Shown: one piece after another, positions 1 to 34,254 of the stretch
How the letters are laid out: each line of letters opens with the position of its first letter
Position numbering within the stretch: position 1 is the stretch's first letter
Origin: a virus
Taxonomy: Duplodnaviria > Heunggongvirae > Uroviricota > Caudoviricetes
Virus record (IMG/VR): IMGVR_UViG_2529292908_000011
DNA length: 34,254 nt
Reading direction: 5' to 3' (one strand)
The notes under the pieces: model-generated
Seen by the model: the letters and a program-made list of their open reading frames with translations, nothing else
Databases searched by the model: none
Told to the model about the DNA's origin: nothing
Position numbers and translations under genes: made by a program

Positions 1-20520: not shown

Positions 20521-20607
20521 AAACGGGAATTTTTTCTCTGCGTGAGAGGGGGCGCGGTGTCCAAAGCGATCGTTTTTTACGCCGGATGATACCCCCCCGG
20601 GGTCGGG

Positions 20608-20973
20608 TTACAGTCCGATGATGTCGTCCTCTCTGCCACTACCTCCGGACACCTCCGGCAGCGTCGGGTCCGGCATATCACTCGCCGCTTCACGAGCAGA
20701 CTTTTGTCGATGGCATTCGGTACAGAGCGTCCAGAGATTCGTCTCCTCATTACCACCACCGAACTGAAGTGCAATTCGGTGATCGAGTTCACTGTCACAG
20801 AGGTCAACCACACGACCACAGAGACGGCACTGCCCGGCGTCCCTGAGCCAGATATGACGCTTGAGGGAAACACGTGCACTGCCACTGACACGACGCTGTT
20901 CACCCTTCAGAATATTCACCCGTCGGGTATTCAGTGTTTTGATTCTGCTCTGGAGTGTACGAAGCTCAGCCAT
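20608..20973 (-). CDS. HNH endonuclease (packaging-associated)
   Basis: 121-aa ORF with CRLCGRVVDLCDSELDHRIALQFGGGNEETNLWTLCTECHRQK, an HNH motif with two CxxC pairs. Confidence 0.85.
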   Translation of the reverse strand: MAELRTLQSRIKTLNTRRVNILKGEQRRVSGSARVSLKRHIWLRDAGQCRLCGRVVDLCDSELDHRIALQFGGGNEETNLWTLCTECHRQKSAREAASDMPDPTLPEVSGGSGREDDIIGL

Positions 20974-21014
20974 GTAAAATCCCCGTCATATGGCAATCAG
21001 TAAAGGAAATAAAT

Positions 21015-21215
21015 ATGTCATCGAAAAACCGTACCCGCAGAACCACAACCCGCAATATCCGTTTCCCCAATCACATGATTGAACAGATCAACATCGCCCT
21101 TGAGCATAAAGGGTCCGGTAACTTTTCAGCGTGGGTTATTGAAGCCTGCAGGAGAAGGCTGGCAACAGATGCAACGCATCTGCGCCCGGCCAGCATGAAA
21201 AATAACGAGAAATGA
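21015..21215 (+). CDS. small DUF3950-like (YlcI-like) protein
   Basis: Internal ATG of ORF 20955..21215 giving 66 aa MSSKNRTRRTTTRNIRFPNHMIEQINIALEHKGSGNFSAWVIEACRRRL...; AAAGGA Shine-Dalgarno. Family assignment from memory only. Confidence 0.45.
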   Translation: MSSKNRTRRTTTRNIRFPNHMIEQINIALEHKGSGNFSAWVIEACRRRLATDATHLRPASMKNNEK

Positions 21216-21346
21216 ACGTTCGGTTACAGGAGCAGGTACCCACTGTCCTCCAACAATATTTCATCTTCATATCCGACGGAACAAGACTTACCCTGCCGGG
21301 ATGTACAGAATAACAACAGAGTGATAATTAATTTCTGATGAAATAA

Positions 21347-21688
21347 TCAGGGTGCAGAAGGACTAAAGATAAACGTTTTCTTCACGCCTTTACACGGCCT
21401 GTCCTTCTCAAATCGCCATTTTGCCATCGCCTTTACAACCTGCTCATCAAACAAATGGTGCGGCTCTGAACGGATAAACTCAATTCGGGTGACAGTACCA
21501 TCAGCACCAATATCAAACTTCACATCAACCCGTCCCTTTATATAATTTGCCGCTGCATAGGCCGGATATTGTGGTAATGCCTTAACCAACTGTCGGGGCA
21601 TATCTGTTTTATGTTGCGTACAGCCCATAACCAGAGAAGACAACAAAATAATTAACGGAAGGTTTCTTTTCATTTTCATTCCCGGCAC
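21347..21688 (-). CDS. TonB C-terminal-domain lipoprotein (moron)
   Basis: 113-aa ORF with lipoprotein-like signal MKMKRNLPLIILLSSLVMGC and ...YPAYAAANYIKGRVDVKFDIGADGTVTRIEFIRSEPHHLFDEQVVKAMAKWRF... resembling a TonB_C fold. Confidence 0.6.
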   Translation of the reverse strand: MPGMKMKRNLPLIILLSSLVMGCTQHKTDMPRQLVKALPQYPAYAAANYIKGRVDVKFDIGADGTVTRIEFIRSEPHHLFDEQVVKAMAKWRFEKDRPCKGVKKTFIFSPSAP

Positions 21689-21923
21689 AGATAAGAATAC
21701 GTCTTATTCTAACAATGCCACCCTGTCGGTCATCAATCCTCTGCTTAATGGCAACGACAATTATCCGACTTAAATCACAAATCAGACACATGACATAACA
21801 GAGCTTGCGAGGTAACACATCGTCCGGTTTCTTCCACCATCGCACCGGACCAGCGACCATGAGGGGACAACGCCGCGCTCCGTTAACGCGGTAACCAGAA
21901 CAGGTCGAAGTAATACTCGCACG

Positions 21924-22202
21924 TTACCTCCAGATGCGTTGCTGGAATGTGCGGGACGGACGCGGTGAGCGTTCGGAGTAAGGAAGCCTGACGGAGATTA
22001 TCCAGTGACGATAATCGAGGCTGAGGGCTTTCTTAATCTCGTATCCGTGTCTGCGGTAGCACTGAATTAGCCACTCGGCCTGTTCTTCAGTGCATGGGGG
22101 ATGCTGGAACCAGTCAGATTTGAAAGTGCGGGAACGCCGCCCGTGCCTGCTGGCAAAGACGGCAGAATCATCAGAATTGTGTAATTTGGTATCGTGCACC
22201 AT
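21924..22202 (-). CDS. hypothetical small protein
   Basis: Internal ATG (MVHDTKLHNSDD...) of ORF 21924..22331, chosen because the longer ORF would run through the hok terminator hairpin. Weak support. Confidence 0.25.
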   Translation of the reverse strand: MVHDTKLHNSDDSAVFASRHGRRSRTFKSDWFQHPPCTEEQAEWLIQCYRRHGYEIKKALSLDYRHWIISVRLPYSERSPRPSRTFQQRIWR

Positions 22203-22273
22203 CGGTTGTCTCTGCTGGCGCAGCAGGTGCCAGTTGTTCAGGCTGGCGTGCGAATTGTAAACCAGAATGCCAG

Positions 22274-22301
22274 GAAAAAACAAAACCCGCCGAAGCGGGT
22301 T
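22274..22301 (-). terminator. intrinsic terminator of the hok transcript
   Basis: Minus-strand AACCCGC-ttcg-GCGGGTT followed by TTTGTTTTTTCC, ~70 nt downstream of the hok stop. Confidence 0.5.
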
Positions 22302-22369
22302 ACGTGCGGGTGCGTTGAGGATGCCTGACACATCAGAGGTGGCGAGGGATTTCTCCCTCGCCGGGTCTC

Positions 22370-22525
22370 TTACTCCTCAGGTTCGTAAACTGTGAAGACA
22401 GCGACCTCCGTCTGGCCGGTTCGGATTCGTACCTCGCAGAGGTCTTTCCTCGTTACCAGTGCCGTCACTATGACGGTTAAACAGATGACGATCAGGGCGA
22501 TTAACATCGCCTTTTGCTGCTTCAT
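22370..22525 (-). CDS. hokD: Hok/Gef-family type I toxin (HokD/RelF-like)
   Basis: Internal Met of ORF 22370..22582 gives MKQQKAMLIALIVICLTVIVTALVTRKDLCEVRIRTGQTEVAVFTVYEPEE (51 aa), nearly identical to recalled HokD. Confidence 0.85.
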   Translation of the reverse strand: MKQQKAMLIALIVICLTVIVTALVTRKDLCEVRIRTGQTEVAVFTVYEPEE

Positions 22526-22582
22526 AGCCTGCTTCTCCTTGCCTTTCGGCACGTAAGAGGCTAACCTAGATTTGCCGTTCAT
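22370..22582 (-). CDS. mok-like overlapping reading frame (in-frame N-terminal extension of hok)
   Basis: The 70-aa ORF MNGKSRLASYVPKGKEKQA... extends the hok frame upstream, as in hok/mok/sok loci. Confidence 0.35.
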   Translation of the reverse strand: MNGKSRLASYVPKGKEKQAMKQQKAMLIALIVICLTVIVTALVTRKDLCEVRIRTGQTEVAVFTVYEPEE

Positions 22583-22816
22583 AGATTGAGCCTCAGATTA
22601 ATGTTAAGCGTCTTGCAGGACGCGTAATGTTAACTGGGGCTTTTCTCTATCTGCCTTTTGGTATTCATGCCTGAGACAGATAGCCTCAAGCACCCGCAGC
22701 AATTCTACTTAACTATCCTTTCCCCGCAAATCGTTTTTATCCCCAGCGACAAATCGAATACACCACCAGCGCCACCGCCATTGCGATCCCTACCGTTGTG
22801 AATGCCTCAGGCCAGG

Positions 22817-23161
22817 TCATCGTAAAACATCCTCTGCGCTTATCAGTCCGTTTCGCTTCAGGTAGTCCATCGCCTTACCCGGCAATTTACAGTCCGGCTT
22901 CGTTTTCCTCAGTTGCCAGGTTAACTGCTTTACCAGCATGGTTAACTCGTCGACCAGACGCTGATGTCCCACTGGTTTGTATTCATGCAATTTACCGGCT
23001 GGCTCTGCTGCCAGCGATGCCAGTGCGATTTCCAGAACAGCAATATCCATCTTATATGTGCGGATGATGTCATGGTCGATTGTGCCCGGTATGCACAGTC
23101 TCTGTGCTTCAATAGTCTCCTCTGCGTGAGCTATTAACTGCTCTCTGGTAAAAGTGGTCAT
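22817..23161 (-). CDS. hypothetical accessory protein (N-terminus paralogous to the 23675..24100 product)
   Basis: 114 aa [20 protein letters not shown]...[10 protein letters not shown]...; shares the MTxxTxEQLI...IAL(T/A)SL(E/A)AEP pattern with the ORF at 23675..24100. Confidence 0.5.
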
Positions 23162-23673
23162 GCCGCGCTTCCTTCTTGCTTATTAACGATTACACCGTCA
23201 TATATTTCATTAAGGTGTCCCCTCAACTCCATGCGCCTTAATGCAGACAACATGTAATCGCATTCAACCTGCTTATTTCCAGTAAATGGCTTATCGTCAG
23301 GATCACCCCAACAGCAATTACCCTTGGGCCACCCATGTACTTTCCGTACTCTTCCGTTAACAACGTGAAGTAATCCCCAGCCAGGTGGTAAATCCTCAAT
23401 TGAAATAATTCCCGGCTCACTAATAAAGAATCTCCAGTCGCCCATGCCAAGAGAGGGATTTTTACGGAAACGCTTTTTTCTATCTGCCAACAAGTCAGCA
23501 CGAGAACACTTCGCCTCTATCAGGCATGATGCTGAATTTCTGAATCCCATAGCATCTGGTTGTTCTCCAGTACTGGTTACAGCAACAAAGCGGTCATGAA
23601 AGCAAACCTTGAACCCGTTGCGCTTAAGGAACCTGTACGCAATCTGACAGAGTTCGCGGTGTGTTAACGCCAT
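23158..23673 (-). CDS. putative PD-(D/E)xK nuclease-fold protein
   Basis: 171 aa with ...[26 protein letters not shown]..., a D...ExK arrangement with typical spacing. Coupled to neighbours by overlapping stop/start. Confidence 0.45.
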
Positions 23674-23674
23674 C

Positions 23675-24100
23675 TCATTCTCCTTTGATGCGAATGTTTA
23701 CAACCTGACAAACCTCTTTGAGTACCCAGTCAACAGCGTCTTTCCACGCTCCAGTCTCAACTGGCGGATTCTCACGTTTTACTTGTTCATAGAAGTGCAC
23801 AGCTTTAACCAGTCCTTCAGGTACTACAGGCACTGGCGGCATGCGATACAATGGAGTAACACAACGCGAAGCCTCATATTTATCTGACGGACGCTGAAAT
23901 ATCTCACCGAACCCATATTTTTCAATATCTCGCAGTTCCTCGTCGTCAGTCCATGCCACCGGTTCTGCTTCCAGCGATGTCAGTGCAATTTTGAATAACT
24001 CACCCTCTACTCGTGCCACGCCTGAATTGGGATGGCATTTCGCAATCGCTATTTTTAATTTGGCTTCTTCGATTAATTGCTCTTTTGTTAATTCAGTCAT
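23675..24100 (-). CDS. hypothetical Ea22-like accessory protein
   Basis: 141 aa. Its C-terminal ...NIRIKGE and 3' DNA (ctcctttgatgcgaatg) are repeated at the end of the 24530..24991 gene. Confidence 0.5.
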   Translation of the reverse strand: MTELTKEQLIEEAKLKIAIAKCHPNSGVARVEGELFKIALTSLEAEPVAWTDDEELRDIEKYGFGEIFQRPSDKYEASRCVTPLYRMPPVPVVPEGLVKAVHFYEQVKRENPPVETGAWKDAVDWVLKEVCQVVNIRIKGE

Positions 24101-24195
24101 TTTTCATTACCGCTCTTTCTGGCGGCCTCCTGATGTTCTGAGGGTGCAGAAATCCCTCCGGCTAAGGATTAAATTTTTAACAGTTCTAAATTTAA

Positions 24196-24552
24196 CTATT
24201 CAGTTCTGGATTTTGTCGCCCTGCGTATCCGCGCTTTCGCGTTACGCTCAATCTGAATTAGCTTTTCTATATTTTTCCGTCTTTCCCGTTCCTCCTGACG
24301 CAATAGCCTTACATCATCTGCCAGTCTGGTTTCTCTTTTCGCCACAGAGAGCATCCAGTCAAATGGCTCCACAACTGCGCCGCAGATTTTACAGCGGACC
24401 TGACGCTCTTTTTCATCAACCCGGACAGAGGCGTGATGGCAGTATGGTCTTTCCGATGGCTCATAAAGAAAATTAACCTGATTACGCGGGTCATCCTCTT
24501 TTACAGGAAATAAAACGATATTGCTTAACTCATCCTCTGGTTTTATTTCCAT
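24196..24552 (-). CDS. hypothetical zinc-ribbon protein with basic coiled-coil C-terminus
   Basis: 118 aa with ...YCHHASVRVDEKERQVRCKICGAVVEPFDW... followed by an R/K/E-rich tail. Confidence 0.5.
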   Translation of the reverse strand: MEIKPEDELSNIVLFPVKEDDPRNQVNFLYEPSERPYCHHASVRVDEKERQVRCKICGAVVEPFDWMLSVAKRETRLADDVRLLRQEERERRKNIEKLIQIERNAKARIRRATKSRTE

Positions 24553-24991
24553 GCTCCTCTCCTTTGATGCGAATGCCAGCGACGCGTAATGCGTGTTCTA
24601 GGTCAATCAGGTAAAGCCAACTGCCATTTTCTTTAGGTATCATGACATGTCGCTCATCTGCATTTATCGGGTGTCCATATCGAAGGTCGTAGCGAGTCGG
24701 TAATTGAACTTCCCGCGCTTCCAGTGCAGCAATACGCTTGCTCCCATCAGAGATAACGCCTTCGTAATACTCACGCTGCTCGTTGAGTTGTGATTTTGCT
24801 TCTTCCAGTCCATCCAGCAAATCAGCGATAATATCCGCTTCCCGATGACGGATGTGACGCTTAAACGCAGCAAGAGCCGCATCACAATCCCGTTCAGCAT
24901 TTGGGCTGTCCGGGATAGCCTGATACCACGCCAGCGTCGACTGATAGTTTTGTGCTGCCTCACGAAGCGCCTCATAGTTAACCTCTCTCAT
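24530..24991 (-). CDS. hypothetical Ea22-like accessory protein
   Basis: 153 aa, AGGAGG Shine-Dalgarno, ATG overlaps the upstream stop (ATGA); C-terminal ...GIRIKGE shared with the 23675..24100 product. Confidence 0.5.
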   Translation of the reverse strand: MREVNYEALREAAQNYQSTLAWYQAIPDSPNAERDCDAALAAFKRHIRHREADIIADLLDGLEEAKSQLNEQREYYEGVISDGSKRIAALEAREVQLPTRYDLRYGHPINADERHVMIPKENGSWLYLIDLEHALRVAGIRIKGEEHGNKTRG

Positions 24992-25249
24992 TGAGCCACC
25001 TCCTGATAAATCACCGCATGCCCCAGTTTCTCCGCCAGTGCCAGCTCTGCCTTAGCGCCCGCTGACCGCTGCCAGCCATTCAGCATGTAAATCGCATCCA
25101 CACAACGAATCATTGCCATGCAAATATCCATGTAGTGCGGCTGTGTCAGCCCGTCCGGAAGTACTGCCGGGTTTAAGACGGTATGCCCTTCCCGTTTCAG
25201 TTCCTCTTACGGATACGCTCAAGAACACCACCTGTCGCGATATTTTTCA
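24988..25249 (-). pseudogene. DUF4406-like small protein remnant, frameshifted
   Basis: Minus strand reads MKNIATGGVLERIRKRN then stop; the next frame continues ...ELKREGHTVLNPAVLPDGLTQPHYMDICMAMIRCVDAIYMLNGWQRSAGAKAELALAEKLGHAVIYQEVAQ. Family name recalled from motif only. Confidence 0.4.
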
Positions 25250-25256
25250 TGGCCCG

Positions 25257-26222
25257 TTACCCCCTGAACCCCGGCGGAATTTCGGTATCCGGCTCAGAAA
25301 TATGATTCACGCAACGCTGTACAGACGAACGCCCCAGGCGGATAACCAGTTCATCCCATTTTTCGCGAAGCTTTGACGGACTCATGATATTTTTTACCCA
25401 GAATGGATCCCGCTGCGCCCGACCAAACATTTCACAAATTTGTCTGTGAGTTCTGCCATCCAGCATCCGCATTGTGCGCACGTCGTTGGCCCATGCGGTC
25501 CAGTTGGGTTCTTTCGGTCGCGAAATCTCGCCATCATCGCTGGCGGCCTGCTCGTAAAGACTCACGATTCGTCCCCAGATCCACTGCGCACACGCCAAAT
25601 CTTCCTGGTTGCCCCACTGGCGTTTTTTTGCACTGAACACAACCGCGTCAGGGTGTCGGGTTAAAAAATCCTGTTCAACCGTCTGCGGGTCCGGTTGCGA
25701 AGCTTCCGGACGAGAAGTGTTTTTATTCTCTGTAGTAATCTCTGTTGTATTCTCTGTAAGATCATCAGGCCATTTTGACCCGATGACATTGAGTCGTTTT
25801 GAACCAATGGAACGTGCCATTTTGGCCCCTTCCATCGTGTCATTCTGACCTGATGGAGCAGCGCATTTTGACCTGATGGATTCGCTCACTTTGCCACCAT
25901 TTAAAAGCTCGCTCTCGTAATTAATCGTGTAAAAATTAGTCATATCACGCTTTGATTTATTGAGCTTTTCGCAACGCAAAAGCCCCAGCGTTTTCAGACT
26001 TGCAAATGCGCGTTTTAACGTTGACTCTGACCAGAACGGGAACTGCTCCAGCCATTGTTCTGTTGTGTTATAAATCCAGCGAACACCATCACATTCCATG
26101 CCGGAACCGGTATCTCTCAACCAGTAATGCAACTGCTGCAACACGATGGCTTCGTTCAGACCAATTTTCATCGCCAGCTGCGTGTTTATAACCAGCGGAC
26201 GTTCAGCAAAAAGGAGCTTCAT
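25257..26222 (-). CDS. replication initiation protein (phage replisome-organizer N-terminal domain)
   Basis: ATG at 26222 chosen (the longer ORF starts with GTG at 26279). N-terminus MKLLFAERPLVINTQLAMKIGLNEAIVLQQLHYWL...; C-terminal ...WGNQEDLACAQWIWGRIVSLYEQ.... Confidence 0.65.
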   Translation of the reverse strand: MKLLFAERPLVINTQLAMKIGLNEAIVLQQLHYWLRDTGSGMECDGVRWIYNTTEQWLEQFPFWSESTLKRAFASLKTLGLLRCEKLNKSKRDMTNFYTINYESELLNGGKVSESIRSKCAAPSGQNDTMEGAKMARSIGSKRLNVIGSKWPDDLTENTTEITTENKNTSRPEASQPDPQTVEQDFLTRHPDAVVFSAKKRQWGNQEDLACAQWIWGRIVSLYEQAASDDGEISRPKEPNWTAWANDVRTMRMLDGRTHRQICEMFGRAQRDPFWVKNIMSPSKLREKWDELVIRLGRSSVQRCVNHISEPDTEIPPGFRG

Positions 26223-26241
26223 CCCCCCCCAGAACACGTTA

Positions 26242-26667
26242 TCAATGCGCCACCACGGCATTTCCCGCCGGACAACCACGATTCATCTGATCGAACAACA
26301 CGATCGCTGCCGCAACAAACTCATCGATATCTTTCACCAGGCGCTCCCGTCGCTCGACAAGCTCCCGGTGATATTCCGAACTGTGGCTGCGCATTCGGGC
26401 CACCAGTGGAGGCGGCATTGCTTTTTCGATCGCCGGTAACAACGCCTGAATTTTTTTAACCGCATCAGGGGTGTCTTTTTCTACCCAGCGGAAAATTTTC
26501 TGGGTATTACGAGACAGGGCTTCCGGATGGCTGTCGTCATACAGTTCAGGAAACGTCATACCCAACTCAAAATAAGCCTGGGTTATTCCAGCTACTGGAA
26601 CTTTTTCGCCATCAGGACGCGCCCAGGCATTCATCGCCATGCGGATGTGTTCATGCTTGATTTTCAT
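26242..26667 (-). CDS. YdaT-like protein
   Basis: 141 aa starting MKIKHEHIRMAMNAWARPDGEK..., positioned after the cro-like gene as in Rac ydaS-ydaT. Confidence 0.6.
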   Translation of the reverse strand: MKIKHEHIRMAMNAWARPDGEKVPVAGITQAYFELGMTFPELYDDSHPEALSRNTQKIFRWVEKDTPDAVKKIQALLPAIEKAMPPPLVARMRSHSSEYHRELVERRERLVKDIDEFVAAAIVLFDQMNRGCPAGNAVVAH

Positions 26668-26923
26668 GAATCAACTCCGGTGCATTTGATGTGTTAACCT
26701 TGAATCCAACAGGTAAACCGTCGGTTGGGTTAGGATAAATATCAGGGCGAATTTCATGCGGGGTAACTTCCCACTTCATTAGCTGACATAACGGAATTAC
26801 CTGCTTTGGGGGAACGTCAAAGCTAAACCATTGCCAAACTGTCTGTTGAGCGACCCCCATATAACGACCTATTTCAGCTTGAGTGTATTTCTGCCTAATT
26901 TTTTCGCGAGTGCTATCTAGCAT
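26651..26923 (-). CDS. Cro/YdaS-like HTH regulator, divergent from the repressor
   Basis: 90 aa with HTH ...YTQAEIGRYMGVAQQTVWQWF...; strong Shine-Dalgarno AGAGGAG. Confidence 0.65.
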   Translation of the reverse strand: MLDSTREKIRQKYTQAEIGRYMGVAQQTVWQWFSFDVPPKQVIPLCQLMKWEVTPHEIRPDIYPNPTDGLPVGFKVNTSNAPELIHENQA

Positions 26924-26962
26924 TTTGCTCTCCTCTAAAAAACTATAAGCAAAGCCTACAAT

Positions 26963-26991
26963 AAAAAACTGTACACAATCAACAGTTTTTT
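26963..26991. promoter_or_regulatory. operator-like palindrome AAAAAACTGT-N9-ACAGTTTTTT in the divergent repressor/cro-like intergenic region
   Basis: Perfect 10-bp inverted repeat read directly; same core as the element at 27993-28029. Confidence 0.5.
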
Positions 26992-27032
26992 ATTGTGATG
27001 CTTTTAACAGTATTTACCTGTAAAATTGAATA

Positions 27033-27434
27033 ATGATGAACGCCCTAGAAGTATCTATGTACAGAATCAGCAAGCTTCTTCAGGAAACTGGATGGAGCCA
27101 GGCTGAGCTTGCCCGTAGAATTGGTGTGACACAACAAACTGTTCAACAATGGGTCAGCGGTAAGGCTACACCTAAAGCCTCAAGTTTGGATAAACTGGTT
27201 GAGGTTACAGGGCATCCATTGCATTGGTTTTTATTGCCTCCTGAAGAGGGGGAGCAAATTTTCACCCCTGACACGATGAAAATTGGTCCTCGTCAACGCG
27301 AACTGCTCCAGGCTTTTAGTGCGTTTCCAGAGGAAGACCAAGAAAAAATGCTTCAAGAAATCAAAGACAAGAAAAAATCAATGGAAGAAACCATTGCCCG
27401 GTGGTTGGCGGCACAAAAAAGCCGCCGGGCGTGA
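27033..27434 (+). CDS. XRE-family prophage repressor (DicA/RacR-like)
   Basis: 133 aa with HTH ...ISKLLQETGWSQAELARRIGVTQQTVQQWVSG... and a C-terminal dimerisation-like region. No Shine-Dalgarno; TAAAAT -10 ends 7 nt before the ATG, suggesting a leaderless mRNA. Start could be M9. Confidence 0.8.
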   Translation: MMNALEVSMYRISKLLQETGWSQAELARRIGVTQQTVQQWVSGKATPKASSLDKLVEVTGHPLHWFLLPPEEGEQIFTPDTMKIGPRQRELLQAFSAFPEEDQEKMLQEIKDKKKSMEETIARWLAAQKSRRA

Positions 27435-27461
27435 CCACAGTACAAGAAGAGGAGTTATGCC

Positions 27462-27653
27462 ATGAGTACAGCCCTTTCTCCGATAGTTTCAGAATTCGAA
27501 ACTACCGAACAAGAAAACAGTTACAACGAATGGTTACGCGCTAAAGTGGCGTCAAGCCTTGCTGACCCTCGTCCCTCAATTCCACATGATGAGGTAATGG
27601 CTGAAATGGAGAATCTTATTGCTCAAATTGCTGTAACTAACAGGAGCGAGTAA
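27462..27653 (+). CDS. type II antitoxin (partner of the ParE-family toxin)
   Basis: 63-aa acidic ORF MSTALSPIVSEFETTEQENSYNEWLRAKV... whose stop overlaps the toxin ATG by 1 nt. Confidence 0.6.
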   Translation: MSTALSPIVSEFETTEQENSYNEWLRAKVASSLADPRPSIPHDEVMAEMENLIAQIAVTNRSE

Positions 27654-27940
27654 TGTTACCCATTTTGTGGCTACCATCTGCTCGCGATGATTTGCGTCAG
27701 ATCGTAGCCTATATTGCTAAGGAAAATATTCCTGCAGCACGCAGACTAAAAATACGGATTGAAACGTCTGTTTTAGCCCTCTCTGAGCATCCATATCTAT
27801 ATCCGCCAAGTGATCGAGTATCCGGTTTGCGGGAAATTGTGGTTCACCCTAATTATATCGTTTTGTACCGAGTAGCAGCTTCAAGCATTGAAATTGCAAA
27901 TATTGTGCATGCCCGCCGACAATTTCCCTTCCCTATCTGA
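27653..27940 (+). CDS. ParE/RelE-family type II toxin
   Basis: 95 aa MLPILWLPSARDDLRQIVAYIAKENIPAARRLKIRIETSVLALSEHPYLYPPSDRVSGLREIVVHPNYIVLYRV...IANIVHARRQ, typical ParE fold signature. Confidence 0.8.
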   Translation: MLPILWLPSARDDLRQIVAYIAKENIPAARRLKIRIETSVLALSEHPYLYPPSDRVSGLREIVVHPNYIVLYRVAASSIEIANIVHARRQFPFPI

Positions 27941-27956
27941 ACTGAACAATTTTCAC

Positions 27957-27981
27957 ACTCCCTCATTCGAGGGAGTTTTTT
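27957..27981 (+). terminator. intrinsic terminator ending the repressor-antitoxin-toxin operon
   Basis: CTCCCTC-attc-GAGGGAG followed by TTTTTTT. Confidence 0.65.
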
Positions 27982-27992
27982 TGCCCAATACA

Positions 27993-28035
27993 ACAATTAA
28001 AAACTGTTGACACAAAACAGTTTTTAATTGTAGAT
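27993..28035 (+). promoter_or_regulatory. operator palindrome CAATTAAAAACTGT-N9-ACAGTTTTTAATTG overlapping a candidate promoter (-35 TTGACA at 28006-28011, -10 TAGATT at 28030-28035) for the ydfA-dicB operon
   Basis: Perfect 14-bp inverted repeat; shares the AAAACTGT-N9-ACAGTTTT core with 26963-26991. Confidence 0.5.
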
Positions 28036-28215
28036 TATTTCCACTACCCCACCCCGCCCCACAGAACGCAGGGAAATACTTCGAGTTACCCGGCAGTGGT
28101 CAGGGGTTAAGTAGCCAGCCCGAGGCGTAAGAACATGACGGCAGGGTTCAACTTTAATAACTATGCAGCAGGTTTTTGTTCCGCTACCCCGGCGTTAAGG
28201 GGAAATGATGTCAGC

Positions 28216-28371
28216 ATGGATACTATCGTTCTTGGCAACAGCGAATCTCTGGTATGTGGCGTGTTCCCCAACCAGGACGGTACGTTCACCGCGATGACGT
28301 ATACCAAAAGCAAAACGTTTAAAACCGAAAATGGTGCCCGTCGCTGGCTGGAAAGAAACTCAGGTGAGTGA
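28216..28371 (+). CDS. ydfA: YdfA-like DUF1391 small protein
   Basis: Internal ATG giving 51 aa MDTIVLGNSESLVCGVFPNQDGTFTAMTYTKSKTFKTENGARRWLERNSGE; length and context match Qin ydfA as recalled. Confidence 0.6.
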   Translation: MDTIVLGNSESLVCGVFPNQDGTFTAMTYTKSKTFKTENGARRWLERNSGE

Positions 28372-28402
28372 TATGGATTTCGACACAATCATGGAAAAGG
28401 CT

Positions 28403-34254: not shown

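What the first reader, a model, noticed from the sequence alone, without database searches (positions are those of the whole stretch)
21015..21688. TonB C-terminal-domain lipoprotein and a small DUF3950-like gene where lysis genes would be expected
Between the HNH/packaging genes and hok there is no holin, endolysin or spanin. Instead there is a convergent pair: a 66-aa YlcI-like gene and a 113-aa lipoprotein whose body looks like a TonB C-terminal domain. A secreted TonB-C mimic is a plausible superinfection-exclusion factor against TonB-dependent phage or colicin uptake.
Basis: inference. Interest (0 to 1): 0.5.

Follow-up and report, generated by a model that had tools for sequence, protein, structure and literature searches.

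The report
Prophage lipoprotein copying TonB's C-terminal domain
A decayed E. coli prophage carries an intact small gene for an outer-membrane lipoprotein that copies the receptor-docking end of the TonB protein; the gene is common and already annotated, but nobody appears to have tested what it does, and it probably interferes with TonB-dependent uptake.

Summary
Both ORFs are real. The 66-aa gene (21015-21215, +) is a YlcI/YnfO DUF3950 protein. The other gene (true start 21673, 108 aa, -) has a lipobox (LVMG|C18, Thr at +2). Its body is a complete TonB C-terminal domain: 40% identical and ungapped to E. coli TonB 153-230, and the model superposes on TonB bound to BtuB and FhuA at 1.0-1.1 A.

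The framing "where lysis genes would be expected" is wrong. The lysis genes are missing because of a deletion, with its junction at 21889-21895, in a badly decayed lambdoid prophage. In intact relatives (JLK-2012, Stx1a phages, phage 21) the gene lies just downstream of holin-endolysin-spanin and upstream of the packaging genes.

The gene is present in 1616 of 5426 complete E. coli genomes, is annotated "TonB family protein", and is under purifying selection (dN/dS about 0.13). It belongs to a family of small TonB-CTD lipoproteins in Enterobacterales. Some members are phage-borne in this same slot; others are chromosomal.

A decoy that blocks TonB-dependent uptake is the best-supported mechanism. 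Periplasmic TonB fragments are reported to inhibit the TonB system, and Llp and Cor are precedents for phage lipoproteins that disable such transporters. This mechanism is inferred, not shown. I found no paper on the gene. ylcI is a separate module.

The parts
21347..21673 (-). CDS of the 108-aa TonB C-terminal-domain lipoprotein precursor (stop codon included).
   Evidence: ORF list. Start inferred from homologues and from the upstream alignment. Pfam TonB_C 1.4e-14. 100% identical to the protein of Lys8385Vzw and four Stx1a phages. dN/dS 0.13-0.16 against other alleles.
21620..21673 (-). Signal peptide (codons 1-17, MKRNLPLIILLSSLVMG) plus the lipid-modified Cys18 (21620-21622). Thr at +2 predicts sorting to the outer membrane.
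   Evidence: The PROSITE-type lipobox pattern is matched here and in 33 of 40 family members, and none has Asp at +2. Processing itself is not shown.
21362..21598 (-). TonB C-terminal domain (residues 26-104, equivalent to E. coli TonB 153-231), including the PxYP motif and the beta3 strand that pairs with TonB boxes in TonB.
   Evidence: phmmer against PDB TonB chains, E=4e-16, ungapped. BLASTP 40% identity. AF2 pLDDT 96-98 over residues 31-100. Foldseek: 1u07_A, 2gsk_B and 2grx_C with TM 0.88-0.92 and rmsd 1.0-1.1 A.
21706..21733 (-). Promoter-like site: -35 ATGACC, 16-nt spacer, extended -10 TGTTAGAAT. It lies about 30 nt upstream of the start codon.
   Evidence: Consensus scan (4 sites found against 1.7 expected, so weak on its own). 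The block ATTGT(T/C)AGAATAAGAC is conserved in the otherwise diverged phage-21-type upstream region. Function not shown.
21015..21215 (+). 66-aa YlcI/YnfO (DUF3950) gene, convergent with the TonB-like gene and divergent from HNH. It is an independent module of unknown function.
   Evidence: Pfam DUF3950 4.2e-20, NCBIfam YlcI_YnfO_N, phrog_949. It occurs with HNH but without the TonB gene in vB_EcoS phages.
21889..21895 (.). Deletion junction (CGGTAA microhomology). To its left is the late region, as in JLK-2012 and strain 2015C-3121. To its right is the start of a DUF968 gene downstream of hokD, as in strain 23CRST047. This junction explains the missing Q and lysis genes.
   Evidence: BLAST break points and three-way alignment. 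Annotated intact relatives. No place in 5426 complete E. coli genomes spans it. The junction 30-mer is absent from IMG/VR, the GTDB representative genomes and the JGI metagenomes.
20608..20973 (-). HNH endonuclease of the HK97-type packaging module (context; the next gene downstream in the late direction).
   Evidence: Pfam HNH 3.7e-08. Annotated as HNH endonuclease in relatives.

Best explanation
[quoted passage not shown] There it displays a complete TonB C-terminal domain on a short tether of about 7 residues.

It lacks TonB's membrane anchor and its proline-rich spacer, so it cannot transmit energy. The most likely action is as a decoy. It would bind the TonB boxes of TonB-dependent transporters (FhuA, BtuB, FepA, Cir and others) or of imported group B colicins by the same beta-strand pairing that TonB uses. 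Alternatively it could pair with TonB's own C-terminal domain. Either way it would uncouple these receptors from TonB-ExbBD. That would make the lysogen or infected cell less permeable to TonB-dependent phages (T1/phi80 type), group B colicins and microcins.

It is a moron in the slot between the lysis cassette and the packaging genes. It is co-oriented with the late operon, so it should be transcribed late. It may also have its own extended -10 promoter for expression in lysogens.

Shown: the ORF, the homology, the fold, the lipobox, the genomic slot, purifying selection and prevalence. Inferred: lipid modification, outer-membrane location, TonB-box binding, any phenotype, and expression timing.
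For: - Domain identity: Pfam and TIGRFAM hits above their cutoffs. 40% identity, ungapped, to TonB 153-230.
- Structure: a confident AF2 model (pLDDT 96-98 across the domain). It superposes on TonB in its transporter-bound state, 2gsk_B with BtuB and 2grx_C with FhuA, at rmsd 1.1 and 1.0 A and TM 0.91-0.92.
- Conserved residues: from the alignments and my own numbering of the TonB residues, the YP motif (Y36, P37), F53, G59, F75, W86 and F103 align with TonB Y163, P164, F180, G186, F202, W213 and F230. P34 and P37 of the PxYP motif are invariant and Y36 nearly so across 33 family members.
- Lipobox: present in 33 of 40 members, never with Asp at +2, with a constrained tether of 15-24 residues from Cys to PxYP.
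- Selection: dN/dS 0.13-0.16.
- Conserved slot: lysis genes, then TonB_C, then terminase, in E. coli phages with two different packaging systems, a Klebsiella phage, and Rahnella and Sodalis prophages.
- Prevalence: found in 1616 of 5426 complete E. coli genomes.
- Literature: periplasmic TonB fragments 33-239, 103-239 and 122-239 are reported to inhibit TonB-system activity and iron import (statements citing Howard et al. 2001 in PMC9841981 and bioRxiv 10.1101/2020.01.05.895219). Small phage outer-membrane lipoproteins that disable a TonB-dependent transporter from the periplasmic side are established for Llp, and the same paper proposes this for Cor (PMC9586334).
Against: - No experiment or paper on this gene was found.
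- It matches no PADLOC defence model.
- Homologous small TonB-CTD lipoproteins are chromosomal and syntenic within Raoultella/Klebsiella, Pantoea/Erwinia, Serratia and Pseudescherichia, with no phage context. The ancestral role may therefore be a housekeeping one and not exclusion.
- A general block of TonB coupling would cost the lysogen iron and B12 uptake.
- The inhibitory TonB fragments in the cited work were longer and overexpressed. Whether a bare C-terminal domain on a 7-residue outer-membrane tether can reach a TonB box in the right orientation was not tested.
- From the same alignment and my own numbering, TonB residues implicated in TonB-box contacts are changed (Q160 to L, R166 to Y, R158 to K).
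- Many truncated or frameshifted copies exist in databases.
- The promoter call is weak.
Confidence: 0.5

Rival explanations
1. It is an envelope-tethering or lysis-modulating lipoprotein. The TonB C-terminal domain would bind peptidoglycan or another periplasmic partner, and the outer-membrane-anchored protein would stabilise or time envelope disruption. This would fit its position next to the spanin genes and its PHROG label.
For: It lies immediately after holin-endolysin-spanin in every phage context and is co-oriented with the late operon. PHROG phrog_1267, which it matches over its full length (E=7.7e-43), is labelled 'Rz-like spanin' in the category lysis. Peptidoglycan affinity of the TonB C-terminus has been proposed in the literature; this is from my own knowledge and was not checked here.
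Against: Relatives already have complete spanin pairs (phage 21 i-spanin and o-spanin, JLK-2012 Rz). The protein is a globular TonB fold. It is not a short proline-rich o-spanin, and it lacks the C-terminal transmembrane segment of a unimolecular spanin. Curators of lysis genes annotated the phage 21 copy as 'TonB C-terminal domain protein', not as a lysis gene. Chromosomal homologues have no lysis neighbours. The PHROG label is probably inherited from position.
Confidence: 0.1
2. It is a lysogenic-conversion factor for host fitness or virulence, not for exclusion. Like its neighbour Bor/Iss, it would be an outer-membrane lipoprotein that alters serum resistance, adhesion or iron-uptake regulation. 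One example would be damping TonB-dependent signalling or transport under some conditions.
For: It is in the same moron slot as bor or iss and lies next to them in phage 21 and in ST131 strain JJ1887. It has a possible own promoter. Conserved chromosomal homologues suggest a cellular role. It is very common in pathogenic and commensal E. coli.
Against: There is no evidence of expression in lysogens. There is no sequence relation to Bor/Iss: only TonB_C and TonB_2 appear in Pfam. The fold points specifically to TonB-box partners, so any such role would probably still work through TonB-dependent transporters and overlaps with the main explanation.
Confidence: 0.2
3. It is self-protection of the phage's own progeny or self-superinfection exclusion, as with T5 Llp. 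Under this reading the carrier phages use a TonB-dependent transporter as receptor, and the lipoprotein inactivates that receptor.
For: Llp is an established precedent, and the same paper proposes that Cor works the same way. Orientation with the late operon would suit a late-acting function.
Against: The same TonB-like alleles occur in phages whose J C-terminal (receptor-binding) regions differ widely. JLK-2012 is 97% identical to the window's J tip, Lys8385Vzw 67%, PhiR47_2 65% and Perceval 43%. No phi80, N15, HK022 or T1-type J appeared among the 40 listed hits of 243 matching records. A TonB-CTD decoy would be generic, not receptor-specific.
Confidence: 0.1
4. It is a functionless passenger: a captured host gene fragment carried along in the moron slot.
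For: Many truncated or frameshifted copies exist. Here it sits in a prophage that is otherwise decaying.
Against: dN/dS is 0.13-0.16 between alleles whose synonymous sites are nearly saturated. The lipobox and the core residues are conserved across genera. The slot is the same in four genera. The gene is in 30% of complete E. coli genomes.
Confidence: 0.05

Closest known systems
TonB (E. coli TonB C-terminal domain, residues ~150-239; PDB 1U07, 2GSK, 2GRX)
   Same: Same domain by sequence (40% identity, ungapped) and by fold (rmsd 1.0-1.1 A). The YP motif, the conserved aromatic residues and the beta3 strand that pairs with TonB boxes are all present.
   Different: It has no N-terminal membrane anchor for ExbB/ExbD and no proline-rich spacer. 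Instead it has a lipoprotein signal peptide and a ~7-residue tether, so it is anchored to the opposite membrane and cannot transduce energy. It scores far below the TonB equivalog cutoffs (74 bits against 315).
Engineered periplasmic TonB fragments (Howard, Herrmann, Stratilo and Braun 2001, as cited in PMC9841981 and bioRxiv 10.1101/2020.01.05.895219)
   Same: A TonB C-terminal region delivered to the periplasm without its energy-coupling N-terminus. These fragments are reported to inhibit TonB-system activity and iron import.
   Different: The fragments were soluble, longer (from residue 33, 103 or 122) and overexpressed. This protein is natural, shorter (equivalent to 153-233), lipid-anchored to the outer membrane and diverged in sequence.
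T5 Llp and the Cor family (phi80, T1, N15, HK022): phage outer-membrane lipoproteins that inactivate FhuA
   Same: All are small phage-encoded lipoproteins facing the periplasm from the outer membrane. Llp disables a TonB-dependent transporter from the inside and gives superinfection exclusion, and the paper proposes the same for Cor (PMC9586334).
   Different: The fold is unrelated: only TonB_C-type families are found in Pfam and only TonB or TolA-type folds in the PDB. Llp binds the FhuA plug and does not touch the TonB box. The protein here would be expected to act on TonB boxes in general and so be receptor-unspecific.
Bor / Iss lipoprotein morons of lambdoid phages
   Same: Same genomic slot between the spanin genes and cos/terminase. 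Both are small outer-membrane lipoproteins, and they are adjacent in phage 21 and in JJ1887.
   Different: No sequence or fold relation. bor and iss are transcribed against the late operon, whereas this gene is co-oriented with it.
Chromosomal small TonB-CTD lipoproteins of Enterobacterales ('TonB family protein' of Raoultella, Klebsiella, Pantoea, Erwinia, Pseudescherichia; secreted non-lipoprotein form in Serratia)
   Same: They have the same architecture and family motifs (PxYPxYA, SEPxHLFD, KWRFE) at 33-50% identity. This family is probably the direct source of the phage gene.
   Different: They are not in prophages and are syntenic within a genus. Their function is likewise unknown.

Membership tests
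TonB C-terminal domain (Pfam PF03544 / TIGR01352) | Profile match above the curated cutoff | tested here: met
   PF03544: 54.7 bits against a cutoff of 24.6. TIGR01352: 54.6 bits against 27.1.
TonB C-terminal domain (Pfam PF03544 / TIGR01352) | Alpha/beta fold superposable on solved TonB C-terminal domains, including beta3 | tested here: met
   AF2 pLDDT 96-98 over the domain. 1u07_A, 2gsk_B and 2grx_C with target-normalised TM 0.88-0.92 and rmsd 1.0-1.1 A.
TonB C-terminal domain (Pfam PF03544 / TIGR01352) | Conserved YP motif and core aromatic and glycine residues (TonB Y163, P164, F180, G186, F202, W213, F230) | tested here: met
   These align with Y36, P37, F53, G59, F75, W86 and F103 (TonB numbering applied by me). 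P34, P37, G59 and W86 are invariant and Y36 and F75 nearly so in the family.
TonB energy transducer (TonB-ExbB-ExbD system component) | N-terminal uncleaved transmembrane anchor that couples to ExbB/ExbD | tested here: not met
   The N-terminus is a 17-residue signal peptide ending in a lipobox. TonB homology starts only at residue 24-26.
TonB energy transducer (TonB-ExbB-ExbD system component) | Proline-rich spacer long enough to span the periplasm | tested here: not met
   Only 7 residues (TQHKTDM) lie between Cys18 and the first residue aligned to TonB. The whole protein is 108 aa.
TonB energy transducer (TonB-ExbB-ExbD system component) | Score above the NCBIfam TonB equivalog cutoffs | tested here: not met
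   Best score 74.2 bits against a cutoff of 315 (NF008084).
Bacterial outer-membrane lipoprotein | Lipobox with Cys at position 15-35 after a basic n-region and a hydrophobic h-region | tested here: met
   LVMGC with Cys18 and K2/R3. The pattern is matched in 33 of 40 family members.
Bacterial outer-membrane lipoprotein | No Lol-avoidance signal (Asp at +2) | tested here: met
   +2 is Thr here. Across the family it is S, T, A or V and never D.
Bacterial outer-membrane lipoprotein | Actual diacylglyceryl modification, signal peptidase II cleavage and outer-membrane localisation | not testable with these tools
   Needs globomycin sensitivity, palmitate labelling and membrane fractionation.
Llp / Cor superinfection-exclusion lipoproteins | Homology to Llp or Cor | tested here: not met
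   Pfam returns only TonB_C and TonB_2. The PDB fold search returns only TonB and TolA-type domains. No direct pairwise comparison with Llp or Cor sequences was run.
Llp / Cor superinfection-exclusion lipoproteins | Binds a TonB-dependent transporter from the periplasm and blocks phage infection | not testable with these tools
   Needs binding and plating assays.
Spanins (label of PHROG 1267: 'Rz-like spanin') | o-spanin: a short proline-rich lipoprotein encoded within or next to an i-spanin gene. u-spanin: a lipoprotein with a C-terminal transmembrane segment. | tested here: not met
   The mature part is a globular TonB fold with no C-terminal hydrophobic segment. Relatives carry separate Rz/Rz1 pairs. 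Only the PHROG label itself points this way.
YlcI/YnfO (DUF3950), for the 66-aa gene | Profile match above the curated cutoff | tested here: met
   PF13132: 71.8 bits against 25. NF041551: 35.3 bits against 30.
Known anti-phage defence systems (PADLOC-DB) | Match to any defence-system protein model | tested here: not met
   No family matched for either protein at E<=0.01.

The most novel reading that the evidence does not exclude
Enterobacterales and their lambdoid phages share an uncharacterised family of outer-membrane-anchored TonB C-terminal-domain paralogues. These would act as natural dominant-negative decoys for TonB boxes. Phages have repeatedly placed one in the moron slot after the lysis genes. 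About 30% of E. coli strains would then carry a broad-spectrum shield against TonB-dependent phages, group B colicins, microcins and siderophore-antibiotic conjugates. This would be a third mechanism of transporter-directed exclusion, distinct from Llp and Cor.
Probability: 0.35. Interest if true: 0.7.

Novelty: new variant of a known kind. Interest (0 to 1): 0.45.

Why it matters
TonB-dependent transporters are entry gates for phages (T1, phi80, H8), colicins, microcins, albomycin and clinical siderophore-cephalosporin conjugates. A prophage gene found in about 30% of complete E. coli genomes, including phage 21, Stx1a phages and an ST131 strain, could damp TonB coupling. If it does, it would affect phage-therapy host range, bacteriocin competition in the gut and possibly susceptibility to Trojan-horse antibiotics. 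It would also add a generic, TonB-box-directed mechanism to the receptor-specific exclusion lipoproteins already known. If it does nothing of the kind, this remains an ordinary, already annotated moron of unknown function in a decayed prophage.

Tried and rejected
1. First AF2 run with a 16-sequence, near-identical alignment gave pLDDT 58 and was unusable. It was replaced by a 33-sequence alignment.

2. Colicin association. In Serratia a secreted homologue lies next to the immunity gene of a colicin Ia-like pore former whose N-terminus carries a TonB-box-like DSMTV. This looked like strong guilt by association. In other Serratia genomes the same flank borders a SIR2 gene or something else. The neighbour is therefore a variable island, and I do not count it as evidence.

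3. Fur regulation. The sequence GATAAGAATACGTCTTATT over the putative -10/+1 matches the 19-bp Fur consensus at only 13 of 19 positions (my own reading). The inverted repeat is absent from the phage-21-type allele. Rejected.

4. YlcI as a ribbon-helix-helix protein. The pattern looks Arc-like by eye. Left as unproven.

5. Looking for the deletion junction elsewhere, to show that it is real and not an assembly artefact. It is absent from 5426 complete E. coli genomes, IMG/VR, the GTDB representatives and the JGI metagenomes. The question stays unresolved.

6. BFVD viral structure search gave no significant match.

7. Literature searches for a phage-encoded TonB, a TonB decoy or mimic, or a 'tonB-like membrane protein' found nothing on this gene. 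Howard et al. 2001 could not be opened, so it is cited second-hand.

8. A link to the carrier's own receptor. The J C-termini differ among carriers, so there is no link.

9. The alignment-based viral scan failed with the broad alignment. With the narrower one it returned only near-identical E. coli prophage copies.
Full report
**1. What is in the sequence**

The region holds two convergent ORFs.

The + strand ORF 21015-21215 (66 aa) is a YlcI/YnfO protein. It matches Pfam DUF3950 at E=4.2e-20, NCBIfam NF041551 and phrog_949.

The - strand ORF was listed as 113 aa from a GTG at 21688. All homologues begin MKR.... In the diverged phage-21-type allele the upstream ATG is ATA, while the AGGA-type ribosome-binding site and the ATG at 21673 are kept. 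The gene is therefore 21347-21673, 108 aa.

It matches Pfam TonB_C (54.7 bits against a cutoff of 24.6) and TIGR01352. It matches solved TonB C-terminal domains at E about 4e-16. It is 40% identical to E. coli TonB 153-230 with no gap.

The N-terminus MKRNLPLIILLSSLVMG|CT satisfies the PROSITE-type lipobox rule, with Thr at +2.

**2. Structure**

With a shallow alignment AlphaFold gave pLDDT 58. With 33 family members it gave 85.9 overall and 96-98 across residues 31-100.

Foldseek against the PDB puts TonB C-terminal domains first:

| PDB chain | Description | Target-normalised TM | rmsd (A) |
|---|---|---|---|
| 1u07_A | E. coli TonB C-terminal domain | 0.88 | 1.1 |
| 2gsk_B | TonB bound to BtuB | 0.91 | 1.1 |
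| 2grx_C | TonB bound to FhuA | 0.92 | 1.0 |

TolA domain III follows far behind.

From the alignments, with TonB numbering applied by me, the YP motif and the core residues F180, G186, F202, W213 and F230 are conserved. The beta3 strand is present. Q160, R166 and R158 are replaced by L, Y and K.

**3. Why no lysis genes lie between HNH and hok**

The window is a lambdoid prophage near potB.

To the left of about 21894 it is 95-99% identical to the late region of phage JLK-2012, Stx1a-converting phages and strain 2015C-3121. In those, holin, endolysin and Rz lie a short distance upstream of the TonB-like gene.

To the right of about 21889 it is 99.8% identical to a prophage early region of strain 23CRST047. 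There hokD is followed by a 92-aa ORF, then DUF968, RusA, a Q-type antiterminator, tRNAs and so on.

The two homologies overlap in CGGTAA. Only about 11 codons of DUF968 remain.

No place in 5426 complete E. coli genomes spans the junction. The 30-mer across it is absent from IMG/VR, the GTDB representative genomes and the JGI metagenomes. A tblastn panel of holin, endolysin, spanin, bor, KilA-N, Q, RusA and DUF968 proteins from the relatives finds nothing in the window.

The prophage is decayed elsewhere as well:
- a 2.66-kb deletion removes most of the tape-measure gene and part of gene T at 10617/10618;
- an internal deletion affects J at about 4751-4862;
- the large terminase has a -1 frameshift in an A-run;
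- IS1- and IS5-type transposase ORFs are present.

So the pair does not replace the lysis genes. The lysis genes were deleted, or conceivably lost in assembly.

**4. The two genes are separate modules**

DUF3950 plus HNH occurs without the TonB-like gene in three vB_EcoS phages.

The TonB-like gene occurs without DUF3950 in several settings:
- in front of a lambda-type Nu1 terminase in phage 21 and ST131 strain JJ1887;
- in a Rahnella prophage;
- in a Sodalis prophage.

I found nothing that assigns a function to YlcI. There is no PDB relative and no alignment to Arc.

**5. The family**

The nucleotide sequence is found in 1616 of 5426 complete E. coli genomes, almost always on the chromosome and annotated 'TonB family protein'. 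414 carry this allele at 95% identity or more. About 1200 carry the phage-21-type allele at about 74.5% nucleotide and 72% amino-acid identity.

The curated phage 21 genome calls it 'TonB C-terminal domain protein' and places it after bor and before cos. The genome announcement does not discuss it.

Between alleles dN/dS is 0.13-0.16, with dS up to 1.4.

An exhaustive HMMER search found 177 proteins at E<=1e-10. These include several stand-alone proteins of 104-133 aa that have lipoboxes. A profile search names Klebsiella, Raoultella, Pantoea, Erwinia, Serratia, Rahnella and others.

The contexts fall into two classes:

(a) Prophage copies. The order is always lysis genes, then TonB_C, then terminase, co-oriented with the late genes. 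This holds in E. coli, Klebsiella phage ST13-OXA48phi12.4, Rahnella and Sodalis.

(b) Chromosomal copies that are syntenic within Raoultella/Klebsiella, Pantoea/Erwinia, Serratia and Pseudescherichia, with no phage genes nearby.

The Serratia clade has an ordinary signal peptide instead of a lipobox.

Family-specific motifs (SEPxHLFD, KWRFE) separate all of these proteins from true TonB. The phage gene was therefore probably taken from this lipoprotein family and not from tonB itself.

**6. Mechanism**

The protein cannot be a TonB. It has no membrane anchor, no proline-rich spacer, and it scores far below the TonB equivalog cutoffs.

What remains is the module that docks on TonB boxes by beta-strand addition, hung from the inner face of the outer membrane on a short and length-constrained tether.

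Two papers state that periplasmic TonB fragments (33-239, 103-239, 122-239) inhibit the TonB system and iron import. Both cite Howard et al. 2001, which I could not open. From memory, that paper also reported loss of phi80 and colicin M sensitivity. Phage T5 Llp, and by that paper's proposal the Cor proteins too, show that small phage outer-membrane lipoproteins can disable a TonB-dependent transporter from the periplasm.

I therefore take a TonB-box decoy, or a TonB C-terminal-domain trap, as the most likely mechanism (about 0.5). Resistance to TonB-dependent phages, group B colicins and microcins would be the benefit.

Expression is inferred, not shown. Co-orientation with the late operon implies late transcription. 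An extended -10-like element (TGTTAGAAT, 21706-21714) is conserved between diverged alleles, which hints at expression in lysogens.

Points against this mechanism:
- the chromosomal homologues;
- the expected cost to iron uptake;
- the changed contact residues;
- the untested tether geometry;
- no PADLOC match;
- no literature.

**7. Rivals**

A lysis or envelope role is suggested only by position and by the PHROG label 'Rz-like spanin'. The protein meets none of the spanin criteria, and relatives have their own spanins.

A Bor-like host-fitness role is possible and overlaps with the main explanation.

Self-exclusion tied to the phage's own receptor is unlikely, because carriers have unrelated J tips.

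A dead passenger is contradicted by the selection and conservation data.

The colicin neighbour seen in one Serratia locus turned out to be a variable island.

**8. Verdict**

The structural reading (lipoprotein plus TonB-C) is confirmed. The 'instead of lysis genes' reading is wrong. The exclusion function is plausible but untested.

The gene is common and already annotated by domain. The open question is the function of a whole family. As a candidate TonB-box-directed counterpart of Llp and Cor it is a new variant of a known kind, and it can be tested with simple plating and colicin assays.

Noticed in passing
window 8070-9206 (-): A full-length OmpC-type porin gene (378 aa) sits inside the tail gene cluster, between the M-like and L-like tail genes. 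The same arrangement is annotated 'porin OmpC' in related prophages.
   Followed up: no
window 10617-10618 and about 4751-4862: Two further clean deletions relative to intact relatives. About 2.66 kb is missing, removing most of the tape-measure gene and part of gene T. About 2.3 kb is missing from inside gpJ. The prophage cannot make tails.
   Followed up: partly
window about 19483-19490 (- strand gene 18097-19757): The large terminase is split into 101-aa and 452-aa ORFs by a -1 frameshift in an A8-to-A7 run, compared with two intact relatives. This could be real decay or a homopolymer sequencing error.
   Followed up: partly
window 28458-29156 (+) and 33263-34254 (+): There is an IS1-type InsAB-like ORF. 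There is also an IS5-type transposase split into two overlapping ORFs and running off the window end. Both are identified from my reading of the translations. They add to the picture of a decaying prophage.
   Followed up: no
window 27462-27940 (+): A 63-aa plus 95-aa gene pair next to the repressor-like gene looks like a ParD/RelB-ParE/RelE-type toxin-antitoxin module. This is a reading of the translations only.
   Followed up: no
PHROG phrog_1267 (database label): The PHROG family that this TonB-CTD lipoprotein matches over its full length is labelled 'Rz-like spanin' in the category lysis. The fold and architecture do not fit a spanin. The label probably arose from position next to lysis genes and could propagate misannotation.
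   Followed up: partly
L012 6001-8510 (Serratia); L017 1840-5300: A secreted, non-lipoprotein TonB-CTD homologue borders a variable island. In one genome the island holds a colicin Ia-like pore former (N-terminal DSMTV, TonB-box-like) with its immunity gene. In another it holds a 786-aa SIR2-domain protein.
   Followed up: partly
L110 2196-3278 (-) (Pantoea MAG): A 360-aa glycine-rich ORF starts MSGFGDGTGWSSERG, which resembles the TolB box of E-type colicins. It lies about 1.7 kb from the chromosomal TonB-CTD lipoprotein gene, with an integrase-like fragment in between.
   Followed up: no
L111 6242-6568 (+) (Sodalis prophage): A second small lipoprotein gene (108 aa...LAVSGC...) lies between the TonB-CTD lipoprotein and the terminase. 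The slot can therefore hold several lipoprotein morons.
   Followed up: no
window 13384-15884 (-): The portal gene appears as two ORFs (379 and 454 aa). The same split is annotated as 'frameshifted' or as two portal CDSs in intact relatives, including the inducible phage JLK-2012. It may therefore be a normal feature of this phage type and not decay.
   Followed up: no

Follow-up and report, generated by a model that had tools for sequence, protein, structure and literature searches.

A probably complete hok-mok-sok module in the early region of a defective Escherichia coli lambdoid prophage

Within a 34,254-nucleotide stretch of viral DNA (IMG/VR record IMGVR_UViG_2529292908_000011; hereafter the window), a segment of ~430 bp at positions 22713–22275 very probably constitutes a hok-mok-sok toxin-antitoxin module (type I, HokD/HokW subfamily) in complete form, situated in the nin-like early region of a defective lambdoid prophage of E. 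coli. A preliminary description of this DNA had proposed a hok/mok toxin locus in such a prophage, with sok opposite the mok translation-initiation region; the open reading frames together with an antisense promoter and hairpin support that proposal, and the sequence features it listed were all recovered, exactly or to within a few bases. The element is of a known kind, and an identical copy is already in RefSeq. Its open reading frames, promoter and terminator sequences, complementarities and their conservation are observed directly, and all known cis elements of the locus appear intact, so far as sequence can tell, suggesting a module that is complete rather than decayed and structurally live.

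Three observations support this assignment. On the minus strand, positions 22695–22520 match Rfam RF01794 over model positions 1–157 of 157 (112.4 bits against a gathering score of 59, E=5e-25). The full-length hok mRNA and the predicted Sok RNA fold with z-scores of -7.1 and -5.3, respectively, and 0 shuffles equalled either. Among 58 unique related loci, all cis elements (tac, ucb, mok SD, dcb, sok -35/-10, hok SD and fbi) show little or no variation. The features are as follows, with element definitions for the hok mRNA (ucb and others) taken from PMC9841398.

22702–22730, minus strand: hok promoter, -10 TAGAAT at 22707–22702 and weak -35-like TTTGCG/TTGCGG at 22730–22724, read from sequence
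22277–22695, minus strand: predicted full-length hok mRNA, ~419 nt, 5' end at RF01794 position 1 and 3' end at the intrinsic terminator
22684–22695, minus strand: tac (translational activator) at the mRNA 5' end, GGGUGCUUGAGG (GGGTGCTTGAGG, 22695–22684), from fold and conservation
22636–22642, minus strand: ucb / anti-SD box AAGCCCC, from predicted folds
22591–22594, minus strand: mok Shine-Dalgarno (SD) GAGG, 8 nt 5' of the mok AUG, read from sequence
22557–22594, minus strand: predicted Sok-target hairpin, mok SD paired with dcb AGCCUC (22562–22557) and mok AUG near the loop, from the 375-nt fold
22370–22582, minus strand: mok ORF, 70 aa, ATG at 22582, in frame with hok and sharing its stop codon, from the ORF list
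22535–22540, minus strand: hok SD AAGGAG (22540–22535), 9 nt before the hok AUG, read from sequence
22370–22525, minus strand: hok ORF, 51 aa plus stop, ATG at 22525 and TAA at 22372–22370, Pfam HOK_GEF match
22341–22362, minus strand: 3' stem-loop, perfect 9 bp, GGCGAGGGA-gaaa-TCCCTCGCC (RNA 3' arm UCCCUCGCC), read from sequence and predicted fold
22308–22320, minus strand: fbi (fold-back inhibition), CCUCAACGCACCC (CCTCAACGCACCC, 22320–22308), complementary to tac and conserved in relatives
22275–22301, minus strand: intrinsic terminator of the hok mRNA, AACCCGC-TTCG-GCGGGTT at 22301–22284 followed by the T-run TTGTTTTTT, from the terminator scan
22539–22567, plus strand: sok promoter, -35 TTGCCT at 22539–22544, 17-nt spacer, -10 TAACCT at 22562–22567, read from sequence
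22574–22648, plus strand: predicted Sok antisense RNA, ~75 nt, with inferred start, 5' tail, hairpin and U-rich 3' end

Coding frames, messenger and antisense RNA

The 51-aa product had been described as nearly identical to HokD, with a mok-like extension in frame upstream. Indeed, 50 of its 51 residues are shared with K-12 HokD (98%, A46V) and 46 of 51 with HokW, and a 70-aa frame opens at 22582. Pfam PF01848 HOK_GEF matches the 70-aa product at E=6.4e-22 (77 bits against a cut-off of 22), and the same product is 89% identical to a 'host cell-killing modulation protein' of an Stx2 phage. Identical DNA in NZ_CP042892.1 is annotated hokD (WP_000813256.1), and homologues in phage records appear as MokW, 'host killer protein' or mok/hok. 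The upstream frame overlaps hok, is homologous to annotated mok genes and has an SD of its own, a GAGG homologous to the R1 mok SD (PMC9841398); translational coupling of the two frames is predicted.

The hok Tyr47 codon lies within a UACG motif (22384–22387, minus strand) that is conserved here, with Val as the adjoining residue in place of K-12 Ala. According to a recent survey, hokD mRNA is A-to-I edited at a late Tyr codon, yielding Cys, and in HokB the disulfide enabled by editing is essential for toxicity (bioRxiv 10.1101/2025.08.07.668861). Given this editing-dependent disulfide of HokB, an unedited HokD-type peptide may be less toxic.

Transcription of hok would start at G22695, 7 nt past a -10 hexamer that is nearly invariant in the 58 related loci and whose position aligns with the R1, hokC and hokB promoters. 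Two hairpins lie between tac and the mok SD on this strand. The resulting 419-nt RNA has a minimum free energy (MFE) of -169.4 kcal/mol. In both the MFE and centroid structures of the full-length RNA, tac pairs with fbi through 12 bp with one bulged C (nt 1–12 with nt 376–388); both structures also pair ucb with the mok SD region, and the mok SD is predicted to be sequestered. An RNA truncated to 375 nt is instead predicted to pair tac with ucb and to form the mok SD/dcb hairpin, a modelled refolding that resembles the closed-to-open switch described for R1 hok mRNA (PMC9841398) but is suggestive only, because truncations to 370 and 360 nt fold to other 5' structures and the outcome depends on the assumed 3' end. 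The dcb lies inside the GCCTCTTAC block, which is invariant between R1 and this locus; tac is invariant in relatives, and fbi is conserved likewise. A formal tac/fbi covariation count was dropped after MAFFT misaligned the R1 fbi, and the R1 complementarity was checked directly instead.

At the 3' end, the palindrome previously placed at 22341–22363 is present as the stem-loop at 22362–22341. By analogy with R1, where a 3'-exonuclease road-block occupies the same place (PMC1635323, PMC9841398), this stem-loop is likely to set the 3' end of the processed, active mRNA. Among relatives its pair 22358:22345 passes from A-U through G.U to G-C, a compensatory series. The intrinsic terminator, earlier put at 22274–22301, was found again as the hairpin at 22301–22284 with its T-run, the sole terminator-like site detected by the scan. 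It is common to K-12 hokD; the Stx2-phage hokW locus is without it, and homology there stops at 22306.

Insertions in the leader, as in inactivated chromosomal hok loci, had been named as a finding that would speak against a working module. In the Rfam match and the alignments the leader is uninterrupted by any IS or other insertion, and it matches all 157 model positions. RF01794 is named 'sok antitoxin', and its orientation is that of the hok mRNA leader, with tac at its start and the hok AUG at its end. A match to such a model therefore certifies a complete leader, not antisense transcription, and we rejected the minus-strand match (22520–22695) as evidence for Sok.

Evidence for the antisense gene comes from the opposite strand, which reads cttctcc-TTGCCT-ttcggcacgtaagaggc-TAACCT-agattt-G, the G being position 22574. 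From the -35 through the spacer to the -10, every base agrees with the sokW promoter of Sakai prophage 5 (Sp5), and the two hexamers align with R1 TTGCGC-17-TATCCT. In Sp5, changing TAACCT to GAGCCG abolished antitoxin activity and unleashed HokW toxicity, sokW supplied in trans restored growth after the -10 mutation, and sokW RNA was seen by Northern blot (PMC8621323). The mutagenic primers of that study alter precisely the TAACCT element present here, and its 30-nt hokW probe YO-597 matches 22537–22566 exactly. The likely start of Sok is G22574, since it lies 7 nt past the -10, the TG at 22573–22574 is invariant among relatives while neighbouring bases vary, and annotated K-12 sokC overlaps mokC by 9 nt, equal to the overlap inferred here.

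The predicted Sok consists of a single-stranded 5' tail from 22574 to ~22587 (~14 nt), a hairpin at 22588–22642 and the end CUUUUCUCU near 22648; its fold has an energy of -31.5 kcal/mol. It is complementary to hok mRNA nt 48–122, a span that includes ucb and both the SD and the AUG of mok, and as modelled it shares the tail-plus-hairpin architecture of the 64-nt R1 Sok (PMC1635323). At the level of sequence, the locus has a cis-encoded Sok gene, with a promoter and a U-tailed hairpin opposite the site of mok initiation. Sixteen nucleotides beyond the Rfam consensus lengthen the Sok hairpin through complementary bases, and this extension is common to hokW, the Rac-like locus and the P1-like locus. 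Because its bases pair to extend the hairpin and it occurs in the functional hokW-sokW, the extension is a subfamily trait, not a disruptive insertion. In the Rac-like prophage and the P1-like plasmid-phage, an additional T in the sok spacer/mok region shifts mok out of frame with hok and turns the sok -35 into TTGACC with an 18-nt spacer.

A generic sigma-70 scan of 22150–22950 called neither the hok nor the sok promoter. The scan needs at least 4 of 6 matches per hexamer, and both the sok -10 and the hok -35 have 3 of 6; we rejected this miss as proof of absence, as the validated sokW -10 TAACCT also matches at only 3 of 6. The preliminary description had expected sok opposite the mok 5' region, on the plus strand around 22560–22700. 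Strand and setting are borne out by the -35 and -10 on the plus strand and by a predicted RNA at ~22574–22648 that runs over the mok SD and AUG; the interval has to be shifted, as the promoter lies further left (-35 at 22539–22544) and 22650–22700 corresponds to the 5' hairpin of the hok mRNA, not to sok. The alignment with hok/sok loci proposed there located both the sok promoter and the fold-back elements, and a recognisable antisense promoter and terminator hairpin stand where their lack would have counted against the locus.

Prophage setting

Positions 22200–22900 (701 bases) are 100% identical to DNA of E. coli O10:H32 strain NMBU-W12E19. The annotation of that copy names the ORF hokD and has neither a mok nor a sok feature; the ORF lies between early-region genes (replication, DUF1627, DUF977, Ea22-like) and DUF968-RusA-Q. 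Recognising the locus as an apparently complete module would therefore add to its annotation: RefSeq knows it as 'hokD' only, and the textbook K-12 hokD is a truncated remnant. Related loci are widespread, the query being matched in 4,972 of 5,426 complete E. coli genomes, with 2 places per genome at the median and 11 at most.

Upstream of the module lie ORFs of 114 and 27 aa, neither with a Pfam family. The hydrophobic 27-aa ORF (22737–22820, minus strand) begins with an ATG that overlaps the stop codon of the 114-aa ORF; its end lies 7 nt 5' of the hok -35-like hexamer and 30 nt 5' of the -10. Stx2-phage homology begins exactly at its ATG, and the ORF is also found without hok, beside Ea22-like genes, in other phages. 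We considered it as a part of the module and rejected this, as it occurs without hok and conservation among hok loci begins only at ~22713.

The prophage carries a deletion of ~9 kb. The window tracks NMBU-W12E19 down to 21894, where the first 28 nt of the DUF968 (ydfU-like) gene join a TonB-family/YlcI/HNH/terS block (20300–21894) that follows the lysis genes in intact relatives. Everything between nucleotide 28 of the DUF968 gene and a point shortly after Rz is missing, and the genes lost are RusA, Q, a DNA methyltransferase, tRNAs, a SASA esterase, holin, lysozyme and Rz; PHROG and Pfam scans detected no Q, holin or lysozyme among the ORFs between hok and terS. The junction at 21894 occurs in 0 of the 5,426 complete E. 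coli genomes. Only 380 bp separate it from the end of the module, and the persistence of what looks like a full hok/sok beside such a deletion is compatible with a stabilising role, though no proof of it.

Elsewhere in the window, the DicF sRNA is present at full length (29870–29921, plus strand, 76.7 bits), as is a match to Rfam IS009 (132–330, minus strand, 221.5 bits), and together these mark the element as a Qin/Rac-like lambdoid prophage. A 95.6%-identical relative in phage vB_EcoS-689R5 (ON470583.1, 14338–15702) is in two pieces with a 'mobile element protein' between them; that copy is probably IS-disrupted, unlike the uninterrupted locus in the window.

Conservation, proposed function and the variable Sok tail

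The 58 unique related loci were selected by Hok protein identity alone. A second, pattern-derived sample has the sok promoter, mok SD, ATG and CA dinucleotide invariant by construction, and for this reason our conservation claims rest on the protein-selected sample. Nucleotide diversity (pi) was computed from the protein-selected sample and from the MAFFT-based pattern sample, with the promoter, SD, ATG and CA fixed by the pattern in the latter only; a 1-nt indel in the 5' hairpin distorted an ungapped divergence analysis, for which the MAFFT-based one was substituted.

22579–22575, Sok nt +2 to +6 (mok codons 2–3): pi 0.61
22589–22583, mok SD-AUG spacer: pi 0.35
22572–22568, sok discriminator: pi 0.28
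Within 22525–22370, hok third-codon positions: pi 0.027
tac, ucb, fbi and Sok hairpin: pi at most 0.02

Toxicity, neutralisation by Sok and the difference in RNA stability have been shown for hokW-sokW (PMC8621323) and R1 (PMC9841398, PMC1635323). By homology with plasmid R1 hok/sok and Sp5 hokW-sokW, the module most likely works as they do, and from this we infer its transcription, processing, Sok instability, toxicity and biological role. A weak promoter would produce a stable ~419-nt hok mRNA in which tac at the 5' end pairs with fbi at the 3' end. In this closed form ucb would hide the mok ribosome-binding site, allowing neither translation nor Sok binding. Slow 3' trimming toward the stem-loop at 22362–22341 would remove fbi, whereupon the 5' end could refold onto ucb and leave the start region of mok exposed within a hairpin. 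From the opposite strand, a constitutive promoter would meanwhile supply a short-lived Sok RNA of ~75 nt, whose single-stranded 5' tail would seed pairing with the exposed mok start hairpin, blocking translation of mok and hence of hok and marking the duplex for RNase III. Were sok transcription to stop or the DNA to be lost, Sok would decay first and the processed mRNA would be translated into Hok, a 51-aa membrane peptide expected to damage the inner membrane.

Candidate roles would include stabilisation of the prophage segment, help with lysis on induction as in Sp5, and the abortion of infections by other phages. In Sp5, hokW-sokW speeds lysis and doubles phage release after induction (PMC8621323). 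Such a lysis-helper role cannot apply unchanged here, because the prophage has lost Q and the lysis genes. With Q, holin and lysozyme gone, segment stabilisation or abortive infection are the more plausible current roles, unless the module is a passenger. Addiction may be one role of the locus, although intact-looking chromosomal hok loci failed tests of post-segregational killing. The part of the survey that cites Pedersen and Gerdes names hokA, hokB and hokC as such loci, with neither post-segregational killing nor a rifampicin response (bioRxiv 10.1101/2025.08.07.668861).

Those reports lend some weight to the view that the module, however intact it looks, is functionally inert and persists only as a hitch-hiker in prophage DNA; possible causes include a hok promoter of too little strength, an mRNA that never undergoes processing, or poor toxicity of unedited Hok. 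Both promoters match consensus weakly, and the host prophage is itself decaying. We nevertheless regard a silent passenger as unlikely. Every regulatory element is near-invariant in the 58 relatives and the hok third-codon pi is only 0.027, a pattern that fits ongoing purifying selection, not drift. Moreover, the Sp5 locus, whose sok promoter is the same, is active (PMC8621323), HokD was toxic in the survey's assay (bioRxiv 10.1101/2025.08.07.668861) and a single chromosomal copy of R1 hok is lethal without Sok (PMC9841398).

The shared frame and stop also raise the question of which product is the toxin, as a ribosome starting at 22582 would make an N-terminally extended Hok; the 70-aa Mok-Hok fusion could then be the main toxic product and 'mok' the true start of the toxin gene, and the arrangement is equal in the Stx2-phage mokW/hokW annotation and in K-12 mokC/hokC. 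This too seems improbable. In Rac442 and P1-like relatives a 1-nt indel takes mok out of frame, all else being kept, so the mok frame is not conserved in the subfamily, and mok codons 2–5 are the most variable positions in the module. The hok frame retains its own strong SD, AAGGAG, 9 nt before the AUG, and the 51-aa hokW ORF is toxic alone (PMC8621323).

Variation in the otherwise near-invariant module is concentrated in a 22-nt hypervariable stretch, 22589–22568, which occurs as ~8 discrete alleles; AACGGCAAATCT, carried by the window, is the commonest in the sample, and hokW has CTGAACACATGT. In predicted structures this cassette corresponds to the unpaired 5' tail of Sok and to the loop of its target hairpin, the parts through which R1 Sok first contacts its target (PMC1635323). 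As Sok is cis-encoded, any change in the cassette alters antitoxin seed and target together. We tentatively suggest, without placing great confidence in it, that the stretch could be a specificity 'barcode', with allele diversity kept by selection and co-resident modules not neutralising one another; alternatively, it may comprise merely the only unconstrained bases of a tightly constrained RNA. A barcode would let each module stay 'addictive' for its own element despite several hok/sok prophages per cell, and a selected cassette would provide a simple, testable cross-talk rule among the up to 11 hokD-like copies in an E. coli genome. A within-genome comparison covering three isolate genomes only, with two loci each, found different alleles in two and the same allele twice in the third. 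In the hok/sok literature searched, we found no statement of a hypervariable Sok-tail cassette.

Comparison with known hok/sok loci

The closest functional counterpart is hokW-sokW of Sakai prophage 5 and Stx2 phages (Takada et al. 2021, PMC8621323), which likewise sits in a lambdoid prophage early region and shares 91.9% DNA identity with the window over 22820–22306. The sok -35, spacer and -10 and the hok SD are identical, and the lengthened Sok hairpin and in-frame 70-aa mok are the same. The two differ in the allele of the Sok 5' tail and mok codons 2–5 (AACGGCAAATCT in the window, CTGAACACATGT in hokW), in five Hok residues, all among the last eight, and in the K-12-type terminator, present in the window and missing from the Stx2 locus. 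They also differ in setting: the window's prophage is without Q and holin/lysozyme/Rz, whereas the Sp5 module belongs to an inducible prophage with a holin/endolysin cassette.

K-12 hokD (relF, Qin) encodes a toxin 50/51 identical to that of the window and also resides in a Qin-like prophage, DicF being found in the window as well. Its DNA is 98.1% identical over 22539–22276, from 14 nt 5' of the hok ATG through the terminator. In K-12, relB-relE lies directly upstream, and the hok promoter, tac, ucb, the mok start and the Sok target are missing; of sok, only the -35 is left. When the K-12 relB-relE-hokD segment was aligned with the window it matched at 22539–22276 only, so that relBE is absent from the window, in agreement with the earlier remark that this locus is not beside relBE as in K-12 Qin. 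Because K-12 homology covers only that interval, the alignments indicate that K-12 hokD is the truncated form and the window holds the full-length one. The 98% identical Hok and the K-12-type 3' UTR and terminator might have pointed to a relic of the K-12 type here, a hok ORF without leader, mok or sok, but this is refuted by the alignments and next to impossible, given that K-12 homology spans 22539–22276 only with relE directly upstream in K-12, and that the whole leader (Rfam positions 1–157) is present and relBE absent in the window.

K-12 hokC/mokC/sokC (gef) resembles the window in having mok in frame and in the 9-nt overlap of the Sok and mok starts, as inferred for the window. Its Mok-Hok is 68% identical to the window's, IS186 lies ~20 bp past the hokC stop, and it is without the 16-nt hairpin extension.

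Plasmid R1 hok/sok (parB) has an equal order of elements: tac, ucb, mok SD/AUG, dcb, hok, road-block hairpin and fbi. The tac/fbi pairing is kept in R1 with different bases (GGCGCUUGAGG and CUGAAGCGCC, 386 nt apart), and the R1 sok promoter (TTGCGC-17-TATCCT) lies at the equivalent place. R1 Hok is only ~35–44% identical to Hok of the window; R1 mok is out of frame with hok, whereas the window's is in frame, and R1 Sok has 64 nt (PMC1635323) against ~75 nt predicted here. R1 hok/sok is plasmid-borne, with proven post-segregational killing.

Follow-up and report, generated by a model that had tools for sequence, protein, structure and literature searches.

The small minus-strand genes found between positions 22,817 and 24,991 of the window, i.e., the whole stretch of 34,254 nucleotides analysed here, probably represent a mosaic array of independent accessory cassettes and not one five-gene system; in this array the genes of the Ea type (g1, g3 and g5) alternate with the unrelated cargo genes g2 and g4, the latter encoding a predicted PD-(D/E)xK nuclease.

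The initial annotation had presented the five genes as one accessory cluster; a single functional cluster is not supported, each cassette occurring alone in many other contexts. Among 5426 complete E. coli genomes, 4720 show a match to part of the 2.7-kb region and just 16 carry at least 80% of it, g4 being present in 931 (17%) and g2 in 1679 of the same 5426 genomes; it is this recurrence of the cassettes on their own, together with the occurrence of the full arrangement in so few genomes, which argues that g1–g5 do not form one functional cluster. The context of g4 was surveyed in 80 IMG/VR loci in which this gene is at least 96% identical to that of the window, and in about 70 of these the shared block was found to start at 23692–23699 and to end at 23139–23147, with unrelated flanks. 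Likewise, the g2 cassette recurs at 94–95% identity in loci having different flanks.

Organization of the region

All five open reading frames were found where they had been described (Table 1). The stop/start coupling attributed to all of them applies to most genes, g1 and g2 overlapping by 23 nt, g3 and g4 being separated by a spacer of 1 nt and g4 and g5 sharing an ATGA overlap, but not to the g2/g3 pair, between which there is a gap of 95 nt. No RNA structure beyond that of shuffled sequences was detected in this spacer by folding (z = −0.87), nor did the spacer yield any Rfam match or any promoter or terminator above chance. A sixth open reading frame, conserved with conservative substitutions in 31 of the 80 loci, is a member of the same gene string as g1–g5; among protein families it matches PHROG 4612 alone, and weakly, and it bears no annotation in the RefSeq neighbours. 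Scanning of the five proteins against NCBIfam returned nothing usable.

The placement of the cluster between the replication genes and hok was confirmed, with YdaS/YdaT, an O-like replication protein and DUF4406 upstream and hok/sok on the downstream side. The cluster lies in the nin-equivalent part of the delayed-early rightward operon of an E. coli lambdoid prophage of Qin/Rac type, and its five genes point the same way as the early lytic operon. The scan of the cluster for promoters and terminators gave none beyond the shuffled expectation, and no internal promoter above chance, while the Rfam search over 21000–27500 identified only sok, plus a sub-threshold isrK-like match outside the cluster. 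The prophage of the window looks defective, having an IS1 and a truncated DUF4406 gene and being devoid of the Q and lysis genes that its relatives have after hok.

Table 1. Genes, exchanged cassettes and junction copies of the region (window coordinates)
Feature	Coordinates	Strand	Length or product size	Description
g1	24530-24991	minus	153 aa	Ea22-family protein; end ...AGIRIKGE plus 8 extra codons reading into g2
g2	24196-24552	minus	118 aa	zinc-ribbon protein with a single long basic C-terminal helix
g3	23675-24100	minus	141 aa	P22 Eaa-like modular protein; end NIRIKGE
g4	23158-23673	minus	171 aa	predicted PD-(D/E)xK nuclease of MmcB/Hjc type
g5	22817-23161	minus	114 aa	short Eaa-type derivative
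Sixth ORF	22737-22820	minus	27 aa	hydrophobic peptide; ATGA overlap with g5 stop
g2 cassette	24102-24581	minus		as swapped among prophages; takes in the 95-nt spacer 24101-24195
g4 cassette	23140-23696	minus	557 bp	as swapped among prophages
Junction copy 1	23679-23696	minus		coding strand CATTCGCATCAAAGGAGA; encodes g3 ...IRIKGE; holds g4 AAGGAG ribosome-binding site
Junction copy 2	24558-24575	minus		encodes g1 ...IRIKGE; holds g2 ribosome-binding site

Gene products and the repeated junction

To judge from their sequences, g1, g3 and g5 belong to the hypervariable Ea families, of which lambda Ea22 is, to our knowledge, the only member to have been studied. In Ea22 a short N-terminal domain precedes a coiled coil and the C-terminal domain is variable, and the lambda protein has a lysis–lysogeny phenotype in that it favours lysogeny (PMC10834534). 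The designation of products of the cluster as modular Ea22-like paralogs stands as far as g1 is Ea22-related and g3 and g5 have their N-terminal region in common (19 identical residues out of 56, E = 6e-5), but g3 and g5 match no Pfam family, Ead/Ea22 (PF13935) included. On the other hand, g1 matches Ead_Ea22 over residues 3–65 with 44.2 bits (cut-off 27) and is aligned by tblastn with lambda Ea22 over residues 1–108 (38.6% identity, E = 2e-9). The alignment stops at residue 108 and the lambda-type C-terminal domain is absent, so that g1 consists of the Ea22 N-terminal and coiled-coil parts followed by a different C-terminal domain, for which no match was found among the PDB sequences.

The kinship of the other two proteins with the Ea proteins concerns the ~30 C-terminal residues in the case of g3 and the Eaa-type N-module only in the case of g5. 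In BLASTP, g3 is 48–50% identical over 96% of the query to Salmonella entries named “protein Eaa” in their source, whereas its comparison with the PDB sequences gave no significant match. Its alignment reveals an N-module and a conserved C-module with a variable part between them, and PHROG 660 matches its residues 1–140; positions 146–193 of the same PHROG match residues 67–114 of g5, which is composed of the N-module and of the C-terminal tail that longer relatives bear after the g3-like core, a layout seen also in the alignment with proteins of 183–193 aa (P0447, P0456 and P0457).

The zinc ribbon described in g2 as CHH...CxxC is present with conserved ligands, but the true pattern is CxH...CxxC, the second H of CHH being not conserved. 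All of 20 homologues, the most distant at 45% identity, retain C38, H40, C54 and C57, and in them the stretch LRxEExxRRxNIEKLIQIERNAKARIRR is also mostly invariant. In addition to these four ligands, the AF2 model displays the two β-hairpin knuckles of a zinc ribbon at residues 43–61 (strands 43–46 and 51–54), followed by a basic helix of 55 residues (63–117) whose pLDDT is about 90–95 over residues 81–110. The score with the TFIIB-type zinc ribbon PF08271 is 21.6 bits, below the cut-off of 29, and the best PDB match is likewise a TFIIB zinc ribbon, albeit a weak one (E = 0.24); the g2 profile against the PDB and Foldseek with the model gave weak zinc-ribbon matches, none of them full-length. 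The gene has a dN/dS of 0.03–0.08 and is intact in all copies examined. Its product might bind nucleic acid or another protein, acting as a small regulator, a role which, like those suggested for the Ea-type proteins, has a weak basis.

The 17-mer noticed as a common DNA junction occurs exactly twice, compared to zero occurrences expected in shuffled sequences, and extends to an exact 18-mer. The repeat is therefore real, but the positions assigned to it (23682 and 24552) need to be corrected as given in Table 1. Copy 1 constitutes the 5′ boundary of the g4 cassette, while copy 2 is found a few nucleotides within the g2 cassette, whose 5′ end is at 24581. The C-terminal similarity between g1 and g3 (13 of 29 residues identical, E = 7e-5), ending in IRIKGE, had been ascribed to domain shuffling. 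The two C-termini are alike and modular shuffling does occur, but IRIKGE is mainly the junction with the ribosome-binding site of the downstream gene; the notion of a shuffled protein domain was replaced by one in which the tail is largely the coding shadow of that site. Even the unrelated 62-aa protein that precedes g4 in another prophage locus (L020) ends in ...TKGE.

In related prophages, at loci chosen for carrying g4, the junction was seen 85 times, with 15 upstream gene ends and 7 downstream genes in 24 combinations. Every gene downstream of it is a non-Ea gene, and at least seven types of cargo gene were seen; in two loci (L059 and L072) the C-terminal part of g1 is joined straight to g4 via the junction sequence. 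Each cargo gene (g2, g4) is preceded by the short conserved junction CATTCGCATCAAAGGAGA holding its Shine-Dalgarno, so that the upstream protein is forced to end in ...IRIKGE, and on its other side comes the start of an Ea-type gene, which is likewise conserved (ATGACxAC..., MTxxT...). These short common sequences may well be the joints at which phage recombinases such as Red or RecT swap cassettes between prophages. In short-homology recombination by Red, the minimal efficient pairing segment is 23–27 bp, and traces of homology are found at about half of the mosaic borders (PMC3945230). Since the exact junction, with its 18 nt, is shorter than the minimal pairing length published for Red-beta, it is the mosaic pattern which suggests that recombination occurs there. 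The junction provides a clear and countable example of the reshuffling of lambdoid accessory regions at a sequence serving at once as the end of a gene and as the ribosome-binding site of its successor.

The g4 product and alternative readings of the cluster

The D...ExK motif pointed out in one of the products was recovered in g4 (D40, E53 and K55) and proved to be conserved in its homologues. The three residues are invariant in 28 close homologues, and among 34 sequences at 35–54% identity, D40 is invariant while the conservation of E37, E53 and K55 reaches 90% or more. The AF2 model, which is of medium confidence and unreliable in the C-terminal 25 residues, comprises a helix (5–18), two strands (41–45 and 48–54) bearing D40 and ExK, a second helix (58–64) and a further strand (80–85), an order corresponding to the core α-β-β-β-α-β with its first strand poorly modelled.

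The closest solved structure is PDB 3dnx, a member of the MmcB-like family to which g4 is similar in sequence as well as in predicted fold; it is matched by the broad g4 family profile (A3) with E = 1.4e-4, by the narrow profile (A1) at E = 0.59 only, and not significantly by the single g4 sequence, for which the PDB search gave no significant match. The window's own g4 does not match any Pfam family up to E = 10, the MmcB-like family PF06319 included; this family is weakly matched by 11 of the 34 relatives (best E = 2.9e-4) and Hjc (PF01870), not matched by the g4 of the window, by 19 of the 34 with weak, sub-threshold scores (best E = 1.3e-4). Furthermore, the matches of the family profile with solved Hjc chains are marginal and the BFVD matches of g4 carry the name MmcB-like. 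Taken with the conservation of the motif and the predicted fold, these profile matches identify g4 as a putative PD-(D/E)xK endonuclease of the MmcB/Hjc type.

The g4 family comprises 3228 clusters at 50% identity and 641 phage records. In Kuttervirus and in a related Klebsiella phage the homologue adjoins the primase, and in Vibrio phage SD15 it lies beside helicases and a polymerase; other homologues neighbour DprA, or NinB and a methyltransferase. That homologues lie in modules of virulent phages devoted to replication and recombination points to a role in DNA metabolism, the vicinity of primase and helicase genes being suggestive of a general function in replication or recombination. The enzyme might cut branched or damaged DNA (junctions, forks, flaps) produced by phage replication and recombination after induction and its role would resemble that of Rap (NinG) or RusA of the lambda nin region, two nucleases which are encoded between the replication genes and Q and process branched recombination intermediates. 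The prophages most closely related to this one also carry RusA, which would make a further enzyme cutting junctions superfluous in them, a circumstance that counts against the role proposed for g4.

All copies of g4 examined are intact, no internal stop was found in 47 distinct copies, and dN/dS is about 0.1. The current genome annotation misses this conserved putative nuclease, which RefSeq mis-annotates as a frameshifted pseudogene in identical DNA. The family has neither a Pfam nor an NCBIfam model, and a family model accompanied by one biochemical study would mend the annotation of thousands of genes.

Could the cluster serve another purpose? Small size, mosaicism and variability are, for early lytic genes, typical features of counter-defence loci. 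The genes of the cluster are small and highly mosaic, belong to the early lytic operon, vary between otherwise similar prophages and have no assigned function, so that at least one of them could be imagined to counter a host defence early in lytic growth, with g4 destroying a component of it, or g2 or an Ea-type protein binding and blocking one. We consider this unlikely: a literature search revealed no link of Ea22-like proteins, or of the other genes, with anti-defence; moreover, the conservation of g4 in replication modules of virulent phage genera and the strong purifying selection acting on it are better accounted for by core DNA metabolism, and the one Ea22 studied has a phenotype of a different kind, affecting the lysis–lysogeny decision (PMC10834534). 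Neither that search nor one on MmcB in phages yielded a study dealing directly with the genes of the cluster.

Very improbable is the possibility that Ea-type genes and 18-nt junction together make up a scaffold dedicated to cassette exchange, comparable in phages to the gene-cassette array, in which the conserved ends of the Ea-type genes would be mainly recombination handles for the swapping of small cargo genes between prophages and a cut made by g4 in the junction or close to it might set off the exchange.

A nuclease gene with such borders also recalls a selfish, homing-type endonuclease cassette which would cut the conserved junction in arrays lacking g4 and be copied in by repair. The cassette is indeed discrete, two conserved sequences marking its sharp ends; its identity is at least 95% among many different flanks, and it is found in the exo-xis region as well as in the nin region, in up to 6 copies per genome. 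However, non-nuclease cassettes (that of g2 and five further types) behave alike at the junction, so that no nuclease is needed to explain the pattern. Furthermore, unlike homing genes, which are sporadic and decay, the g4 family is conserved full-length across about 3,200 clusters and, throughout one virulent genus, keeps the same place alongside the primase. The g4 protein has no separate DNA-recognition domain. A homing origin is therefore very improbable.

Little credence can be given to a defence function, which the initial annotation mentions for regions of this sort; in such a reading the cluster would shield the lysogen from other phages, g4 supplying the effector nuclease. A nuclease gene does lie here with small partners in a variable prophage region beside the hok/sok toxin-antitoxin locus, but PADLOC-DB 2.0 gave only a chance-level match for g2 (E = 0.033) and none for the other four products. 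The genes do not travel together, and homologues of g4 occur in virulent phages. Given the co-orientation and the mostly coupled arrangement of these genes with the lytic early operon and the failure to find an internal promoter above chance, they should be silent in the lysogen.

Finally, that the genes are non-functional remnants is hardly credible: PGAP does call a 179-nt “frameshifted” pseudogene over the g4 start in 100%-identical DNA, and the prophage has the defective appearance mentioned above, but the pseudogene reading was rejected on the integrity of the 171-aa open reading frame, full-length with respect to a family of 160–175-aa proteins, and on the dN/dS and lack of internal stops reported above, in which g2 behaves likewise.

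Relationship to known systems

The reading of the region as an array of independently exchanged cassettes fills in known pictures and does not overturn current ideas. As a prophage accessory stretch the region is ordinary in kind but highly reshuffled. The mosaic exchange of lambdoid phages by homeologous recombination (Red/Rad52-like) likewise involves cassettes bounded by short common sequences and occurring in many flank combinations; what distinguishes the present case is that the joint is a specific 18-nt sequence, doubling as ribosome-binding site and as end of the upstream protein, and shorter than the 23–27 bp needed for efficient Red-beta pairing.

As to the Ea-type proteins, g1 lies above the threshold of the family of lambda Ea22 and P22 Ead (PF13935) and is aligned to residues 1–108 of lambda Ea22, from which it differs in having an unrelated C-terminal domain and in being located in the rightward nin-type region instead of the exo-xis region. 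The likeness of g3 to P22 Eaa is that already described for the Eaa-named Salmonella proteins, from which it is set apart by its IRIKGE tail, whereas g5 is shortened to the common N-module and the C-terminal tail.

Compared to the MmcB-like DNA repair nucleases (PF06319; 3dnx, which is SPO1766, and Caulobacter MmcB), g4 remains below every Pfam threshold and possesses a conserved C-terminal half of its own (GMGDWRF, WGLL, NKQxE, SALRR) outside the part aligned with 3dnx by the profile; furthermore, g4 is phage-borne, whereas MmcB is an SOS-regulated chromosomal gene. With the archaeal Hjc (PF01870) g4 would share the same nuclease core, through sub-threshold matches, and differs from it by its extra C-terminal region. 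Finally, lambda Rap (NinG) and RusA occupy the same genome position as g4 and have the role proposed for it, on branched recombination intermediates, but no relationship of sequence or fold connects them with g4, so that the resemblance is one of analogy only.

Layout and genomic setting

The five minus-strand open reading frames (g1–g5) proposed in the initial annotation, whose observation is largely correct, are all present in the window (see table). Their coupling, which had been extended to all five, holds for g1/g2 (23-nt overlap), g3/g4 (1-nt spacing) and g4/g5 (ATGA overlap) but not for g2/g3, which are 95 nt apart. For this spacer an Rfam search yielded no match, a promoter and terminator scan nothing above chance and RNA folding no structure exceeding that of shuffled sequences. 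A sixth, currently unannotated frame encoding a hydrophobic peptide overlaps the g5 stop through ATGA; 31 of 80 related loci retain it, with conservative substitutions, and it also recurs as a block of its own behind further Ea-type arrays, its sole family match being a weak one to PHROG 4612.

Features of the accessory region and its surroundings (window coordinates)
Feature	Position	Strand	Size or remark
g1 (Ea22)	24530-24991	-	153 aa
g2 (zinc ribbon)	24196-24552	-	118 aa
g3 (Eaa-type)	23675-24100	-	141 aa
g4 (predicted nuclease)	23158-23673	-	171 aa
g5 (Eaa-type)	22817-23161	-	114 aa
Sixth ORF	22737-22820	-	27 aa
Junction copy	23679-23696	-	exact 18-mer
Junction copy	24558-24575	-	exact 18-mer
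DUF4406 gene	24988-25284	-	5' end truncated
isrK-like match	22280-22361	-	sub-threshold
IS1	28458-29156		early-left region

Upstream of the cluster lie the truncated DUF4406 gene, an O-like replication gene and YdaT/YdaS, and downstream lies hok, with sok confirmed by Rfam (112 bits). Near-identical DNA in E. coli chromosomes belongs to a lambdoid prophage of the Qin/Rac type, which in the one relative examined sits beside potC and has the gene order regulator, YdaT, O, DnaC-like ATPase, DUF1627, DUF977, DUF4406, g1–g5, hokD, DUF968, RusA, Q. This order and the flanking genes place g1–g5 in the early rightward operon, in its nin-equivalent part.

The similarity of the DUF4406 gene, which precedes g1, to other E. 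coli prophages ends near 25208; an in-frame TAA precedes the remaining frame and only a 47-aa ORF, starting from an internal ATG, is left. The truncation has the appearance of a joint formed by recombination with a different replication module. In the closest relatives hokD is followed by DUF968, RusA, Q and a DNA methyltransferase; in the window, a TonB_C lipoprotein, an HNH gene and terminase genes are reached within about 1.4 kb instead (19754-22370), and this stretch showed no Q or lysis genes. An IS1 is also present, and the window prophage may be defective or rearranged. Just downstream of hok there is a match to the Hfq-binding sRNA isrK, which remains below the Rfam gathering score (27.8 bits vs 50, E = 0.005).

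The g4 family of predicted nucleases

What is most useful in the region is a family of MmcB/Hjc-type phage nucleases that lacks a model and is mis-annotated. The nuclease-like motif initially read in g4 is conserved in its homologues, the opposite of what would have refuted the initial reading, and the call is borne out by this conservation, by a PD-(D/E)xK-type model and by profile matches to MmcB and Hjc. D27, E37, D40, E53 and K55 are invariant in 28 homologues of at least 59% identity; among 34 relatives of 35-54% identity, D40, D60, G78, R81 and E137 are invariant, and conservation is at least 90% at E37, P39, E53 and K55. The AF2 model (pLDDT 73.6, pTM 0.71) places D40 at a strand start and E53-x-K55 on the next strand, the order expected of a PD-(D/E)xK core. 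An exhaustive profile search delineated a family of 3228 cluster representatives (E <= 0.001), whose broad profile matches 3dnx (E = 1.4e-4) and, marginally, Hjc chains; viral structure matches carry the name MmcB-like. Close homologues usually measure about 160-175 aa and lack a Pfam domain of their own, and the Pfam Hjc and MmcB-like models are weakly matched by 19 and 11 of the 34 relatives, respectively. The weakness of these matches, and the fact that the window g4 itself reaches no curated threshold among the Pfam family models, place this predicted nuclease in what is filed as a new subfamily of MmcB/Hjc type, outside PF06319.

In RefSeq, the only PGAP annotation of g4 is a 179-nt "frameshifted" pseudogene covering its start, the remainder of the gene being left without annotation (L001 6896-7074 and L002 4602-4780, two related loci with DNA 100% or 99% identical to the window, corresponding to 23495-23673). 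The 171-aa frame is intact in both loci and, since dN/dS is about 0.1 against 47 distinct copies and every copy is intact, the pseudogene is rejected as an annotation artefact. Longer architectures occur among the g4 homologues P0094, P0105, P0255 and P0361: in Salmonella a single predicted ORF joins the nuclease domain to an Ea22-type N-terminus and a Gln/His-rich linker, in P0255 an uncharacterised N-terminal domain of 260 aa precedes the nuclease domain, and P0361 bears a long C-terminal extension. These forms may be true fusions or over-extended gene calls.

Homologues of g4 occur in 641 phage records and are not restricted to prophage accessory regions. Six distant contexts were read: the gene lies immediately upstream of a primase in Cba120 (Kuttervirus; gp61-type) and in Klebsiella phage phi1_146021, whereas in Vibrio phages it follows a DnaB-like helicase, a second helicase and a polymerase (SD15), adjoins a DprA-like protein (SD25), follows a replication initiator, NinB/Orf and a methyltransferase (D279) or lies, uninformatively, among hypothetical genes only (29Fa.3). 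Together with the published description of MmcB as a PD-(D/E)xK endonuclease protecting against crosslink damage (PMC9578287), these placements in replication and recombination modules suggest that g4 would act as a structure-specific DNA endonuclease on branched or damaged replication or recombination intermediates, a role presumably analogous to that of Rap or RusA of the lambda nin region. An anti-defence role for one or more of the genes has a low probability, and the same placement in replication modules disfavours it for g4; a literature search found no paper on such a role for any of these genes. That the cluster might be a defence locus protecting the lysogen is unlikely, since it lies in the lytic early operon and a promoter scan gave no promoter signals of its own; PADLOC found no match on g1–g5.

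Ea-type and zinc-ribbon products

The product of g1 scores above the Pfam threshold for the Ea22 family. With lambda Ea22 it shares 38.6% identity across residues 1-108, but the C-terminal domains of the two differ; this fits published work, in which a coiled coil links the N-terminal domain of Ea22 to a C-terminal domain that varies (PMC10834534). Salmonella proteins named Eaa share 48-50% identity with g3 along its length, and g5 combines a g3-type N-module with a tail found after the g3-like core in longer relatives (183-193 aa). The similarities initially noticed are real, both at the N-terminus of g3 and g5 (34% over 56 residues, E = 6e-5) and at the C-terminus of g1 and g3 (45% over 29 residues, E = 7e-5). 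Some Eaa-type relatives of g3 (P0457) have a Cys-rich zinc-finger-like insert (CCCCGW...CPKC) in their variable middle.

The zinc ribbon ascribed to g2 is likewise upheld: C38, H40, C54 and C57 do not vary among homologues down to 45% identity, in which the C-terminal segment LRxEExxRRxNIEKLIQIERNAKARIRR is also mostly invariant, and the model has a zinc ribbon followed by a single 55-residue helix, the helix being predicted with high confidence. The matches obtained, to TFIIB-type zinc ribbons, were only weak. The family, confined to temperate phages of Enterobacterales, nearly always adjoins Ea-type genes in the exo-xis or nin region and has a dN/dS of 0.03-0.08; that g2 is a regulator binding nucleic acid or protein is a reasonable guess, no more.

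Cassette exchange at the junction

The five genes do not form a coherent unit. Of 5426 complete E. coli genomes, 4720 contain some part of the 2.7-kb region, 1679 contain g2 and 931 contain g4 (query 23158-23673), but only 16 have at least 80% of the five-gene arrangement, in keeping with independent cassettes. Plasmid-borne matches make up 250 of 1299 for g4 vs only 26 of 2136 for g2, a hint that phage-plasmids, too, harbour Ea-type arrays with g4; the P1-like phage RCS47 is likewise matched by g1.

The repeated DNA reported earlier is an exact 18-mer, none being expected by chance, although its coordinates had been slightly off. Read on its coding strand, CATTCGCATCAAAGGAGA, it specifies ...IRIKGE and includes an AAGGAG that precedes the start codon of the following gene by about 6 nt (for g4) to 9 nt (for g2). 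In 80 IMG/VR loci chosen only for carrying g4, the DNA common with the window nearly always has one border within this junction (23692-23699) and the other 14-22 nt inside the following gene (23139-23147), between unrelated flanks; the g2 block (24581-24102) has the same boundary behaviour. With up to 2 mismatches the junction occurs 85 times in these loci, joining 15 upstream gene ends to 7 downstream genes, all 7 non-Ea cargo, in 24 combinations; the initial reading was right that shuffling takes place. One of the cargo types is a small Cys-rich gene (MAIAASYTMHLYCDCRQC...; L020 4868-5119). In two loci (L059, L072) the C-terminal part of g1 is joined straight to g4, the product expected of recombination between the two junction copies of the window. 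Since an unrelated 62-aa protein that precedes g4 in L020 also ends in ...TKGE, the IRIKGE tail is largely a by-product of the ribosome-binding site of the next gene.

The region is a typical, heavily reshuffled lambdoid accessory array, and also offers a clean case of cassette exchange at a junction doubling as a ribosome-binding site. These data show independent cassettes swapped at short common sequences, in agreement with published evidence that phage recombinases recombine diverged sequences (PMC3945230). The exact match of 18 nt falls short of the 23-27 bp given in that work.

Follow-up and report, generated by a model that had tools for sequence, protein, structure and literature searches.

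How is a locus to be understood in which a phage-type repressor gene is followed, in the same orientation, by a ParE-family toxin-antitoxin (TA) pair, the whole lying between two palindromes of the same design? The question is raised by a 34,254-nt stretch of viral DNA, which we call the window. We conclude with high confidence that this region controls immunity (lysis/lysogeny) in a lambdoid E. coli prophage of Qin/Sp4 type, and that it represents an allele of paaR-paaA-parE, the three-component module found in the O157:H7 prophage taken as CP-933M/Sp4. Sequence, ORF, and motif checks recovered every element listed in a preliminary description of this DNA, with the palindrome ends agreeing to within 5 nt. 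The genes run in the order ydaT and ydaS on one side, then repressor, paaA, and parE, then ydfA to dicB on the other side. The central operon has the following features.

27033-27434, plus strand: immunity repressor of PaaR1 type (CP-933M/Sp4 type, DicA-like); ORF of 133 aa with an N-terminal HTH, a conserved C-terminal domain, and no peptidase domain.
27462-27653, plus strand: paaA-family antitoxin of 63 aa, no DNA-binding domain; Pfam PF21217 (PaaA2), 1.1e-21.
27653-27940, plus strand: parE-family toxin of 95 aa; Pfam PF05016 (ParE_toxin), 6.6e-16.
27957-27983, plus strand: intrinsic terminator ending the repressor-TA operon (terminator scan and folding).

As for the repressor, its designation as an XRE/HTH protein is borne out by a Pfam HTH_3 match (1.7e-13), and the protein is 97.7% identical to the copy in the Sp4-type locus, ECs_1069 of strain Sakai, which is annotated as “phage repressor protein” in Sp4. 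The closest solved relative of its HTH is the 434 repressor (2.1e-5). A solved-structure search for a PaaR-type relative matched only generic HTH domains, with no PaaR2 entry, and the C-terminal domain therefore has no solved relative detectable by sequence. Peptidase_S24 does not figure among the 17 Pfam matches obtained, and RecA-mediated cleavage of the repressor is therefore not expected. Judged by its sequence, the protein is CI-like in role and is not a member of the LexA/CI SOS-cleavable family. The NCBIfam DicA model (NF007257) aligns with residues 11-130 of 133 at 4.1e-14, with a score of 52.6 bits that falls below the curated cut-off of 101 bits, and identity to K-12 DicA is 29%; on sequence, the repressor is a distant relative of DicA and not DicA itself. 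PADLOC returned only generic HTH models for it. Identity to PaaR2 (CP-933P type) is 34% overall and ~64% over the C-terminal 47 aa.

The two genes that follow are those of a PaaA-ParE pair. The 63-aa protein encoded 27 nt past the repressor, proposed to be an antitoxin, has PF21217 as its only Pfam match and matches the solved PaaA2 structure 3zbe (1.5e-22). The 95-aa protein had been read as ParE/RelE-like subject to a homology search, which agrees: PF05016 covers residues 4-91, and the solved O157 ParE2 (5cw7_B) matches at 1.2e-37. The antitoxin stop and toxin start overlap by 1 nt, as TAATG, and the terminator reported after parE consists of an 8-bp G+C-rich stem (27957-27976) followed by T7, with a folding energy of -13.8 kcal/mol (z = -5.1). 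The locus thus has the parts of a PaaR-PaaA-ParE three-component system, namely, a ParE toxin, a PaaA antitoxin without a DNA-binding domain, and a PaaR-related HTH gene upstream, all co-oriented. Toxicity of ParE, its neutralization by the cognate PaaA, and lability of the antitoxin are known only from the O157 homologues (PMC8630535, PMC4803016), and the two O157 antitoxins do not cross-neutralize, according to PMC4803016.

The sequence is consistent with repressor, paaA, and parE forming one transcript from a promoter upstream of the repressor. A plus-strand scan of 27033-27957 found no promoter-like or terminator-like site, and the 27-nt repressor-paaA gap contains an AGGAG ribosome-binding site (27450-27454) and no promoter-like hexamers. 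Moreover, the homologous O157 operon is reported to be co-transcribed from a promoter upstream of paaR (PMC4803016, citing Hallez 2010). All this argues against the TA pair being an independent unit of two genes, transcribed from a promoter of its own and merely adjoining the repressor gene. We consider that reading very unlikely, although the CP-933P TA reporter is on in both switch states (PMC8630535) and partial repression by PaaA-ParE of their own promoter is reported (PMC4803016). That PaaA-ParE should partially repress despite lacking a DNA-binding domain is an observation that our proposed model does not explain.

On the other side of the repressor gene lie the divergent genes and the promoters facing them.

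26242-26667, minus strand: ydaT-like gene (CII analogue); Pfam YdaT_toxin, 3.3e-10; solved CP-933P YdaT (8bt1), 3.1e-80.
26651-26923, minus strand: ydaS-like gene (Cro analogue), divergent from the repressor; Pfam YdaS_toxin, 1.6e-9.
26657-26674, unstranded: predicted YdaT operator OM, TTGATT-N6-AATCAA, at the ydaS/ydaT junction; sole match in the window.
26953-26982, minus strand: putative PR-like promoter for ydaS-ydaT; -35 TTGATT (26977-26982), 18-nt spacer, -10 TAGGCT (26953-26958).
27021-27026, plus strand: -10 element TAAAAT of a PRM-like promoter, as read from the sequence, 6 nt before the repressor ATG.

The region has the layout of a lambdoid switch of the CI/Cro/CII type: the repressor and the cro-like gene diverge from a short stretch with predicted common operators, further predicted operators lie at PL, and a CII-type gene with its own predicted site comes after cro. 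The OM motif occurs with 0 mismatches where 0.07 matches are expected in the window, and the footprinted OM site of CP-933P has the same motif at the same position (PMC9986795). The HTH of YdaS is 42% identical to that of the repressor, and the recognition helices (GVAQQTVWQW in YdaS, GVTQQTVQQW in the repressor) have QQTV-QW in common. The PR and PRM hexamers are putative assignments. The PR-like promoter is weak (7/12 consensus), was not reported by the promoter scan, and mirrors the PL-like promoter, the two forming an inverted repeat. An alternative PR -10, TATAGT, is seen 15 nt farther downstream. No Shine-Dalgarno sequence is apparent ahead of 27033, and the repressor mRNA is predicted to be leaderless. 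The CP-933P-type locus has the same geometry, GATAAT-6 nt-ATG, and leaderless translation has been shown for paaR2 of CP-933P (PMC8630535).

The palindromes that bracket the operon are where the repressor would be expected to act. The preliminary description was right that they share a motif; their extents are longer than it gave, at 39 nt each. In the whole 34 kb there are exactly two copies of the motif AAAACTGT-N9-ACAGTTTT, at 26965-26989 and 28000-28024, with 0 mismatches, and the chance expectation is 0.12 even with three mismatches allowed, which shows that the palindromes are not random. In full, they span 26958-26996 (15-bp arms) and 27993-28031 (16-bp arms), and the arms are 100% complementary. 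We propose the following sites in them and around them.

26958-26972, unstranded: candidate operator subsite OR1, ACAATAAAAAACTGT, within the PR spacer; invariant in 4 alleles.
26982-26996, unstranded: candidate operator subsite OR2, ACAGTTTTTTATTGT, upstream of both -35 regions; centre 44 nt before the repressor ATG.
27007-27021, unstranded: candidate operator subsite OR3, ACAGTATTTACCTGT, in the PRM-like spacer, 25 bp from OR2; fits ACARN7YTGT; invariant in 4 alleles.
27993-28007, unstranded: candidate operator subsite OL2, ACAATTAAAAACTGT, from the palindrome, motif, and allele comparison.
28017-28031, unstranded: candidate operator subsite OL1, ACAGTTTTTAATTGT, within the PL spacer; from the same three sources.
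28007-28036, plus strand: PL-like promoter, TTGACA-18-TAGATT; 10/12 consensus.

Could the palindromes instead work as hairpins in the RNA, as a further terminator or an attenuator, or else as recombination sites? They do form stable folds (-16.3 and -17.6 kcal/mol, with z of -6.6 and -7.1), and the second was flagged as terminator-like by the scan. However, they are A+T-rich and lack a proper U tract. In each, the loop contains a -35 hexamer and a -10 directly adjoins the palindrome, so that most of each palindrome lies upstream of the transcript start. The motif is also found on both sides of the repressor gene, an arrangement that all lambdoid immunity regions share, and is specific to the window repressor type. 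This alternative is thus extremely improbable, and we treat the palindromes as protein operators.

Each palindrome is probably made of two 15-bp 434-like subsites, ACA(A/G)-N7-(C/T)TGT, 24-25 bp apart, a unit that, from the sequence comparisons, is more probable than AAAACTGT-N9-ACAGTTTT. There are seven matches to ACARN7YTGT in the window against 2.2 expected, five of them in the immunity region, where variants with N6 or N8 spacing are absent. The 109-bp repressor/ydaS intergenic region would hold three phased subsites; OR3, spotted after the pattern had been defined, is like OR2 at 11/15 positions. The same five subsites occupy the same places in the Sp4 locus, where the OL1-OL2 gap is 10 nt vs 9 nt in the window, both subsites being 15 bp in each. 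Substitutions in OR across four alleles are confined to positions between or beside the subsites, which is weak evidence because allelic diversity is shallow. ACARN7YTGT sites are absent from the OR/OL regions of the heteroimmune C7, CP-933P, GF60, and Qin, and the CP-933P operator repeat GTTTAGT is absent from OR and OL of the window. We infer a lambda-like layout, OR1/OR2/OR3 plus OL1/OL2.

It is conceivable that each 39-nt palindrome is instead a single operator, with half-sites AAAACTGT and ACAGTTTT 9 nt apart, bound by one repressor dimer or tetramer, and thus one operator per promoter. The perfect symmetry of the 15- and 16-bp arms and the identity of the inner motif at both sites would suit this, and an unusually long site could be imagined given the report that PaaR2 forms octamers (PMC8630535). 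Yet half-site centres ~14 bp apart are off-phase for an HTH dimer, and the Sp4 repressor, 97.7% identical and with the same recognition helix, encounters N9 at OR and N10 at OL. Each arm is itself a 434-like pseudo-palindrome, and the third phased copy at 27007-27021 repeats the arm motif, not the whole palindrome. Finally, the heteroimmune relatives C7 and Qin have tandem palindromes of ~15-18 bp. A single long operator is therefore a minority possibility, and the paired 15-bp subsites remain our preferred reading.

Beyond the second palindrome, which, just as had been described, overlaps a TTGACA/TAGATT promoter, here seen to have an 18-nt spacer, the operon that this promoter faces has the following features.

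28216-28371, plus strand: ydfA, first gene of the PL-side operon; DUF1391, 7.4e-26; 95% DNA identity to Qin from 28178.
28403-29171, plus strand: IS1 inside ydfB; 9-bp target duplication GAAAAGGCT.
29870-29921, plus strand: DicF small RNA; Rfam RF00039, 76.7 bits.
30096-30284, plus strand: dicB cell-division inhibitor; its translation equals K-12 DicB at most positions, 62 aa in both.

These DUF1391, Rfam, and DicB-translation matches uphold the assignment of ydfA, dicF, and dicB. The IS1, which was absent from the preliminary description, parts PL and ydfA from ydfC-dicF-dicB. Immunity-specific sequence stops near 28047, and the leader beyond is common to 3,743 genomes.

Together, these elements suggest a mechanism. 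A CI-like, non-cleavable repressor would be expressed from a weak, leaderless PRM-like promoter, with PaaA and ParE co-transcribed up to the terminator at 27957-27983. It would bind 15-bp 434-like subsites, three at OR (centres -68, -44, and -19 from the repressor start) and two at OL. Since OR1 and OL1 occupy the PR and PL spacers, both outward early promoters would be shut, PR no longer driving ydaS(cro)-ydaT(cII) and the replication genes and PL no longer driving ydfA-dicF-dicB. OR2 would sit at the activator position of PRM, while OR3 would mediate negative autoregulation. YdaS, with its near-same recognition helix, could compete for the repressor sites, and YdaT would act separately, at TTGATT-N6-AATCAA. 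Oligomerization of the repressor is probably the task of its conserved C-terminal domain, which could pair OR with OL, 1,035 bp apart. As labile PaaA would decay faster than ParE, loss of the immunity cassette would be lethal, i.e., the TA pair would act in addiction. In this scheme, the subsites, the PR and PRM hexamers, the OR-OL looping, and the addiction role of the window allele are all inferred.

How firmly are repressor and TA pair associated? Approximately 9% of complete E. coli genomes carry the window-type repressor, always with a TA pair: among 5,426 genomes, the repressor is found in 62 and 446 (two identity bands) vs 63 and 447 for the TA pair. Since the repressor counts mirror the TA counts, there is no TA-less copy of the window-type repressor in these genomes. 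Heteroimmune relatives have exchanged the DNA-binding domain, cro, and the operators, the breakpoints falling near 27300-27370 and within 26680-26740, while the repressor C-terminal domain and paaA-parE are kept together across at least four immunity types. Consequently, the suggestion that the TA pair is an insertion relative to Qin fares only partly well: Qin indeed has no TA between its repressor and ydfA, but an insertion is not demonstrable by alignment. An attempt to place the junction by DNA alignment with Qin found no homology left of 28178, and therefore no insertion junction can be defined. For CP-933P, a TA insertion into the immunity region has been proposed (Jurenas 2021, PMC8630535).

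One speculation, which we regard as unlikely, is that the ParE module polices the immunity cassette, loss or replacement being lethal so that only recombinants keeping paaA-parE survive. If true, this would explain both the shared C-terminal domain and TA pair amid swapped DNA-binding parts and the lack of any TA-less repressor copy in 5,426 genomes. In a bolder version, the module may also protect against superinfecting phages by Rex-like abortive infection. Phage defence is a role of many TA systems, and for PaaA-ParE such a role, instead of or besides addiction, would have an incoming phage cause PaaA loss, upon which ParE kills or arrests the infected lysogen. The rexAB position with expression from the lysogenic promoter (sequence; PMC9986795) and the constant association with the repressor speak for it. 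However, neither protein matches any PADLOC defence model, and the pair is PaaA plus ParE, without RexA/RexB homology. Moreover, plasmid stabilization by post-segregational killing is all that has been documented as a phenotype of the homologue, and the CP-933P pair is transcribed in both switch states with ParE2 activity detected in neither (PMC8630535). We thus consider an exclusion role quite unlikely: the parallel with rexAB drawn earlier stands for position, not for exclusion, the homologue's documented role being addiction/stabilization, which is also the role we favour.

The locus is a close allele of the published E. coli O157:H7 paaR-paaA-parE system and is therefore ordinary, a well-formed and already known arrangement; the union of immunity operon and TA pair is a rediscovery, not new. 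A CI-like repressor with a ParE TA pair in the rexAB position and like operators on the PR and PL sides, as first described here from sequence, matches experiments on the CP-933P homologue. Those experiments established the operon structure, showed that PR, PRM, and PL are repressed and that translation is leaderless, and documented bistability and plasmid stabilization. The discovery value is small, since architecture, regulation, and the lambda cI-rexAB analogy are all published for the O157:H7 sister locus, and the allele is routinely annotated. The practical yield is a testable operator map for the CP-933M/Sp4 immunity type, whose characterization we did not find in the accessible literature; it comprises three OR and two OL subsites that are 434-like but have an additional base at the centre. 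A second yield is a mosaic map of the cassette parts that are exchanged and those that are kept (the repressor C-terminal domain and the TA pair).

Comparison with known systems places the locus among the lambdoid switches. In lambda, tripartite operators lie 24-25 bp apart, centred at about -19, -44, and -68 relative to the repressor promoter, and the repressor mRNA is leaderless. The predicted OR spacing, centres, and leaderless mRNA of the window are similar, and lambda cI-rexA-rexB also has passenger genes on the repressor transcript, a cro-like gene in divergent orientation, and co-directed OL/PL beyond a terminator. In contrast to lambda, the window has no sequence homology to CI, RexA, or RexB and no S24 peptidase domain, its passengers are a ParE TA pair, and only two OL subsites were found. 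Phage 434 shares tandem operators with ACAA/ACAG half-sites, its OR3 (ACAGTTTTTCTTGT) resembling ACAGTTTTTTATTGT of the window, and besides providing the closest solved HTH it has a recognition helix that begins TQQ. The annotated 434 operators, ACA(A/G)-N6-(C/T)TGT, are 14 bp long and spaced 22-23 bp, whereas the subsites in the window are 15 bp, with one extra central base, and are offset by one position relative to PR. The 434 repressor has a LexA-like C-terminus, unlike the PaaR/DicA-type C-terminal domain of the 133-aa window repressor.

In Qin of K-12, the ydfA operon does directly follow dicA: dicC is divergent from dicA, which is followed by ydfA, ydfB, ydfC, dicF, and dicB. There too, the repressor has a cro-like gene diverging on one side and ydfA-dicF-dicB on the other, and the DNA is 95-97% identical from 28178 on, but the repressor is 29% identical and the operators are of TGTTAG type. 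CP-933P/Sp12 agrees in architecture and predicted logic, with the same -10/6 nt/ATG leaderless PRM geometry, divergent PR, terminator and OL/PL past parE, downstream leader, dicB region, and TTGATT-N6-AATCAA site, and a YdaT that is 85% identical. In CP-933P, PaaR2, YdaS, and YdaT act as CI, Cro, and CII, respectively (PMC8630535; PMC9986795), PaaR2 represses PRM, PR, and PL933P (PMC8630535), and paaA2-parE2 “replace rexA and rexB” (Prolic-Kalinsek et al. 2023, PMC9986795). The CP-933P-type PaaR2 begins MQKKE, in agreement with the sequence in PMC8630535. Neither the N-terminal domain of its repressor nor its YdaS is related in sequence to the window counterpart (34% and 18% identity overall), and PaaA and ParE are only ~65% identical. 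The CP-933P operators are four GTTTAGT-type 18-bp repeats, in contrast to the 15-bp ACA-N9-TGT subsites of the window, and their geometry is therefore not simply transferable.

The closest relative is the Sp4-type locus. Sakai ECs_1067-1071 are annotated with the same gene order as the window, and a literature search found no paper on ECs1067-1069. We take Sakai Sp4 to be the equivalent of CP-933M and the carrier of the second published O157 copy. That copy was named paaR1-paaA1 (PMC3141249) and is placed in CP-933M by PMC8630535, citing Hallez et al. 2010. Sp4 differs from the window in its TA allele (parE DNA is 70-82% identical vs 95-100% for the regulators), in the OL1-OL2 gap, and in that ydfB of the window is broken by the IS1. 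Gene order, gene lengths, flanks, and the five subsite positions are alike, and identities are 97.7% for the repressor, 97.8% for YdaS, 90.5% for PaaA, 86.3% for ParE, and 87.9% for YdaT. Because the regulators are near-identical and the five subsites lie in the same positions, the Sp4-type locus would have the same immunity specificity as the window.

The repressor gene and the toxin-antitoxin (TA) genes 3' of it have the layout anticipated in the preliminary description, all found at 27033-27940, and the terminator claimed after the toxin gene is also present. Two genes lie on the opposite strand.

26242-26667, - strand: YdaT protein (solved structure 8bt1, 3.1e-80)
26651-26923, - strand: YdaS-type HTH protein
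27033-27434, + strand: repressor ORF (133 aa)
27450-27454, + strand: AGGAG, in the repressor-antitoxin gap
27462-27653, + strand: PaaA-family antitoxin ORF (63 aa), 27 nt after the repressor ORF
27653-27940, + strand: ParE toxin ORF (95 aa), its ATG sharing one base with the antitoxin TAA (a 1-nt overlap)
27957-27983, + strand: terminator hairpin with an 8-bp G+C-rich stem and a T7 run (folding energy -13.8 kcal/mol, z -5.1)

Homology searches strengthen the identification of the 95-aa protein as a ParE toxin (Pfam PF05016, 6.6e-16), its top solved-structure match being ParE2 of E. coli O157 (5cw7_B, 1.2e-37). The 63-aa protein belongs with the PaaA2 family of "stability determinants" (PF21217, 1.1e-21; solved structure 3zbe, 1.5e-22). 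As for the repressor, it has an N-terminal HTH_3 domain (Pfam, 1.7e-13), no peptidase domain in the Pfam search, and the phage 434 repressor as nearest solved structure (2.1e-5). The DicA model covers it end to end at 52.6 bits, short of the curated cut-off of 101 bits.

We compared the window proteins with two O157:H7 loci, one Sp4-type and one CP-933P-type. Identities to the Sp4-type and CP-933P-type copies, respectively, are 97.7% and 34% overall for the repressor (about 64% over its last 47 aa for the latter, by our own count), 97.8% and 18% for YdaS, 87.9% and 85% for YdaT, 90.5% and 65% for PaaA, and 86.3% and 65% for ParE. The Sp4-type locus, ECs_1067-1071 of Sakai prophage Sp4 (ECs_1069 being annotated "phage repressor protein"), also agrees with the window in gene order and in the lengths of the genes; PaaR2 in the CP-933P-type locus starts MQKKE, matching the published protein. 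The immunity type of the window is therefore CP-933M/Sp4, Sp4 presumably corresponding to CP-933M, combined with a diverged TA allele. DNA identity to Sp4 is 70-82% at 27682-27921, a divergence hot spot in parE between the window and O157 Sp4 alleles, versus 95-100% over ydaS-OR-repressor (OR being the operators between ydaS and the repressor gene). The parE divergence suggests that an allele was replaced, or that the toxin and the antitoxin's C-terminal part are under diversifying selection.

The repressor gene is present in 513 of 5,426 complete E. coli genomes. Its identity bands (62 genomes at ≥99%, 446 at 95-99%) match those of the TA pair (63 at ≥95%, 447 at 80-90%), and the two therefore always occur together; no TA-less version was seen among these genomes. 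In strain SHP24, the same region lies inside an intact-looking prophage integrated beside potC. Collinearity with this prophage is limited to 21894-33195, and since the left 21 kb differs, the window is a different mosaic. That left part contains a 232-aa ORF (7173-7871) resembling phage lambda minor tail protein L and, at the left end of the window, an IS009 RNA (Rfam, 221 bits; 132-330, - strand). A sok antisense RNA (Rfam, 112 bits; 22520-22695, - strand) means that the same prophage also has a hok/sok type I TA locus.

The two like palindromes flanking the repressor-TA operon, sharing AAAACTGT-N9-ACAGTTTT, are both present, but they extend further than first described, covering 26958-26996 and 27993-28031. 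The 34-kb window has just two copies of this motif, both with 0 mismatches, the chance expectation being 0.12 matches even with three mismatches tolerated. We infer that each palindrome arm is itself a pseudo-palindrome, ACA(A/G)-N7-(C/T)TGT, and a putative operator subsite. There are seven such matches in the window versus 2.2 expected, and five of the seven are in the immunity region, where OL denotes the operators beyond parE.

26958-26972: candidate subsite OR1, paired with PR-like -10 TAGGCT
26982-26996: candidate subsite OR2, ACAGTTTTTTATTGT
27007-27021: candidate subsite OR3, a third copy, paired with PRM-like -10 TAAAAT, 6 nt upstream of the repressor ATG
27993-28007: candidate subsite OL2
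28017-28031: candidate subsite OL1, paired with PL-like -10 TAGATT

The predicted subsites, whose centres are 24-25 bp apart, are found at equivalent places in Sp4, and the five-subsite pattern is missing from the OR/OL regions of the heteroimmune C7, CP-933P, GF60 and Qin loci. Every OR-region substitution among four alleles falls outside the three subsites. The OL gap is 10 nt in Sp4 versus 9 nt in the window, with both subsites 15 bp in each, which fits poorly with one dimer binding a single N9 palindrome. Other immunity types of the same family have ~15-18 bp tandem repeats common to OR and OL, and the repressor and YdaS have a common recognition helix, GV(T/A)QQTV(Q/W)QW. In phage 434, the annotated operators are ACA(A/G)-N6-(C/T)TGT, 22-23 bp apart, whereas the window subsites are N7 (434 OR3 is ACAGTTTTTCTTGT, to be compared with OR2 here). 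The weak points of the tandem-subsite model are the post hoc OR3, the shallow allelic diversity (four alleles) and the poor PR consensus.

All three predicted promoters have one layout, with a subsite in the spacer whose final T doubles as the start of the -10. The second palindrome does overlap a promoter, TTGACA-18-TAGATT, which agrees with the consensus at 10/12 positions; the PR-like promoter matches at 7/12 and is absent from the promoter-scan output. No Shine-Dalgarno sequence precedes the repressor ATG, and the PRM-like geometry is identical to that of CP-933P (GATAAT-6 nt-ATG), from which the repressor mRNA is predicted to be leaderless. A poor PRM-like -35, together with an OR2 centre at -44, would suit an activator-dependent promoter.

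As proposed, the PL-like promoter faces ydfA (DUF1391), DicF RNA (29870-29921) and dicB (30096-30284), all downstream. An IS1 that had gone unmentioned lies in ydfB in the same orientation as this operon (28403-29171; 28394-29180 with its 9-bp target duplication, GAAAAGGCT). It therefore cuts off PL and ydfA from ydfC, dicF and dicB, and in this strain the repressor has probably lost some or all of its control over dicF/dicB. This 769-bp IS1 has a single uninterrupted 232-aa insA-insB ORF (28458-29156), making a frameshift unnecessary. A 61-nt probe across its extra base (28657-28717) had no exact match among 60,375 IS1 copies from 5,426 E. coli genomes, the top match being 98.4% with a 1-nt gap. 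The extra base is either a private 1-nt insertion, which would give constitutive transposase, or a sequencing error.

In BLAST comparisons with four heteroimmune loci, two segments are shared: ydaT (82-87%), and a stretch (69-79%) that begins at ~27300-27370 with the C-terminal domain of the repressor and continues across paaA, parE and the leader of ydfA. Type-specific sequence runs from ~26680-26741 to ~27300-27369 (ydaS, OR, the repressor DNA-binding domain); the short OL/PL operator segment is type-specific too, with a right boundary at ~28047, just beyond the PL -10 element. The untranslated leader that follows the PL-like promoter (28048-28177, CCCACCCCGCCCCACAGAACGC...) is conserved across different immunity types, with 3,743 of 5,426 E. 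coli genomes having it, often in several copies. Insertion of a TA pair into the immunity region has been proposed (PMC8630535). The preliminary description read the pair here as an insertion relative to Qin; this could not be demonstrated, because Qin is homologous only from 28178 and no junction is definable. The mosaic is consistent with a TA pair that has long been associated with PaaR-type repressors, DNA-binding specificity having been swapped around it.

In prophages of strains BA92 (L004 1669-2532) and GF60 (L007 1568-2372), paaA-parE is preceded by two tandem regulators: first a 123-aa PaaR2-like protein, then a protein of 132-153 aa that is paralogous to the repressor of the window (aa identity 45% in BA92, DNA identity 68% in GF60). 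The OR/OL regions of these prophages hold PaaR2-type repeats and no ACA-N9-TGT subsites, and no obvious target for the second repressor is seen within its own locus. This second repressor may provide immunity against another phage type or represent an immunity-swapping intermediate.

The reading of the TA pair as occupying the rexAB position is borne out by an equivalent published arrangement, paaR2-paaA2-parE2 of prophage CP-933P, which is a prophage immunity region (Jurenas et al. 2021, PMC8630535). There, paaR2 takes the place of cI and dicA; PaaR2, translated from a leaderless mRNA, is the CI analogue, YdaS the Cro analogue and YdaT the CII analogue. Both PaaR2 and YdaS bind between paaR2 and ydaS and act as repressors of PRM, PR and PL, the last lying beyond parE2 with matching operators; the switch is bistable, and the locus stabilises an unstable plasmid (PMC8630535). 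The YdaT site is TTGATT-N6-AATCAA, and paaA2-parE2 replaces rexA and rexB (Prolic-Kalinsek et al. 2023, PMC9986795). That the pair in this position also has a Rex-like role is unlikely; no PADLOC model matches it, and the role documented for its homologue is addiction, not exclusion. As summarised from Hallez 2010 in a review (PMC4803016), a promoter 5' of paaR drives transcription of the whole operon, and O157:H7 has two paralogous systems whose antitoxins, in that summary, do not cross-neutralise; a passage of PMC8630535 assigns the second copy to CP-933M. The arrangement of an immunity region with a TA pair is already known from CP-933P; what the analysis adds is an operator map of this immunity type that can be put to the test, and a map of the cassette's mosaic structure.
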